Positions 1 through 57,933 of a DNA stretch of 57,933 nt are shown one piece after another. Where the stretch lies: contig MHGQ01000049.1 in the NCBI GenBank assembly GCA_001805645.1, positions 6,283-64,215 on the forward strand, read 5' to 3'. Each line of letters opens with the position of its first letter. Position 1 is the stretch's first letter. The DNA comes from Omnitrophica WOR_2 bacterium RIFCSPHIGHO2_02_FULL_50_17. Its GTDB lineage: Bacteria > Omnitrophota > Gorgyraeia > Zapsychrales > Zapsychraceae. Under the pieces are notes generated by a model, which saw only the letters and a program-made list of their open reading frames with translations, had not been told where the DNA came from and ran no database searches. Both the position numbers and the translations under genes were made by a program.

Positions 1-871
1 GGACAATCTGTTCTTCGTCCGCCGCAAGCGGCTCACGGGGGCCGGCAATAACAAGGACGTCGCAGTCCTCCGGAATCCGTCCGTCCGCCGCCAAAAACAC
101 GCTGCTGCTTTCCATATTGTTTTTGGCCAATAACTGCGTCAGAGTCTTTAACCCCTTATCTTCCTTACTTGTTATGTTATATTCCCCATGCCCCGCCAGG
201 AAATAAACGCGCCGTGTTTCCCTCGTCACGCGCATAAGGGCGTTGGTCACCTGCTCTTCCGTTAAGGGGGCGTCGGTAAAATCCACGTCTTTCCTGCCGC
301 CGGAGGCCTGGACGATAACCTTCTTTTCCTTGCCGCTTATGACATTTCCGAACTGGGCCGCATAGCCGATCTCAACGAGGGGGTCGACAATGGAGGTCTT
401 GATTTTCCCGCCGGAGAGGCGCTCATACTCCTTAAATAAATCTTCCAAATATTTAGGCGGCAGGCCGACATAAAAGGCGGTGAATTCGACATTGTTTTTT
501 AACGACTTTAAAAAACGGGCCGTCGCCCCGCTAAGGGTATGCTGCCTGGCCTTTGTCAGATCCCAGCGCCTGTCATAGCGAAAAGCCAGGTAATTGACCG
601 CCACCGTAACGCCCCCTAAACCGGCGAGCGCCGACAACAACACGGCGTATCGCAAAAAACGCGGCGTCTTGACCGCGGCTTCTTTATGGCTCCTTAAAGC
701 CCAAAACGCTGTCAGGATACAGATAAGCCCGGCAAGAGAGACCAACGCCTCGGTGTTGCCGACATGAACCCTGATGTAAGAAAGGCTTAACCCATACAAG
801 AGGTCAAGGATGCCGACGGCAAAAAGCCAAGGGGCATTTCTATATTTTGCGGATGACCTTGTTATCTCCAT
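1..871 (-). CDS. GldG-like ABC transporter auxiliary component (3' end runs off window)
   Basis: Not in the ORF track; translated by hand. ATG at 871 overlaps the permease end and the frame is open to position 1: MEITRSS... TM segments ...VNYLAFRYDRRWDLTK...EEQVTNALMRV...VYFLAGHGEY...DCDVLVIAGP, typical GldG motifs. Confidence 0.85.
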   Translation of the reverse strand, partial: MEITRSSAKYRNAPWLFAVGILDLLYGLSLSYIRVHVGNTEALVSLAGLICILTAFWALRSHKEAAVKTPRFLRYAVLLSALAGLGGVTVAVNYLAFRYDRRWDLTKARQHTLSGATARFLKSLKNNVEFTAFYVGLPPKYLEDLFKEYERLSGGKIKTSIVDPLVEIGYAAQFGNVISGKEKKVIVQASGGRKDVDFTDAPLTEEQVTNALMRVTRETRRVYFLAGHGEYNITSKEDKGLKTLTQLLAKNNMESSSVFLAADGRIPEDCDVLVIAGPREPLAADEEQIV

Positions 872-1572
872 AAACGATTATCTATACCTGCCCTTGTCAG
901 GATAAGGCAAAAGAGGATGCCGCTTACATAATAAACAAAATCGGATATCGTGATGAGGCCGACGCTAAAGTTGGCCGCATGGTTGCTTGTGGAGACATAA
1001 TGAATAACGGGCTGTAAGGGTCCGCCGACATACTTGATGAAGCTCGCCGAGAAATACAGCATAAACAAGATGAGATAGGAACTGAGGGCCGCCACCACCT
1101 GGCTGCGCGTCCAAGAGGAGGCGAGGATGCCGACGGCAACGAATAATGCCCCCTCCAGCCATACACCTAGAAATCCCGTCAAGGCGGCCACGCGGTCCGG
1201 CCGGCCGAAGCACTCGATGAGGGCATAATAAACGCCCGTCATCAAAAGAATGAGGCTGAAAAAAATCAGGCTCCCCAGATATTTTCCCAGCACAATGGCC
1301 GTCGGGGATGTGGGGGTCGTCATCAGAAATTCCATGGTGCCGCCCGATTTCTCCTCGGCAAAAATACGCATGGTAAGAAGCGGCACCAGAAAGACGAACA
1401 TAAACTCCATCACCAAGAAGACATCCCGCAAGGTCGCCTCCCTGTTTTCTTCGATAATCATATAAAAAAAGATATGAAATATCGAAAGGGTCACAATCAG
1501 GATGATATAGGCGACCGGCGACTTGAAATAACCGGTCAATTCTTTTTGGGCGAGGGTGAGAATCTTATTCAT
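862..1572 (-). CDS. ABC-2 type permease, GldF-like
   Basis: Multi-TM protein; KELTGYFKSPVAY start, FAEEKSGGTMEFLMTTP and LGKYLG motifs. Confidence 0.9.
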   Translation of the reverse strand: MNKILTLAQKELTGYFKSPVAYIILIVTLSIFHIFFYMIIEENREATLRDVFLVMEFMFVFLVPLLTMRIFAEEKSGGTMEFLMTTPTSPTAIVLGKYLGSLIFFSLILLMTGVYYALIECFGRPDRVAALTGFLGVWLEGALFVAVGILASSWTRSQVVAALSSYLILFMLYFSASFIKYVGGPLQPVIHYVSTSNHAANFSVGLITISDFVYYVSGILFCLILTRAGIDNRLWR

Positions 1573-2509
1573 CGGCTCGCTCGGGCTGCGGAGGATTCAA
1601 TCTTAAGAAAACATCCTCCAGGCTCAATGGATGCTCCTTGACCTCCAGGACTTGAATGCCTGCGGCCAAGAGAGGAGAAATGAGGTCGTTGGGCGTTACT
1701 CCCTCCCCCATTTCCATCTCCAGGACATGGGTCTCCCCGTCGCAGGAGATAGGCGCCTGTCCTGAAAAACTCAAGCTTGTCATCATTCGCGCAACCCTAT
1801 CCCTTTCGCCTTTAAACCGCACACGGATTTTAGGAGGCGCCCCCCCTTGCGCCAAAAGCCCTTTCAGCGATTCATCTTTGATGATCTCTCCCCGGTTGAT
1901 AATTAAGACTCGCTGCGCGAGATGCTCGATCTCGGAGAGGATATGGGTGCTGACAAGAACCGTGCGTTTGGATTCGATATCCTTGATGAGACGGCGCACC
2001 TGCTGAATCTGGACGGGGTCTAAGCCGCTGGTGGGTTCATCCAGGATCAAAAGCTCCGGCTCATTGATGATGGCCTGGGCAATGCCGATTCTTTGTTTAT
2101 ATCCTTTGGAGAGATGGGCAATGGGCTTGTTCTGAACATACAAAAGACGGCAGTCGTCTAAAACGCGGTCAATGCGCGAGCGCATGTGCTTTACAGGGAC
2201 ATCCTTGAGCTGAGCGGCAAATTTTAGATACTCCCGGACCGTCATATTCGGATAAAGCGGCGGCGTCTCCGGGAGATAACCGATATATCTTCGGATAGCC
2301 AATGAATTTTTATCAACATCCTTCCCGCCGACAAACACCCTGCCGGAGGTAGCCGGAAGATACGAGGTCAGAATCCGCATTAACGTCGTCTTGCCGGCGG
2401 CATTTTTGCCCAGAAAGCCGACGATCTCTCCTCTGCCGATCTCAAAGCTGATATCTTTCAGGGCCGGAATCCTGCCGAAATATTTAAAGACGTTCTGAAC
2501 GGTAATCAT
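1565..2509 (-). CDS. ABC transporter ATP-binding protein, GldA-like
   Basis: Walker A GKNAAGKTT, signature LSKGYKQR, Walker B LLILDEPT, STH switch. Confidence 0.95.
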   Translation of the reverse strand: MITVQNVFKYFGRIPALKDISFEIGRGEIVGFLGKNAAGKTTLMRILTSYLPATSGRVFVGGKDVDKNSLAIRRYIGYLPETPPLYPNMTVREYLKFAAQLKDVPVKHMRSRIDRVLDDCRLLYVQNKPIAHLSKGYKQRIGIAQAIINEPELLILDEPTSGLDPVQIQQVRRLIKDIESKRTVLVSTHILSEIEHLAQRVLIINRGEIIKDESLKGLLAQGGAPPKIRVRFKGERDRVARMMTSLSFSGQAPISCDGETHVLEMEMGEGVTPNDLISPLLAAGIQVLEVKEHPLSLEDVFLRLNPPQPERADE

Positions 2510-3066
2510 AGGGGGAAAACTTCTCTTTTAAGGCATGACCGGATATGGTAGGCCACGATACCAAAGGCAACCGCCACGTTCAGGGAATTTTTTATCCCTG
2601 CCATCTCAATATCAATGGTGGCATCGCCGCAAGGGACAACGGGGGTGGAAATGCCTTCGATTTCATTGCCGATGACAAGGCAGACAGGAAACTGAGGTTT
2701 GAATTCATCATAAGGGATGCTCTCTGTCGTCTGCTCCAAGAGGACAATCTGATAGTGCCTCTCTTTCAAGTCCTTTATGACCGAAAGGATATCCTTATGG
2801 TATTCCCAGGGGACGCGGCGCTCGGCGCCCAAGGCTGTCTTGGCAATCTGGGCATGGGGCGGATAACCGGTTATCCCGCACAGCCACAATTTCTCCACGC
2901 CTGCCCCGTCGCAGGTGCGGAAGACCGCCCCGACGTTATGAAGACTGCGGATATTGTTTAAGATGACACATAAAGGCAGCCGCACCTCTTGAATCTTTTC
3001 TTTCTGCCGCCCGACGATCTCTGTGGGCGTTAATTTACGCACCGCGGACAACTTTGTCTGTATCAT
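2506..3066 (-). CDS. SpoU/TrmH family RNA methyltransferase
   Basis: NIRSLHNVGAVFRT, GNEIEG and SLNVAVA SPOUT motifs. Confidence 0.9.
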   Translation of the reverse strand: MIQTKLSAVRKLTPTEIVGRQKEKIQEVRLPLCVILNNIRSLHNVGAVFRTCDGAGVEKLWLCGITGYPPHAQIAKTALGAERRVPWEYHKDILSVIKDLKERHYQIVLLEQTTESIPYDEFKPQFPVCLVIGNEIEGISTPVVPCGDATIDIEMAGIKNSLNVAVAFGIVAYHIRSCLKREVFPL

Positions 3067-3109
3067 CGCTTCCCCAAATTTTCGATAATAGGGGTATACC
3101 CCTAAAATA

Positions 3110-3550
3110 TTATTTTACTCCCTCTTTGCCCAAATGCAGTTCCAAATCACGCGTGCCGTCATTTAAGAGCACCTTGTCCGGTTTTATGTCCAAAACCGTG
3201 CAGGGGCCGATCCTGCCTCCTATTTCAACAATCTCTCCGTCGATAATCGCGCTGGGCCTGACCGTATCCCACAAAATACCGTTGAGGATAAGCCGCTGAG
3301 GTCCGCCGGAAGAAGAACTGACAAAAGGATTCCTTCCCCAGTCTTCAAATGTACTCTTTTTCTTCGGGGGCACAGGAGTTGTGGGAATAGACCCGCTTAT
3401 TTCCACTGCGCCAGGAAGGATATTCTGAGAATCCGAACCCTGGCTGGGACGCGGCCCGGATCCCAGTACCCGAAACGCACGCACCCACACCAAAATCCCA
3501 AGGACGACAAGGACAGGCAATATAATCTTTAGCGTTTTTTCCCTGTTCAT
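3110..3550 (-). CDS. PilP/GspB-like type IV filament assembly protein
   Basis: N-terminal TM, Pro-rich linker, RNPF motif, LNGILW...AIIDG beta domain; follows pilO-like gene. Confidence 0.65.
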   Translation of the reverse strand: MNREKTLKIILPVLVVLGILVWVRAFRVLGSGPRPSQGSDSQNILPGAVEISGSIPTTPVPPKKKSTFEDWGRNPFVSSSSGGPQRLILNGILWDTVRPSAIIDGEIVEIGGRIGPCTVLDIKPDKVLLNDGTRDLELHLGKEGVK

Positions 3551-3552
3551 GG

Positions 3553-4083
3553 CTATGGCCTTAAATACACATCCAGCGTCAAATTCGATCGGACGCGGGG
3601 AAGAATGGACTCCTCCCGTCGTATCGCAAACTTTTTGACCGCGACGATGCCTTCCGTCGAGTCTTCCAGGACCCCCAGAAACAGCCCCAAATCTTTGTAT
3701 TGCGACTCAATTTCCATGCCAATGGGCAGGCGTTGATACGCCGGATTATCTGTCTTTTCAATTTCCAGCGGCGTGATAGACAAAAAGTTGATGTTGAAGG
3801 CCTTCCCCTGTTTTGTGATTTCATCCATAACCGAAGAGACCTCTTCACGCGCCAGCAAACGCCCTTTCAGAGAAATGCCCCTGCCCTTCTCCAGGGTGCG
3901 ATGCACCGTGTCTAATTCCTGCTCAAGGACGCGCAGTCTCTCGCCGGCCAGACGGACCTTGCCGGCCAGCGGCCATATGAAAATTATAGCAACAAGGATA
4001 ACAACCGCCCCTGCCGCCGACATTATTATAAGTTTACTGTTCCATTTCATGGCTGTCCCCGCCAGGATCATTCGGCCTCGCAA
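3553..4083 (-). CDS. pilO: PilO-like alignment subcomplex protein
   Basis: TM + coiled coil + ferredoxin-like part (LPIGMEIESQYKDLGLFL); downstream of PilMN. Confidence 0.75.
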   Translation of the reverse strand: MRGRMILAGTAMKWNSKLIIMSAAGAVVILVAIIFIWPLAGKVRLAGERLRVLEQELDTVHRTLEKGRGISLKGRLLAREEVSSVMDEITKQGKAFNINFLSITPLEIEKTDNPAYQRLPIGMEIESQYKDLGLFLGVLEDSTEGIVAVKKFAIRREESILPRVRSNLTLDVYLRP

Positions 4084-5765
4084 AGAATTTCAAACTCCGA
4101 GGACTCCGTCTCCTTTTCCTTCTTCTTGGATGTCACCAATTTGACATTCTTGAACAGACCTCTCTCGAGAGTCAGCATAAACTGAGAAAGGATAACCTCC
4201 GCATCCCCCCCGCCTCTGATGACCCCTTTCAGAGACAGCTTATCATCCTCTGCATTCAACTCAACCAGATACATGCGGTCCGCAACAACATGGCTCAGCT
4301 CTTTTAAAACCTCCTGCCAATGGGGACTTTTCTGCCTTGCCTCGGCCATGAGGATTTTCATTTGGTATTCGCTGAACTGCGAAAGGAGACTCTGATATTC
4401 CCGCCCGGCGGCCTCCAGTTTCTTCTCGGACACGCCCCATTGGATACGCATCCCCGCATAAAAGAGGAACGTGATAACAACGAGCGCCGTCGCGACGGCT
4501 TCCAGGGAGACCTTCTCGATGAATCGTTTGGTTTCTTGCTTCAATTCCAGAGGCAGGAGATTGATATTTTCCTCATCCGTAAAATTCGCCGATTCTGCCC
4601 CATGCATCGCCGCACCGACGGCCAAATTGAATAAATGGGATCCCCGGCCATCGCTGACACCTGCCGCCGCAAGTATCTTGGCTGTCCCGAAGGCGTCGCC
4701 GACGGATACTTCAACCCCCAGCTCGCTCTTTAAAAACGCCGCCAATCCCTTCAAAGCGGCGCCGCCGCCGAATAAAAGAATCTTATCCACCTTGCCCCCG
4801 ATGGATTCTTCCCGATAAAAATCCAAAGAGCCCTCAATATCGCCGACCAATTGCTCAACTTCAGGCCGGATAAGGGAAAGGACCTGATTCATCGAAATCT
4901 TTCCGTCAATCCTCTCTTCGGATTCAACCTCAGGGAGACCGCATGTCTTTTTCACCCGCTCTGCCTCTTCCAAACTGAGATCCACTTTCCCCTGCTCCGA
5001 GAGCAGGGTGCTCCTTAGGGCCTCGGTGATATTCCTGGAGGCCACGGACAGCTTACGGGAAAAGACAAGGCGCGCCTGTCTGTAGATATTCAGCTCTGTC
5101 ATGGCCGCCCCCATCTCAACGACGGCAACGGTCTCTTCCCCGTGCCTGCCGGCAGGCACGGCGTACTGTTTTGATCCCGCTAACAGGCTCCGCATGGCCT
5201 CGGAGACAGGAATAAGAGAGGCCGCCTTAAGACCGCACTGCGAAAAGACGGATAATAGATTCTCAACAGTCTCCTTCGGAGAGGCAGCAAGCATAATGCG
5301 CAGCTTTTTACCCCCTTTGTCCGCAACCTCACCGGTGACGGCAAAGTCCAAAACCGCCTCCTCTAAAGGGAAAGGAATGGAATTTTTGGCCTCCCAGTGC
5401 ACGGCCTCTGCCAATTCCTGCCTAGGAATAAGCGGCGTTATCAAATTTCTCGTGCATGTCTTGGGGCAGCTCACGACAGAAACGATCTTCGCCTTCTGAG
5501 TATCCATGCCACACAAGGCTTCTTTCAATGTGCGGACAACAGCCGGCGGCCTATCCTTCTCCTCAACGGAAGGAATTTCAGCGTAAGTGATTTTATGCAA
5601 AGACCATCCTCCTAAGGTCTCGACGATCTGAGCCGCTTTAACCGAACTCGCGCCGATATCGATGCCGATAATAGAAGACGGCCGGCCTAACTTGGCGAGA
5701 TAAGATTTGCACCTAACGAACACTTCTCGGTTTATCTTTAACATCTGTGTTACCTTAACTTTCAC
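4068..5765 (-). CDS. pilM: PilM-PilN fusion protein
   Basis: Actin-like GIDIGASSVK and LFGGGAALKGL motifs, then INLLP, a TM helix and a PilN-like periplasmic domain in one ORF. Confidence 0.88.
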   Translation of the reverse strand: MKVKVTQMLKINREVFVRCKSYLAKLGRPSSIIGIDIGASSVKAAQIVETLGGWSLHKITYAEIPSVEEKDRPPAVVRTLKEALCGMDTQKAKIVSVVSCPKTCTRNLITPLIPRQELAEAVHWEAKNSIPFPLEEAVLDFAVTGEVADKGGKKLRIMLAASPKETVENLLSVFSQCGLKAASLIPVSEAMRSLLAGSKQYAVPAGRHGEETVAVVEMGAAMTELNIYRQARLVFSRKLSVASRNITEALRSTLLSEQGKVDLSLEEAERVKKTCGLPEVESEERIDGKISMNQVLSLIRPEVEQLVGDIEGSLDFYREESIGGKVDKILLFGGGAALKGLAAFLKSELGVEVSVGDAFGTAKILAAAGVSDGRGSHLFNLAVGAAMHGAESANFTDEENINLLPLELKQETKRFIEKVSLEAVATALVVITFLFYAGMRIQWGVSEKKLEAAGREYQSLLSQFSEYQMKILMAEARQKSPHWQEVLKELSHVVADRMYLVELNAEDDKLSLKGVIRGGGDAEVILSQFMLTLERGLFKNVKLVTSKKKEKETESSEFEILCEAE

Positions 5766-6626
5766 CTACCAGCTTGTCACAAATTTTCCCTGACCGAGAA
5801 TGATACTTTGAATCTCATTGCTGTTATAAGTTTCGTATTCGGATATAGACGGATCTGTTCTGGTGCTTGCCGTGATGTATATCCGCTGATAACGCACCGT
5901 CACAGCATCAAAATCAACGGTTGTTACGCTTCCGTTAATCGTCTCAACCGGGTTTGAAACCGCGCTCCAACTTGTGCCGTTGCTGGAAGACTGTATCTGG
6001 TATGTCGTAATTTTATTTCCCGGGGGCTCGTCGAACGCCACCCTGTCAAATGTCTGAGCGCTCCCTAAATCCATCGCCAGCCACTCGGGACTTCCGGCGG
6101 AAGGAACGCCATTGGCACGCCATTTTGTGCTGGTTTGGCCGTCATTGGCTTTATCAGGAGTATCAACCCCCTTGTAAGAAGAGGCTGATGCCGTTGCCGT
6201 CAGGGAAAGATTGGTCAACCCTGAGGTTGTAGTAGAGATATTTCTCTCCTCCACCCTTCTCTTAGCAACCGGATTGGTATCATTGGGGACATATCCCTCA
6301 GAGACAATGGTATATGTGCTATCGCCGTTATCCGCGGTCGTTACCGTATAGGTGCCTGCGCCGAAGGAGATATCCGATTCCCCCCACCCCACACTCTGTC
6401 CGTCCGTCGTCAATGCCCACCGCGCCTTGGCCAGACCCGCCTCAGCGACATAGTAAGCCTTCGCATCTATAAGCTCGGCGCCGGCATTTTTTATATCATC
6501 ACTCACCATAACCACAAACGCCAGGGCAATGATCGTTAACCCCACCAGGACAGCGAAGGCGGCGATGAGGGCTGCCCCCTTTTCCTCTCCCCTCAAATCT
6601 AAACTGGGCTTGCGATGTCCATTCAT
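5766..6626 (-). CDS. PilX-like minor pilin with C-terminal F5/8 type C (discoidin) domain
   Basis: G|AALI prepilin site lacking Glu5; KAYYVAEAGL PilX motif; ASASS...ANDGQTSTKW...EWLAMDLG...RYQRIYIT...ISEYE discoidin pattern. Confidence 0.8.
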   Translation of the reverse strand: MNGHRKPSLDLRGEEKGAALIAAFAVLVGLTIIALAFVVMVSDDIKNAGAELIDAKAYYVAEAGLAKARWALTTDGQSVGWGESDISFGAGTYTVTTADNGDSTYTIVSEGYVPNDTNPVAKRRVEERNISTTTSGLTNLSLTATASASSYKGVDTPDKANDGQTSTKWRANGVPSAGSPEWLAMDLGSAQTFDRVAFDEPPGNKITTYQIQSSSNGTSWSAVSNPVETINGSVTTVDFDAVTVRYQRIYITASTRTDPSISEYETYNSNEIQSIILGQGKFVTSW

Positions 6627-7135
6627 TGGTTTCTTGCATAAGCGCTGGACGCCAGGGTCAATGTCTCATCGTCTTTGTCCATTGTCAAACTAACCGTAAT
6701 AACCCGTATCCCATCACGTTTGGTCTGGGTGCTTGTACCGCCGGGCGGATTCAAGAGGGTATTGTTCACATCCAGGTAAGAAAGCCCAAAGGTCTGGACA
6801 TTCGAGGCCAGGATGGTTGTAACCGCCCCTTCCATCCTTATCAGATTACTGCCGCTGGTATCGAGTGACACCGTCTCATCGGTCCCATTGCCGTCCAAGT
6901 CCGCCAAAAAAGTGATCTGATTATCCTTGGCATCCGTGATGCTGTTGGTCTGGCCCAGCTCGCGGATCATCCGTGCCATCGCTGAGCCCGCCTCCTGCCG
7001 GATCTGGGTCCGGTCCAAGGCCGTGCCCCATGTTTTGATTGCGACGGCAGAAATCCATAAGACAGAGACGGCCAGAATCGAAAACAAGACGATGACAATA
7101 AGAACTTCGGTTAAGGTAAATCCTTTATTCATCAA
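6623..7135 (-). CDS. PilW/GspJ-like minor pilin
   Basis: KG|FTLTEVLIV class III signal. Confidence 0.85.
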   Translation of the reverse strand: MMNKGFTLTEVLIVIVLFSILAVSVLWISAVAIKTWGTALDRTQIRQEAGSAMARMIRELGQTNSITDAKDNQITFLADLDGNGTDETVSLDTSGSNLIRMEGAVTTILASNVQTFGLSYLDVNNTLLNPPGGTSTQTKRDGIRVITVSLTMDKDDETLTLASSAYARNQ

Positions 7136-7518
7136 TTTTTGGATATATAGGTGACAAGAGGGACACTCACCTCATTGGCCTTGAATGTCCAGTAGGTCGT
7201 CACCGTCACCTGCTTTAAATCCGTCTGCGCGGTGGCAACACTGACCTCTCTCTGAAAGCCGGCAAAACCCGATACGCTTGCTTTAGCCTCATTGACAATC
7301 CCGGTGTCAAAATCAAGATTTTTGATTTCCTCCAGCCTCCGTTGGGAAAGATTCACGGCAATGACGGTATTTTCCGCATCAACGCTCGTAGCGAGGGCGG
7401 TGCTGAAAAGTCCAAGAACAGCCATAACACCCACTGTGAAAACGATAAGGGTCAAGAGGATTTCCAGTAACGTGAAACCGAAGGTTCTGCGAAGCAAGCC
7501 GCACCTTTCCGATCGCAT
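7132..7518 (-). CDS. PilV/GspI-like minor pilin
   Basis: FG|FTLLEILLTL class III signal; LSQRRLEEIK helix. Confidence 0.85.
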   Translation of the reverse strand: MRSERCGLLRRTFGFTLLEILLTLIVFTVGVMAVLGLFSTALATSVDAENTVIAVNLSQRRLEEIKNLDFDTGIVNEAKASVSGFAGFQREVSVATAQTDLKQVTVTTYWTFKANEVSVPLVTYISKN

Positions 7519-7973
7519 CAGGGCTGGGCATCCCGTCCGGCGTTGGAGACATAGATACAGCTCGAACCGTTTGTTTCTACAACAGCATCGCTGGTGATGG
7601 TCGCACTGCCGTTGCCGCTGGATCCCACCGAATAAATGACATAAAACTTGCTGTTGGTTCCGCCCAGGACATACCCGTAATCGGCGCCGGTGGAGCTAAA
7701 GGGGTCTGTGGGAACGTAATCAATGATATTGGGAACAGCGGAGGCCAAAGCGGTCTGGAGGGCTGAGGAGCCTGTGGCCGGATAGGCATTATTATTATGG
7801 ATGTAATAACTCTCGACGGCCGCCTGCAAGGTTCTTAACTCCGCCTTGGCCTTGGCGATGTTGCCTTCGTCCTGCATCCCTTTAAAGCGCGGGAGGGCCA
7901 GTCCCACCAAAATGGAGATAACCGCAATGACAATCAATAATTCAATGATTGTAAAACCTTTTTTTCCCGTCAT
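7518..7973 (-). CDS. Major type IV (pseudo)pilin
   Basis: KG|FTIIELLIVIAVI; AKAELRTLQAAVESY; DPF and YSVG G-like motifs; directly after the platform gene. Confidence 0.88.
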   Translation of the reverse strand: MTGKKGFTIIELLIVIAVISILVGLALPRFKGMQDEGNIAKAKAELRTLQAAVESYYIHNNNAYPATGSSALQTALASAVPNIIDYVPTDPFSSTGADYGYVLGGTNSKFYVIYSVGSSGNGSATITSDAVVETNGSSCIYVSNAGRDAQP

Positions 7974-7995
7974 CTCCCCCGTCCTTTCCTCTAAT

Positions 7996-9213
7996 TTATG
8001 GCGACCTCAAGGTCTTAATCATATCAAACATCGGCAAAAGCATCGAGGCCATGATAAACCCCACGACAGCCCCCAGAATAACCAGCAGGATCGGCTCGAT
8101 AAGCGTCGTCAATTTGCGCACCGAGAATTTTATGGAAGTATCATACAGATCGGCCACCTTATTCAACATATAACCCAATCTCCCCGTTTCCTCTCCGACA
8201 GCAATCATCTGGACGGCATCCGGAGGGAATTCTTCGCTGACTTTGAGGGGTTCGGCAATTCTGTCGCCACGCTCAACGCCCTCGCGCACATTCCGGACGG
8301 CCTGGCCGATAATCTCGTTATTCACCACATCGCGGACAATGTCCAGAGACTGTAAGATAGGAACGCCGCTTTCGACAAGGGTCGCCAGGGTACGGCTGAA
8401 ACGGGAAATGATCACCTTGCGCACCAAAGGCCCGACCACCGGCACGTCTAGCTGCAGACGATCAAACCACAACCGTCCCATTTTTGTCTGAACATATTTA
8501 CGCATGCCAAAGATACCTAAGCCGAGTCCCAGCACAACAAGATACCATGCCTTTTTTAACCCCACGCCGAATTCATAGACAATAATGGTCGGCACGGGCA
8601 GAGACACGTTGCTCTCTTTGAAAATCTCCACGAACTGCGGGATGACAAATGTTACGATTAATATTATAACAAGAAGTCCCGCGGAAAGTAATATCATCGG
8701 ATAAAAAAAAGCACCCTGGATTTTCTGCCTTAGCTCCTCCTGTTGCTCGACATAAACCGCCAGGCGGCTTAACACCAAATTCAGTTTACCGCTTGTCTCG
8801 CCGGCCTTAACCGTATGGATAAAAACCTTAGGAAAAACACGCGCATGTTTCGCCAGGGCATCGGAGAAAGAGGACCCGGCCTCGACCGATCGGCCGACAT
8901 CCTCAATAATCCTTTTCAGCTTTTTGTTCTCGGTCTGCTGGGAGATTGTCCGCAGACTGCTGATAATCGTCAGACCCGACTCAATCATGTTTGCAAGCTG
9001 GATATTAAAAAAAATAATATCTTCAGACCGTATCCTCCTTAAGCGGCTGCCGATACCCTCCAGATTAATTCCCGGGATAGCCTCCCGAATCTGAATGGGC
9101 ATATAACCCATCTTCCGCAGTTTATCGGCCACCTCGGCCGGCGAGAGGGCGTCCAAAGTCCCCTGGACAAGCTTGCCGTTTTCGTCCCTTGCTTTGTAGA
9201 GATATGTGGACAT
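7996..9213 (-). CDS. pilC: Type IV pilus inner-membrane platform protein PilC/GspF
   Basis: MSTYLYKARDENG start at 9213 (the ORF track extension to 9297 is translated repeat); GETSGKL and GEETGRL F-domain motifs. Confidence 0.95.
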   Translation of the reverse strand: MSTYLYKARDENGKLVQGTLDALSPAEVADKLRKMGYMPIQIREAIPGINLEGIGSRLRRIRSEDIIFFNIQLANMIESGLTIISSLRTISQQTENKKLKRIIEDVGRSVEAGSSFSDALAKHARVFPKVFIHTVKAGETSGKLNLVLSRLAVYVEQQEELRQKIQGAFFYPMILLSAGLLVIILIVTFVIPQFVEIFKESNVSLPVPTIIVYEFGVGLKKAWYLVVLGLGLGIFGMRKYVQTKMGRLWFDRLQLDVPVVGPLVRKVIISRFSRTLATLVESGVPILQSLDIVRDVVNNEIIGQAVRNVREGVERGDRIAEPLKVSEEFPPDAVQMIAVGEETGRLGYMLNKVADLYDTSIKFSVRKLTTLIEPILLVILGAVVGFIMASMLLPMFDMIKTLRSP

Positions 9214-9297
9214 AGAAACTAAAGAACTAAGAAACTCAGAAACTAAAGAACTAAGAAACTCAGAAACCGAAAAATGAAAAACCAGAGAACTCAACAA
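9212..9297. repeat. Downstream arm of 8-nt periodic repeats (AGAAACTA/AAGAACTA/AGAAACTC)
   Basis: Perfect 24-nt tandem AGAAACTAAAGAACTAAGAAACTC at 9214-9237 and 9238-9261, then degenerate units. Confidence 0.95.
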
Positions 9298-9681
9298 CTA
9301 TCCTTCAGCCATTTCTTTCTTCCTCACACTGGAACAAAAGGCCTTCAATTGTCGGACTAAATTATCCGCTCTTTTCAGATATCCCTCATGCTTTCCTTCA
9401 TCAATATAGTGATCATCTAACGCACAATCCAGACACGCCACAACTTCATTGACGGAAGTTAAAGAATTATTCAAAAAGCGACTGAAATCCTTGTCTGAAT
9501 ATCGGTCAGAACCTTCGGCAATATTGAGGAGCACAGAATCAAGGGCCCTCCACAATTGCGAACTCAGCGCATATTGTTCTTCTTTGGGAAATATCTTTTT
9601 GGTCAACGTCTTTAAATCCTTACGAAACTCCCTTGCATCTTTATAAACCGGAAATTCCCGAAATCGAAAAATATTGCTCAT
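9298..9681 (-). CDS. Four helix bundle protein (23S rRNA IVP/Avd-like fold)
   Basis: 127 aa; FREFPVYKDA, FPKEEQYALSSQLWRALDSVLLNIAEG, FSRFLNNSLTSVNEV family motifs. Confidence 0.93.
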   Translation of the reverse strand: MSNIFRFREFPVYKDAREFRKDLKTLTKKIFPKEEQYALSSQLWRALDSVLLNIAEGSDRYSDKDFSRFLNNSLTSVNEVVACLDCALDDHYIDEGKHEGYLKRADNLVRQLKAFCSSVRKKEMAEG

Positions 9682-9740
9682 CTGCTTTTCTGTTTCCCGT
9701 TTTTCAGTTCTTCGGTTCTTCAGTTTCTCAATCTTTCTAT
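9682..9740. repeat. Upstream arm of 8-nt periodic repeats, inverted relative to 9212-9297
   Basis: Minus strand reads ATAGAAAGATTGAGAAACTGAAGAACCGAAGAACTGAAAAACGGGAAACAGAAAAGCAG. Confidence 0.9.
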
Positions 9741-11356
9741 TCCTCCTGCGTCACGCGCAGGACTTCCTCCTGGGATGTGAGCTTCTGCGTGACCTTCTCC
9801 AGGCCGTCCTCGCGCAGCGTCTTCATCCCCGCCTTGATCGCGGCCTTGCGGATCTCCTCGGACGAAGACTTCTGTGTAATAAGCTGCCGGATGTCCTCAT
9901 TAAGAATCATCAACTCATAGATCCCCATCCGCCCTTTATAGCCCGTATTCAGGCACGCCTTGCATCCCTTGCCTTCGCAGCCTTTACAAAAAAGCCTGAC
10001 CAGCCTCTGGGCAATCACGCCAATCACAGACGAGGAGATAAGATAAGGTTCAATCCCCATATCCAACAGCCGCGTGACGGCCCCGGGGGCGTCATTGGTA
10101 TGGAGTGTGGCAAATACCAAATGCCCTGTTAAAGCGGCCTGAATAGCGATCTCGGCCGTCTCCAGGTCTCTGATCTCGCCGACCATAATGATATCGGGGT
10201 CCTGTCTTAAAACAGAGCGCAGGCCTTTGGCAAATGTCAAATCCGCCTGGAGGTTCACCTGAATCTGACGGATGCCGTGCAAACGATACTCCACCGGGTC
10301 CTCGATCGTGATAATATTTTTCTCAGGCGTATTTAAAATGTTCAAGGAGGCATAAAGCGTTGTTGTCTTTCCCGAACCCGTCGGGCCCGTGACCAGAATA
10401 ATCCCGTGCGCCTGCTTAACGAGCTTCCGGTAGTGAGTCAGAGTCTCCCGGGCAAACCCCAGTTGCTCCAGCCCCAAAACCGCGCTGGTCGCATCCAAAA
10501 GCCGCATGACGACATTCTCCCCGTAAATGGTGGGGACACACGAGATGCGCAGGTCGATCTGTCTGTTTTCCATCTTCATGTGAAACCGGCCGTCCTGGGG
10601 CCTGCGGCGCTCGGCGATATCCAGGTTGGCCAGGACCTTGATGCGGGAAATGATCGCGGATTGAAAATGCTTCGGAGGCGACTCTTTCTCGTAAAGGACT
10701 CCGTCAATGCGGAAACGTATCGCAAGGCTCTCCTCCTGCGGCTCGACATGAATATCCGAGGCGCCTTCCCTGACAGCCTCCATCACCATGATATTGACGA
10801 GGCGCACCACGGGGGGTTCATCGGCGATACCTGCAAGACGCTTGAGCTCGACCTCTTCGCCGTCCTTGATGCCCAATTTGTGTTCATCCAACCCCTTAAT
10901 CACCTCTTCCATGCTGCCCCGCACCCCGTAGTATTCATCGAGGGCCTTCTTGATTTCCGCCTCCGTGGAGACGGCCGGCTCGACAGTCAACCCCGTATTC
11001 ATCCTCACCTCATCCAGGGCAAAAATATTCATAGGATCCGCCATCGCGCATGTAACATTCCTGCCGATCTTCAAGATGGGAATCAATTGGTATTTCCGTG
11101 CCAATACCTCCGGCACACAGTCAATGACCTTGGTGTCAATCAGATAATTGCTCAGCTCGATGCGCGGGATATCCATCTGCCTGGCCAGGAAGCTGACCAT
11201 ATCCTCTTCGCTGATGGCCCCCTTCTCAACCAAAACTTTTCTCAAAGGCCTGCCTGTCTTCCTCTCTTCTTCCTGGGCCTCCTGCCATACCTTTGAGGTA
11301 ATCACCCCCTGCTCCAGCAGCCATTCCCCTAAAGATTTTTTCTCTCGTCGTGGCAT
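9737..11356 (-). CDS. pilB: PilB/GspE assembly ATPase
   Basis: MshEN-like N-terminus, ASDIHVEP, Walker A GPTGSGKTTT, TIEDPVE, LRQDPDIIMVGEIRD, TGHLVFATLHTN, CxxC pairs. Confidence 0.95.
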   Translation of the reverse strand: MPRREKKSLGEWLLEQGVITSKVWQEAQEEERKTGRPLRKVLVEKGAISEEDMVSFLARQMDIPRIELSNYLIDTKVIDCVPEVLARKYQLIPILKIGRNVTCAMADPMNIFALDEVRMNTGLTVEPAVSTEAEIKKALDEYYGVRGSMEEVIKGLDEHKLGIKDGEEVELKRLAGIADEPPVVRLVNIMVMEAVREGASDIHVEPQEESLAIRFRIDGVLYEKESPPKHFQSAIISRIKVLANLDIAERRRPQDGRFHMKMENRQIDLRISCVPTIYGENVVMRLLDATSAVLGLEQLGFARETLTHYRKLVKQAHGIILVTGPTGSGKTTTLYASLNILNTPEKNIITIEDPVEYRLHGIRQIQVNLQADLTFAKGLRSVLRQDPDIIMVGEIRDLETAEIAIQAALTGHLVFATLHTNDAPGAVTRLLDMGIEPYLISSSVIGVIAQRLVRLFCKGCEGKGCKACLNTGYKGRMGIYELMILNEDIRQLITQKSSSEEIRKAAIKAGMKTLREDGLEKVTQKLTSQEEVLRVTQEE

Positions 11357-11374
11357 CTTATCCTCACACCTCCT

Positions 11375-11746
11375 CTAATCTTCCCCCAGCAGTTCCTTCA
11401 CTTTCCCGACCAGAAGCTGAGGGTCAAACGGCTTTGTAATATAGGCATTGGCCCCCACTTCCTTTCCCAAATCCCTGTCTTTGTCTTGAGCTCTTGCCGT
11501 AAACATGATAATCGGGATCTTGGCAAACCGGGCATCCATCTTCAAGAGCCCGCAGACCTTATAACCGTCCATCTTAGGCATCATCACATCCAGGATGATC
11601 AGATCCGGTTTTTCTTTCTTGGCGACGTCCAAGCCCTCCTGCCCGTCACAGGCCGATATCACATCATATCCATGGGCCTTCAGTCTCATCCCCACCATCT
11701 GAACAATGACTCTCTCGTCGTCCACAACTAAAATTTTCTTAGGCAT
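11375..11746 (-). CDS. Single-domain response regulator (REC only)
   Basis: MPKKILVVDDE...DLIILDVMMPKMDG...TA...KPF; start moved to 11746 from ORF track 11851. Confidence 0.93.
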   Translation of the reverse strand: MPKKILVVDDERVIVQMVGMRLKAHGYDVISACDGQEGLDVAKKEKPDLIILDVMMPKMDGYKVCGLLKMDARFAKIPIIMFTARAQDKDRDLGKEVGANAYITKPFDPQLLVGKVKELLGED

Positions 11747-12113
11747 TATTCCCCTCTCCCAGATGCTTCCGTATTTTTTCCAGCAGTTCCTTGTCATTAA
11801 ACGGCTTGACAATATAATCCTTGACTCCCTCGATTTTAAATATCTCATCAAATCCCGGTTTCGCCGTCAGGACAATGATAGGACACGGCTTCAAATCCGG
11901 ATTCGTCTTGGAATCCTGCACAAAGGAATAGCCGTCCAGTTCCGGCATCATAATATCCAGGATAATCAAATCCGGTTTTTCTTTTTTCCATGTTTCCAGC
12001 CCCGCCATGCCGTCACCGGCCGTGACGACCCCATAACCATTGGCCTCCAAACGTACTTTAAGCACCTGAACGAATTGCGGTTCGTCGTCAATCACGAGTA
12101 TCTTCTTGGACAT
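11739..12113 (-). CDS. Single-domain response regulator (REC only)
   Basis: MSKKILVIDDE...LDIMMPELDG...LTAK...KPF; start moved to 12113, which has a GGGAGG SD upstream. Confidence 0.93.
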   Translation of the reverse strand: MSKKILVIDDEPQFVQVLKVRLEANGYGVVTAGDGMAGLETWKKEKPDLIILDIMMPELDGYSFVQDSKTNPDLKPCPIIVLTAKPGFDEIFKIEGVKDYIVKPFNDKELLEKIRKHLGEGNNA

Positions 12114-12134
12114 CGTCTTTCCCTCCCCTTGTAA

Positions 12135-12193
12135 TCGCCGATGACACAGATGCCAGCCCCCCGATACCACATCCTTATCGGTGTCCTCAGCGG
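12135..12193. repeat. Imperfect intergenic hairpin with about 9-nt units
   Basis: TCGCCGATGACACAGAT (12135-12151) vs ATCGGTGTCCTCAGCGG (12177-12193), 13/17 complementary. Confidence 0.6.
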
Positions 12194-12199
12194 TTGCCA

Positions 12200-15100
12200 T
12201 TATAACAGTTCTCTGACAAGCTGCCCCAGCTTTTCAAATCCCCCTGTTTTGCTGATGACAGAGATATCCCCCAGCTCCGAAAATTCTTTCTTAACCTCAC
12301 CTTTCTCCTTCGCTGTCAGGACAATCACCGGAATAGAAGCCGTGCGCACATCATGTTTTAACCGCCCCAACACCTCATAGCCGTTCATCTTCGGCAGCAT
12401 AATATCCAGGATAATCAAATCCGGCACCTTCTCCTGCACCCTGAGGAGGGCCTCCTGTCCGTCCCTGGCCGATTCGAGCTCAATGTCTTCACGCTCAAGG
12501 TTCATCTTTACAATACGGAAGATCTCCGGGTTGTCATCCACTACGAGAATGCGTTTCTTTCGGGCCATATCGTTGAAGGCCGCCTGCACCAGGCTTGGCC
12601 GGTCCCTAGCATCCAAAGGATAGGCGGCTAACCCAAATTGAATCTCCAAATCCCCTTTATCCTCAATCTGAAGGACGCATTCCTCCAGGGCGCTCTTGAA
12701 CCGTTTAATGACCGCCAAGCCGCCCGCGCGGTTCGTCCACGGCAAAACGGCGTAAACCGTATGGGCATCATAAAGAATGTAGCGATCCTGCGGCCGGGAA
12801 ACGATCTTGGAGGTGATATCGCACAAGCTGGCGATAATATCAATTAACATCTTCTCGCCATATCGATTCTTGATAACCTCGCTGTTCTTTAAATGGACAA
12901 CCATAAAAGAAACAAACTGTTTCTGGGCATCGGCCTCTTCTAAGATATGCCCCACTTGGGCATCAAAACCGGCCCGAACGGTCTTATAAGTCGGCAGGGT
13001 AAAGAAAAATGTTGTCCCTTTGCCGGATTTACTTTCGACCCAAATTTTCCCGCTGTGCAATTCCACGAGCGCCTTGGTAATCGAGAGGCCTAAACCCGTC
13101 CCCTTCATTCCCGGCCCGTAGGTCCTTCCAAATTGCTCAAACTTATTAAATACCTTAGGGAGATCCTCCTCGGCGATCCCGACACCGTTGTCTTTCACAC
13201 TGCAGAGGATGTCTTCGGGGCGCACCTGAAGACCGATTTCAATCCTACCCCCCTCAGGCGTAAATTTATGGGCGTTATTCAATAAATTTGTTATGATCTG
13301 AATAATTTTATCCCTATCCGCATACAGGGGACAGGCCTCCGGCGGCAGTTTCATCTCAACAGTCTGTTTCTTCGTTGCCAGGATTTTCTGATAAATATCG
13401 CCGATGTGTTCCAGAAGCGCGCGAAAATCCATCAACCCTTGTCTTAAAGCCACTTTGCCGGCCTCAATTTTGGAAATATCCAAAAGATCGTTGATAATGG
13501 TATTCAGCCGCGACAAATTGTCTTGGGAGGTCTGCAAAAGGTCTTTTTGCTGTTCACTGATGGGGCCGACAATCCCGTCGAGAATAAGATTAATCCCCTC
13601 CGTCGTGATGGACAACGGCGTCCTCAACTCATGAGAGACCGTGGAGACGAATTCATCCTTGAGCTTTTCGATCTGCTTTTCCCTGGTCACATCGATGAGG
13701 ATGGCAACGATTCCGATGATCTTTCCCTCTTCATCTTTGACGGGCGAGATGTCGCTGTGCACATAAAGCCCCCCCTCCCCCTGGGGGATAACGATTTCCC
13801 GCGTTACCGATCCCTTTTGCGTTTGAGATTCCTGGATGGCCTTATCCAAACCAATCATTCTCATTTTTCTATTGAGGGCCGCGCTGGAAATCTCCTCCTC
13901 CTGCATGAACCCCAGCATCTGCCTGGCCTTAGGATTAAAAACGACGATCTCGCCGCGCTCATCCACCATGATGACCCCTTCCGCCATACTCTCGACCATG
14001 CTCTCCATTTTGCTTTTTTCCGCCCTGATGACCGCCCGTAAACGTTCCAGGGCCGTAGAGGCCTGATTGACAATCGTATAAATAAGCCGCACACTGCTTT
14101 CGTTAAAGGCGTAATCTCTGCAGCTGGAGATATTAATCATGCCGATCATGCGGCCCTGAACGATAAAGGGGATATTAAAAAAAGACTTTATCTTGTCACG
14201 GGGTCTTTTCTCATCTTCTTTTCTGCCCAAAGAGGACGGTATCGAATCCTCGTAAATATGCCGGCTTTGAAGATCCTCCCCCGTCAAGACCGATGTGGCC
14301 TGAAGGAGCGTCCCTTTAACTTCTCCTATAAACTTGGAGCTTTCCTGACGGGCTGAGCGCGAGGTGATACTCACCGTGTGGTCGTCAAAAAGAAGGGAGG
14401 CGCAGATATCGTAGTCCACAACACGAGAAAGGGCCTCCATAATAAGCCCAAGCAGGGTCTGATAATCCAGGGTATAGGAAATGGCGTTCGAGACATCATA
14501 AAGCACGGAAAGCTCAAAGGTGCGCTCTTTGACCCTCTCCTCAAGGGTTTTGGAGAAAGCCTCGATTTCCTCTTTGGCGTTTCGAAATCCCCTATTGGAT
14601 CTTTCCAGTTCTCCCTTAGACTCGGCCAAGTCCTCCAGAATATTCAGCATAGCCTCCTGGTCTCGAGACAAATCCCTTGTGCGTTCCTCAACCCTATGCT
14701 CCAGGGTGTGCGACCATCCCTCCAGATCACGCTTCGACTTCTCCAAATCCTCGATGAGGTTTTTCATCCCGCGCATATCCCGCGCCGCGCCCACCACCGC
14801 TCTCGTCTTACGATGCAGGGAGGGGGAAAGACGGTCTCCCTTGGCATAGATCACGCCGCCTGAAAAACTGACCGGTATCTGTTCCCCTCCTTTTGTCACA
14901 TAAATCAGGCTGAGATTGCGTGCAGCCCCTTCCCTGAGGAATGCGTTGAAATGGGCACCGGCAAAAAAATCTTTCAGTGTGGATTCATCGCGAACAACTA
15001 TTCCCGCGTGCCGGCCGAGCAATTCCTCCTCGCTGTAGCCCACTAAATCCAATGTCGTTTGATTCACCATCTTGATAACACCCTCGGCATCGGTCACGAT

Positions 15101-16288
15101 AAGGGCATCCGTCATGGCTTTAAGAATAGAATCCACATACGCCTTCTCAATGAGTTCCGCCCGCTGCTCTTTCAAATGCCGTATCATGGCATTAAAATTT
15201 TGCGTCAAAGAACCGATTTCATCCCTGGAAGAATAATCTGCCTTTCCGTCTAAATGGCCATGAGCCGCCCGTGTCGCGATTTCCGACATATCCACGATAG
15301 GCTTGGCCATCCGGCGTGCTATGAAAAAAGCGCTCACGCCCACCAGTAAGGTCACAAGGCCCCCCAGTCCCCACGACATGGTCGTAAGCTGCCGGATACC
15401 GGCAAAGGCTTCCTGTTCATGCCGTTCGGCGACCACGACCCACTTAAAACCCCTCATGACCATACACCTCGAGGCGCCGACCACAGGAACTCCCTGATAA
15501 TCCCGCCACAGGCCGGCGGCCTCCTTCCCTTTCGCCAGGCATTCCTGCACAGGATACGTGTCCACCTTCTGGCGAAACACTGCGTCGCTCATAAAAGGCG
15601 CGGCCATCATCACGAGTCTTTCTTGATTGATCAGATAGACTTTATCCGTCTTTCCCAAACCTTCCGGCTGCTTCTCGGCCTCGCCAAGATAAAGTTCCTC
15701 AGAAGCAAATAACGCATGGACCGCCTCGGCTTGGTAATGCATCACCAAAACCCCCAGGATTCTTTGCGGCTGCCCGCGGGATCGTATCGGGGTGGAGATG
15801 TCCAACGCCAAAATCCCCTCAGGACCTCGACGGAAATCCTCGACATGCACCTCTTCCCTGCCCTTGAGATAATACCGTTGTGCAGATTGATCAAGACCGA
15901 TTCTTTTAAGATCCGTCGAGGCCGCTATCTTCCCATCCAGGCCGAGAATATCAATCACATCCAATTCCGGATCAAGGGGTTTTTTATTTTTTAATAAATG
16001 AACATTTAAATTTTGCCTAACATCCCCCATCGGTTCATCCCCTCTGGCCAGATGTTCCAGACTATCCCGGATGAATCCATCAGAGGCGAAATCCTGCGTT
16101 CTCGCCTCCCATTTCTGGAGGTAGATAAGAACCCCTTTCCCTTTGGACTCGCTGATGCTGCTTAAGCCCTGTAAGAGAGACTGCCTCAGCAAGGCGTTCG
16201 TACTATGAAAAATAACGACACCCATGAAAAGGAGAGGCAAGAGAATCGTTAACCCAACAACAACAAGGAATTTATAGCGAATAGACAT
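12200..16288 (-). CDS. Hybrid sensor histidine kinase (Cache-HAMP-PAS-GAF-PAS-HisKA-HATPase-degenerate GGDEF-REC)
   Basis: Two TMs, HAMP (SRDEIGSLTQNFNAM), PAS, H-box VSHELRTPL, N/G boxes (NLLNNAHKF, DNGVGI, GTGLGL), C-terminal REC LDIMLP. Confidence 0.93.
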   Translation of the reverse strand: MSIRYKFLVVVGLTILLPLLFMGVVIFHSTNALLRQSLLQGLSSISESKGKGVLIYLQKWEARTQDFASDGFIRDSLEHLARGDEPMGDVRQNLNVHLLKNKKPLDPELDVIDILGLDGKIAASTDLKRIGLDQSAQRYYLKGREEVHVEDFRRGPEGILALDISTPIRSRGQPQRILGVLVMHYQAEAVHALFASEELYLGEAEKQPEGLGKTDKVYLINQERLVMMAAPFMSDAVFRQKVDTYPVQECLAKGKEAAGLWRDYQGVPVVGASRCMVMRGFKWVVVAERHEQEAFAGIRQLTTMSWGLGGLVTLLVGVSAFFIARRMAKPIVDMSEIATRAAHGHLDGKADYSSRDEIGSLTQNFNAMIRHLKEQRAELIEKAYVDSILKAMTDALIVTDAEGVIKMVNQTTLDLVGYSEEELLGRHAGIVVRDESTLKDFFAGAHFNAFLREGAARNLSLIYVTKGGEQIPVSFSGGVIYAKGDRLSPSLHRKTRAVVGAARDMRGMKNLIEDLEKSKRDLEGWSHTLEHRVEERTRDLSRDQEAMLNILEDLAESKGELERSNRGFRNAKEEIEAFSKTLEERVKERTFELSVLYDVSNAISYTLDYQTLLGLIMEALSRVVDYDICASLLFDDHTVSITSRSARQESSKFIGEVKGTLLQATSVLTGEDLQSRHIYEDSIPSSLGRKEDEKRPRDKIKSFFNIPFIVQGRMIGMINISSCRDYAFNESSVRLIYTIVNQASTALERLRAVIRAEKSKMESMVESMAEGVIMVDERGEIVVFNPKARQMLGFMQEEEISSAALNRKMRMIGLDKAIQESQTQKGSVTREIVIPQGEGGLYVHSDISPVKDEEGKIIGIVAILIDVTREKQIEKLKDEFVSTVSHELRTPLSITTEGINLILDGIVGPISEQQKDLLQTSQDNLSRLNTIINDLLDISKIEAGKVALRQGLMDFRALLEHIGDIYQKILATKKQTVEMKLPPEACPLYADRDKIIQIITNLLNNAHKFTPEGGRIEIGLQVRPEDILCSVKDNGVGIAEEDLPKVFNKFEQFGRTYGPGMKGTGLGLSITKALVELHSGKIWVESKSGKGTTFFFTLPTYKTVRAGFDAQVGHILEEADAQKQFVSFMVVHLKNSEVIKNRYGEKMLIDIIASLCDITSKIVSRPQDRYILYDAHTVYAVLPWTNRAGGLAVIKRFKSALEECVLQIEDKGDLEIQFGLAAYPLDARDRPSLVQAAFNDMARKKRILVVDDNPEIFRIVKMNLEREDIELESARDGQEALLRVQEKVPDLIILDIMLPKMNGYEVLGRLKHDVRTASIPVIVLTAKEKGEVKKEFSELGDISVISKTGGFEKLGQLVRELL

Positions 16289-16303
16289 GGTTCCGATTAA
16301 GCC

Positions 16304-16975
16304 CTAGGAAATCTTTTCTTCGATTTTTCTTATTTTCTCTTTTAACTCCCTCATCTTCAGCTCCCTGTCAATAGCCACCTTATAAAAGACCTCCAGATCC
16401 CTTACCTTCTTCTCAAGTATCATGTTTGTCTTGCGCAACTCTTCCGTGCGTTCCTCAACACGCTTGTTCAGCTCTTGGCGCAGCATCAGGAGTTCATCGT
16501 TCATCTTCTGTAATTTTATTGTCTTGTCCTGCAGTTCATCGTTAGCCGTAATCAATTCACGGTTGGAGGCCTCCATCTCCTCGTTGGCCGCATTCAATTC
16601 CCGCGTCCTTTCCTCCACCTCCGCCTCCAGGTCCTGCCCCCAGTTTTTAAGCCTGTCGCTGACGCTGTTAAAATAGGAGGCAAGCAGACCGAATTCGTCC
16701 TGGCGTGTCTCATCGGCGCGGGCGGAGAAATCCCTCTCCTCGACCCGGCGCATGACCTTGAGGAGCTCATCCATAGGTCTTTTCAACATCCGGAAATACG
16801 CAAAGGTGATGATAAAAATTAACAAGACGGTATCCAGAACCGGCCCTAAGAGAACGTATTTTTCCGTTAAAACGGAAAGCGGCGTAAAAAACTCGTATAA
16901 AAGCATAGAAAACTCGACAACAGCAACGAGAAAAAGAAGTTTTATTAAAATGCTCTTTCCTATGTTCATTTTCAC
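16304..16975 (-). CDS. Membrane HAMP/coiled-coil protein without output domain
   Basis: 2 TM, HAMP (DEFGLLASYFN), long coiled coil ending IDRELKMRELKEKI. Confidence 0.8.
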   Translation of the reverse strand: MKMNIGKSILIKLLFLVAVVEFSMLLYEFFTPLSVLTEKYVLLGPVLDTVLLIFIITFAYFRMLKRPMDELLKVMRRVEERDFSARADETRQDEFGLLASYFNSVSDRLKNWGQDLEAEVEERTRELNAANEEMEASNRELITANDELQDKTIKLQKMNDELLMLRQELNKRVEERTEELRKTNMILEKKVRDLEVFYKVAIDRELKMRELKEKIRKIEEKIS

Positions 16976-16999
16976 CGTCGTCCCCCCTTGCTATTGGAA

Positions 17000-18202
17000 T
17001 TATTCCAAAAATTTTTTCAAGGCATCGAAATTCTCGCTCTCAATAAGTCTGATAACCCTGTAGAACTGCGCGACATCGAACGGCTTGACAATGTAAGAGT
17101 CAAACTTTAAGCCCTGGGACTTAAAGATCTCCTCATCTTCCTTAGAGACCGTCATAATCACAACAGGGATATCCTGCAGTAAGGAATCATTTTTTATCTC
17201 CGTTAAGACCTGTCGGCCGTCTTTCCGGGGGAGGTTTAAATCCAGGAGGATAAGATCCGGCAAAGAGACATGCGCGCGGCCTCCTTGCTCTCTGAGGATA
17301 TCCATGGCCTCGATCCCGTCTTGGGCCACCGCCAGGCGGTAGGATATCCCGCTCTCTTTCAAGGCCTCATCCGTCAGGCGCACATCGCCGGGATTATCCT
17401 CCGCGAGCAGAATTTCCAGGGGACGGCCAATCAGGATATTCGAGGTCAAAAGCCCAATCATCTTCAGGAAGGCATAGGTAAAATGCCTGAACCCCTCCGC
17501 CAGCTCCTTGGGGGGTATGTGGGGATAACGTCTTTCGACCTCATCCATCGAAAACTTCATGTCGGATAAACGGACATATTTCATAAAAGCATATCTTTCC
17601 TCTTCCAGGGAATCTTGAAGACGGCCCATCACAGTCAGGATCACCGCCTCCCCTAAAACTGATTTTATCCTTTCCATAACCAATTTATTAAAAATCATGC
17701 TGGCAAACACAAAAAAACCTTCGCGGTCGGCCTCCTCTGTCAGTTTAAGAAAGAAATGAATCTGGTTCAGGTCGATAAGCTTCTTCCCGGCCTTCCTGAA
17801 TTCCGCTTCCTCCCATATCCTGTCGATGCCTTTTAAAAAGGACTTTCTCTCCAACGGTTTGAGGATAAAGCCGTCCGCGCCGGCCTCCACGGCCTGCGCC
17901 ATGCGGGAAGTGTCTTGACGCTGGGCAAGGACAACGATGGTTAAGGGAGAGGTGCGGCGGTCATGCCGGAGCATTTTAATAAAAGAAACCGTGTCCTCCC
18001 CCAAAGAAGCCGCCCTGTCCATATCCAGGAGAAGAAGATTAAAGACATCATTCATAAGCGCCACAAAGGCCTGCTGCGCCGTCTCCACCGTCATTACCGC
18101 AAGACCATCCTCCTTCAGCCACCCCACAAGGGTCTCCCCAAGCTCCTTATCCGTTTGAAGGAGCAAAATCCTGCGCTGTCTCTCTTGTGGAATATTATCC
18201 AT
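17000..18202 (-). CDS. Dual receiver protein (REC-unknown domain-REC)
   Basis: N-terminal atypical REC (LLLLDMD...FILKP), C-terminal REC LAEDN...LDLNLPRKDG...KPF; start 18202 preferred over 18238. Confidence 0.85.
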   Translation of the reverse strand: MDNIPQERQRRILLLQTDKELGETLVGWLKEDGLAVMTVETAQQAFVALMNDVFNLLLLDMDRAASLGEDTVSFIKMLRHDRRTSPLTIVVLAQRQDTSRMAQAVEAGADGFILKPLERKSFLKGIDRIWEEAEFRKAGKKLIDLNQIHFFLKLTEEADREGFFVFASMIFNKLVMERIKSVLGEAVILTVMGRLQDSLEEERYAFMKYVRLSDMKFSMDEVERRYPHIPPKELAEGFRHFTYAFLKMIGLLTSNILIGRPLEILLAEDNPGDVRLTDEALKESGISYRLAVAQDGIEAMDILREQGGRAHVSLPDLILLDLNLPRKDGRQVLTEIKNDSLLQDIPVVIMTVSKEDEEIFKSQGLKFDSYIVKPFDVAQFYRVIRLIESENFDALKKFLE

Positions 18203-18653
18203 TTCTGCCTTTACACGACGGGAGTTTAACAACGGCAAACCAAAAATTTTCTATGGCCTGGACGATGGTTATAAACTGGTCCAAATCCATGGGTTTAATG
18301 ATGTAACAATTGGCGTAGTCCCCATAAGTCCGGGCGATGTCCTCTTCTGCCTTGGAACTTGTGAGAACGACGACGGGTATTTTTTGAAAACCGGCGTCTT
18401 CCTTGATTTCTTTTAAAACCTCACGCCCGTCTTTCTTGGGCAGGTTTAAATCCAAGAGAATAAGATCCGGCGTAGGGCGGTCAGAATAGTCTCCCCTTTT
18501 CTTTAAAAAATCCATGGCCGCCTCACCGTCCTTGACGACATAAAGATTATTGCAAACCTTGCCTTCTTTAAACGCCTCTTTCGTCAGCCGTATATCGGCC
18601 TCGTTGTCCTCAACCAACAGGATTTCGATTACTTGGAGCATATTATTGCCCAT
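18195..18653 (-). CDS. Rcp1-like single-domain response regulator
   Basis: ILLVEDNEAD, LDLNLPKKDGREVL, LTSS, ANCYIIKP; the type usually paired with SHDLQEPLR-class kinases. Confidence 0.93.
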   Translation of the reverse strand: MGNNMLQVIEILLVEDNEADIRLTKEAFKEGKVCNNLYVVKDGEAAMDFLKKRGDYSDRPTPDLILLDLNLPKKDGREVLKEIKEDAGFQKIPVVVLTSSKAEEDIARTYGDYANCYIIKPMDLDQFITIVQAIENFWFAVVKLPSCKGRNG

Positions 18654-18675
18654 ATCTTACCCCTTTCCGCACACG

Positions 18676-18839
18676 TAGTATTATCAAAAGTTTTGACTTC
18701 TAATCTGTTAATCTTCTGTGTTTTCAAACCGTTACAACAATCGAGATTCCCTCCCCCTTGTGGGGAGGGCAGGGAGGGGAATTTCTCAAAATCCCCTCAC
18801 AAGAGGAAGAGAAATTTTTCATAGAACTTTTGACACTAT
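18676..18839. mobile_element. MITE-like element (164 bp) with imperfect TIRs and 8-bp direct repeat
   Basis: TATTATCAAAAGTT (18679-18692) vs AACTTTTGACACTA (18825-18838), 12/14; flanked by CGCACACG at 18668-18675 and 18840-18847. Confidence 0.6.
18747..18780. repeat. G/C-tract palindromic repeat half-unit (BoxC-like)
   Basis: TTCCCTCCCCCTTGTGGGGAGGGCAGGGAGGGGA closely matches the reverse complement of 26591-26627. Confidence 0.75.
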
Positions 18840-18852
18840 CGCACACGCATAA

Positions 18853-20787
18853 TTAAGATCCCGGCAAAGAAAAATAAAATACAGAGCCTTTATCCGGCGC
18901 TGACTCTACCCATATACGCCCGCCGTGGCGCTCCACAATCTTTTTGCATACGGCAAGGCCGATGCCGCTGCCGGGGTATTCATCCCGGGGATACAGCCGC
19001 TGAAAAATCTGAAAAATCTTTTCATAATGTTCCGGCGCTATCCCGATGCCGTTATCCGTGACCGAAAAAACGAAAACCTTACCCTCCGGGCGGCAGGAAA
19101 TATGAACGCGCGGGGCGGTATCCTTTTTACGAAATTTAATGGCATTGGCGATAAGGTTCTGAAAAACCTGCACCATTTGAATATCATCCGCCCTGACCTT
19201 CGGCAGAGGATCCCGCGTAATCTCGACGCCATTTTCAACAATCGCCGGCTGGAGGTTTTGCATGGCCGCCTCCAACGCCTTTTCGCAGTCCATCAACGCA
19301 AGCTCTTTGGCACGGGTGCCCACCCGCGAAAACGTCAAAAGGTCGTTGAGAAGATCCTTCATCCTCTTGGCGCCGTCAACGGCAAACCCGATAAATTCAT
19401 CCGCGTCCGCGTCCAGCCGTCCCTGATAACGCCTAGCCAATAACTGCACATAACTGGCGACCATCCGCAGCGGCTCCTGCAAATCATGGGAGGCCACATA
19501 AGCAAACTGCTCCAGATCCTTGTTGGAGCGCTCCAGATCTTGGGCCTGATGGGCTAAGACATCCCTGGACTCCTCAAGCCGTTTCCTGGCCTCCTCGATA
19601 TCCTGCGTCAGATTGAGAGCCGCCATGCGCGAGGTCTTTAACTGTTCGAGACGCCGCTGTAAGTCCACCGTCAGTTTATTCAGTTCTTCCTCACTATGTT
19701 TACGTTCCGTGACATCCTGAAAAACCTCCAGGACAGCCCTTTTCCCGCCGTAACCCATCCCTGCATGAAAAATTTGGAATGCCCTGCCTCCAAATGCGCC
19801 GCCCACCTCTAAACTCTTGATTTGACCGGCGGGAATTCCCTTCCGCAAGGGACAATCGGTGCATTGATTCTTGTCGTCCTTATAAACAGACCAGCACCTC
19901 TGGCCGATGGCAGAGGTGCCGACGATGGTCTCAAGGACACGATTGACGTAAAGAATACGTCCGTCTTCATCCACGATATCCATGGCCAAGGGAATGGTCC
20001 CCAGGATCTTCTCACTCAACTCATTCGTCTGCCGGAGCTTATCCTGCACGTCCTTACGCTCTTGCGTCTCCCGCTGTAATTCATTGTTGGAACGCTCCAG
20101 CCTGACATTCGTCTCCCTCAATTCTTCCATCACTCTCTGATAAAATAAAACAATAAACCACACCACGATAAAATAGGCAAGCAGCCGTAAGCAATGCCAC
20201 CACCACCAGACAGGACACCATAAGCGGGAATATTCGAATAGAATGCCCGCGGCGCCCGATAAGGCGCACAGACCCGCCATCATCAATTCCAGCCAGTCCG
20301 GCCGCGCGCGGTAAAGTGTCATAAAGCGGACGGCGGCCATGGAAAAGAAAAGGCCGGCGGCGATATTCAATCCCCTGGCCGTCATGGAAAAATTCCCGCC
20401 GCTGACCATCACTGGGACCGCTTCCGAAAAACGAAGAGAGAAAAAGACCGTGCCAACCGTCATTACGACAACGAGTCTTGGCAGTCCTTGGGCCATCCGC
20501 GGCGAAATGAACCTCGAGGGAACCCAGGTCAAAGCAAAAAACAAACCGCCAACTAAAATAGCCAGGCTGTGCAGCCAGACAAAATTATTGCCGGTGCTGC
20601 TGACGGCGTGAAACAAATCCAAGATACCCATCCCCAAGAGGGCGCACAGGCTCCAGACGCCGTAAACAGGATCGACTCTGTGTTTCTCGGATAAAAGGAT
20701 AAGAAATGCCAGGGCAAAGGCCGCAAATGCCCCGCCCCCCTCCACAACCGCATGGAAGGGGGGATAAATCCATACAGGGTGCATCAA
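18853..20787 (-). CDS. Membrane-bound PAS sensor histidine kinase; probable 5' frameshift (natural start likely 20879)
   Basis: Multi-TM input, PAS, H-box FAYVASHDLQEPLRMV, NLIANAIKF, DNGIGI, GSGIGL. Confidence 0.92.
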   Translation of the reverse strand: MMHPVWIYPPFHAVVEGGGAFAAFALAFLILLSEKHRVDPVYGVWSLCALLGMGILDLFHAVSSTGNNFVWLHSLAILVGGLFFALTWVPSRFISPRMAQGLPRLVVVMTVGTVFFSLRFSEAVPVMVSGGNFSMTARGLNIAAGLFFSMAAVRFMTLYRARPDWLELMMAGLCALSGAAGILFEYSRLWCPVWWWWHCLRLLAYFIVVWFIVLFYQRVMEELRETNVRLERSNNELQRETQERKDVQDKLRQTNELSEKILGTIPLAMDIVDEDGRILYVNRVLETIVGTSAIGQRCWSVYKDDKNQCTDCPLRKGIPAGQIKSLEVGGAFGGRAFQIFHAGMGYGGKRAVLEVFQDVTERKHSEEELNKLTVDLQRRLEQLKTSRMAALNLTQDIEEARKRLEESRDVLAHQAQDLERSNKDLEQFAYVASHDLQEPLRMVASYVQLLARRYQGRLDADADEFIGFAVDGAKRMKDLLNDLLTFSRVGTRAKELALMDCEKALEAAMQNLQPAIVENGVEITRDPLPKVRADDIQMVQVFQNLIANAIKFRKKDTAPRVHISCRPEGKVFVFSVTDNGIGIAPEHYEKIFQIFQRLYPRDEYPGSGIGLAVCKKIVERHGGRIWVESAPDKGSVFYFSLPGS

Positions 20788-20875
20788 AAAACATCAAGGA
20801 TAACGCCTCCAGCGACGGGGAGGATAATTCCGAAAAACAAAATCCACACGACAGCCTTTGAGAATGACGGCGGCC

Positions 20876-21328
20876 TCATGAGCCTATATCCTCTTTTCTC
20901 TTCAATCTGACCAAAAACTTAAGGTCTTCGATGTCCTTCGGCCGCCCCGCGGCTCGCTTCATTTCTATAAGACTGTCCAATGAAGCAAACCAGGCGAAGG
21001 TGCTGCCGAACTTCGCCTTCACCTTATCTTCCCAAACCTTCTCAAAGGTTATTCCTTTGACAAAGGGGTGAATATCCGTCTCGACGATATATTGCCGTAT
21101 CAACAGTTTCTTCGTTAAGATATCCTTGACGGTCACGTCCGTAACGTCATAACCAAAATCCCTCAACGCCTCCCGAGTCCTATGCGCATTGGATTCCTCC
21201 GGTTCTATGAATATATCAATGTCCAGCGTGGCGCGGGAATAGCCGTGAATGGGGAAAGCCGTCGCGCCGATGACGACGAACTTCACCTTATGTTCTTTTA
21301 ATGATTTGAGTAGTTTTTCCGTATCCAT
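20876..21328 (-). CDS. Minimal nucleotidyltransferase-fold protein (putative TA component)
   Basis: VVIGATAFPIHGYSRATLDIDIFI (G..DxD motif) and C-terminal MKRAAGRPKDIEDL. Confidence 0.85.
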   Translation of the reverse strand: MDTEKLLKSLKEHKVKFVVIGATAFPIHGYSRATLDIDIFIEPEESNAHRTREALRDFGYDVTDVTVKDILTKKLLIRQYIVETDIHPFVKGITFEKVWEDKVKAKFGSTFAWFASLDSLIEMKRAAGRPKDIEDLKFLVRLKRKEDIGS

Positions 21329-21470
21329 ATTTTCCGGCGAGCCTGCGCATCTCCTGGGTTTTCTTAAACATCATCTGGAATCTCTGTCTCGTCGTTAAAG
21401 ACAAAAGATACTTCAGCTCAAACTCGATCTCTCTGTTTTCGTCGTGTTTGCTTAACTTCAATACGGCCAT
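21288..21470 (-). CDS. Small hypothetical protein, putative partner of the nucleotidyltransferase
   Basis: 60 aa, good SD (GAGAGGGG), overlaps the NTase start; typical two-gene layout. Confidence 0.7.
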   Translation of the reverse strand: MAVLKLSKHDENREIEFELKYLLSLTTRQRFQMMFKKTQEMRRLAGKYGYGKTTQIIKRT

Positions 21471-21512
21471 AACCCCTCTCTCGGCTGTTTTACTCCCCTG
21501 TCCCCGGCGGCC

Positions 21513-23207
21513 TCATGAGCCTGCATCCTTAAAAGAAAGGTCGTAGGGCGGTTCTTTGCCCGCCTGACGGGAAAGCTCGTTAATCTGCTGTTTAAGCTCC
21601 ACAATACGCAATTCGCGCCCAGCGGCCAGCTGGTTAAACCGCTCCAGCTCCTCATTGGACTTGGACAATTCTACGGTGCGCTCCAGTAATGCCTCCCGGG
21701 CCCATTCCCGTTCTGTGATATCAACAGCCATGCCGGAGAGCAACCTCTTGCCCTCCAGAGTGGCACTGATTAAAATCTTTTTGGGTTTATGATTCTTAGT
21801 TACCACATCCAGCTCATAGTTATCCACCCTGCCCGATTCCTTGAGTCTCGCGATAAAAACCTCACGGTCCTGCGGGTTCTCATATCGAGCAACAACCCTG
21901 GTCTTTTTCATCTCCTCAGGAGAGTCAAATTCCATCATCTTGGCCATGGCGTCGTTAACATAAAAAATTTGGCCATCCAGGGATGAACTGAAGACACCCA
22001 CCAGGGCGTTATCCACCAGATTACGGTATTTCTCTTCGGATCGCCTCAAATGTTCTTCCGCTTCCTTTCTTCGGCGCATTTCCTCATCAAGGCTATCCCG
22101 GCTGGCCATGACCTTTTTCAAATTTGCCGTCATCTGATCAAACGCCCTGGAAAGCTGGCCTATCTCGTCTTTCGCGTTTGTGCCGACTTTATAATCGAGG
22201 TTCCCCCGGCCAATAGTCTCGACTCCTTTATGCAAGGCGCGAATCGGGTCTGAGATTATCTTTGCCGTCGCCCAAACAACCAACGCCACAATCAACAAAA
22301 CAATGCCCTCAAAAAAGACAAGCATGTCTCTCAACTTATCAATTCGCTCAAAGGCCTCCTCTTTATCCTGCTCAGCCACGAGCGTCCATTTAAAATCACC
22401 CAGGGAAAGGCACATGGAGGAGCCAACGACCGGCACCCTACGGTAATCGAGCCACTCACCCCTAACCTCAGTATCTTCCTCAAGACATTTCCTCACAGGA
22501 TAGGTGTCCACGCGCTGACGGAAGGCGGAATTATCCATGAACCGAGAACTTGTGACCATAACTCTGTCCTGATTGACGATATACGTCTCGTCGGTCCTGG
22601 CGATATGCTGAAACTGGGTCTTGGCGCCGATATCCAGTTTAAACCTGCCGGTCATAATCCTGTCCAGCATCGCCATATTGAAATGATTGACAAGAATGCC
22701 GATGACCTGGGTGTGGCCCCGCTTTCTTATGGGAGCGGCCACCTCTATCCCAACGGTACCGTCTAATGCCTTATGAAGATCAGCGATGTAAGGGGAATTG
22801 GTCCCATGGATGAAATATTTTTTCGCGGATTCATCCAGACCGACCCTGGCGGGGATGGTGGAGGCCGCAACCTTGCCCGACGCATCAAGGATATCTATAA
22901 AATTCAAATTCTCCTCAAGGATTTTTTTGCGCTTTAAGAGGTATTCATTAAGATTTTCCCCTGTCGTCCCTGCTTCCAAAGACTCGGCGATAAAACCGTC
23001 GGAGGCAAAATCCTCCGTCCTTGTCTTTAACCGGCTTAAATTCAAAAGAACCTCCCCCTCCCTGATCTCCGAGACAACATATAAAGCGTTTAAGGCGGCC
23101 CGGTGAAGGAAATCCTTGGTCCCGTAAAAACTCACCACGCCCAAAAAGGCGAGGGAGATCAATAGGATGAAAAAAAATAAAATTAAGAGCTTCGTTCTAA
23201 TGGACAT
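21513..23207 (-). CDS. Cache-HAMP-PAS sensor lacking a kinase/output domain
   Basis: 2 TM, periplasmic Cache-like region, HAMP (DEIGQLSRAFDQM), PAS, ends in coiled coil AGRELRIVELKQQI; no H-box or HATPase. Confidence 0.85.
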   Translation of the reverse strand: MSIRTKLLILFFFILLISLAFLGVVSFYGTKDFLHRAALNALYVVSEIREGEVLLNLSRLKTRTEDFASDGFIAESLEAGTTGENLNEYLLKRKKILEENLNFIDILDASGKVAASTIPARVGLDESAKKYFIHGTNSPYIADLHKALDGTVGIEVAAPIRKRGHTQVIGILVNHFNMAMLDRIMTGRFKLDIGAKTQFQHIARTDETYIVNQDRVMVTSSRFMDNSAFRQRVDTYPVRKCLEEDTEVRGEWLDYRRVPVVGSSMCLSLGDFKWTLVAEQDKEEAFERIDKLRDMLVFFEGIVLLIVALVVWATAKIISDPIRALHKGVETIGRGNLDYKVGTNAKDEIGQLSRAFDQMTANLKKVMASRDSLDEEMRRRKEAEEHLRRSEEKYRNLVDNALVGVFSSSLDGQIFYVNDAMAKMMEFDSPEEMKKTRVVARYENPQDREVFIARLKESGRVDNYELDVVTKNHKPKKILISATLEGKRLLSGMAVDITEREWAREALLERTVELSKSNEELERFNQLAAGRELRIVELKQQINELSRQAGKEPPYDLSFKDAGS

Positions 23208-23238
23208 CGGTTAATGGCCTTATATTCTTTTAAAATCT

Positions 23239-23247
23239 ATTTTAACA
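23239..23247 (-). promoter_or_regulatory. Putative extended -10 promoter for the signalling block
   Basis: TGTTAAAAT (TGnTAAAAT) in a very AT-rich 76-nt gap; no good -35. Confidence 0.35.
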
Positions 23248-23283
23248 TTGCCGCTTTTAAATTAAATTAGAAACATTATTATT

Positions 23284-24900
23284 TTATTTATAGGGAGGGA
23301 AGGCCGGCTTATCGGTTTTCTCGCTGACATCGCCGGTCATAATCTTGGGCGTTAAAAAGATTACGATCTCAGTTTTGGAAACCGAGTCGCTTTGGCTGCG
23401 GAAGGCAATGCCTAAAAGAGGGATATCCCCCAAAAGGGGGACTTTTTTGGTTGATTTAATCGTCTCTTCCTTGATGAGTCCGCCGATCACGATCGAGACG
23501 CCGTCTTTGACCATGACAGTCGTCTCGGCCTCCGAGGTCTCGACAATGGGGATCGTGTTGTTGTTGCTGGTCGTCAGATTGCTGGTGACGGAGCTCACCT
23601 CAGGCTTGATCTTCATGGTGATAAACCCGTCATTGTGGATGGTGGGGGTGACGAACAATTTGATGCCCACCTCAATAAAATTGACGCTCTCAGCCGTCGT
23701 GGTTGGGCCTGAGGCGGGTGTAGTTGTGGTTGTGGTCACGTAGGGTTCTGTCGAGCCGACCAAAATTTTGGCCTCTTTATTGTTGACGGCCGTAATCCGC
23801 GGGCTGGAAAGGATGTTGGTCACCCCCACGGTATCCAGGGCTTCAATAAGGGCCGTGTAATCGTCGCTCGAGAGCGTCCCGATGCTGAGCTTTCCTTTTT
23901 TATCCGCCGCCCCTAAGACGTCGAAATCGCCGATCAGATCCAGGCTGTGGTAGTTCGAGACAATAGCCTCCCAGTCCACCCCCATCTTATGCTCGTTATT
24001 AAGGGCGATCTGGATGATCTTGGCCTCAATCAGGACTTGTTTATCTTTCTCGTCAAAGGCCTCGATAATCCGGCGGACTTTGTTCATGACCTGCGCGGTA
24101 TCCGAGACGACAATCTTGTTGGAGCGTTCGTCGAATTTCATGGTGCCGATCGCGGGCGTCAAAACCTCTGTAACCTTGCCGGAGATATCCTCGGCCTTGG
24201 CATACCCCAGAGGAAAAACTTCTGTCTCGACGGAGACATCCACCTGCTGGATAATCCCCTCCATCTCCTCCAGCTTTTTCGACTCGTCCATAAGGATCAA
24301 CGTACCGGATTTGGAGTCGGCAATGACCTTGCCGGCTTTCCCCTTGACCTCATTAAGGATAACCGCCACATCCGGCGCCTTGGCAAACAGAAGCTGGCGA
24401 ATGCGCGTGCGGACCTCCTGGCCGAATTTATGGCCGTACTTGGCCTCATACTCCTGGTCGGTCATGACTTTAAGGATGCCGCTCGCCGAGTCCGTCGGAG
24501 TCTGACGACCGTCTTCTATGTAGGCCCAGCCGTAGGCCTCGACGATAATCCTTAAGGCCTCCTTCACCTCGATATCTTTCAGGAAAACCGTGACCCTTCC
24601 CTTGACATTCTGTCCTGCCACGATATTCAGCCCGCTTTTCTGCGAGATCAGCTTCAAGACATCCAGGATGTCCATGTTCTTCAAATCCAGGACATCCAAA
24701 ATCTTCTTCTCTCCTTTTTGCGACGATGAGGGGACAGATGAGCCGGCAGAAACAGGCACAGCGGCTTCCTCCTCGGCAACCAAAGGAATGGTCCCCAAAG
24801 AGACAGGGGGCTCCGTCTCCTCGGCCGCGGCAAAAGTCACAAGACAAGCGGACAGGCCCAGCGCAACGCAAAAACTTAATAAAAAGAGATGTGCCCTCAT
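23284..24900 (-). CDS. gspD: Secretin (GspD/PilQ family)
   Basis: Signal peptide from 24900 (ORF track 24939), STN/N0 and N3 repeats, QVLIEAKII, ILSSPRI, GIKLFVTP, IVIGGLI, LLGDIPLLG. Confidence 0.93.
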   Translation of the reverse strand: MRAHLFLLSFCVALGLSACLVTFAAAEETEPPVSLGTIPLVAEEEAAVPVSAGSSVPSSSQKGEKKILDVLDLKNMDILDVLKLISQKSGLNIVAGQNVKGRVTVFLKDIEVKEALRIIVEAYGWAYIEDGRQTPTDSASGILKVMTDQEYEAKYGHKFGQEVRTRIRQLLFAKAPDVAVILNEVKGKAGKVIADSKSGTLILMDESKKLEEMEGIIQQVDVSVETEVFPLGYAKAEDISGKVTEVLTPAIGTMKFDERSNKIVVSDTAQVMNKVRRIIEAFDEKDKQVLIEAKIIQIALNNEHKMGVDWEAIVSNYHSLDLIGDFDVLGAADKKGKLSIGTLSSDDYTALIEALDTVGVTNILSSPRITAVNNKEAKILVGSTEPYVTTTTTTPASGPTTTAESVNFIEVGIKLFVTPTIHNDGFITMKIKPEVSSVTSNLTTSNNNTIPIVETSEAETTVMVKDGVSIVIGGLIKEETIKSTKKVPLLGDIPLLGIAFRSQSDSVSKTEIVIFLTPKIMTGDVSEKTDKPAFPPYK

Positions 24901-24947
24901 AAATACCCTTGAGAATCCTTGTTTGTCCACGGCCCACATTACACTAT

Positions 24948-25577
24948 TTAAGGAACCAATTCCACTTTTTCCTCATGAAAGATGAGGATAACCTTGTCTT
25001 CCCTGATCTCCTCGACCAAGGCCTCGCCGATCCGCTCCCCCGTAGACACAAAAAACGTCTGTTGAGTGGCCGCATCCTCGATAATAGCCTTGGGGTCATT
25101 GTCCAAAAGAATACCGACCAGCTTCAACTGCCTGCCGATCTCAGAGGCGGAGCCGGCTAAGGAGGAGGCTGTGCCTTCAGACTTCTGCCAGGGATTCTGA
25201 AAAAAATCCCGTCCCGCGATTTCCTCATCGTAGAAATCAAAAGGCCTGGGGTCGGAGATATCCCCTTGTTCCCAAACAGGTATCTTTTCAGCCGCCCCGT
25301 CGCCTAAAGTCATATCCTCCGTCGTTAAGCGCCCTTTTAGAGAATACCAGAGGACAAGGGACAAAAAAATACCTGCGGCAGCGACGGCCAGGACACGGTT
25401 GGAAACGTCCAAGAAATCACGCCGGGCATTTCCCTCCGCTTCGCCTCCTCCAGCGCCTGAGATGCCGGGAACCCTCTCGTCTTTTTTACGCCTCCCGGCC
25501 TTAACCGGAGCACTTTTCTTGCGGATAAGCCTTAAGAGTTTTTCCTCCGAGGAGATCTGTTTCTCCGTCAATTCCAT
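24948..25577 (-). CDS. GspC/PilP-like protein
   Basis: TM segment, RDFFQNP, LKLVGILL...AIIED beta domain; adjacent to the secretin. Confidence 0.7.
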   Translation of the reverse strand: MELTEKQISSEEKLLRLIRKKSAPVKAGRRKKDERVPGISGAGGGEAEGNARRDFLDVSNRVLAVAAAGIFLSLVLWYSLKGRLTTEDMTLGDGAAEKIPVWEQGDISDPRPFDFYDEEIAGRDFFQNPWQKSEGTASSLAGSASEIGRQLKLVGILLDNDPKAIIEDAATQQTFFVSTGERIGEALVEEIREDKVILIFHEEKVELVP

Positions 25578-26389
25578 CCCTTCTCCTCTGCGATAATCTT
25601 ATCGATCAACTCCGCCGTAATCATCTCATAATCCCCCACCATCAGATACTCCATCGCCTTATGGCAGATAAGGGCGATCTGTCGGGGATAGCCTTGAGTG
25701 TGTTCATACACCCTTTGGACAGCCTCACGGCTGAGGAGACTGCGCTCGCCCTTGTATCCGGCCTGCCTCAATCGGAATTCGATGAGACGGCCCGTTTCAT
25801 GCTCATCGAGGGGATTGATCATATATTTCAGGCTGACCCTGTCCATGAAGTTACGGACCCTTTTGATGCGCGGCAGCAATTCCACCTGGGCCAAGATAAC
25901 CAGTTGCAGCATCTTGTATTCATTGGTCTCGTAATTCAACAGTGTCCTTAAGACCTCCAGATGCGGCTGCGTCAGTTTCTGTCCCTCGTCGATGATGAGA
26001 ATAACGGTCTTTTGCTGTTCCACGCATTTCTGGAAAAGATACTTTTCCATGGCCTCGCGGTGATCGAGAGTGGAGCGAAAAAACGGGCTGATCCCAAACA
26101 GCTTCGTCAGATGCGCCCAAAACTGATATTCCGACTTAAAGACGGGATCCAGGATAAGGTGAAAAACGAAGTCTTCCTCGCCGTAAAAAGACTGGAGGAG
26201 TGCCCGCGAAAGGGTGGTCTTGCCTGTTCCCACATCTCCCAGGATCAGACTCAGGCCGCGCCTTAAGCGGATGGCAATCTCCAAACGGTTGAGCGCGGTG
26301 TAATGCTCCTTGGAACGGTAAAAAAAGGCCGGGTCCGGGCTTGTCGAGAATGGTTCCCGTTCTAATTTAAGAGCCGCCAGATAACTCAT
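25568..26389 (-). CDS. ExeA/MshM-type AAA ATPase
   Basis: REPFSTSPDPAFFY, GDVGTGKTT, LIIDEGQ, QGYPRQI. Confidence 0.92.
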   Translation of the reverse strand: MSYLAALKLEREPFSTSPDPAFFYRSKEHYTALNRLEIAIRLRRGLSLILGDVGTGKTTLSRALLQSFYGEEDFVFHLILDPVFKSEYQFWAHLTKLFGISPFFRSTLDHREAMEKYLFQKCVEQQKTVILIIDEGQKLTQPHLEVLRTLLNYETNEYKMLQLVILAQVELLPRIKRVRNFMDRVSLKYMINPLDEHETGRLIEFRLRQAGYKGERSLLSREAVQRVYEHTQGYPRQIALICHKAMEYLMVGDYEMITAELIDKIIAEEKGWN

Positions 26390-26420
26390 AACGAATAGAA
26401 CTCCATATATGACAATATAT

Positions 26421-26454
26421 TATGTTTAACTCTCTGGGCGGAGAGTTAAACATA
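26421..26454. promoter_or_regulatory. Perfect 14-bp inverted repeat upstream of the exeA-like gene (operator or terminator)
   Basis: TATGTTTAACTCTC-tgggcg-GAGAGTTAAACATA. Confidence 0.6.
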
Positions 26455-26456
26455 TT

Positions 26457-26483
26457 TTTATACACCCGCGCCTCTTTTGTCAA
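26457..26483 (-). promoter_or_regulatory. Putative internal sigma70 promoter for exeA-gspC-secretin
   Basis: TTGACA at 26483-26478 then TATAAA after 15 nt; spacing is suboptimal. Confidence 0.4.
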
Positions 26484-26527
26484 CCAAAATTCAAATTTTT
26501 TCGTAATTGATCGAGAGAGTTCGATAG

Positions 26528-26627
26528 TTCCCCTCCCCTTGCGAGAGGGGCTAGGGGAGGGGGATCGTCGACGGAAACAGTCCTCAACTATCCCCCTCTC
26601 TGACCCTCCCCACGAAGGGGGAGGGAA
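26528..26627. repeat. Bipartite G/C-tract palindromic element (BoxC-like)
   Basis: TTCCCCTCCCCTTGCGAGAGGGGCTAGGGGAGGGGGAT ... ATCCCCCTCTCTGACCCTCCCCACGAAGGGGGAGGGAA; two inverted halves, each a small hairpin. Confidence 0.8.
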
Positions 26628-26652
26628 AAACTTGGAATAGCTTCCAGACGAA

Positions 26653-27192
26653 TCAGGGGAGAGATATCTTCTCCAGCACGATCTGGGTTCGGATGGTCGT
26701 GGCAGTCATGGCGGCCCCCTTCTCGAAGTGGACTTCTTCAATGCGAAAGAGATGCGGATCGTTTTGCAGGATATACAAAAAATGCAGGACATCGGCAAAA
26801 TCGCTCTCCAGACTGAGGCTCACCGAGAACCGATTATAAAATTCTTCCTTTTTGACCTTGTTAGGTTTCAGGTTCGAGATGCGTAAGTTCAATCCGCCTG
26901 CCACCTCTTCTATCTCGGCGAGGATAGACGACATCGCCTGCTCGTTGCTTTTGGACTGCTTGAATTTCTTCAAATAGGGGTCATATTTTCTCTCGAGGGA
27001 CTCGGCCTCGCGGATCATACGCAGGTTCTGGCTCAACTTTCTTTGATGAGCCCCGATAGATTGATCCAACAGGATAATTTTTTCATGGAAGGGGCGCACC
27101 AGACCGTTATAGCCCATATAAATAAAAGCCAAAATCAGGCAAACGGCAAAAATGTTTTGCTCGCGTTGCGTGAGGCGTCTGACTGTTATCAT
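26653..27192 (-). CDS. GspM/PilO-like protein
   Basis: RLTQREQ start, TM, coiled coil, FSVSLSLESDFADVLHFL. Confidence 0.8.
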   Translation of the reverse strand: MITVRRLTQREQNIFAVCLILAFIYMGYNGLVRPFHEKIILLDQSIGAHQRKLSQNLRMIREAESLERKYDPYLKKFKQSKSNEQAMSSILAEIEEVAGGLNLRISNLKPNKVKKEEFYNRFSVSLSLESDFADVLHFLYILQNDPHLFRIEEVHFEKGAAMTATTIRTQIVLEKISLP

Positions 27193-27197
27193 CTCAT

Positions 27198-28637
27198 TTA
27201 TTCCCTGCCGGCCGCCCAGCGAGCGGTTATCTTGAAATCCGTCAGCTCCATGTTAAAAATCTTGCGTTTCGTCGCGTATTCGAGATTCACCTCTTTAAAA
27301 AGCGGCGATTTCACCAGGCTGGCCTGAAAGGAACTGATGCTGACGCCGGCTACCGTGTATCCCTGCAAACTCAACCGGCCGCCCTCGTCCAGATGCAATA
27401 ACCGCAGGGAAACGTCCTGCGGCATCAAAGCGTTTAATTCATGCATGAGAGGTACCATCATGACTCGTCCCGTCATTTCCCGCTGAAATGCCCGGATAAA
27501 CCGGAGGGTCTGCTGAGCCCTTTCCACTTTCGGTTTTATCCGGCCAAGCCGCTCTTCCAGCCCCCGCACGTGAGTCCTTTTTTGATAAAGCCGTATCGCA
27601 GGGACCGATGCCCCCAAAAGGAAAATAATCCCTAAGAGGACCGCAAATTTCATCTTTTGGATGATTTTCAACCGCGTCTGCTTGACGGTGTGGACCTCTT
27701 GGGGGATCAGATTGATCATCTTCTTCATATCGGATAAGAGCACGCCGAACCCGACCCCGAAGGAAAGCCCCGACTGATCTTTGAGCGTTGACAAATCCAT
27801 ATTTTTCTGGCATAAGACATTTTCAAGGGGAGAGGAAATATCCACCGGGATTTTCATCTCTTCCTGCAATTTCTCCTTAAGAAGCGCCGCCTCGGGGCGC
27901 GTCGAGACAACAACCGCCCTCGTCACCTCCGGCCCCATCTCCTCTTTACGGTAATTGCGCGCGCTTAAAACGACCTGATCAACCAGCCCCTTCATCTGAT
28001 CGCCGCCGAGGTCCTTGACCCCGTAACGGATGTTCCTGGAAAAAAACAATTTGCGGTCATGGCAAAAACAAACCTCTGAATGGACGGCATCCACGTCAAT
28101 CAAAAGAACAGATTCTTTACTGCTGATCTTCCGCCGGTGCTCCTGATAGATCAGCCAGCCCAAAAGCCCCCAGGAACTGGGAATAAATTTTTCAGGGCTC
28201 AACCCCGCCTCTTGAAAAAGATTCAGATACCGGCGGCTGACCTCTTTATGAAGCGCCATGACCAGCACCCGGACATAACCGGAGGACTCTTTCTCCAAAA
28301 GCTCATAATCATACACCACATCCTCCACAGAGTAAGGGAGCTGACTGACCAACTGCAATCCCACCATCTTCCTGATCTCCCGTTCATTCTGCGACGGCAG
28401 GCGCATCTGTTTCAGGATAATAAGCCGTCGGGGAATGACTCCCATCAGACTTTCCGAAGGGATGGTGCGGGAGGCGGTCATGTCCTTCAGTGCCTTAACG
28501 ATGCCCTCATCCCTAGAATCCGCAACCGGCCGGAGTGTGCACAGGGAAAGGACGCTCCCCCCCCGCACAACCTTGGCCTGCAACAGCTTGATGTGGGTAT
28601 CTGTGATCTCAATGGTGGTTAAAAGATTTTTCTTCAT
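27198..28637 (-). CDS. GspL-like / PilM-PilN fusion
   Basis: Actin-like cytoplasmic part, INLIP, TM, PilN-like domain; lacks the GGG nucleotide loop seen in the 4068-5765 paralog. Confidence 0.8.
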   Translation of the reverse strand: MKKNLLTTIEITDTHIKLLQAKVVRGGSVLSLCTLRPVADSRDEGIVKALKDMTASRTIPSESLMGVIPRRLIILKQMRLPSQNEREIRKMVGLQLVSQLPYSVEDVVYDYELLEKESSGYVRVLVMALHKEVSRRYLNLFQEAGLSPEKFIPSSWGLLGWLIYQEHRRKISSKESVLLIDVDAVHSEVCFCHDRKLFFSRNIRYGVKDLGGDQMKGLVDQVVLSARNYRKEEMGPEVTRAVVVSTRPEAALLKEKLQEEMKIPVDISSPLENVLCQKNMDLSTLKDQSGLSFGVGFGVLLSDMKKMINLIPQEVHTVKQTRLKIIQKMKFAVLLGIIFLLGASVPAIRLYQKRTHVRGLEERLGRIKPKVERAQQTLRFIRAFQREMTGRVMMVPLMHELNALMPQDVSLRLLHLDEGGRLSLQGYTVAGVSISSFQASLVKSPLFKEVNLEYATKRKIFNMELTDFKITARWAAGRE

Positions 28638-28641
28638 AAAT

Positions 28642-29724
28642 CTAATCCCTGTGCCAGTAATGGACGGTCAAATCGGGACGATAAATGACCGCGCTCATTT
28701 CTGTTTTCGCGCCCCGTCTGTATTCAACGCCTTCGCTGTGGACGTAAATATAATCGGACTTTTCCGTCCGGAACTGATTCATGGCCAGAAACAAGACATT
28801 TTCCTTGGCGTTCAACGCCATCTTGCCCATCTCGATCGGACGGTCGTCGACGGTGAATTCCCTCCCGTCCTCGCCGCGGCGGTAATCCAAAATCTTTGTC
28901 GCCAAGGCATCCGCATCGGCTGTATCCGTGTTGGTGAGGGACCCTTTAAACGCATAAGCGAGGGCTTGCAGGACGGCCTCAGAGGCCGTGTCAAAATTGA
29001 TGCGCAAATTTCCGCTTTTGGGAAAAATCGTAATATCATCCTCTATCTTCTGGAATGCCTCCGGATCCATCCCCCGCACGAGAAGCAGCTCCTCCTTGGA
29101 ATCCAAGGGGCGGTTCTTGCAATGATACGGATTGGAAAGACCCATGTAATAATCATCCTCGGCGCCCGAACCCTCCTGGCTGAGGAGATTATCCGCATCC
29201 TTCCAGTCCAGCAGGGAAAAAGTTATTATCTGCGCCGTCTGGGGGTCGGATCCCCGAAGGATGAGGAGGCTGTTCAAAACAAAGGCATTGGAGGATGTCA
29301 GGGCGTTGACATTGATCCTGCGCTCCTCGTCCTGCAGGCCGTAATAAACGCCCCCCTCCTCTTGCCCTGCAAAGCCATCAGCCCTGGAGGATATCTCGAA
29401 ATACCCGTCCCCCACGACGCGTTCCTTAAAAAGCTCGACGGGCGTGTGTTCTTCATTCATTGGAATCGCACAGTAATAAAGCGTATCGCGCCTGCCTGAC
29501 AAGGAATCATGGGAATCTTCCCTTATCTGATCCAAGGCATAGACAATGCCCGCCCAGGCCAGATATTTTGATTTTGCCTTGGCAACGGTGTGTTTTGTCA
29601 AGGCCAGTTCAAGAGCTGTGCTGCGCCCCACGCTTAAGGTGAGGGCTGTCAAAACAACCAATACCCATAAAGTAACAAGGAGTATTGTACCAGACTGCTC
29701 TTTTTTCCCTAAAAAAACCTTCAT
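28642..29724 (-). CDS. gspK: Type II secretion minor pseudopilin GspK
   Basis: SG|TILLVTLWVL, LQDEERRINVN, DWKDAD, ELLLVRGM, INFDTAS. Confidence 0.9.
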   Translation of the reverse strand: MKVFLGKKEQSGTILLVTLWVLVVLTALTLSVGRSTALELALTKHTVAKAKSKYLAWAGIVYALDQIREDSHDSLSGRRDTLYYCAIPMNEEHTPVELFKERVVGDGYFEISSRADGFAGQEEGGVYYGLQDEERRINVNALTSSNAFVLNSLLILRGSDPQTAQIITFSLLDWKDADNLLSQEGSGAEDDYYMGLSNPYHCKNRPLDSKEELLLVRGMDPEAFQKIEDDITIFPKSGNLRINFDTASEAVLQALAYAFKGSLTNTDTADADALATKILDYRRGEDGREFTVDDRPIEMGKMALNAKENVLFLAMNQFRTEKSDYIYVHSEGVEYRRGAKTEMSAVIYRPDLTVHYWHRD

Positions 29725-30485
29725 GACGCCTCTTTCCCTAACGACCCCTGGGGAATGAGAACCCTCCTGTCGAGCCGTGCCGCCTCTTTATTCCCGCCCT
29801 CAACAAAAAAATCCATTTCGATACGGACGGCCAGAGGCGGATAAGGATTCTGCCATTTGTCCTTCCAGGCAGAGAGGCGGTCTTCGCCCTCTTTCAAATA
29901 ACCGAAAGAAAATTTAAGACCGTTTTCTTCAATATTGGTGGCAATGACCTCACTCGTCCCGCCCGCCCCTGAATTCCCTTCCAGAGAATCCACAAATTCC
30001 CTTTCCTCCCTCACGAGGCAATAGAGACGGCGCGCGCGCTCATCGCGCAGGGTCATGTCCACATTCTTGCGATATGCGGCGCCGACGATAATCCGATGGA
30101 TTTGGGTTTCCTCCGGCGGGACAAGATAATAACTCACGGCCTTTAACCCGCCTTCAGAGACGGTCATAAAAGTTATTTTGTTATCGCCTCCCTCAAACGC
30201 CCTCTTCTCAGGATAAGAATTGGAAAAGTCATAAGGGACTGTGTTTTCCATATCCCTCACCATCAGCTCCAATGCCCAGCGTATCTCCCGGTAGGAACCG
30301 CCGCTCCTTTCAGAGCGGCGGCTTAAGTTCATGCCTGCCCAAAAGGTGCTGTAAACACACACGGCGATGACGGAAAAAAGACTCAATCCCAAAAGAAGCT
30401 CAAGGAGCGTGAAGCCTGCATACTTTTTTCTCGCCGTCTGTGATATTTTAGACTTGAGGTTGTGTTTTGAGCGTGAGTTGCCCAT
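29721..30485 (-). CDS. GspJ-like minor pseudopilin
   Basis: AG|FTLLELLLGL; W.DKWQ..YPPLAVRI C-terminus. Confidence 0.85.
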   Translation of the reverse strand: MGNSRSKHNLKSKISQTARKKYAGFTLLELLLGLSLFSVIAVCVYSTFWAGMNLSRRSERSGGSYREIRWALELMVRDMENTVPYDFSNSYPEKRAFEGGDNKITFMTVSEGGLKAVSYYLVPPEETQIHRIIVGAAYRKNVDMTLRDERARRLYCLVREEREFVDSLEGNSGAGGTSEVIATNIEENGLKFSFGYLKEGEDRLSAWKDKWQNPYPPLAVRIEMDFFVEGGNKEAARLDRRVLIPQGSLGKEAS

Positions 30486-30489
30486 GACA

Positions 30490-30903
30490 TTATTCCTGTT
30501 TTTTCTTAACGTCGCTGCCCAGAGAATATGTCTTTAAGACAATACGGTTTTGCCGTCTTCCCGACTTCCACTGGATTTGTGCACTGACCTTCTGAATACC
30601 GCCCGGCGATGTCTCCTGAAAGGGATCCGCCTCTAAGAAATACTGATAGGCTGCATCGGGATCGGCAAGCTGCTTTTGACTTGAGCCTGTCTCGAGGAAA
30701 CCTCCTTCCATGAGATCGAACATCTGATCTTCCAAGGCCGTTAAAGCTGCCGTATAATCCGCGCTGTAACGGATGGCGCGTAAGGCTGAGGTCATAGATT
30801 GGACGATCACACTCAGGCTGACCGAAAGGACCATAACCGACAATAAGGCCTCCAAAAGAAGAGACCCTCTTTCTTTATCCTTTGTTTTCAAGAATCCAGA
30901 CAT
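30490..30903 (-). CDS. GspI-like minor pseudopilin
   Basis: RG|SLLLEALLSV class III signal; position between H and J. Confidence 0.8.
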   Translation of the reverse strand: MSGFLKTKDKERGSLLLEALLSVMVLSVSLSVIVQSMTSALRAIRYSADYTAALTALEDQMFDLMEGGFLETGSSQKQLADPDAAYQYFLEADPFQETSPGGIQKVSAQIQWKSGRRQNRIVLKTYSLGSDVKKKQE

Positions 30904-31360
30904 GGCCCCGCTGTCCCTGGGTTGAGATTGTAAGACACTTCTCCTGACGGCAGATGGAAATATCCTGTTTCTCTATACGCCCGTCGGGAAAAAAATAAAC
31001 AAAAGGATCATCCGTGTGAACCGTTACATCATCCGGGATCCGAAAAACCCTGCCCCAGCGCCCCCCGACGGGCTCAAAGGCCCCCTCGCCTTCTCCCGAT
31101 GGGGGTGTCTGCTGCATCAGTTGATATTCTGACAATGTAGAATCAAACGCCAGACGGATGCGCCGGTTGTTCATGACACAGCGGCTCTGGGCATAGCGCA
31201 TGACGAACGCAAGGTCTTCGACCGTTTTATGCAGTTGAAGGCGCGCATAGGCGGGACTGAAACTGGGAACGGTCAATCCCACGACCACTAAGAGAATGAT
31301 AACGACCAGCAATAGCTCGATAATCGTAAACCCTAAAAGTAGACGGTGGCGAAGCCCCAT
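30875..31360 (-). CDS. GspH-like minor pseudopilin
   Basis: LG|FTIIELLLVV; FFPDG motif; start 31360 preferred over 31390. Confidence 0.85.
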   Translation of the reverse strand: MGLRHRLLLGFTIIELLLVVIILLVVVGLTVPSFSPAYARLQLHKTVEDLAFVMRYAQSRCVMNNRRIRLAFDSTLSEYQLMQQTPPSGEGEGAFEPVGGRWGRVFRIPDDVTVHTDDPFVYFFPDGRIEKQDISICRQEKCLTISTQGQRGHVWILENKG

Positions 31361-31368
31361 GCCTTGAC

Positions 31369-31806
31369 CTACTCTTCCAAATCCGTCCAATTGACGATAT
31401 CATCGCCGCTTTCCACGCCATCAGGGCCGTAAGAAAAAAGGTCAAAGCCGTCCGTGTTATGAACGCCCGGCGAGACATACGCATATTCCTTCCCCCACGG
31501 ATCCAAAGCAATCGCCTTCTTCTTAAGATAGGGGCCGCTCCAATTCTCCGGGACAGGCGAGGCGGACGGTTTCTGAATCAACGCCTTTAAGCTCTGGTCG
31601 GTCGTAGGGTACTGGCTGTTATCCAGCTCGTAGAGATCCAGGGCCGTTGTCAGATTGGCCTCAATATCCGCACGGGCCGCGGCCGCGCGCGCCTGCTTGC
31701 CCCGTCCGGCGATATTCGGAATAACCATCGCGGCCAAGATGCCGATAATCATCACAACCAGCATAATTTCAATCAACGTAAATGCCTTCCTGTTTTTAAG
31801 AACCAT
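31369..31806 (-). CDS. gspG: Major pseudopilin GspG
   Basis: KA|FTLIEIMLVV, ALDLYELDN..YPTTDQSLKAL, WSGPYL, DPWGKEY, DLFSYGPDG, DDIVNW. Confidence 0.95.
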   Translation of the reverse strand: MVLKNRKAFTLIEIMLVVMIIGILAAMVIPNIAGRGKQARAAAARADIEANLTTALDLYELDNSQYPTTDQSLKALIQKPSASPVPENWSGPYLKKKAIALDPWGKEYAYVSPGVHNTDGFDLFSYGPDGVESGDDIVNWTDLEE

Positions 31807-31821
31807 TGTCTTCTCCTTGCC

Positions 31822-33066
31822 TCATGAGATCAACACGTTCATCCTAAGAATCGGAAGCAGCATGGCGATGACCGCAAATCCGACCAGGACAACAATTGCG
31901 ATAAGAACAACGGGCCCCAACAGCGATATCATCAACCGGACAGTCTGCTCGGACTGCCTCTCCAGCGTATCCGCCATCTTAAAGAGGCTTTCCTCCAGCC
32001 GTCCGGCCTCCTCCCCGACGGAAACCATGGAGACCGCCATCTCTGGGAAAAAAGCGCTTTTCTGAAACGCCGCCCTCAGCGTCGATCCGTCGCCCACCTC
32101 ATGCGATATTCCTCGGATGGCCTCGCTTAATACCGTATTACCGACAACAGGATACACCGCATTTAAGGCAGAGGTGATGGGAACCCCGTTTTCCAGCAGC
32201 GCGCCTAATGTCCGCGCAAACCGCCCGATTTCAACGACCTTTATAAATTCGCCCAGGAAAGGAAGCCGCAGTTTCCAATCGTCAAACCACAAACGCCCCT
32301 TTGCAGAATTGACCCATCGATTCCCATATATCCCCCCTAGGACGATAACGCTGAACAGCCACCACCAATGGCGGGCAAAAAATCCGCTCACGCGCATCAA
32401 CACAAGAGTCGGCAGAGGCAGAGCCTCATCAAAATCATCAAACATAATGGACAAACGGGGGATGACGAAGACCAGAAGGACAACCACCGTCAAAACGCCC
32501 ACCGCAAGAATCAATAAGGGGTAAGTCAGGCTTGAGCGGACTTTGCTGCGTATCTCATAATCCTTTTCAAGATGGCTGGCGAGCCGCTCCAGCACCTTAT
32601 CCAAATGCCCGCCCACCTCGCCGGTTCTGGCCATATTCACATAAAAGGGGGAAAACAAATCCGGGTGCCTCGCCAGCGCCCCGGAAAACGAACCGCCGTT
32701 CTGAACAAAATGATACATATCATCCACCATATCGCGCAACGGCGAACTTCTCAGTTGATGCAGGACGATCTGCAATGCCCTTAAAAGGGGGACAGAGGCG
32801 CCGACCAGATCGCTGATCTGCCTTGTCAATAACAGAATCTGCTGAGGACCTGCCCTCCGTGGCCCTATCCACGAAGACTTTAAAGTGCGCTGAAGGCTTG
32901 CGTCTTGTTCCTTTCCAGCCTCCGCGGCCTCCACAAGGGTCACATCAATGGGTGCCAGGCCCTGCCGAATAATTTGGACAACGGCATTATCCAGATTCGA
33001 GGACTCGACAATGCCGCTCACAACCTTATCCGGGCCTCCCTTGGCCTTGTATCGAAACGCCGGCAT
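31822..33066 (-). CDS. gspF: Type II secretion platform protein GspF
   Basis: MPAFRYKA start at 33066 with strong SD; GEVGGHL and GEEAGRL motifs. Confidence 0.93.
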   Translation of the reverse strand: MPAFRYKAKGGPDKVVSGIVESSNLDNAVVQIIRQGLAPIDVTLVEAAEAGKEQDASLQRTLKSSWIGPRRAGPQQILLLTRQISDLVGASVPLLRALQIVLHQLRSSPLRDMVDDMYHFVQNGGSFSGALARHPDLFSPFYVNMARTGEVGGHLDKVLERLASHLEKDYEIRSKVRSSLTYPLLILAVGVLTVVVLLVFVIPRLSIMFDDFDEALPLPTLVLMRVSGFFARHWWWLFSVIVLGGIYGNRWVNSAKGRLWFDDWKLRLPFLGEFIKVVEIGRFARTLGALLENGVPITSALNAVYPVVGNTVLSEAIRGISHEVGDGSTLRAAFQKSAFFPEMAVSMVSVGEEAGRLEESLFKMADTLERQSEQTVRLMISLLGPVVLIAIVVLVGFAVIAMLLPILRMNVLIS

Positions 33067-33140
33067 CCTGCCCTCTTCCTCCTCCTCACAACCCACAGCA
33101 CATTCTCATCCGTTCAATGAGCTGCCATGACGTTATAAGG

Positions 33141-34841
33141 TTAATTTTCCTCTTCCTGCGTCACCCGTAAAACCTCTTGGATCGTTGTGATCCCTTTCCT
33201 GACCTTTTCCCAGCCGGCCTGACGCAGCGTCCTCATCCCGCATGCAACAGCCCTTTCTTTAAGCCGGCCCGCGGCTGCCCGCTCCAGGATCAGCTGACGG
33301 ATGGCATCATTAAAAATAAAAAATTCATAGATGGCCTCCCGTCCGCTGAAGCCGGTAAAATTGCAGGCCTTGCATCCCTTGCCTTCGTAAACATCTCTCG
33401 TCGAAGAGATATCCGCCTCTGAGCCAAAGTCTTTGATCATCTCAGGCGTTACCTGAACCGGCATCTTACATTTGGGACAGATAATACGGACCAAACGCTG
33501 GGCGATAAAATCCTCCACCGTGCTGGTAATCAGATAAGGCTCCACCCCCATGTCCAAAAGCCTCGTGACGCCGCTGGCGGCGTCATTGGTGTGCAGCGTG
33601 GAGAAAATCAAATGACCCGTCAAGGCAATCTGAACGGAGATCTGGGCGGTCTCCCTATCGCGGACCTCACCCACCATCATAATATCGGGATCGTGCCTGA
33701 GCATCGAACGCAGGCCATGGGCGAAACTCAGGCCTATCGCCGGATTGACCTGAATCTGGATAATCCCTTTAAGCTGATACTCGATAGGGTCCTCAATGGT
33801 GATAATCTTTTTCTCCTGCGTATTGATATGCGCCAGACAAGAGTAAAGGGTTGTGGTCTTTCCCGAACCCGTCGGGCCCGTCAAGAATATAATCCCATGC
33901 GGTTTCTTAATCAAACCTTCCAAGAGACTTTTCTCTCTTTCCGAAAGTCCCAATTCCTCAAGGCTGTAAAGCCGGGTGGTATTGAGAATACGCAGGACAA
34001 CGCTCTCCCCGTAAGGTGTCGGAATAAACGAAACCCTTAAGTCAAGGTCGATGTCCCCCACACACACCTTAAACCGGCCGTCCTGCGGCATCCTCTTCTC
34101 GGCGATGTTCAGGTTCGATAGAATCTTAATGCGGGAGACAATCGCCTCCCGGAAATGTTTGATGTCGGGGGGGACGCGCGCATCGTATAAAACCCCGTCC
34201 ACGCGGTAGCGCACCTGCAGCCCGCCCTCAAAGGGCTCAATATGGATATCCGTTGCGCGATCCCTATAGGCCTCCAGGAGAATCTGGTTGAAGAATTTGC
34301 TGATGGAGGCCTCGGACTGTGTCTCCTCGATATTGGTGACCTCGCGGGCGGCCTGGACAACCGGCTGAGCGGTATCCATCATCCGCTCAATCGTCTCGGC
34401 CCCGATGCCGTAATACCGGCGGATGGCCTCCAGAATTTCCCTCTGTCCCGACAAAACAGGATTTAACCGGGCGTCCACCACAAGCCCTATTTCATCCAAA
34501 AGATGGATATCCCAAGGCCTCGTTGTTGCAATCGTGAGTGTATCGTTTTCTAACCGTAAGGGGATAACCTGATAATGACTGACAAACTGGGCGGGGATTT
34601 TTTTTATAACCTCAGCGGAAATTTCGATATCTCTGAGAGTGACATAAGCCACTCCCATCTCGTGGGCCAGGACCGGCAAAATCGCGGTCTCATCGTCGAT
34701 GAAACCAAGCTCCAAAAGGATTACCTTAAGCTCTTTTCCTGTCTCTTCCTGTTTCTTAAGGGCGAGACCCAGCTGCTCGGAGGTGATGATATGTTTGTCA
34801 ACAAGCAACGGCCCTAAAACTTTACTCTCAGGAAGGGTCAT
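33141..34841 (-). CDS. gspE: Type II secretion ATPase GspE
   Basis: ATDIHIEP, GPTGSGKTTT, LRHDPDIMMVGEVRD, TGHLIFSTLHTN, CPKC/CKAC. Confidence 0.95.
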   Translation of the reverse strand: MTLPESKVLGPLLVDKHIITSEQLGLALKKQEETGKELKVILLELGFIDDETAILPVLAHEMGVAYVTLRDIEISAEVIKKIPAQFVSHYQVIPLRLENDTLTIATTRPWDIHLLDEIGLVVDARLNPVLSGQREILEAIRRYYGIGAETIERMMDTAQPVVQAAREVTNIEETQSEASISKFFNQILLEAYRDRATDIHIEPFEGGLQVRYRVDGVLYDARVPPDIKHFREAIVSRIKILSNLNIAEKRMPQDGRFKVCVGDIDLDLRVSFIPTPYGESVVLRILNTTRLYSLEELGLSEREKSLLEGLIKKPHGIIFLTGPTGSGKTTTLYSCLAHINTQEKKIITIEDPIEYQLKGIIQIQVNPAIGLSFAHGLRSMLRHDPDIMMVGEVRDRETAQISVQIALTGHLIFSTLHTNDAASGVTRLLDMGVEPYLITSTVEDFIAQRLVRIICPKCKMPVQVTPEMIKDFGSEADISSTRDVYEGKGCKACNFTGFSGREAIYEFFIFNDAIRQLILERAAAGRLKERAVACGMRTLRQAGWEKVRKGITTIQEVLRVTQEEEN

Positions 34842-35651
34842 CTATGATATTCCGGCGCTCAACCCCGCCGTCGGCGGACTCAACGCCTCCCGAACGGCCT
34901 TAACAACGCTCTCTTTGTCATCGGTTTTTCTGATAAAGCCCCAAGCCCCCGCCTTGAGGGCGCTTGGGCGTCCCTCCTCTATACTTTCTTCACCGCAAAT
35001 AATGAAAGAAAAATCTTTCAAAGACGATATTCCCTTGATAATCTCCATAAGTTTATCGGCACCCACCCCATCCAATTGAACCTTAAGGATAACCGCATCC
35101 GGTTTGAGGCGCAGGACATGGTTAACGCCCTCGGCTATCGTATTGGCGATGTAGACTTCGTAACCGCTTCCCGTCAGCATCCCCTCCAATTTTGAGCCAA
35201 GAAACACATCGTTTTCAAGGATCAATATTTTCTTCTTCATGCCGGCGCTGATATCAATGCTTTTTGTCTTGGATTGCTTCTCCCGGGCCCTATACAAGAC
35301 CTTTTTCACTCTCGCCAGCAGATCCTCGGCATCAAAAGGCTTTATGATGAAATCATCCACCTCTATGACCTCAAAATAATCGTGCATCTGGCCGCGGGCG
35401 GTCAGGACAATAAAGGGAATCTCTTTGCCGAAGTCGCTGCCGCGCAATTTCTGCATCAATTGATTGCCGTCCATATTCGGCATCAGGATATCCGAAATGA
35501 TCAGATCCGGTTTAACCTCAGTTGCGGTTTGAAAGCCCTTCTGGCCGTCCTCGGCCTGATGGACCTCGTATCCGGCCGTCTCCAGCTCCAGGCTCAGCAT
35601 CATCCTCATATGGCTTTCATCTTCGACAATGAGAATCTTTTTTTTATCCAT
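34842..35651 (-). CDS. Tandem receiver protein (REC + pseudo-REC)
   Basis: First REC canonical (SDILMP); second has VILKVQ in place of the phosphoacceptor Asp. ORF track start is 35672. Confidence 0.88.
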   Translation of the reverse strand: MDKKKILIVEDESHMRMMLSLELETAGYEVHQAEDGQKGFQTATEVKPDLIISDILMPNMDGNQLMQKLRGSDFGKEIPFIVLTARGQMHDYFEVIEVDDFIIKPFDAEDLLARVKKVLYRAREKQSKTKSIDISAGMKKKILILENDVFLGSKLEGMLTGSGYEVYIANTIAEGVNHVLRLKPDAVILKVQLDGVGADKLMEIIKGISSLKDFSFIICGEESIEEGRPSALKAGAWGFIRKTDDKESVVKAVREALSPPTAGLSAGIS

Positions 35652-35679
35652 ATCTTCCACGCCCCCCTGCAATAGACAA

Positions 35680-38253
35680 TTAAGAAATTCCCGGCTTGGG
35701 AACGATAAACGAGAACGTAGAGCCTTTTCCTACTTCGCTGACAACGCTGATCCGTCCCCCGTGCAACCCCACCAAGGATTTAACGATATTGAGACCTAAC
35801 CCCGTTCCATACATGCCGGGGCCGTAGGTCCGCTCCCCCTGATAGAATTTCTCAAAGAGTCTTGGCAGATCCTCCTGCGGAATTCCCACGCCTGTATCGA
35901 TGACGGAAAATTTAACGTTTGTCTCCTCCTCCTCAACGGTAACGGTGATTTTTCCTTTTTCCGGCGTAAACTTAAAGGCATTGCTGATCAGATTCGAAAG
36001 GATTTGCATGAATCTCATCTTATCGATATCGAGTATAATCGATTTTGGAGGGACATCCAAACAGAAATTGATTTCTTTGGCCTTGACCCTCAATGCCCAC
36101 CCGCGGCAATTCTCTTGGACCAGTTCCGCCACATCCACCGATTCCCTGTAGAGGGGCATCTTACCGGCCTCGATCTTGGAGACATCGAGAATATCATCAA
36201 TGAGAAACGCCAGGCGGTCGATATTGGAGGCGGCCATGTCGACAATCTCCTTCTGCTGGGAGGTCATTTCGCCGGCTTTGCCCCGGCGCAGCAACGACAG
36301 CCCTTCTTTGGAAATCGCCAAGGGAGTGCGCAATTCATGAGAGACCGTTGAAACAAATTCGTCTTTCATCTGCATAACCTTTTTAATTTCCTCTTCGGAG
36401 TGTTTGCGTTCGGTGATATCGCGAAGATAACCGGTAAATATCGGCGGGCCTTGTGCCGGGATACGGACAATCGATAGTTCGACGGGGAATTCGGAACCGT
36501 CAGAGCGAAGGGCTGTCAACTCCAAACGTTTATTAAGGACAGGGCCTTCGCCGGTTGCCAGATAACGCGCCATACCGCGGCGATGGCCTTCCCGCAGAGA
36601 GGGAGGGATAATCACATCCGCCATTTCTCTACCGATAACCTCCTTACGGCTGAAGCCAAATGTCCTCTCGGCGGCGGGGTTAAATTCCGTGATCCGCCCC
36701 TCATGATTGATGGATATAATACAATCCATCGCCGAATCCACAATCACGGCCTTGTGCGCCTCAGCCTCATGGATAAGACGCTCAATTCTCTTGCGGTCTG
36801 TAATATCGTGAACCAGGCAGACAATCCCCCGGATTTGACGGTCATCGTCAAACATGACTGATGCCGAGAACTCAACGGGAATTTCTCGATTTTCCCGGGT
36901 CAAAAACGTCCTCTCGTCACTGCGGATAGCGTGATCGGCGGCCACTTTTTCAAGAATTAGTTCCTCTCCTGCGCCAACAAATAAACTGTGAAGGGATTGG
37001 CCTGTCAATTCTTCCTGCGTATAACCGGACAATTGGGCCGCCCTGTCATTCACCATCTGAATCATGGCGCCGGCATCCACCACAAACAGGGCATCGGCCA
37101 TATTCGATATAATCGAATGAATATGCGCCTTCTCCCTCAACAGCTGCATGCGATGATCTTTTAAATCCTTGATCATCCTGTTAAAGGCCTCCGCCAATAT
37201 CCCCAATTCATCCCCGCCTGTGTATCTCACCTCCTGCTCCAAATCCAAATCCCCGTTGGCCACCCGCTCGGCCACATACGCCATCTTCAGCACGGGTCTT
37301 GAAATATTTTTAGATGCCTTAAGGGCAATTAGGATAACACAGGCAACGACCACAAAAAAAATCCATGCAATAAGCGAACTTAAGCGCGTTACGGGTATGA
37401 AGACGACTCCCGCCTCCTGAACGACCAAAACCGTCCAGCCTAACCCCTTAAGATCTCCATACCTTTGTGAATAACTGTATCCGATAAAGTAATTTTTCCC
37501 TTCAGCATCTTTCCTCTCGAGCAAATACCCCTCTTTTTGCTGCCGGGCTAAACGGACGGATTCAAATCCCTGCCGAGTCAAATCGGCCTCAAGCCGCAGC
37601 CCCTGAGTGTCCTTCGTCCCTGCGATCACCAGACCATTTTTGCGCAAGAGCAAAATACGCCCCACAGGCAGAACGCCTCTTATGAACGAGGTCTCCAGCA
37701 CCTGCGAGAGTTCTTGAGTCCTCCAGCGTGCCCTGACCACGCCGATGATTCCCCTCCCCTGTTCATAGGCAGATCGTATAGGGAACGCAAAATCCATCCC
37801 CCCTTCGTGTGTAACGGGATCTTGCTCCATGTCCCCTATGTAAGATAAGCCGGCCATCGCCTCCCTAAAAAACCTTTCCCGAGAGAAACTCTGCCCCACC
37901 GGGGAAAAACTCGATGCGACAACTTCACCGGAAACATTCAAGACATCCATCCGGGAAAAAATCCCGTATTCCTTCTGAGCGCGCACCAAAAACGAGACAA
38001 TGCGTCCATCAACATCTCCCGTCACGACATCCTGCATGAATTCCAATCCGGTCCAGCGGCGGACATCTTCGGCGATCTCAAAAACTTTGTCGTCTATCTT
38101 CTCTATAGAGCGCCGGGCGACAAACTGAAAATACGATCCCATAATCCGGCGCAAGGAAGTTACGCCGTTATAATAGGCAATAATACTAATAACAAGTAAA
38201 GGGACGAGAGACAAAAGGAGAAGCAGGGTGGTAATCTTAGGCCGAAGTCGCAT
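35680..38253 (-). CDS. Sensor histidine kinase (Cache-HAMP-PAS-PAS-HisKA-HATPase)
   Basis: 2 TM, HAMP, two PAS, VSHELRTPL, NLISNAFKF, DTGVGI, GTGLGL. Confidence 0.94.
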   Translation of the reverse strand: MRLRPKITTLLLLLSLVPLLVISIIAYYNGVTSLRRIMGSYFQFVARRSIEKIDDKVFEIAEDVRRWTGLEFMQDVVTGDVDGRIVSFLVRAQKEYGIFSRMDVLNVSGEVVASSFSPVGQSFSRERFFREAMAGLSYIGDMEQDPVTHEGGMDFAFPIRSAYEQGRGIIGVVRARWRTQELSQVLETSFIRGVLPVGRILLLRKNGLVIAGTKDTQGLRLEADLTRQGFESVRLARQQKEGYLLERKDAEGKNYFIGYSYSQRYGDLKGLGWTVLVVQEAGVVFIPVTRLSSLIAWIFFVVVACVILIALKASKNISRPVLKMAYVAERVANGDLDLEQEVRYTGGDELGILAEAFNRMIKDLKDHRMQLLREKAHIHSIISNMADALFVVDAGAMIQMVNDRAAQLSGYTQEELTGQSLHSLFVGAGEELILEKVAADHAIRSDERTFLTRENREIPVEFSASVMFDDDRQIRGIVCLVHDITDRKRIERLIHEAEAHKAVIVDSAMDCIISINHEGRITEFNPAAERTFGFSRKEVIGREMADVIIPPSLREGHRRGMARYLATGEGPVLNKRLELTALRSDGSEFPVELSIVRIPAQGPPIFTGYLRDITERKHSEEEIKKVMQMKDEFVSTVSHELRTPLAISKEGLSLLRRGKAGEMTSQQKEIVDMAASNIDRLAFLIDDILDVSKIEAGKMPLYRESVDVAELVQENCRGWALRVKAKEINFCLDVPPKSIILDIDKMRFMQILSNLISNAFKFTPEKGKITVTVEEEETNVKFSVIDTGVGIPQEDLPRLFEKFYQGERTYGPGMYGTGLGLNIVKSLVGLHGGRISVVSEVGKGSTFSFIVPKPGIS

Positions 38254-38321
38254 AGAAAATCTGTGCAGAGGAGCCCTCAGGGGGCTGCGCAGGCATCATC
38301 CCTGTTATGACGATTGACCGG

Positions 38322-39035
38322 CTAATTTGCCTTAAGATACTTGTCAATCTCGCTTAAGAGATGTTCCGAATCAAAAGGTTTTGTGATGTATTTCTCGGCG
38401 CCGAGGACGCCGCCGATAATCTTATCCGCCTCCTGATCCCGGGCGGTCAGCATGATGATGGGTGTTTTGGTATCGTTTTTCTCTCTGCGGATCTTTCGGC
38501 AGACCTCGTAGCCGTTGAGTTTGGGAAGGCTTAAATCCAGGATAATTAAATCGGGCCATTCCTCCAGATATTTAGTAAATCCTTCCTGGCCGTCACAGGC
38601 GCTGACGACGTCATATTCCTTCTGTTTCAACTCATAGGTCAACAAATCCACCATATCTTTTTCATCTTCAATGATAAGGATCTTCTTTCTGCTCATCAGG
38701 AAGTTGAATAACCTCTGGCAGTAAAAATACACAAATCTTTCCAAGTCCTGTTTGGCGATATCTACAATCTTAACCCCGGCCCTGGCCGGCTCTGCCCCTT
38801 GGGGCCCCTCAGACCAGGTGACCTTTGCCTTCATGGTTATCTTCTCATTATTATCAAGCTTAATCTGGATCTCAGCCTGTGTCCCTAATTCGATTTTATC
38901 GTTGGTCAGGAAACATATACCGCCGGGGGAGATATCATAAACTTTTGTGGAAAAACAAATCTCTGAAGGGCCGTAAATCTTGCACTGGGCAGGAAGATCG
39001 ATTCTAATCCTTTTATACTGTCGTCTCTCTTTCAC
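38322..39035 (-). CDS. PilZ-receiver fusion protein
   Basis: RRQYKR and DISPGG PilZ motifs, then a full REC (IEDE, LDLSLPKLNG, LTA, KPF). Confidence 0.9.
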   Translation of the reverse strand: MKERRQYKRIRIDLPAQCKIYGPSEICFSTKVYDISPGGICFLTNDKIELGTQAEIQIKLDNNEKITMKAKVTWSEGPQGAEPARAGVKIVDIAKQDLERFVYFYCQRLFNFLMSRKKILIIEDEKDMVDLLTYELKQKEYDVVSACDGQEGFTKYLEEWPDLIILDLSLPKLNGYEVCRKIRREKNDTKTPIIMLTARDQEADKIIGGVLGAEKYITKPFDSEHLLSEIDKYLKAN

Positions 39036-39089
39036 GGCGGCACCTCACTTTGATGCAACTCCATATTCCATTCGTAACCAAACGGTTTT

Positions 39090-39117
39090 ATTATACATAA
39101 AAGTATCCCTTTGTCCA
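39090..39117 (-). promoter_or_regulatory. Putative sigma70 promoter for PilZ-REC/T2SS-like operon
   Basis: TGGACA-16 nt-TATAAT on the minus strand. Confidence 0.55.
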
Positions 39118-39131
39118 AATAAGAATAAGAA

Positions 39132-39167
39132 AAAAAGGGAAACAGCGCATGCGCTGTTTCCCTTTTT
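39132..39167 (-). terminator. Rho-independent terminator after gap (potentially bidirectional)
   Basis: Perfect 36-bp palindrome AAAAAGGGAAACAGCGCATGCGCTGTTTCCCTTTTT, giving U tracts on both strands. Confidence 0.85.
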
Positions 39168-39208
39168 CTTACAAGCTTCCCACCTGCCCCTCAACGATGG
39201 GGCAGGCG

Positions 39209-40264
<1,056 letters not shown>

Positions 40265-40334
40265 CTATTTGTGATAAAACATTCCCTTGTTAAAAAAGCA
40301 TTCCCTTTTCCAAAATCCTTACAATGGAAAATAT

Positions 40335-40363
40335 ACAATATACTCTCCGTCCTGAATTGTCAA
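40335..40363 (-). promoter_or_regulatory. Sigma70 promoter for gap
   Basis: TTGACA-17 nt-TATTGT on the minus strand. Confidence 0.7.
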
Positions 40364-40397
40364 GAGGGAATTCGGGGCTGTGGCGGGATTGTGGGCA

Positions 40398-41456
40398 TCA
40401 AGAAGAGTTTGGAGACGATACCGCGCGCAGGTATCCGGCAGCCATGCGGGGGTCGGTGCGCACCATGTAAAATCCCGTCCCGCGCTCGAAGCCGGTGGTG
40501 CGTGTTAACTTGGGGATAATCTCAATATGCCAGTGGAAACAATGAGACACATCCAGTTTTCCGCCATGGCACCAGGGCGGTTCGTGATCTTCCCCTTTGC
40601 TGTTTATAGGGGAGACATGGCAATAATAATTGTACGGCGGATCGTTCAGACATGCCTTCATCCGGGACAAGACATCTTTAAGAATGCGGCCCAACGCGTA
40701 TCTCTCCTTATCGTCGATGGCTGAAAAGTCAGCATTGTGCTTTTTAGGAAATATCCAACATTCAAAAGGATACCGCGGGGCAAAGGGACAAAAAACGATA
40801 AAATGCTCATTCTCCGTGATAATCCGTTCCTGATCGCTGTATTCCTGGGCCAGGATATCGCAATAGACGCAGCGCCCCTTCTCCTCGTAATACTTCTGGG
40901 CGCCCTGAAGCTCCTGGAGGACATATTTGGGAACCATGGGAAGGGCAATGATCTGGCTGTGGGGATGTCCCACCGTGGCGCCGGCCGACTCGCCGTAATT
41001 CCTGAAGAGGACAATATATTTGAACCGCTTATCCTTGCGAAGGTCTGTAAAACGGCTTTGATACTTACTGATCACATGGGCTATTTCCTCATCCGTAAAC
41101 TCGGCCAGATTCTTATCATGCACCGGTGTCTCGATCAGAACCTCATGCGCGCCGATGCCGTTAAAAAATGTATAAACACCCTCCTGGCGTTCATCCAGGT
41201 TCCCCTCGATCCTCAAGGCCGGGAATTTATTGGGTACCACACGCACCCGCCAGCCTGGGGCATTGGCCGCCGACCCTTCGGGACGGATGGCGTCGATCTC
41301 TGGCGGCGTGAAAAATTCTTTCCCGGGGCAAAACTGACAGGTCGACAGCCGTTCACGGTGACGGCTTTCCCTCTCATACCTTTCCGGAGCCCAGGAATCC
41401 TGCGTATGAACAATCACCCACTGCCCCATGATAAGATCCCGGCGCAATTCTGTCAT
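40398..41456 (-). CDS. galT: GalT-family nucleotidyltransferase (HPH motif intact)
   Basis: MTELRRD start at 41456 (ORF track 41606), CQFC, VVPNKFPAL, GAHEVLIETP, NYGESAGATVGHPHSQ, HWHIEIIP. Confidence 0.9.
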   Translation of the reverse strand: MTELRRDLIMGQWVIVHTQDSWAPERYERESRHRERLSTCQFCPGKEFFTPPEIDAIRPEGSAANAPGWRVRVVPNKFPALRIEGNLDERQEGVYTFFNGIGAHEVLIETPVHDKNLAEFTDEEIAHVISKYQSRFTDLRKDKRFKYIVLFRNYGESAGATVGHPHSQIIALPMVPKYVLQELQGAQKYYEEKGRCVYCDILAQEYSDQERIITENEHFIVFCPFAPRYPFECWIFPKKHNADFSAIDDKERYALGRILKDVLSRMKACLNDPPYNYYCHVSPINSKGEDHEPPWCHGGKLDVSHCFHWHIEIIPKLTRTTGFERGTGFYMVRTDPRMAAGYLRAVSSPNSS

Positions 41457-42445
41457 GGGGTCTCCTCTTCTCTTAAATATTCGGCCGTATCCTCCGGCGG
41501 AATACCGCAGATATAAAACCCCGTCCCCTTCTCGAAACCAGCAACCTGCGTCAGCCGGGGGATAATTTCTATATGCCAATGATAATCTTTCTCCAGTGTT
41601 TCCCACTTATAGTCATCACCCTTCCTTCGGTAAGGCGCCGTCTGCACGATGAGATTGTACGCCGGATCATCCAGCCCTTCTTTGAGCTTTTGCAGGATCC
41701 CTTTAAGTATCCCGGCCAGGTCATCTTCGCGGTCTTGAATCCCTTCGGCGAAGTCGCAGTGATGGTCTTTAGGCAAAATCCACACCTCAAACAAAAACCG
41801 TGCGGCAAACGGCGTCACGGCTATGAAATGCTGCGTCTCCAGGACAAGGCGTTTCCCGTCCTCCCTCTCCTGAAGAATCACGTCGCAATAAAGACACCTC
41901 TTCTTCGCCTCAAAGTATTTCTGGGCCTCCTGAAGCTTTTCCTTCACGCGCCGCGGACGGACAGGGGTGGCGAGGATATGGGAACAGGTGTGCTGGATAT
42001 GCCGGTGGCTGATCGTTGGGCCGTGGTTTTTATAAACCAGGATATTGGCCAGCGACGAATTTTTCTCCAGATCGCGGAACCGATGAGCATATGCCCGGAT
42101 GACATGCTGGATTTGCCGGACATCCAAATCCGCCATATTGGCGATATGATCAGGCGTTTCAATCACGATCTCGTGTATCCCCATCCCTGTAATCCGATCA
42201 TACAGACCATGGTGCCGGCGCTCCAATACAGCTATACTCTCCGGAGAATACTGTCTCGAAGGAATAATCCGCACATCTTCCTCTGCGTAGACCGGCTCGC
42301 GGTCAGGATGACATAACGGGCAGGCTTGAGGGTTCTCCTCCAGCGTCCCGTCGTTTACATCAACAAAATTACCCGGCCTTCGGGCCCGTTCCGTGGCGAC
42401 AATAATCCAGCGCCCTGAAAGGGGATCTCTTCGTAATTGAGGCAT
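41453..42445 (-). CDS. GalT-family paralog with altered catalytic motif
   Basis: MPQLRRDP, CPLC, HEIVIETP, HWHIEIIPR, FEKGTG; HPHSQ replaced by HTCSH. Confidence 0.88.
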   Translation of the reverse strand: MPQLRRDPLSGRWIIVATERARRPGNFVDVNDGTLEENPQACPLCHPDREPVYAEEDVRIIPSRQYSPESIAVLERRHHGLYDRITGMGIHEIVIETPDHIANMADLDVRQIQHVIRAYAHRFRDLEKNSSLANILVYKNHGPTISHRHIQHTCSHILATPVRPRRVKEKLQEAQKYFEAKKRCLYCDVILQEREDGKRLVLETQHFIAVTPFAARFLFEVWILPKDHHCDFAEGIQDREDDLAGILKGILQKLKEGLDDPAYNLIVQTAPYRRKGDDYKWETLEKDYHWHIEIIPRLTQVAGFEKGTGFYICGIPPEDTAEYLREEETP

Positions 42446-42447
42446 AG

Positions 42448-43380
42448 CTATTCAAACCGAAATCCAACTCCGAGTTTATGCCCTGCGACAAAATCATGCG
42501 CCTCCATCGGCCTGGAGGCCTCGAAATGAACCTTTTTAATTCGCAGTCCACCTCCGGCGGCGGCGACCACAAAACCTTTCTTGTCAATTTCCGTTACTTC
42601 TCCTGAAGATACAACAGAAAAATCTTTGTCCATAACCTCGGTCTCCAGTATCTTCAGTAATTTCCCCTTATAAAAAGTATACGCCGCCGGCCACGGCAAA
42701 AGACCGCGCACAAGATTATAAATCACTTCAGCCTTACTATCCCAGCGGATACGTCCCAATTCTTTCGTCAATTTAGGGGCAAAGGTCGCCGCCTCATGCG
42801 CCTGCGGGGTCAAGGTATACGCATTTTTTTCAATTGTATCCATTGTCTCAAGAAGAAAAAACGGACATATCTGAGACATTCTAGTCCGTAATGTGACCGC
42901 GGTATCGTCCCGGGCGATGGCTATTTTTTCCTGAACCAAGATATCCCCAGCATCCAGGACAGAACTGATCTTCATAATAGAAATTCCCGTCTGCCGTTCT
43001 CCGTTGACAATTGCCCAGTTGATCGGCGCGGCCCCGCGGTATTTGGGCAGAAGGGAACTATGGACATTGACGGCAAAACGATGCGGCACCGCCAAAACCT
43101 CGTCGGGGAGAAACTGGCCGTAGGCAACCACAACAAATAAATCGCTGTCCAGGCATCTTAACTGGCTTAAAAAAACCTCATCCCGAAGACGCGTCGGCTG
43201 CAACACCAAAATCTTATGCTCCCCGGCGCACTGTTTAACCGGGGAACCGCTCACCTTCCAGCCCCTTCCCTTAGGCTTGTCAGGCTGCGTCACACAGGCT
43301 GCCACCTCATGTCTCGAGTCAATCAACGCCTTCAGATGCGCCGCGGCAAAATCATCGCTGCCAAAAAAGACAATATTCAT
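42448..43380 (-). CDS. fmt: Methionyl-tRNA formyltransferase
   Basis: FFGSDDF, TQPDKPKGRG, VVAYG, NVHSSLLPKYRGAAPI, LDAGDI. Confidence 0.97.
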   Translation of the reverse strand: MNIVFFGSDDFAAAHLKALIDSRHEVAACVTQPDKPKGRGWKVSGSPVKQCAGEHKILVLQPTRLRDEVFLSQLRCLDSDLFVVVAYGQFLPDEVLAVPHRFAVNVHSSLLPKYRGAAPINWAIVNGERQTGISIMKISSVLDAGDILVQEKIAIARDDTAVTLRTRMSQICPFFLLETMDTIEKNAYTLTPQAHEAATFAPKLTKELGRIRWDSKAEVIYNLVRGLLPWPAAYTFYKGKLLKILETEVMDKDFSVVSSGEVTEIDKKGFVVAAAGGGLRIKKVHFEASRPMEAHDFVAGHKLGVGFRFE

Positions 43381-43386
43381 AACATT

Positions 43387-43465
43387 ATCGCATGAAGCGT
43401 GAAACGTATTTCGTGAAGCGCAAAAAATATCTTACGAGATACTCTTCACGAGCGGCGCTTTACGA
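43387..43465. repeat. Intergenic hairpin of 7-nt periodic repeats (CGTGAAG-like)
   Basis: CATGAAG CGTGAAA CGTATTT CGTGAAG vs reverse complement CGTAAAG CGCCGCT CGTGAAG AGTATCT CGTAAG. Confidence 0.85.
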
Positions 43466-45310
43466 TTAAGGATCCACGTTAAGCGTTATCAGCGTGCTGT
43501 GCCTGCGTTTGAAATCTTTAATGACCGGCGTCGCATACGCCAGTATATCTTTTACCGACAGGCCTTTCAATAGAATTGTAAAACGATATTTATCCCGCAG
43601 CTTAGGATTCACATCCGGGTGCGGGTCAAGGACATCTATCCCTTGAGGTTTGCGCTTCTCCAAGCGCGCATAGAGATCCTTGGCCTGCTCAAAGACACGT
43701 TCTTCGTCGCTCCCGCGCAGTCCGACAGCCGCCAAATGTTTATAGGGAGGGAATCCCAGCTCCTGCCGGAATTTGAGCTCCTTGCGATAAAATCCATCGA
43801 AATCCCCCTTAAGGACCGCCCTCAGACAGTAGTTGTCGATCATCCGTGTCTGAACCAGCAGCTTCCTGACGGCAAACTGCCTTAAATGAACCAGGAGGGC
43901 AAAGGCCTTCTGGGCGCTGCGAAAATCCATGTGGTGCAGTTCGGCGTCAAAATTCACAACCGCCATTAAATCCACCGGAAAAGCCCCCTGTCCTTTCAAG
44001 ACCGCCTGGGTGGCAATCACCACATCCGCCTCCCGAGGGAATTCTGCCGTTTGCCGGTCGTAACGGCTGATGCGGGCATGGGGATAGAGCCGCGCCGCCT
44101 CGCTTTCCAGTTTCTCTATTCCTGTCCCGCTTGAACGCAGGTAGGAACCCGGACAGTGAGGACAAAATCCCGGCAATTCTGTCTTAAAAGAACAATGCCG
44201 GCAAACCATCCTCTTGGAGACGTACAAATACGTCAGATTGACATCGCAGCGCGGGCATTTCAGCGTCCATCCGCACTGAGGACAGCGCGTCTGTGTGCTG
44301 AAACCCTTGCGGTTCATAAATAAAACCACCTTGCCTTGCGCCGTCAGGGTCTCCTGTATCGCACTCTGTAAAGGAAAAGAAAGAATCGATGTCCGCTGGG
44401 GATTGTAATTGGTCATATCCACAGGCTGCATTTCGCTTAAACGATCCGGCTCATAGGTGATCTTTGTCCAACGCTCTTTTTTTGCCTTGTGCCATGTCTC
44501 GGCAGAAGGCGCTGAGCTGACATAAAGAAGAGAACATCCTTCACTCTGGGAGCGCATCTGCGCTATGGTCTGCGCCCGGTAATGAGGGGACTGCTCCTGT
44601 TTGTAAGCCGCATGCTCTTCCTCGTAAATAACAATCAAACCTAAAGAGGACACCGGGGCAAAAACCGCGGACCGCGTCCCCACAACGACCGTCGCCCTGC
44701 CTTCTTTGACCTTGATCCACTGCTCCAACTCCCGCGAGGAGCGCATCTTTTTATCCAGTACGATGACCGGACAGGAAACCTCTTTGAGCCTCTGCAGGAC
44801 AGATTCAATGAGCGATGCCTCGGGGACAAGAAAGATAACACGGCGTTTGGCCTCCCATACCTTTCGGATCGTCTCCAGGATAAACGGCCACCTCTTATCA
44901 GGGCTTTTGTCATGAAGCAAAATGACCTTCTTTCCCAAGGGCGCTTCGGCCTTATCTTCGCCGCAAGGCGTCCATTGAAGTTCTTTGGCCTTTCGCAGGG
45001 CCGTCGGCAGCCACGTCTGTGCGGCCTCCCCCCACGAACAGCCATAATATCTCCCGAAAGCCCTGGTGAGTTTGAGCGCCTTTTCATCAAGGGACGGATA
45101 ATCGTCGAGGATGGACAGAACAGGATTCAACGGCTTAAAGGGACTGTTCTTTTGGAATCGGACAACGACCCCTATGCTGGGGCGACGGTTAAACACCATA
45201 CGCACCCTTTGCCCCACCGCGATTCTATCCCGAAGGGATTTGCCGACAGAGTAATCGAAGGGGCCTTCGACGGGCAGGCCGACAATGACTTGTGCAATCC
45301 GTTTGTTCAT
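43466..45310 (-). CDS. priA: Primosomal protein N' (PriA) with degenerate helicase motifs
   Basis: 3'BD FDYSV, VVGTRSAVFAP, YKQE, FMNRKGFS, four CxxC, GTGIEK, FPPY; adjacent to fmt. Confidence 0.9.
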   Translation of the reverse strand: MNKRIAQVIVGLPVEGPFDYSVGKSLRDRIAVGQRVRMVFNRRPSIGVVVRFQKNSPFKPLNPVLSILDDYPSLDEKALKLTRAFGRYYGCSWGEAAQTWLPTALRKAKELQWTPCGEDKAEAPLGKKVILLHDKSPDKRWPFILETIRKVWEAKRRVIFLVPEASLIESVLQRLKEVSCPVIVLDKKMRSSRELEQWIKVKEGRATVVVGTRSAVFAPVSSLGLIVIYEEEHAAYKQEQSPHYRAQTIAQMRSQSEGCSLLYVSSAPSAETWHKAKKERWTKITYEPDRLSEMQPVDMTNYNPQRTSILSFPLQSAIQETLTAQGKVVLFMNRKGFSTQTRCPQCGWTLKCPRCDVNLTYLYVSKRMVCRHCSFKTELPGFCPHCPGSYLRSSGTGIEKLESEAARLYPHARISRYDRQTAEFPREADVVIATQAVLKGQGAFPVDLMAVVNFDAELHHMDFRSAQKAFALLVHLRQFAVRKLLVQTRMIDNYCLRAVLKGDFDGFYRKELKFRQELGFPPYKHLAAVGLRGSDEERVFEQAKDLYARLEKRKPQGIDVLDPHPDVNPKLRDKYRFTILLKGLSVKDILAYATPVIKDFKRRHSTLITLNVDP

Positions 45311-46392
45311 GAAATGAGGGCAAGGATATCCCGCACGGCAGAAGGACGCGCCAGCTCACGCGTCCTTTTGAGGGTTGTGAGATAGAGATCCCGCGAGGAT
45401 TGTAACTTTTTGAGTTCCTCCACTATGCCGCTTATATCTGCGGGGCTTGCGCCGATACCGTGTTCTCTTAAAATGCGCACATTCTTGGCCTCCTGCCCGG
45501 GAATCGGGTTGAAAAAAATCAGCGGCAATTGGCTGACCAAGGCCTCGGCAATCGACAAGCCGCCGGGCTTGGTGAGCATCACATCGGAGACGGCCATCAG
45601 CTCATGCATGTTATCGACTAGCCCCATCACCTTGACCCAATCATCCTTCTTCCCGCTCAGCCGCCTAAAAAGGCTTTGATTATGGCCGCAGACGACGATA
45701 ATCTGAACCCCCTTAAGGGCATGGATGATCTCTTCAATAGGACCGATCCCGAAGGAGCCCGTGGCCATAAGGACCGTGAACATATCCTCTTGAAGACCTA
45801 TCCGTTTTTTAAGCTGTCCCCTGTCTTTCGGGAGAAAAAAATTTTCGTGCGTGGGAATCCCGGAGACCACAATCCTCGAGGCCTCAACGCCGAGGCCCTG
45901 CAGTTTCTGTTTTGTCCAGTCGCTGGCGACGGCATAGACATCGGCCCCTGCGCCCAGCCAAAACTGGTGCACGTCAAAGTCCGTGACAACGGTAATAAGA
46001 CGGGAACGGATACGGCCGGATCGCTTGAGGGCGCAGGCCACATCGCTGGGCAGGAAATGGGTGCTTAGAATATAATCAAAGGCCTCTTGTTCGAGGAATT
46101 CGCCGAGCCGCTTGGCGTTCACCACATTATAAAGCCGCCGGGCCGGTTGCATGAGCGGCCCCAGCCAGGGAATATCCAAAATCCGGAAAAAAAATCCCCA
46201 CAGCCACGGAATCCCGGAGATAAGAAAAAGATAGGTCTGGCGGTAAAATTTCTTAAAAAAAACGCTCGTATAGTCGAGGGCATCCACAAGGACAGCCTCA
46301 TGGAGGGAAGATTTACGAATACCGTCATAGAGGGCCTCGGCCGCCTTCTGATGACCGGCCCCTGCCGAGGCATGAATGACAAGGACTTTCAT
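45307..46392 (-). CDS. MGDG synthase/UgtP-like GT28 glycosyltransferase
   Basis: HASAGAGHQKAAEAL, STHFLP, VVTDF, KPGGLSIAEAL, PIPGQEAKN; start 46392 preferred over 46479. Confidence 0.9.
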   Translation of the reverse strand: MKVLVIHASAGAGHQKAAEALYDGIRKSSLHEAVLVDALDYTSVFFKKFYRQTYLFLISGIPWLWGFFFRILDIPWLGPLMQPARRLYNVVNAKRLGEFLEQEAFDYILSTHFLPSDVACALKRSGRIRSRLITVVTDFDVHQFWLGAGADVYAVASDWTKQKLQGLGVEASRIVVSGIPTHENFFLPKDRGQLKKRIGLQEDMFTVLMATGSFGIGPIEEIIHALKGVQIIVVCGHNQSLFRRLSGKKDDWVKVMGLVDNMHELMAVSDVMLTKPGGLSIAEALVSQLPLIFFNPIPGQEAKNVRILREHGIGASPADISGIVEELKKLQSSRDLYLTTLKRTRELARPSAVRDILALIS

Positions 46393-46400
46393 GATATGTT

Positions 46401-46961
46401 TCAGGTCAAATGATTCTGACCGATGATTTGCGCCGCCTCCAAAAGGTTTTGGGCAATGAAATCTGGTTTGACCGTCCACCCGCGCATGTGCCGGCGGTCC
46501 TCGCGGCCGGATAGGACAAAGATTGTCTTGCAGCCCGCGTTATGACCGGCCAGGATATCGACCTCAGTATCACCGATAAAAAACGCCCGCTGCGCCGAGC
46601 GAATGGATTTATTCATTAACTCCAGCGCCCGTCTGACCAACCCTATTCCCGGCTTGCGGCAGTCGCATCCATGGTCAGAGCGGTGGGTGCAGTAGAAAAC
46701 ACGCTTGATCCGTCCGCCGGTCTTTTTAACTGCCCCCAACATGTGACGGGTGATTTGATTCAATTTCTGTTTCGTATACACCCCTTTGCCGACACCGGCC
46801 TGATTCGAGATGACGAAAATAGTATAATCATTCTCCGTCAAAAGATGCAGGGCCTCCAACGCCCCGGGGATAAAATGAAACTCTTTCAGTTTCGTGACAT
46901 AATTGCCGTTGCCTGGAAACTCGTTGATTACACCGTCTCTGTCGAGAAAGACGACCTTCAT
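46401..46961 (-). CDS. gmhB: D-glycero-manno-heptose 1,7-bisphosphate phosphatase
   Basis: FLDRDGVIN, SNQAG, CTH...CDCRKP, IGD..DI.AG. Confidence 0.93.
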   Translation of the reverse strand: MKVVFLDRDGVINEFPGNGNYVTKLKEFHFIPGALEALHLLTENDYTIFVISNQAGVGKGVYTKQKLNQITRHMLGAVKKTGGRIKRVFYCTHRSDHGCDCRKPGIGLVRRALELMNKSIRSAQRAFFIGDTEVDILAGHNAGCKTIFVLSGREDRRHMRGWTVKPDFIAQNLLEAAQIIGQNHLT

Positions 46962-46964
46962 GGA

Positions 46965-47780
46965 TTACCCTTTGCGTTGCTTCATCTCCCAATATTTGGC
47001 ATAACTCATAATCTGGTACAAAGAGGCGAAAAAAGCGATCATAAAACCGATAAAGCCGTCTTTGTATCCCTTCTTCCCGATCCACACGCGCGGAAACCTG
47101 TCCAGTGTCCGCCAGACGGCTTTCCCTAAAGACATACGCCGTCCTGTCTGAATCCATTTTCTGGCCTCCAGTGTCGTCTGGCGGTTCAAGCTGGCTAAAA
47201 AATGCTCAAAATCCGGATAGCCTTTATGGACAATATCTTTAGTGAGATGCCCTGTCTCTCCATCCAAAAAAACGCGCGGATGCACCTCCACCTCTTCATA
47301 TTTAAAACGGCTTTTCATAAAAAGCCTCAGTTTTCCTGCCGGATACCATCCCGAATGCTTGACCCAATAATCCCCGATATAATTCCGCAAAGGGATGGAA
47401 AAGGCATGATAAGGAGTGCTTTTGAGGCCTTCCCTGATTTCCTCTCTCAGTTCCCCGCTGACATATTCATCGGCATCCAGGCTTAAGACCCATTCGTTCC
47501 TGGCCTGGGCATAGGCCCAGTTGCGGTGGATGCCTTCATTCTCCATTTTGCGGCGGAAAATCCTGTCCGTATACTGACGGGCCAACTCCATGGTGCTGTC
47601 CGTGCTTTCATCATCCACCACAACAATCTCATCGGCCCAGCCGTGCACGCTTCTAAGGCAATCCTCGATATTGGCCTCTTCATTCTTGGTAATCACGACA
47701 ACCGACAGCGGCACCCTGACCGCCGCAAGGCTTTTATTATCCACCATCTCTTGAGTATTCAGCGCCGTTTCTGTATTCAT
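46965..47780 (-). CDS. GT2 glycosyltransferase (WaaE/KdtX-like)
   Basis: SVVVITKNEE, VVDDESTD, WVLSLDADE. Confidence 0.9.
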   Translation of the reverse strand: MNTETALNTQEMVDNKSLAAVRVPLSVVVITKNEEANIEDCLRSVHGWADEIVVVDDESTDSTMELARQYTDRIFRRKMENEGIHRNWAYAQARNEWVLSLDADEYVSGELREEIREGLKSTPYHAFSIPLRNYIGDYWVKHSGWYPAGKLRLFMKSRFKYEEVEVHPRVFLDGETGHLTKDIVHKGYPDFEHFLASLNRQTTLEARKWIQTGRRMSLGKAVWRTLDRFPRVWIGKKGYKDGFIGFMIAFFASLYQIMSYAKYWEMKQRKG

Positions 47781-47782
47781 GC

Positions 47783-48904
47783 TTATCCTTTACACGAAGG
47801 ACTTAAGACTATTTCCTTAAGCGTCTCACACACGTAATCAATCTGATCCTTGGTCATATGAGGAAACATGGGAAGCGACAGGATCTCATCCGCCACATGC
47901 TCGGCGACGGGAAAATCCCCTTTCTTGTATCCCAGCTCCGCATACGCCTCCTGAAGATGCAGCGGAATCGGATAATGAATCAATACCCCGATGCCCCTCT
48001 TTTTCATCTCTTCGCAAACCTTATTGCGATGGGGCACACGCACGGCAAACGTCTGAAAGACGTGGGTGCGATCCCCTTGGATGACGGGCGTTCTCACCCC
48101 ATCCACATCCTTTAATGATTCGCAGTAATAGGCGGCATGAGCCTGGCGCATCCGGTTCCATTCATCCAAATGCGGCAGTTTGGCCAATAGAACGACGGCC
48201 TGCACCGTGTCCAGCCGCGAATTGTATCCCTTGATTGCATGGTCGTAGCGGTCTTTGCGGCCGTAATCCCGCAGCATATTGGCCTTTTCATAAATCTTCT
48301 GATCGTTGGTTACAATCATGCCGCCGTCGCCAAATGCCCCCAGCCCTTTAGTCGGATAAAAACTAAAACAAGCGACATCGCCCAGTGAACCGATCTTCTT
48401 CCCCTGATAGACAGCGCCGTGGGCCTGGGCCGCATCCTCGACAACCGTAATCTTACGCTGGCGCGCCAAATCCATAATTTCCTTCATATTCGCCGCCTGA
48501 CCATAAATATGCACAGGGATAATCGCCTTGGTCTTTGGGGTGATCAAAGATTTAAGTTTGCGCACATTTATATTGTACGTCTCCTCTTCTATATCCACGA
48601 AGACAGGGGTCGCGCCCGTATAGGAAACACACAGAGCTGTTGCGATAAATGTAAAGCAGGGGAGAATCACCTCATCCCCTACGCCGATATTCAGAGCCGC
48701 CAGCGCCAGATACAAGGCATCTGTCCCGGAATTGACCCCAACGGCATATTGAGCGTCGCAATACTGGGCAAATTGAGCCTCGAACTCCTTTTCCTCCTGC
48801 CCCAAGATGAAATCCCCGCGCTCAAAGACCTTTTTAAGGCCGACGTCAATTTGGTCTTTGATGGTGTAATACTGCTCACGAAAATCAAGAAACGGAACAT
48901 TCAT
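47783..48904 (-). CDS. DegT/DnrJ/EryC1 sugar aminotransferase
   Basis: VNSGTDAL, VEDAAQAHG, SFYPTKGLGAFGDGG with catalytic Lys, NSRLD. Confidence 0.95.
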   Translation of the reverse strand: MNVPFLDFREQYYTIKDQIDVGLKKVFERGDFILGQEEKEFEAQFAQYCDAQYAVGVNSGTDALYLALAALNIGVGDEVILPCFTFIATALCVSYTGATPVFVDIEEETYNINVRKLKSLITPKTKAIIPVHIYGQAANMKEIMDLARQRKITVVEDAAQAHGAVYQGKKIGSLGDVACFSFYPTKGLGAFGDGGMIVTNDQKIYEKANMLRDYGRKDRYDHAIKGYNSRLDTVQAVVLLAKLPHLDEWNRMRQAHAAYYCESLKDVDGVRTPVIQGDRTHVFQTFAVRVPHRNKVCEEMKKRGIGVLIHYPIPLHLQEAYAELGYKKGDFPVAEHVADEILSLPMFPHMTKDQIDYVCETLKEIVLSPSCKG

Positions 48905-50019
48905 GAAATCTTTTCCACCCTTTCTAAGACATCTTCAACCGTTATCTGCCGTAAACAGCTTATGTGTTCACAACTCGCCTTTCGAAACTGCCGGTAACAC
49001 GGCCGGCAGACTATGTCTTTCTTTATAACTATATGATTTCCTAACGGATACGGGCCGTATACCCTCTCATCCACAGGGCCAAAAATGGAAACCGTCTTTG
49101 CCCCCACCGCCACGGCCACATGCAGAGGCCCGCCGTCATTGGTGACAACCAGGGAACACCTTTGCATTAAAGCGGCGAATTGGCCCAGGGAAGTCTTCCC
49201 GCAAGTCTCAATCGGGCGGTTCTGCATCAATTGTGCTGTTTTCTCGCAAAGATCAAGCTCAACCAAGCCACCCATCAGTATAATAGTGGCTGATTTTTTT
49301 TCAACCAATTTATCAGCTAATTTTGCAAAGCATTCCGCCGGCCAGCGTTTATAGCCGGCATCCTTTCCCCAGCTCTCCCCCCCGCCTGGGATAAGGCCAA
49401 TCACCGGCCAGCCTGCCCCGCCAGCCTGCCCCGCCAACGGCGGGGCAGGCTGGCGGACGGAGATACGGTTTTCTTCCAAAAATTCGGCGGCCCACTGGAT
49501 ATCTTCCGGAATTAAAGGAAACTCCATGTCCCTGCTCTGGGCCGGCACGCCGAAGGCGGCCAGAAGATCCAGGTAATACTCCGCCACATGCCTGTCTTCG
49601 TAGCCTGCCAGAGGAATTCTTTGAGTCAGAAAAATACCGCGGCCTTTATAGTCGTATCCTATCCGGCGGGGAATCCCGGCCGCGAAAGCAAGAAAACTCA
49701 TAAAACTGTTCAAGGAAACATCCAAAACCATATCAAACCGCTCGCCCCTGATGTCCTGAATCAACCGCCGGACAGCTTTGAGGTATTGCCAGGCCGATTT
49801 CTGGCGCAGGGTCTCTAACTCATCGCGTTCATAAATAAAAATCCGGCTGATTTTAGAATTGTGCTCCAAAAGAGGAATCGTCCGGCGGTTGCACAAATAC
49901 CCAATAAAGATATCCGGATACGCCGCCTTCAAATTATTGATCAAAGGTGTTGTAAAAAGGACATCTCCGATGCCGAAAATGTTGATGAGGAGAATCCTTT
50001 GAGGAGGATTAAGGCGCAT
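48901..50019 (-). CDS. GT9 heptosyltransferase (WaaF-like)
   Basis: GIGDVLFTTP, KRWP, VTNDGGPLHVAVA, SIFGP. Confidence 0.92.
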   Translation of the reverse strand: MRLNPPQRILLINIFGIGDVLFTTPLINNLKAAYPDIFIGYLCNRRTIPLLEHNSKISRIFIYERDELETLRQKSAWQYLKAVRRLIQDIRGERFDMVLDVSLNSFMSFLAFAAGIPRRIGYDYKGRGIFLTQRIPLAGYEDRHVAEYYLDLLAAFGVPAQSRDMEFPLIPEDIQWAAEFLEENRISVRQPAPPLAGQAGGAGWPVIGLIPGGGESWGKDAGYKRWPAECFAKLADKLVEKKSATIILMGGLVELDLCEKTAQLMQNRPIETCGKTSLGQFAALMQRCSLVVTNDGGPLHVAVAVGAKTVSIFGPVDERVYGPYPLGNHIVIKKDIVCRPCYRQFRKASCEHISCLRQITVEDVLERVEKIS

Positions 50020-50041
50020 ACCTATTGAATCTCCAGTTTAT

Positions 50042-51046
50042 CTAAATAATCGTCATCCGCGCCCCGAGTTTTTTCTTCAAGGCGGCCTTGTAAATGAGGC
50101 TGGCAACGGCGGTGTCCTGAATAGCGAGCCCCGTCGAATCGAAAACGGTCACCTCACGCTCGCTCGTCCTTCCTTTCTTCCTGCCAGCCACAATCTCGCC
50201 TAAGCTCGCGTGAATATCCTTGAGCTTAAAAATCCCTTTTTGGACAGGCACGTTGATTTCGCCGCTATGAGCGGCCTGGGCGAAATCATCCACCACCACC
50301 TTGGCCCTTTTTAAAATCTTGGGATCCAATTCTTCCTTGCCCGGCGCATCCGCCCCGATAGCGTTGATATGGGTGCCTTCTTTGATCCATCCTGATTGGA
50401 CAAGGGGAACGCGCGAGGGCGTTGTCGTCACCACGATATCCGCGCCTTCAACACATTCCCGGATGGTCGCGGCGGCAATCATCGCTTCCTTCTTTTTCTT
50501 CATCGCGCGGATAAATTTTTGAATCAAAGCCTTCTGGGGGCCCCACACGCGCACTTCCTTAATCTTAAAAATTTCGTGAAGCCCCGTAAGCTGTGCGCGC
50601 GCCTGAACACCGCAGCCGACCAATGCCACGATTTCAGAATTTCTTCGCGCCAAAAATTTGGCGGCCACCGCCCCGCCCGCGCCGGTTCGAAGGCTTGTGG
50701 CCAGCGTCCCGTCCATAATGGCCAGGGGAAAACCGGTTTGGGGATCGCTGACAATCATAACCGCCATGACCGCCGGAAGTCCGAAGACCGCGTTTTTCGG
50801 GTGCGCGTTGACCCACTTGAGGGTACAGAGGTTGAATTTGCGCACGTAGGAGGGCATCGCACGAAAGTCACCCGAAAACTCTTTGAGGTCTAGATAAATC
50901 TTCGGCGGCATCTGCGCCCGGCCCAAACCGTATTCCCGAAACGCCTCTTCCACCGCCCCAATGGCGCTTTTGACGTTAACAACCTTCGCGACGTCTCTTT
51001 GACTAAGGATTAAAGTTTCGTGTTTGGGCATGAGCAATGGATGCAT
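50042..51046 (-). CDS. Ornithine cyclodeaminase/mu-crystallin family, archaeal-type alanine dehydrogenase-like
   Basis: MPPKIYL, DFRAMP, LKWVNAHP, TSLRTGAGG, GCGVQA, GADAPGKEE, FDSTGLAIQD. Confidence 0.88.
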   Translation of the reverse strand: MHPLLMPKHETLILSQRDVAKVVNVKSAIGAVEEAFREYGLGRAQMPPKIYLDLKEFSGDFRAMPSYVRKFNLCTLKWVNAHPKNAVFGLPAVMAVMIVSDPQTGFPLAIMDGTLATSLRTGAGGAVAAKFLARRNSEIVALVGCGVQARAQLTGLHEIFKIKEVRVWGPQKALIQKFIRAMKKKKEAMIAAATIRECVEGADIVVTTTPSRVPLVQSGWIKEGTHINAIGADAPGKEELDPKILKRAKVVVDDFAQAAHSGEINVPVQKGIFKLKDIHASLGEIVAGRKKGRTSEREVTVFDSTGLAIQDTAVASLIYKAALKKKLGARMTII

Positions 51047-51054
51047 TCCTATTA

Positions 51055-52104
51055 TTATTGTTCCGAACGATTCTTTTGTTTTAAAAAAGCGGCCAAATTT
51101 TTGACGTCTTGTGACAAATGTTTAGGACAAATCAAAAGGGCGTCAGAGGTATCAATAACGACCAGATCGTTTAAACCAATGGCGGCGACAAGACGTTGAT
51201 GGGCCCAAATCAGCGTGTCCCGGCAATCTAGGGAGACGACGTTGCCCCGCATTGTGTTACCTGCTTTGTCTTTAGGTAGAATTTCAAAAAGCGCCTCCCA
51301 GCTTCCCAAATCCGACCAGCCGATGCCGGCGGCTGAAACCGCCACAACATTAGAAGCCTTCTCTAATATACCGTAATCAACCGAGATGTTTGGCAGGCGA
51401 TTCCAAATCTTCTGGATAGGATCCTGACGATCCGCCCCCCCGACGTCGGCATAAATGGAAGGCAGATATTTCTTGAAGGCACGCAGGATAACTTCTGCCT
51501 TCCATACGAACATGCCGCTGTTCCACAGGTAACCCCCATTTTTCAAAAATTGTTTGGCCTTGACAAAATTCGGCTTCTCGATAAATTTTTCGACGTGTAA
51601 AACATTCTTGTCCTGTTTGGTTTTCAAATAGCCGTAGCCGGTTTCGGCGCGCGCGGGAACGATTCCGAAAGTAACGAGATACTCCTGCTGGGCCAGGTCA
51701 ACCGCTTTTTCCAGAAGCCGCAAAAATTTCGTGCGGTTGGCAATGAGGTGATCCGACGGCAAGACAACCATGACCGCGTGGGGATTCACGGCGTGGATGC
51801 GCGCCGCGGCCCAACCAATCGCCGGCGCTGTATTCTTCGCGCTGGGTTCCCACAATACCTGGGAGGCCCGCACCCCGAACCCGGCTGTATGACGTTTGAT
51901 TTCTTTCCGGTAGCGGCGGTTGGCGACAATCCAGATGTTTCCCGCAGGCACTTTCGGCGCGATGCGGCGGATCGTCTGGCACAGCAGGCTTTCTTTGCCG
52001 ACGAGATTCAGAAACTGCTTGGGCCGGCTCTGGCGGCTGGCCGGCCAGAACCGCGTGCCGGAACCACCGGCCAGGATGACGGCGTGTAAATTATTTATAC
52101 CCAT
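51055..52104 (-). CDS. manC: Mannose-1-phosphate guanylyltransferase
   Basis: LAGGSGTRFWP.SR..PKQF, EP..KNTAPAI, LPSDH, ETGYGY, FIEKP, WNSGMF, WSDLGSW. Confidence 0.95.
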   Translation of the reverse strand: MGINNLHAVILAGGSGTRFWPASRQSRPKQFLNLVGKESLLCQTIRRIAPKVPAGNIWIVANRRYRKEIKRHTAGFGVRASQVLWEPSAKNTAPAIGWAAARIHAVNPHAVMVVLPSDHLIANRTKFLRLLEKAVDLAQQEYLVTFGIVPARAETGYGYLKTKQDKNVLHVEKFIEKPNFVKAKQFLKNGGYLWNSGMFVWKAEVILRAFKKYLPSIYADVGGADRQDPIQKIWNRLPNISVDYGILEKASNVVAVSAAGIGWSDLGSWEALFEILPKDKAGNTMRGNVVSLDCRDTLIWAHQRLVAAIGLNDLVVIDTSDALLICPKHLSQDVKNLAAFLKQKNRSEQ

Positions 52105-52224
52105 TGTTTCCCAAAAAGGTTAAAAAAAGTTATGGGATGTTGGAAAAGGTTTCAAAAAGATTTGGGGGTCAAACCTGTTTCAACTTATTTCAACCTCTTC
52201 CAACATTTTTCAACCTTAAACAAT
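52103..52224. repeat. Intergenic hairpin of 10-nt periodic repeats (AAGGTTGAAA-like)
   Basis: Arms 52116-52164 and 52170-52217 with a 5-nt loop; outer 7-bp IR ATTGTTT/AAACAAT. Confidence 0.85.
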
Positions 52225-53058
52225 TTTCTCTTTCACTCTTCTTCCCGTCTTATACCTGACTCTAAACCATCTGGCCGGAAACCACCAATATTTCTGCTTG
52301 ATATTTTGCCAGTCCTGTTGGCTCAATGGATGCGCTTGGATCTTCGGCTCCATAACCTTCGGATGGGTACCGAAATAGACAGGGAACCGGTTGAGGTCGC
52401 CGTAGAAATATTCTTCCCGCCCCGCATCCCCATTTAAAGCCACAAAACCGATCGCCTCGGCATTAGCCCGCCGCTGGGCCATCACATCCTGCGGCTGCAC
52501 CCACCCGTAATGATAGACAAAACACCCTGTGTTTTTCCGGCGCAAAGGCTGCCCATCCTTACGTCTAAAGCCAAAGGCATCGCCGAAGGATTCGATTTGA
52601 CCGTTATTGCGGATGATACGGTCCTGCTTCTGATACCAGCCGCTGTCAATCCTGTAACGAAAATAACTGCCATAAAAATGCAGCCATTGAAACCGCAGGG
52701 CATCCACTTGAGAGTCGTCTTTGTAACGCCGCATCGTATTTCTTAACTTATCCCTATCATCCTCGTGAATCACCTCATCGGACTGAAGATAAAAAGCCCA
52801 GTCGCCGGTGCACGCTGCCAGCGCCAGGTTCGTCTGATGCGAAAGCATTTCGGATTTTTGGGACATATCCCAGGTATTCTGGATAATCCGTATTTTATCG
52901 CTCTTTATGCCGGCAATCAAATCGGCCGTGCCGTCCTCGCAGTCCCCGATGTTGACGACAAATTCATCGCAGACCGGCAAAACCGACCGGATGGATTCCG
53001 AAACCGGATAATTATATTTAACCGCGTTGCGGATGATGGTAAAACCGCTGATTTTCAT
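52216..53058 (-). CDS. GT2-like glycosyltransferase
   Basis: MKISGFTIIRN start (ORF track 53082), DGT, WAFYLQSDE, YHYGWV. Confidence 0.88.
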   Translation of the reverse strand: MKISGFTIIRNAVKYNYPVSESIRSVLPVCDEFVVNIGDCEDGTADLIAGIKSDKIRIIQNTWDMSQKSEMLSHQTNLALAACTGDWAFYLQSDEVIHEDDRDKLRNTMRRYKDDSQVDALRFQWLHFYGSYFRYRIDSGWYQKQDRIIRNNGQIESFGDAFGFRRKDGQPLRRKNTGCFVYHYGWVQPQDVMAQRRANAEAIGFVALNGDAGREEYFYGDLNRFPVYFGTHPKVMEPKIQAHPLSQQDWQNIKQKYWWFPARWFRVRYKTGRRVKEKIV

Positions 53059-54172
53059 AAGTAACTTTACAAACCTCCTCATAAATTTTCAGTGTCTCCC
53101 GGGCTGTCTTAAGATTGTCGAATTCTTCGGCGCGTTTCAGCGCCTTCTGCCGCAGCCGATGTTTGAGGCCGTCGTCCTGAATAATTCTGCCAATCGCCTC
53201 GGCAATTTCCTGGCTGTTCGACGGATCAACCAGCAGCGCCGCCTCCGCCGCGAGCTCGCGGCACGAGGAAGCATTGGAGGTCACAACCGCGGCGCCGCAA
53301 CTAAAGGCCTCGACGATAGGATAGCCGAACCCCTCATAAAAGGAAGGAAAGACAAAAACCTCGGCTAAGTTATAAAAAGCGCGCAAATCATCATTGGTCA
53401 CGAACCCTAAGAAGACAACCTCTTCTTTTATCTTAAGCCTCTCAATCAAATCCGCCATATCTCCTGTTTTCCATCCGTCCATACCAATCACGACCAATTT
53501 CCCACGAAAAATCCTTTTCCCCCTTAATTGCGCAAAGGCCTCCAGAAGCCCTTTTAGATTCTTGCGCGGCTCAATAGTCCCGACAAAAAGAATAAAAGGA
53601 TTCTCAATTCCCTTAAACCGGACAGCTTCCTGAGCGAGCCTCATTTGCCGCTCATCAACAGGATAAAAGATATTCTTATCTGTCCCCTGATGGATATAGC
53701 AGGTTTTCTCACGGTCAATCGTAAAATATTTATGCAGGTCTTCCTGCGTATTTTGGGAGCTGCAGATAATCTTGGATGCCCGGCGAATAAAAGACTGAAA
53801 CTGCCTCTCTGTCAAATCAACAGTTTCAGGAGTGTGGCTCTGGGGGTAAGCCTTATATATTAAATCATGAACGGTTACAATGACCTTCGCGCGGCTTACC
53901 TCAATGACCTCAGGGCTGGGCGCATGATAAATGTCAACAGCCGGCAACATTTTATCCACGCCTTTTCTGAAGAAATCGAACCGAAGAAAGAAATTTCCTG
54001 CCTCACTCAAAGGGATTCTTCTTTTAACCTCCTCGTACCCCCTTGTCGTATAAAGGGAATACCGGTTGGCGCGGTCAATCTTCGCAAGAGAGGCAACGAG
54101 GCTGGATGCATATCGCCCGATTCCTGTGAATTGCTTCTTAGAAAACGAACGGCAGTTGATAGCGATATGCAT
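53018..54172 (-). CDS. GT4 (group 1) glycosyltransferase
   Basis: TGIGRY, TVHDL, VGTIEPRKN, FPSFYEGFGYPIVEA. Confidence 0.93.
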   Translation of the reverse strand: MHIAINCRSFSKKQFTGIGRYASSLVASLAKIDRANRYSLYTTRGYEEVKRRIPLSEAGNFFLRFDFFRKGVDKMLPAVDIYHAPSPEVIEVSRAKVIVTVHDLIYKAYPQSHTPETVDLTERQFQSFIRRASKIICSSQNTQEDLHKYFTIDREKTCYIHQGTDKNIFYPVDERQMRLAQEAVRFKGIENPFILFVGTIEPRKNLKGLLEAFAQLRGKRIFRGKLVVIGMDGWKTGDMADLIERLKIKEEVVFLGFVTNDDLRAFYNLAEVFVFPSFYEGFGYPIVEAFSCGAAVVTSNASSCRELAAEAALLVDPSNSQEIAEAIGRIIQDDGLKHRLRQKALKRAEEFDNLKTARETLKIYEEVCKVTYENQRFYHHPQRG

Positions 54173-54175
54173 GGT

Positions 54176-55354
54176 TCAGCACTTAAGCCCCTGGGATTTC
54201 AGGAAGTCTGCTGTGACTTCGGCAACATAATCCAAATCCTTCAACTCAATATCCTGGTGGATGCCGATGTGGGTGCCGTGGTCGGAACAATATTCGGCCT
54301 CAGGGAAGTCCCCAAGCTTCTTCCCCAAAAAGGCATAACTGGGGCATTGCGTCGGTATAGAATAAAATAGATTCCTTGAGTCAATCCCCTCCCCCTCTAT
54401 ATAACGGACGAACTCGTCCTTGGTAAAGCCGGTGTTTTCTTTGACGATAATCGAAAAGGCATGCGGCCCGATTTTTTCGTAAGGCTCCTCCTTTAGGGTA
54501 ATGAAATATTCTTCAAATTTTTTAAATTTATCAATGAGATACCGCAGATTCCGCCGCCGCTTCTGTAAAATCTCATGAAATATCCTGATATTGCCTAAGC
54601 CGACGGCGGCCTCCAGCTCATTCATCTTGGCTGAAAAACCGATACGCCGAAACTCGAACTTTCCCACGATGCCGTGATTGCGCAGCGACCGTAAGATATC
54701 CGCTGTCTGAGGATTATCGGTAATCACAACACCGCCCTCTATGGTCGTCACGATATGCGCCGCATAGAGGCTGAAGGCGGCCATATCGCCTAAAGATCCG
54801 ATTTTCCTCTCCTTATATTCGGCGCCATGCGCCTCAGCCGCATCCTCAATCACAAAAAGGCGGTGTCTTTTGGCAATCTCCGAAATCTTGTCCATCTCAG
54901 CCGGCTTTCCCATCAAATGCACCGGCATAATCGCACGCGTGCGCGGCGTGACGGCCTCCTCGATTTTGTCGAAATCAATGTTCAGCGTCTCCCGGCGGAC
55001 ATCCACAAAAACAGGCGTAAGGCCGGCCTGAAAAACCGCGTTGCCGGTTGCAACAAACGAAAGAGCCGGGACAATCACCTCATCCCCGCGCTTGGCCCCG
55101 TAATCGTACAGGACAGCGCAGGAGAGCGCATCAGCATCCGTGCCGCTGCTGACCGCCACCGCCTCTTTCACGCCGAACAACCGGGCAAACTTCTCCTCGA
55201 ATTCCTGGACGTATTTTCCTCTTGTAAGCCATTTGGATTCAACAGCCTCGTTAATCAGCCGATGGGCCTCCTCGGTAATGGAAACCGTTCCGAACGGAAC
55301 CCTGAACTTCGCTTTCGCAGAAAGAGTGCCGCTCTTATTTGTATTAATCTTCAC
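54176..55354 (-). CDS. DegT-fold enzyme with His at the PLP-lysine position (ColD/E1-type 3-dehydratase-like)
   Basis: SSGTDA, IEDAAEAHG, SLYAAHIVTTIEGG. Confidence 0.82.
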   Translation of the reverse strand: MKINTNKSGTLSAKAKFRVPFGTVSITEEAHRLINEAVESKWLTRGKYVQEFEEKFARLFGVKEAVAVSSGTDADALSCAVLYDYGAKRGDEVIVPALSFVATGNAVFQAGLTPVFVDVRRETLNIDFDKIEEAVTPRTRAIMPVHLMGKPAEMDKISEIAKRHRLFVIEDAAEAHGAEYKERKIGSLGDMAAFSLYAAHIVTTIEGGVVITDNPQTADILRSLRNHGIVGKFEFRRIGFSAKMNELEAAVGLGNIRIFHEILQKRRRNLRYLIDKFKKFEEYFITLKEEPYEKIGPHAFSIIVKENTGFTKDEFVRYIEGEGIDSRNLFYSIPTQCPSYAFLGKKLGDFPEAEYCSDHGTHIGIHQDIELKDLDYVAEVTADFLKSQGLKC

Positions 55355-56097
55355 TTGAGTGCATCCTTTCCTGGCCCACCTAAGATCTCCCTGGCCTTAT
55401 CGTATCGTGCCGGCGTGCCGATGTCATAAAATTCCTGAGAGACACAGAACCCGTAAAATCCCTTTCCCGACAATCCGGGAAAAAAGTCATACTCGAGTGA
55501 AAACGCCTCATCCTCCGGCATAAACGAAAAAATATCTTCATTAAAGCAATAAATGCCGGTATTGACGTAGCGCGGCGCCGTCTCTTTCTCTTTTTCCCTA
55601 AAGCCTGTGACCCGCGCCGAATCATCGAGGGTGATTCCGCCGAAGTCGCTTCCTTGCGCTCCTGGCGATATGGCAATGCTCGCCCGCGCCAATTTCGATT
55701 TATGAAAATCTAAGAAAGCGTTTAAATCAATCTCGCAAAAGGAATCACCGTTAAAGACAAAAAAAGGATTACTCTGGATGAAATGCCGGGCATTTTTTAA
55801 CGCCCCTCCCGTGCCCAGGGGCCGGTCTTCCCGGGAAAATTCAAAACTCAGGCCTTGATCATTCTCCCGGTAATATCCTTCAATTTGGTCCGCCTTGTAG
55901 CCTGTACAAAAAACGATATGACTAATCCCCTGCCTTTTCAAATGCCCTATCAGGATATCCAGAAAAGGACGGGCATTGATCCTTGCCAACACCTTAGGCT
56001 CATCGGCCACGACAGACCGCAGCCTCTTGCCCAGCCCCCCGCAAAGAATAACAGCATCAAGCTTATTGATATCGGACATTATAGATCTTATGACCAA
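55351..56097 (-). CDS. Sugar-phosphate nucleotidyltransferase (HddC-like)
   Basis: LCGGLGKRLR, PKVL, PLGTGGA, NGDSF, DIGTP. Confidence 0.85.
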   Translation of the reverse strand: MVIRSIMSDINKLDAVILCGGLGKRLRSVVADEPKVLARINARPFLDILIGHLKRQGISHIVFCTGYKADQIEGYYRENDQGLSFEFSREDRPLGTGGALKNARHFIQSNPFFVFNGDSFCEIDLNAFLDFHKSKLARASIAISPGAQGSDFGGITLDDSARVTGFREKEKETAPRYVNTGIYCFNEDIFSFMPEDEAFSLEYDFFPGLSGKGFYGFCVSQEFYDIGTPARYDKAREILGGPGKDALK

Positions 56098-56137
56098 TGG
56101 ATTATGCAGGATCTCAGCGCACCGGAATTCGTCTGCT

Positions 56138-56166
56138 ATAATAACAATAATGATAAAATATTACAA
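56138..56166 (-). promoter_or_regulatory. Putative sigma70 promoter for the glycan operon
   Basis: TTGTAA-17 nt-TATTAT in an AT-rich gap. Confidence 0.5.
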
Positions 56167-56200
56167 ATTCTATCCAAGCAATAGATTCCTCTCTTAAAAG

Positions 56201-56995
56201 CTACATTAAAACACCGCTTATACGAATAAATCCCTTGTTTGCCCTAAAAAATAATGGCAGATATCGTTGGCCGGCCTTCATTAAATATGCCGTCGCTCCC
56301 CATTCGCCTGACTTGTTAAAGGTTTTATCCAATTGAAAAATCTTCAATCTCACCTGCACAACCCTTTCTTGCGGGAACTGTTTTCTCGGCAAATCCATCT
56401 CTCTTGTCTTTCCCGCCACCAGATAAATTGTTCTATTGATATTCATGGTCGTCTTTAAAAATCTTTCATCGCTATATTCTTGGGACATAAGCCAGAAAAT
56501 CATGCTCACAACATCCCGCGTGTCATCCCAGATGTCCTCTTTATACCCCTTTCGCTCCATCCATAATGCCTCATGATGATAAACAATCCTCTTAGGGCTC
56601 TTTCCTTTTTTGGCCGAATACACGTCACTTTGTTCAAAATAGTACGGCAGCAAATCCTGCGCATCCATGACCGTCGTCAAATTCAACCCGATGTTATCGA
56701 AAGAAACGGCCCTGAATAGGGCAGGAGGCCTAAGCTGAAAATGGATTTTGCGGGCATGGCGTCCTTCGTAGATAAGGGGCTCTTCCGTTAGCCGGAAAGA
56801 GCCAAACGGGATATTCATAATATATATCCTATACCCCACATCTCTTCGCGTCTCCTCTCCTGAATACTTCTGATGCGTTCTCTCAAGAATATATCCAAGC
56901 TTTTGAGACCGGACAGAGATTCCAATGATAACTGTAAAACAAATGACGAGGGCTCCAGCCGCACAACACAAGACCCGCTTATTCCTTCTTGACAT
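56201..56995 (-). CDS. Membrane-anchored hypothetical protein (possibly DUF3108-like)
   Basis: N-terminal hydrophobic helix followed by a beta-rich region; family assignment is tentative. Confidence 0.6.
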   Translation of the reverse strand: MSRRNKRVLCCAAGALVICFTVIIGISVRSQKLGYILERTHQKYSGEETRRDVGYRIYIMNIPFGSFRLTEEPLIYEGRHARKIHFQLRPPALFRAVSFDNIGLNLTTVMDAQDLLPYYFEQSDVYSAKKGKSPKRIVYHHEALWMERKGYKEDIWDDTRDVVSMIFWLMSQEYSDERFLKTTMNINRTIYLVAGKTREMDLPRKQFPQERVVQVRLKIFQLDKTFNKSGEWGATAYLMKAGQRYLPLFFRANKGFIRISGVLM

Positions 56996-57015
56996 AGATA
57001 TTCCCTCGAAATGCC

Positions 57016-57933
57016 TTATAACCCAGAGAAGGTCTGGAGGACTAACTTCGCTTCAAGCAGCGATCTGGCCTTAAATACCAGTTCCTCTCCAACCTGCCTG
57101 CCGGTAGGCGCGGCAAAACAGTAATACATATCGCCTTCCTTTATAACACGAAAACCCTGAGCATCTAATAGGATCCGACCAGAGGCTTCTTTTGCTGTTC
57201 CCTTCTCTTGAGAATAATCCAAACCCAGGGCATCAATAGAATCTTTAACTTCATGCCGAGTTTTAGCGACAAAACAATTCTCATACCGCTTGTTTTTGTA
57301 TTTAACGAGACTGAACTGCCCCTCATTTTCCGGCAGCGCAAAATAAAAATCTTCATGCCAGACGATATTAAACCCTTTATAAGTCTCAACAGAAACGCCG
57401 GCACGGGGCATTATCCGCCGAGAAAAGACAGCATCATTTTTTTCGATGAAATCATAAAAATCTCCGAACTTTGCATCGGCATGATAGGCCCATCGCGGGT
57501 AATCCATAATATCTTCCTTCGCCATAAATAGAGAGGCCTCCTTTAATAAGGCGGCGCTTTCCTCTCGGCTCTCCCTCGCGCCCTTGAAATAAGAAAGGAG
57601 TGCCGCGGCCATACCATAATCCTGCGCCTCGATTTGTATCATGTTGTCGATATAATTCATCTTTCTATCCCCATCGTAATAAGTCGCATATATTTTATAG
57701 ATAACATCCGCGGCCTTTTCCATCAAAAAATCGGAAGGCATAGTTTGAGTCGCCCTCCTATCGGAAACAAAACGTATCAGGAAGGGTTTATGGTAAACGG
57801 CTTGTTCAAGGGCTTCCGCCGCCTTGGCCATGTTCCCTTCTCCTAAAGACTTAAAAGCTGATTGAAAATAACGGTAAAAAGGCTCAACGCTCTCCCCCTT
57901 GTCATCCAGGACTGTAAAATCATTAATCAGATA
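57016..57933 (-). CDS. Hypothetical protein, 5'-truncated by window edge
   Basis: The frame of ORF 57016-57831 stays open for 34 more codons to the window end (YLINDFTVLDDKG...GEGN-MAKAAE). Confidence 0.75.
   Translation of the reverse strand, partial: YLINDFTVLDDKGESVEPFYRYFQSAFKSLGEGNMAKAAEALEQAVYHKPFLIRFVSDRRATQTMPSDFLMEKAADVIYKIYATYYDGDRKMNYIDNMIQIEAQDYGMAAALLSYFKGARESREESAALLKEASLFMAKEDIMDYPRWAYHADAKFGDFYDFIEKNDAVFSRRIMPRAGVSVETYKGFNIVWHEDFYFALPENEGQFSLVKYKNKRYENCFVAKTRHEVKDSIDALGLDYSQEKGTAKEASGRILLDAQGFRVIKEGDMYYCFAAPTGRQVGEELVFKARSLLEAKLVLQTFSGL

Follow-up and report, generated by a model that had tools for sequence, protein, structure and literature searches.

The 85-nt gap between priA and fmt in the DNA stretch of an uncultured Omnitrophota bacterium analysed here (57,933 nt, referred to below as the window) is an ORF-less, non-autonomous member of a dispersed family of palindromic elements. 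The family has a full-length copy with a PF05635 gene elsewhere in this genome. It is probable that this gene-less copy of a PF05635-linked element is a fold-back insertion tolerated within an mRNA, and the best reading of our data is that it represents insertional DNA of fast turnover, neither a dedicated regulator nor a terminator. The most likely function of this single copy is none beyond being tolerated. The locus taken alone is weak evidence for anything; the signal lies in the array together with family membership and not in the count of the CGTGAAG word, which occurs in the window at chance level (7 exact matches found, 6 expected).

All genes of the window are located on the minus strand, and the features discussed here are collected in Table 1. 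In mRNA sense the gap reads UCGUAAAGCGCCGCUCGUGAAGAGUAUCUCGUAAGAUAUUUUUUGCGCUUCACGAAAUACGUUUCACGCUUCAUGCGAUAAUGUU-AUG and forms an imperfect palindrome with a period of 7 nt, in which CGT (CGU) on one arm and ACG on the other are spaced at intervals of 7 nt, so that the original prediction of CGTGAAG-type heptamers in inverted orientation on two arms was confirmed. The autocorrelation of the gap, judged against 5000 shuffles, gave z = 2.2 at lag 7, z = 4.2 at lag 14 and z = 3.8 at lag 21; the lag-14 peak results from the alternation of units of the CGTGAAG and CGTATCT types in the 7-nt frame (a 14-nt super-period). The gap contains the inverted repeats I1-I3, and the ungapped pairing of its arms has p of about 0.009. 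The minimum free energy of the gap folded as RNA is -25.2 kcal/mol (z = -1.6), which corresponds to moderate stability, and that of the gap folded as DNA is -13.2 kcal/mol (z = -1.2). The target was missed by TRF and by our strict array/hairpin classifier; it is a degenerate family member, recognised only through homology. It begins, as had been noticed previously, at the base directly after the priA TAA. Its end had been placed 6 nt before the fmt ATG; 11 nt separate the ATG from the last unit that can be recognised, and the difference is a matter of where the end is drawn. The residual leader CGAUAAUGUU is similar to the final bases before ATG in sister lineages (CGAAAGATT, CGAAATATATT). Within the species neither a target-site duplication nor an empty-site allele was seen, and the element was present in every run holding the locus. 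In run X5 an extra C follows position 43424 in the A-run of the loop (GCGCAAAC...) at about half of the contig depth, as a population variant, and the same spelling occurs in the paralogous copy C35:727. As to the upstream gene, the encoded PriA has HDKSPDKR at the Walker A position and YEEEH in place of DEEH, and its DEAD-box Pfam match is below the cut-off; this PriA may be helicase-dead.

Table 1. Location of the features of the priA-fmt junction and of related or compared features of the same genome (positions without a contig prefix refer to the window).
Feature	Position	Strand	Details
priA	43466..45310	minus	614 aa; Pfam PriA_3primeBD, PriA_C, Zn_ribbon_PriA
priA TAA stop	43466-43468	minus	
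fmt	42448..43380	minus	310 aa; Pfam Formyl_trans_N, Formyl_trans_C
priA-fmt gap	43381-43465		85 nt
5' hairpin arm	43433..43465	minus	mRNA sense UCGUAAAG CGCCGC UCGUGAAG AGUAUCU CGUA; begins at base after priA stop
5' arm units	43433-43465	plus (as read)	TACGAGATAC, TCTTCACG, AGCGGCG, CTTTACGA
Loop	43422..43432	minus	AGAUAUUUUUU in mRNA sense; AAAAAATATCT on plus strand
3' arm	43391..43421	minus	GCG CUUCACG AAAUACG UUUCACG CUUCAUG; four ACG-anchored heptamers
3' arm units	43391-43421	plus (as read)	CATGAAG, CGTGAAA, CGTATTT, CGTGAAG, CGC
Residual leader	43381..43390	minus	CGAUAAUGUU before fmt AUG; without Shine-Dalgarno
Full-length cassette, other unit family	9216..9725	minus	inverted AAACTAAG / GTTCTTCA arrays (TRF)
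PF05635 gene of this cassette	9298-9681		127 aa; Pfam 23S_rRNA_IVP, E = 1.5e-26
RAYT-like Y1 transposase (Y1_Tnp) genes	G000:C64:47312-48019, G000:C66:12314-12988		235 and 224 aa
Single reverse transcriptase	G000:C42:22566-23525		319 aa; NAxxH, VTG, YSDD by eye

A BLAST search of the genome assembly (1.92 Mb in 77 contigs, with 7% of the genome missing) with the gap as a query revealed related sequences at C60 (two sites), C35 (two sites), C72, C26, C61, C41 and C56. The target is identical to C60:8652 at 56/75 positions, to C35:727 at 59/75 and to C72:8783 at 55/68 (75-81%), with z = 19-24 against shuffles, and at least 8 further dispersed copies reside at other gene junctions. Positions 6-22 of the gap are the same as C72:8795-8811 (17/17), and positions 14-34 the same as C60:8693-8713 (21/21). 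All aligned copies share the arms, and the two ORF-less copies C60:8652 and C35:727 have the target's loop AGAUAUUUUUU as well. Among the loci of this family is a cassette, C41:6158-6588, in which arms of the CGTGAAG type enclose a 124-aa PF05635 gene (C41:6197-6571; 23S_rRNA_IVP, E = 2e-35, with a weaker bAvd-like match); the expectation that heptamer arrays of this type flank small accessory genes was thereby borne out. By BLAST the arms of this cassette match nine other loci in the genome, the target among them; the cassette is the top 9-mer match to the target among 23 cassettes, and 21/23 nt of the fmt-proximal arm of the target are identical to the arm at C41:6158-6190 (by eye). The 75-81% identity to three gene-less copies, loop included, places the target in an ORF-less subfamily that is apparently spreading as such. 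Since the loop is common to C60:8652 and C35:727, the gene seems to have been deleted once, with subsequent spread of the deleted form. The pattern is that of autonomous and non-autonomous members, and the common loop speaks for copying of the ORF-less form as such.

Elements of this design are frequent in the genome. We found 57 period-7 arrays vs. 3 in shuffled sequence, and 37 strict tandem-repeat hairpins vs. 3. Most of the nine PF05635 genes of the genome have their own inverted arrays of 7-10 nt units alongside. The arms of five cassettes retrieved gene-less hairpins (9 for CGTGAAG, 7 for TAGACCA, 4 for AATGTCA, 2 for C37, and 1, at about 52,100-52,220 of the window, for the fifth cassette, which has a 10-nt unit), and those of a sixth (C66) match one locus by BLAST. 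The family of the target also fills unrelated junctions, for example those of hemE and of a tRNA flank. The hemE-like gene (337 aa; G000:C60:7558-8728) is bracketed by two separate hairpins of the CGTGAAG family, each of which abuts a start codon and leaves no room for a Shine-Dalgarno sequence.

The adjacency of priA and fmt is conserved across the family and the order. The spacer is tight (-1 to 14 nt) in 8/27 relatives, most of them with AGG/GGA before ATG, while in about fifteen it measures 56-330 nt and consists mostly of hairpins with arms of tandem 7-8 nt units. The unit differs from genome to genome (GAAGCAA, GTAGTAC, ACGAGTT, GGTCAGT, TAGTGYC and others). A long unstructured spacer, proposed earlier as the outcome that would speak against insertion, was not found in this comparison; the relatives have either a tight spacer or a hairpin of other 7-8 nt units. 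The element of the window sits in a former spacer of about 10 nt and has displaced the Shine-Dalgarno sequence that relatives with a tight junction have kept. In two relatives the hairpin at this junction matches the arms of a cassette resident in the same genome: the GAAGCAA hairpin of G004 (L003) matches cassette G004_C53, and the GGTCAGT hairpin of G011 (L025) matches cassette G011_C23 and its cognate G004_C75. This comparison covered the two relatives with fetched cassettes and the genome of the window. In the closest named relative (L002 of G003) the gap contains two long, near-perfect plain hairpins without tandem units; these may represent another type of element at this site.

An exchange of elements is visible in a sister lineage. 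In other groundwater runs the flanks of the gap are about 95% identical to those in the window, and 83 nt of the gap are replaced by 93 other letters. In this sister lineage (PriA and Fmt together 93% identical) a hairpin of 95 nt, built from ACGAAGT/ACTTCGT units, takes up precisely the space from stop codon to start codon and hardly varies among four samples (1 substitution vs. 4 in 60 nt of flanks). The presence of a different element in the sister, together with the tight orthologous site in relatives, upheld the original prediction of an insertion in a housekeeping junction. A relative with Fmt 77% identical has a decayed version of the sister hairpin, with 17/20 nt of the right arm in common (by eye). 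In the tree of PriA and Fmt the first of these two is the sister of the window and the second the next outgroup (supports 98 and 100), so that the ACGAAGT-type element is probably ancestral at this junction and was later replaced by the CGTGAAG type in the lineage of the window. The target resembles its paralogues elsewhere in the genome far more than it resembles the element of the sister at the same site. Descent in place from the latter was considered and rejected: in the same orientation the comparison gave z = -0.1, and in the inverted orientation 64% identity with z = 3.8, a value inflated by shared periodicity. Both elements are CGT-anchored heptamer arrays. Copies of the ACGAAGT type occur also in the genome of the window (C14, C49:117663), and arms of this type are found on one cassette of a relative (G031_C10). 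The PriA protein of the relative with Fmt 77% identical (L035:876-2927) reaches 683 aa through in-frame insertions of 28 and 14 aa. The first insertion contains a perfect small palindrome of the CTTGCTGCCTAT.. / ..ATAGGCAGCAAG type and has the appearance of a hairpin element translated as part of the protein.

The absence of a Shine-Dalgarno sequence upstream of fmt, pointed out previously, was verified: none of GGAG, GAGG, AGGA and AAGG occurs in the 25 nt before ATG. This is not unusual in the genome, where the core of the Shine-Dalgarno sequence precedes 42% of genes vs. 20% of control positions. Among genes downstream of hairpins it was found in 4/25, significantly fewer than the 42% genome-wide (p = 0.008). 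The elements begin 0-8 nt past the upstream stop and finish 0-18 nt ahead of the downstream start, and the leftover spacer beside them has a median of 12 nt. In 24/34 hairpins the better fold is that of the sense strand and not of the antisense strand (p = 0.013), a bias that could come from transcription-associated C-to-T mutation instead of selection. A promoter-like sequence, TTGAAA-17-TATACT (10/12), is present at 43542-43570 on the minus strand, inside the 3' end of priA, at the chance level for the region; with transcription from this site the hairpin would stand in the 5' leader of fmt.

A search for RNase III bears on the fate of such hairpins in a transcript. No match to PF14622 or PF00636 was found in the genome assembly of the window, while positive controls were detected, and a tblastn search of this genome with the RNase III proteins of two relatives gave nothing (best E = 0.7). 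With the same two Pfam families, a match over the curated cut-off was obtained in 2/40 relatives from the family and order. Two relatives have weak RNase III-like matches that fall within open frames of giant size (16,023 and 44,856 aa). The presence of RNase III does not correlate with the absence of cassettes, the two rnc-positive relatives having 2 and 5 PF05635 genes.

The following course of events would account for these observations. The element may have landed in the short spacer and would be co-transcribed with priA and fmt. The arms would pair in the mRNA and hold the priA stop near the fmt start, and translation of fmt would continue through termination-reinitiation or through unwinding by ribosomes. 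As arm pairing keeps stop and start close, fmt would remain translatable and the insertion would be nearly neutral. Without RNase III a long stem would not be a cleavage site and its cost would be small, so that nearly neutral insertions, spared from the cutting of long double-stranded RNA, would pile up at operon junctions. REP elements of E. coli can affect upstream mRNA stability and translation. By analogy, a hairpin near the stop codon may slightly lower PriA output or alter mRNA stability; such an effect is possible and is unnecessary for explaining the data.

An alternative reading is that of a selected cis-regulatory RNA hairpin of the priA-fmt operon, whose sequence would be free to drift or to be swapped and which would set the PriA:Fmt ratio through stalled termination, protection of the priA 3' end or coupling of fmt translation to that of priA. 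We regard it as unlikely. It draws on the recurrent occupation of the junction: with the strict classifier a tandem-repeat hairpin was found at 7/27 priA-fmt junctions, which are phylogenetically non-independent, vs. 9 of about 350 others (about 2.6%; odds ratio 13, p = 3e-5), the control junctions being taken from 387 kb around fmt in 20 relatives and including overlapping genes that cannot accept insertions. In the genome of the window such hairpins are present at about 2% of junctions. This roughly tenfold enrichment could reflect selection retaining the hairpin here, i.e., function rather than neutrality, and it could also come from target preference or from unusual tolerance of the site. 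In the clade around the window the gap is long and structured in all five members, elements at the junction are replaced rather than lost, and the better folding of the sense strand and the lack of Shine-Dalgarno sequences in downstream genes would also fit regulation. Against it, eight relatives do well with the tight spacer; a minimum of 8 changes between the long and the tight state is required on the tree, which is no improvement on shuffled labels; the same family fills junctions as unrelated as those of hemE and the tRNA flank; the junction hairpins match resident mobile cassettes and not the hairpins at the same site in other genomes; and the stem of the target is weak, as its z value for RNA folding indicates.

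The remaining alternatives concern the origin or the processing of the element. The original prediction named a scar or a non-autonomous family member, and while the latter description stands, owing to the loop shared with C60:8652 and C35:727, the former fits less well. A scar formed in place, in which a full PF05635 cassette lost its gene here, left its arms and never moved empty, would explain the homology of the arms to those of the gene-bearing copy and would agree with the decay of PF05635 genes through stop codons and truncations that is seen in relatives. It is nevertheless improbable, given that C60:8652 and C35:727, at other junctions, have the same loop and inner arm (GCGC-A-rich-TTT-TACGAGATACTCTTCAC), a match that three independent deletions would not yield, and that the loop holds no alignable ORF remnant. 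Cleavage of the stem by RNase III, as in the intervening sequences (IVS) of rRNA, would split the priA-fmt transcript into two mRNAs; the design of the element matches the Coxiella IVS (PMC4990558), but the enzyme is missing from the profile and tblastn searches of this genome, and its absence here and in 38/40 relatives means that excision of the IVS type cannot be assumed, which makes this reading very improbable. Hardly credible, finally, is the view that the gap contains an attenuator or intrinsic terminator downstream of priA, or that its palindrome arose by chance or by local slippage. An inner AU-rich 7-bp stem is indeed followed by U6 (AGUAUCU-CGUA-AGAUAUUUUUU), but the U-run lies in the loop region inside the larger hairpin, with fmt beginning within 11 nt, and is missing from other family copies; a terminator/promoter scan called neither a terminator nor a promoter in the gap, and the stem is not followed by a U-tract; and convergent junctions and operon ends show no enrichment of hairpins, 86% of which are at co-directional junctions, equal to the genomic baseline. 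Rfam gave no match for the gap at the gathering threshold or at E <= 1. Chance is ruled out by the homologous copies elsewhere. Our preferred reading therefore remains that of a tolerated, ORF-less fold-back insertion.

The distribution of the elements bears on their mobility. PF05635 genes were found in 34/41 genomes searched, in up to 9 copies each, some of those in relatives with stop codons and truncations. The CGTGAAG pattern has 9 matches in the genome of the window, 54 in G011, 5 in G031 and 0-2 elsewhere, vs. 0-1 for the reversed control. The matches in G011, a member of the same family, represent a burst of about 30 hairpins of this type, and no CGTGAAG-armed PF05635 gene is among those detected in that genome. 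Copies of G011 share a CGTGAAGCGTCGTTCGTGAAGCGCAAACA stretch with C35:727, with one base different (by eye), and this similarity, despite only 47% identity of Fmt between the two genomes, indicates horizontal spread or strong sequence constraint. Over about 29 nt, some of the G011 copies hardly differ from copies of the window's genome. No transposase associated with the family was found, and the PF05635 protein, an Avd-like four-helix bundle, is the sole candidate specificity factor. The borders of nine copies show no target-site duplication, degenerate outer units leaving these borders uncertain.

Overall specificity of the proteins for their arms was rejected, as arm sharing is uncorrelated with protein identity (median 34% vs. 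34.5%). Identical arms surround proteins that are 32% identical, proteins 62% identical have different arms, and co-variation is seen in some pairs only, such as G011_C23 and G004_C75 (61% identical, same arms). This loose coupling leaves a simple model, in which each protein moves its own arms, unsupported. The proteins closest to that of the CGTGAAG cassette (62% and 59% identical) are flanked by other CGT-anchored arms, which is a suggestive pattern. Two other candidates were discarded as well. RAYT was rejected as the mobilising enzyme since the REPs that flank the two RAYT-like genes of the genome are unrelated to CGTGAAG arrays; each of these genes adjoins its own REP-type palindrome (GGGGGACACAATACTTAATTCCCCC; ACCACCTCGTAGGTGGT), and a classical REP/RAYT system thus coexists with the heptamer elements. 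Reverse transcriptase was rejected as an Avd-like partner, the only one in the genome lying near none of the cassettes and having retron-type motifs (by eye). It adjoins methyltransferase-like genes and is probably part of a defence island.

As a tentative and, on balance, doubtful general model, anchored-heptamer inverted arrays and PF05635 genes (encoding Avd-like pentamers) would form a single class of transposase-less mobile fold-back elements. In this joint scheme the elements would target stop-start junctions of operons, with preference for some, such as priA-fmt, and residents would be overwritten by other families; they would be tolerated since the hairpin keeps the cistrons coupled, and would thrive in Omnitrophota through the loss of RNase III. 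Recognition by the protein would rest on a trinucleotide kept constant every 7 nt, with drift in the four remaining bases, and this would explain similar proteins (57-68% identical) beside CGTGAAG, CGTCGTT and CGTACTT arms. If true, the same principle would cover the 23S rRNA IVS, the heptamer pairs of Xanthomonas and the cyanobacterial STRR.

This class of fold-back repeat elements is poorly described so far. New here are the recurrent occupation of one junction, the exchange seen in the sister lineage and, in three genomes, the correspondence of the junction hairpin with a resident cassette. Further new points are that RNase III is lacking, that Shine-Dalgarno sequences are scarce behind the hairpins, and that proteins and arms are loosely coupled. 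The priA-fmt junction is a compact natural experiment, with one conserved housekeeping site occupied by different hairpin families in different genomes of an RNase III-less lineage, and it therefore provides substrates for testing array binding by the protein, translational coupling and whether RNase III loss enables spread. For annotation, long structured spacers in Omnitrophota operons are to be read as insertions and not as regulators, with adjacent start codons that lack ribosome-binding sites.

Among known systems, the element resembles REP and REPIN sequences in being a short, dispersed, ORF-less palindrome of operon spacers that would be transcribed with its neighbours and turns over fast. 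It differs from them in that its arms are tandem arrays of 7-nt units and not a single GC-rich stem, in that the RAYT-like genes of the genome are flanked by other palindromes, and in that the associated gene encodes a four-helix-bundle protein without known catalytic activity. With MITE-like palindromes (ERIC, Neisseria Correia, Rickettsia RPE) it shares the character of a non-autonomous fold-back insertion tolerated in transcription units; unlike them, it has arms with an internal 7-nt periodicity. Neither a signature of terminal inverted repeats with a target-site duplication nor a cognate transposase was found, at borders left uncertain by the degenerate outer units. Intergenic tandem heptamer arrays are known from Xanthomonas (GGGAATC; PMC4692102), from heterocystous cyanobacteria (STRR) and from Beggiatoaceae (TAACTGA; PMC4679880), and in Xanthomonas 70-75 convergent/inverted pairs are able to form stem-loops (PMC4692102). 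Those repeats were interpreted as G-quadruplex or translational signals (PMC4692102, PMC4679880), whereas the units described here are genome-specific, with several families per genome.

The 23S rRNA IVS of Coxiella burnetii and Leptospira (PMC4990558) differ from the target in their location, at helix 25 or 45 and not between two protein genes (the window contains no rRNA), and in the enzyme that excises them, RNase III, which the host of the target and nearly all relatives lack. The target gap is also devoid of an ORF, PF05635 being present only in the full-length copy of the family, and many gene-less copies are scattered through the genome. In the literature cited here, the repeats STRR, TAACTGA and GGGAATC and the protein of the 23S rRNA IVS have no assigned function, and inverted heptamer arrays are nowhere tied to PF05635 genes or to Omnitrophota (PMC4990558, PMC4692102, PMC4679880). 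The stem of the Coxiella IVS contains tandem GACAGAT heptamers in numbers that vary among strains, and RNase III cleaves the stem at the first of these repeats (PMC4990558). Like these IVS, the elements described here have terminal inverted repeats that form a long stem, would be transcribed within a host transcript, as we infer for the target, and in their full-length members carry a PF05635 (S23p) gene.

Follow-up and report, generated by a model that had tools for sequence, protein, structure and literature searches.

A hairpin of 10-nt tandem units at a glycosyltransferase/manC junction is probably a copy of a dispersed palindromic repeat family of Omnitrophota

The gap between a GT2-like gene and manC in the 57.9-kb stretch of DNA analysed here (the window) is filled by an imperfect hairpin (52103-52224, minus strand) whose periodicity and complementarity both exceed chance. 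We consider it probable that this hairpin is a diverged copy of a dispersed non-coding palindromic repeat family of Omnitrophota, and that it represents insertional DNA of a largely selfish or near-neutral kind which is co-transcribed and looped out of the RNA, any effect on manC being modulatory and a side effect. Copies of the family sit at many unrelated gene junctions, where, over short evolutionary times, they have appeared and disappeared, been trimmed from the apex, become nested or been replaced. The element looks like tolerated insertional DNA with a fast turnover and not like a dedicated manC switch; because the same element sits before unrelated genes we do not regard it as a manC-specific device.

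Every gene in this region lies on the minus strand. The upstream GT2-like gene (52216..53058, minus strand) encodes a protein of 280 amino acids with a conserved C-terminus (...KEKIV*) and 74-97% identity to its relatives. Gene callers choose this version of the ORF start and not a 288-aa reading, and both Pfam GT2 matches fall slightly under the gathering score, which makes the label of the gene a weak one. Its stop codon TAA occupies 52218-52216 and the ATG of the downstream gene occupies 52104-52102, leaving a gap of 111 nt without any ORF. The downstream gene is manC, encoding mannose-1-phosphate guanylyltransferase (51055..52104, minus strand; NTP_transferase 4.9e-44, ManC_GMP_beta-helix 3.3e-17), and it is not preceded by a strong SD. 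No tRNA or tmRNA genes were found in the 57.9-kb window. Ten near-identical contigs from the same population showed a single SNP, located in an unpaired bulge of the hairpin.

The first-pass annotation had proposed a hairpin with a 10-nt period in this gap, and the sequence is exactly as it was quoted. The 5' arm (52170..52215, minus strand) begins right after the stop codon and consists of about five purine-rich 10-nt units, RGTTGRAA plus two variable bases, reading GGTTGAAAAA TGTTGGAAGA GGTTGAAATA AGTTGAAACA GGTTTG on the sense strand from 52215 to 52170. In the minimum free energy (MFE) structure it is followed by an apical loop ACCCC (52165..52169, minus strand), which is also the centre of length differences among relatives, and by a pyrimidine-rich (C/T) 3' arm of complement units TTYCAAC / AACYTTTT (52110..52164, minus strand) that carries a 10-nt bulge, is offset by one unit from the 5' arm and includes an inverted repeat (I10) of 23 nt with 83% complementarity. 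An outer ATTGTTT/AAACAAT pair running from the upstream stop to the manC ATG had likewise been claimed, and it is present both in the sequence and in the MFE structure. Its first half (52218..52224, minus strand), which encodes the last two codons (Ile-Val) and the T of the TAA, pairs with 52103-52109; the ATTGTT is also retained in relatives that have no hairpin because it is coding. The second half (52103..52109, minus strand) overlaps the first two bases (A and T) of the manC start codon; the related locus L011 retains it, and L012 does so at 6 of 7 positions.

Tandem Repeats Finder reported periods of 10 and 20 in each arm. The lag-10 autocorrelation of the 5' arm was 0.66, a value reached by none of 5000 shuffles and with which the region tops the whole window; that of the 3' arm was 0.49 (reached by 20 of 5000 shuffles). 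Matching arm against arm gave an inverted-repeat score of 17, while shuffles scored 9.1 +/- 1.9 and reached 17 in 5 of 2000 cases. The fold of 52095-52232 (minus strand) as RNA was predicted at -37.4 kcal/mol (z = -2.75; 1 of 200 dinucleotide shuffles as stable), and 10 of the 46 pairs counted in the stem are G-C. RNA folding, named in the annotation as a check, thus predicts the stem, and preferentially on the transcribed strand, which was 8.5-9.5 kcal/mol more stable than its complement depending on the stretch folded. The flanking inverted repeats of the element are modelled as a stem that would loop the insert out of its host RNA.

To place the element we scanned species-representative genomes with a pattern; the locus counts given here are lower bounds. 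The family was found at no fewer than ~10 distinct loci (~15 copies including orthologues) in at least 6 genomes or contigs of Omnitrophota context. Its consensus, AAGGTTAGAAAAGGTTGnAAGAGGTT ... AACnTTTTTCAACnTTTTCTAACCTT, describes an imperfect palindrome of ~100-160 nt with arms made of runs of 10-nt units, and its termini AAGGTTAGAAAA...TTTTCTAACCTT are terminal inverted repeats of a small, non-coding element; an ORF was found inside 0 of the roughly 10 distinct Omnitrophota-context loci. Non-orthologous copies share 78-92% identity over 90-138 nt, with alignment scores of 60-221 against a shuffled-partner maximum of 27. The window copy is the most diverged member, scoring 42-60 against every other copy (shuffle maximum 31). 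It is matched by the family profile (nhmmer) at 52115..52217 with an E-value of 5.6e-18, with a score of 64.9 on the minus strand and 44.9 on the plus strand, and by that profile it is the sole family copy in the 57.9-kb window, where the unit motif shows no enrichment elsewhere. No match was found in Rfam at gathering score, permissive E-values giving only sub-threshold generic long hairpins, and none to the family terminus among the viral contigs scanned. The intrastrand-triplex repeat (PMC4666352) was considered as an identity and rejected, having a different short G/C-rich motif.

The copies occur in both orientations, some of them nested, and nearly all span a stop-to-start gap. In Omnitrophica WOR_2 RIFCSPHIGHO2_01_FULL_52_10 two copies (L116a and L116b) flank an archease gene and a further copy lies at L152; the copies at L159 and L179 follow menB-like genes, those at the GT4/GT2 junction were found in L011, L012, L018 and L023, and further scan matches with the same hairpin came from L187, L185 and L168. 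The majority of the distinct loci (the two junctions of the LPS cluster, L116a, L116b, L152, L159/L179 and L187) are same-strand junctions which the element fills almost from end to end, and convergent-gene gaps hold the L185 and L168 copies. Genes preceded by the element include archease, a response regulator, the GT2-like gene and the gene after menB. In 6 of the 7 copies compared (5 independent junctions) the sense strand, with its G-U pairs, gives the more stable fold, ahead of the antisense strand by 6-24 kcal/mol. The units are kept in sequence, beyond what pairing alone asks for. RNAalifold gave no useful consensus structure for a 13-copy alignment because the copies pair in different registers, and for this reason we used an nhmmer profile and no covariance model. 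At the loci examined we identified no transposase, consistent target-site duplication or autonomous partner, so that "mobile" is said here on distribution only; a TAAAG direct repeat flanks the L011 copy at the GT4/GT2 junction, and other copies have no evident common duplication.

The GT2/manC junction itself turns over rapidly. The same element is found there in L011 and L012, the 5' arm alone in L021, and a one-unit stub consisting of an 8-9-bp hairpin followed by TTTTT in a contig of metagenome run X14. L018/L020/L023, L014 and L056 have hairpins of an unrelated kind there, built from units of 7, 8 or 9 nt. L017 has a different purine-rich array with no partner arm, and in other relatives the two genes are separated by 9-17 nt with a GGAG-type SD or their codons overlap. 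In the loci examined, relatives carry arms of heptamer (GATACGR) and octamer (CAAGGGNCAAGG) type at this junction only, the one outside match, L052, being coding sequence. Related groundwater strains vary at the GT2/manC junction as well. The 5' arm shares 91% identity over 45 nt with the orthologous arm of L012. Of the pairs that changed between L012 and the window (71% ManC identity), 12 still pair, with compensatory changes in 2, and 5 no longer do. Should the neighbour-joining tree be correct, both clades of the group have kept the element at this junction. Such persistence, together with substitutions that preserve pairing, could reflect a selected local function instead of neutrality.

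The neighbouring GT4/GT2 junction gives a second view of gain and loss. Here L011 (95% ManC identity) has ~100 nt of the element where the window has 14 nt, TTGTAAAGTTACTT, between the GAGGAGG of the GT4 gene and the ATG of the GT2-like gene (53059..53072, minus strand). These 14 nt equal the two ends of a family copy joined over the TAAAG direct repeat, and judged from sequence they would be the footprint left by a deletion or else a target site still empty. At the same position L014, L017 and L020 read GAGGAGGT directly followed by GTATG. Among relatives that are 95-97% identical the copy is present or absent, with the TAAAG direct repeat at the break.

The effects that we infer for the hairpin at the RNA level would begin with its co-transcription with the glycosyltransferase/manC operon; RNA-seq runs that contain this locus were looked for, and none turned up. 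The mRNA is predicted to fold into a long A-U/G-U-rich hairpin looping the insert out, and the base of this modelled hairpin would juxtapose the stop codon of the GT2-like gene and the manC AUG. An insertion into a once tight, translationally coupled junction may thereby have been tolerated, and a ribosome terminating at the UAA would melt the base of the stem and free the manC start. By analogy with 23S rRNA intervening sequences (IVS) and the Correia elements of Neisseria the stem could be a plausible RNase III substrate, because it has helices of 9-15 bp within ~37 pairs.

A second hairpin in the window serves for comparison. An insert between pilB and pilC (9214..9736, minus strand) has complementary arms of ~8-nt period running from the pilB stop to the pilC ATG and encloses an ORF (9298..9681, minus strand) that matches PF05635 (E 1.5e-26), the "23S rRNA IVS protein" (S23p), a four-helix-bundle, Avd-like family. 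It folds at -144 kcal/mol in sense and -101 kcal/mol in antisense, with 33 and 10 G-U pairs, respectively. The annotation had likened the closing geometry of our hairpin to this cassette, and indeed both close exactly from stop codon to start codon; arms of short tandem units between these two codons are a trait that our hairpin shares with the cassettes. The further suggestion that it is a passenger-less version of the cassette holds for the class but not for descent from the pilB/pilC copy. On the side of the class, 8 of the 9 PF05635 genes examined lie between the tandem-unit arms of stop-to-start hairpins, with 8-nt units in the window, L216, L218 and L222 and 10-nt units in L190, L225, L226 and L228; the ninth gene, in L219, has its two arms on the upstream side. 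The arms in L190 and L225 are of the 10-nt GTT type, on contigs of a different lineage that resembles the candidate phyla radiation (CPR). A single gene separates the L190 cassette from an empty hairpin with a match to the family profile (E 1.6e-14) and the strand bias of the family. The arms of our hairpin and of the pilB/pilC cassette differ in period and sequence (10-nt RGTTRNAA versus 8-nt GAAAC-type), its 111 nt enclose no PF05635 ORF, and comparing the junction for an inserted gene, as had been advised, found a PF05635 gene in 0 of 80 related loci.

On our preferred reading the hairpin before manC would be an "empty" member of a broader class of hairpins with periodic arms, of which some enclose a PF05635 gene. 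One extension of our preferred explanation, with which it does not conflict, makes the empty hairpin a non-autonomous partner of the PF05635 cassettes, the protein acting in trans on the arms in binding, processing or spread. The enclosed genes and the L190 pair speak for such a partnership, as do the 10-nt hairpins nested within outer CGAAR-type arms that resemble 8-nt cassette arms (L116a, L152 and L185) and the 65-82% identity of PF05635 homologues on many unrelated contigs. Yet none of the Omnitrophota RGTTRNAA copies has a PF05635 gene inside it, and the cassettes with 10-nt units belong to CPR-like contigs. The window's sole PF05635 gene has arms of another period and sequence, and the cassettes sampled are few and in part orthologous. 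We also know of no catalytic activity of PF05635 proteins, and on balance we hold the partnership possible but doubtful. The broadest version is more speculative still: periodic-arm hairpins (7-10-nt tandem units, with or without a PF05635 gene) would form one undescribed IVS-like selfish class that colonises stop-to-start junctions of mRNAs in Omnitrophota and CPR and not rRNA helices alone, in which the PF05635 protein would be a trans-acting recogniser of the units, empty copies its non-autonomous derivatives, and the insertion would either be hidden from translational coupling by the hairpin or have its hairpin removed by RNase III. Literature on PF05635 cassettes in mRNAs and on palindromic repeats of Omnitrophota yielded nothing relevant, with incomplete coverage that does not prove novelty.

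Other readings give the hairpin a role of its own at this junction. The annotation had proposed that it could sequester the manC ribosome-binding site, and a dedicated translational control could in this way set the level of manC relative to the upstream glycosyltransferases. Such control would fit a 3' arm and outer pair that extend to the AUG, the lack of a strong SD upstream of manC and the retention of the hairpin with pairing-preserving changes in L011 and L012. The proposal is weakened by the cost of opening -18..+10 around the ATG, 11.1 kcal/mol, which ranks 16 of 50 in the window (median 8.75, sd 3.5), and unusual masking of the ribosome-binding site was rejected on this ordinary value. 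Since at this junction close relatives show an unrelated hairpin, only half of the element or nothing of the kind, and the same element precedes archease, a response regulator, the GT2-like gene and the gene after menB, we think dedicated control of manC unlikely. A function at the transcript end, as an intrinsic terminator or attenuator or as a 3'-end stabiliser of the upstream mRNA, is suggested by a long hairpin immediately 3' of a stop codon, by the L185 and L168 copies between convergent genes (a T run follows L168) and by the X14 stub, whose short hairpin runs into TTTTT. The stem at manC, however, is A-U/G-U-rich and has no 3' U tract, whereas the clear terminators of this genome are G+C-rich stems followed by T runs, and the gap offers manC no promoter-like site. 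No terminator-like site was found there either, which tells against the simple terminator that the annotation had named as the alternative, and both Rho-independent terminator and promoter readings were rejected. We regard a role at the transcript end as very unlikely.

The periodicity itself has invited two further explanations. Phased 10-bp units might act at the DNA level as protein-binding sites or as curved duplex DNA: the period is near the helical repeat of B-DNA, A-tracts are phased, the unit sequence is conserved and not its pairing alone, and comparable GTTxxAA arrays adjoin -10 boxes in cyanobacteria. But the sister hairpins at this junction have periods of 7, 8 and 9 nt, off the helical repeat, duplex binding leaves the one-strand folding bias unexplained, and the element lies within an operon with no promoter, making a DNA-level array highly improbable. 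Alternatively the hairpin was made in place, by slippage of a purine-rich leader array followed by inverted duplication via template switching, as the lone 5' arm of L021 and the partnerless array of L017 might suggest; differences in unit number and register also fit slippage, which may well explain the growth and shrinkage of copies. Manufacture in place cannot yield 78-92% identity across unrelated loci and genomes and in both orientations, and as a sole origin it is already contradicted, being viable for length change only; overall we rate it as quite unlikely. A dispersed repeat family remains our preferred reading.

If this reading is true, odd hairpins in the operons of Omnitrophota and CPR would be repeat copies, to be masked in annotation and not called riboswitches, terminators or regulators. 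The large and functionally obscure PF05635/Avd-like family would gain a setting, with genes in tandem-unit hairpins at operon junctions and empty hairpins nearby, and a nucleic-acid-binding role of PF05635 would become testable with defined RNA or DNA ligands. Closure from stop to start would also suggest how operons absorb insertions of 100-500 nt with coupling kept. Turnover at one junction provides a natural series for the growth, shrinkage and replacement of a palindrome, from full copy through half, one-unit stub and remnant to unrelated hairpins.

Among known systems the family is most readily set beside ERIC (enterobacterial repetitive intergenic consensus, ~127 bp) and the Correia/NEMIS elements of Neisseria (~104-157 bp), which are likewise imperfect palindromes of ~100-160 nt with many dispersed copies in either orientation, at transcribed intergenic sites and 3' of stop codons; a given copy may be present in one strain and missing from a close one. 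ERIC and Correia MITEs form hairpins that are transcribed along with the mRNA and affect its stability or processing (PMC3184786). The family differs from them in that its arms are 10-nt tandem runs and not unique sequence, that the pairing register varies among its copies, which lengthen or shorten by whole units and from the apex, that neither a TA-type target duplication nor an IHF site was observed, and that its phylum is Omnitrophota; its design is common to the ORF-bearing PF05635 cassettes, with no transposase link known. Correia hairpins are reportedly cleaved by RNase III (De Gregorio et al.). The IVS of 23S rRNA, with an S23p/PF05635 ORF in Leptospira and Coxiella and ORF-less in Salmonella and Yersinia, also use an inverted-repeat stem to loop an insert out of a functional RNA, come in forms with and without the PF05635 ORF and are regarded as selfish and horizontally acquired. 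To our knowledge periodic tandem-unit arms are not a described feature of IVS. The IVS lie in helices 25 or 45 of 23S rRNA, whereas the family lies between protein-coding genes in mRNAs. RNase III excises the 23S IVS of Coxiella, which holds an ORF of the PF05635 type (PMC4990558).

REP/BIME and REPIN sequences with their RAYT transposases are extragenic palindromes too, often within operons after stop codons, and mRNA-stabilising roles have been proposed for them. REPs are 20-40 bp, G+C-rich and carry a GTAG or CGTC tag (PMC3733652). The window element is A+T-rich, 3-5 times longer and periodic, with no RAYT seen, and does not fit this description of REPs. In architecture, with no homology implied, the family resembles the Foldback (FB) transposons of Drosophila and other eukaryotes, kilobase-scale DNA transposons whose long inverted arms consist of short tandem repeats and may or may not enclose a central passenger. 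Structure-bridged starts are known from the split ribosome-binding sites of T4 genes 25 and 38, from coupling by the unfolding of a masking hairpin and from ribosome shunting on the CaMV leader; in these a stable hairpin brings a stop codon or an SD close to a distant start, or else a ribosome that terminates upstream opens it. They are single dedicated regulators, whereas here the predicted geometry would be a recurring one that belongs to a repeat family.

All genes around the feature lie on the minus strand, and a homologue search returned ManC homologues bearing Omnitrophica names. The GT2-like gene (280 aa; 52216..53058, minus strand; Pfam GT2 matches slightly below threshold) is separated by 111 nt from the start of manC (51055..52104, minus strand), and a hairpin at 52103-52224 fills this gap. 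Its 5' arm is made of about five 10-nt units, each RGTTGRAA plus two variable bases, followed by the loop ACCCC and a pyrimidine-rich 3' arm complementary to the 5' arm. An outer ATTGTTT/AAACAAT pair connects the end of the GT2-like gene, its final codons and stop, to the first two bases (A and T) of the manC start codon ATG. The gap sequence, units, loop and outer pair quoted by the first-pass annotation are exact in the sequence, and periodicity, complementarity and fold all go beyond shuffled controls. The lag-10 autocorrelation of the 5' arm was 0.66 (0 of 5000 shuffles; the window's highest values fall in the feature region), the arm-against-arm inverted-repeat score was attained by 5 of 2000 shuffles, and Tandem Repeats Finder reported periods of 10 and 20. 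RNA folding predicted the stem at -37.4 kcal/mol with a z-score of -2.75 (1 in 200 shuffles as stable).

Species-representative genomes were scanned for four phased GTTRNAA units, and among the matches listed, which also include many unrelated 10-nt tandem repeats, at least six further Omnitrophota loci carry the same hairpin. Locus L116 holds two complete copies (L116a and L116b), one on either side of an archease gene, and the same genome has another, flanked by a kinase-like ORF and a gene for a response regulator (L152). Copies follow menB-like genes in L159 and L179 and lie between convergent genes in L185 and L168, and L187 has one copy; a relaxed scan of the collected loci added copies at the GT4/GT2 junction of L011, L012, L018 and L023. 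Copies that are not orthologous share 78-92% identity over 90-138 nt, and their alignment scores of 60-221 exceed the shuffled-partner maximum of 27. L116a, L152 and L185, in three unrelated loci and both orientations, are mutually 90-92% identical, and in each the hairpin is nested in outer complementary arms of another unit of about 7 nt, CGAAR/YTTCG (L116 3000-3233, L152 665-900, L185 2489-2724). These nested copies have the appearance of one hairpin element inserted into the apex of another. Of all members the window copy has diverged furthest, yet its scores against the other copies are 42-60 throughout (31 at most for shuffles), and it is the sole match in the window to the nhmmer profile of the family (E 5.6e-18). 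The family is thus dispersed.

To follow the GT2/manC junction in relatives, where the order NTP-transferase, aminotransferase, GT4, GT2-like, manC is conserved, we took all stop-to-ATG intervals from 80 metagenome loci with a GT2-like alignment. In L011 (ManC 95% identical) the 111-nt element is present with a few substitutions; L012 (71% identical) shares the unit type and has a longer centre (142 nt), and L021 has the 5' arm alone, 48 nt placed straight against the ATG. Elsewhere the interval holds a hairpin of GGGNCAAG units (L014, L022) or of GATACGA units (L018, L020, L023), another purine-rich array that lacks a partner (L017), or long non-periodic inverted repeats (L036, L087). In more distant relatives stop and start codons overlap or are separated by a 9-17-nt spacer with a Shine-Dalgarno (SD) sequence. 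Related strains in recent groundwater metagenomes have exactly this interval swapped for 35-100-nt inserts, and one groundwater contig (run X14) reads TAA-GGTTGAAAAATTTTTCAACC-TTTTTAAACCTCTGGAGAATA-ATG, a one-unit hairpin stub followed by an SD. In a rough neighbour-joining tree built from GT2-like and ManC proteins the window groups with L011, and all others form a second clade; the RGTTGRAA element is therefore probably the ancestral state of this junction, and several lines would later have replaced or trimmed it. As for an inserted gene, one was present in some relatives: L056 has an additional Cys-rich ORF of 135 aa followed by a hairpin of GGGGAAC-type, 8-9-nt units, and L033 has other passengers. 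By their translations alone, those in L033 are a small membrane ORF and a nucleotidyltransferase/HEPN-like pair.

Turnover was also evident one gene upstream. The GT4/GT2 sites of L014, L017 and L020 are empty (GAGGAGGT joined to GTATG), and in L011, L012, L018 and L023 the GT4 stop codon comes from the first unit of the element. In the window the junction at 53059-53072 (minus strand) reads TTGTAAAGTTACTT, in the context GAGGAGGTT-TGTAA-AGTTACTT-ATG, and matches the L011 copy with its two ends fused at a TAAAG direct repeat; as the element is absent, the window GT4 ORF is about 17 codons longer and overlaps the GT2-like gene. Either a deletion has left its footprint here, or this is an empty target site, duplicated over 5 bp in L011. 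On both readings, relatives with 95-97% identical proteins differ by the presence or absence of a copy. Length differences between orthologous copies likewise fall around the apex (L159 and L179; the window and L012; the X14 stub), as would be expected of palindromes that undergo deletion or growth.

In six of the seven family copies compared, the sense strand forms the more stable fold; with the window, L011 and L012 being orthologues, the seven represent five independent junctions. Sense minus antisense values were -8.5 (window), -6.4 (L011), -10.7 (L012), -13.1 (L116b), -10.3 (L152), -23.7 (L159) and +0.4 kcal/mol (L116a). Among the pairs of the window, L011 and L012 hairpins, two had changed on both sides and yet remained paired, in ten a one-sided change had made or removed a G-U pair, and five were broken. 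Strand asymmetry and pair changes together favour a single-stranded, sense-strand role, for which RNA would be the simplest reading and a single-stranded DNA intermediate a possible one. No family-wide, column-wise structure could be derived, as the copies pair in different registers because their arms are periodic, and Rfam gave no match on the feature at the gathering score, with generic long hairpins sub-threshold.

What such an RNA hairpin might do at manC was then weighed. The first-pass annotation had proposed that it could sequester the manC ribosome-binding site. Opening positions -18 to +10 at the manC ATG is predicted to cost 11.1 kcal/mol against a median of 8.75 (sd 3.5) for 50 window starts, placing manC at rank 16, and the stem is rich in A-U and G-U pairs; these values do not support a strong, dedicated sequestration. 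Nor did a simple terminator fit: consensus scans of the 111-nt gap returned no terminator-like or promoter-like site, and the textbook terminators of the same genome lie elsewhere (for example 39132-39167 with a T run), as do sigma-70-type promoters and GGAG ribosome-binding sites. What recurs is the geometry, in which the element fills the spacer and the upstream stop and downstream start sit at the stem base. Since relatives lacking the element have these codons overlapping or 9-17 nt apart, the ancestral junction was tightly coupled. Most economically, a looped-out hairpin would be the form of insertion that such junctions tolerate, and a ribosome terminating at the upstream stop would open the stem base. 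Taken together we consider it likely that the feature is one copy of a dispersed family of palindromic repeats with fast turnover, and that it is tolerated since it would loop out of the mRNA. The sequences themselves show the dispersal and the turnover, whereas what happens in the RNA is inferred.

The hairpin had also been described as a passenger-less version of the pilB/pilC cassette. In that insert (9214-9736, minus strand), a PF05635 ORF of 127 aa ('23S rRNA intervening-sequence protein'; 9298..9681, minus strand) is enclosed by complementary arms with a period of about 8 nt, which extend from the stop of pilB (9737..11356) to the pilC ATG at 9213. The shared stop-to-start closing geometry and a kinship of class hold good; derivation from the window's cassette does not, as the feature belongs to its own 10-nt family, in which none of the Omnitrophota members among the loci examined carries a passenger. 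Homologues of the window ORF that are 65-82% identical occur in many metagenomes, on contigs including those named Nealsonbacteria and WOR-1, which suggests that the gene has spread horizontally. Four homologues were looked up, and all are at junctions between genes of one strand. The ORF is flanked on either side by 8-nt-period arms in L216 and L222; in L218 only its 3' side carries a clear array, and in L219 both arms lie upstream of the gene. In L190, found by pattern scan, ligA is followed by an empty family-like hairpin (E 1.6e-14), which is likewise more stable on the sense strand (-64.3 against -45.3). Next come gatC, arrays of GTT type, a PF05635 ORF (E 4.4e-21) and a complementary array. 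Relatives of this ORF lie at the same gatC/gatA junction within GTT-type 10-nt-period arms (L225) and within 10-nt-period arms of TAGGGAnAAT units (L226, L228). The closest named homologue belongs to Candidatus Uhrbacteria, and L190, L225, L226 and L228 are therefore probably from CPR genomes; the 'uncultured Gammaproteobacteria' label of the L190 record (CAZFGO010000012.1) is doubtful, the locus being A+T-rich with a ligA-gatC order. The class of short-tandem-unit hairpins that fill an operon junction, with or without a PF05635 gene, is thus real.

Other periodic or palindromic sequences were noted. In Oscillatoriales cyanobacteria (L105, L156, L171) arrays of GTTGGAAAAN 10-nt units abut a -10-like box (TACAAT, TATAAT or TATAGT) upstream of a gene and look like phased promoter-upstream arrays, unlike the hairpins. 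In Bacteroidales (L106, L111, L175) long GGAGTTAGAG-type 10-nt arrays are followed by a complementary array, CTCTAACTCC, so periodic-arm hairpins may exist in Bacteroidota too. At 49418-49456 the window holds a perfect 18-bp G+C-rich palindrome (CCGCCAGCCTGCCCCGCC / GGCGGGGCAGGCTGGCGG) with a 13-nt tandem repeat, within a heptosyltransferase (GT9) gene missed by one assembly's gene caller and in a segment unlike L011. A GTT-type 10-nt hairpin at about 680-800 of L172 seems to lie in frame within a P-type ATPase gene, in a variable loop, and recalls Rickettsia palindromic elements, which insert into coding sequence.

A literature search, incomplete in coverage, found no description of such hairpins. 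In function and structure the nearest described systems are 23S rRNA intervening sequences and ERIC or Correia-type MITEs. The former are stem-bounded with or without a PF05635-type ORF, as is the class here, and that of Coxiella is cut out by RNase III (PMC4990558). The latter are imperfect palindromes of 100-160 bp that are co-transcribed and influence mRNA fate (PMC3184786), and our elements resemble them in size and palindromy and are probably co-transcribed too. The hairpins described here differ in having arms of tandem units that pair in multiple registers and change length both by units and around the apex, and in lying in mRNA junctions, not rRNA, of other host phyla.
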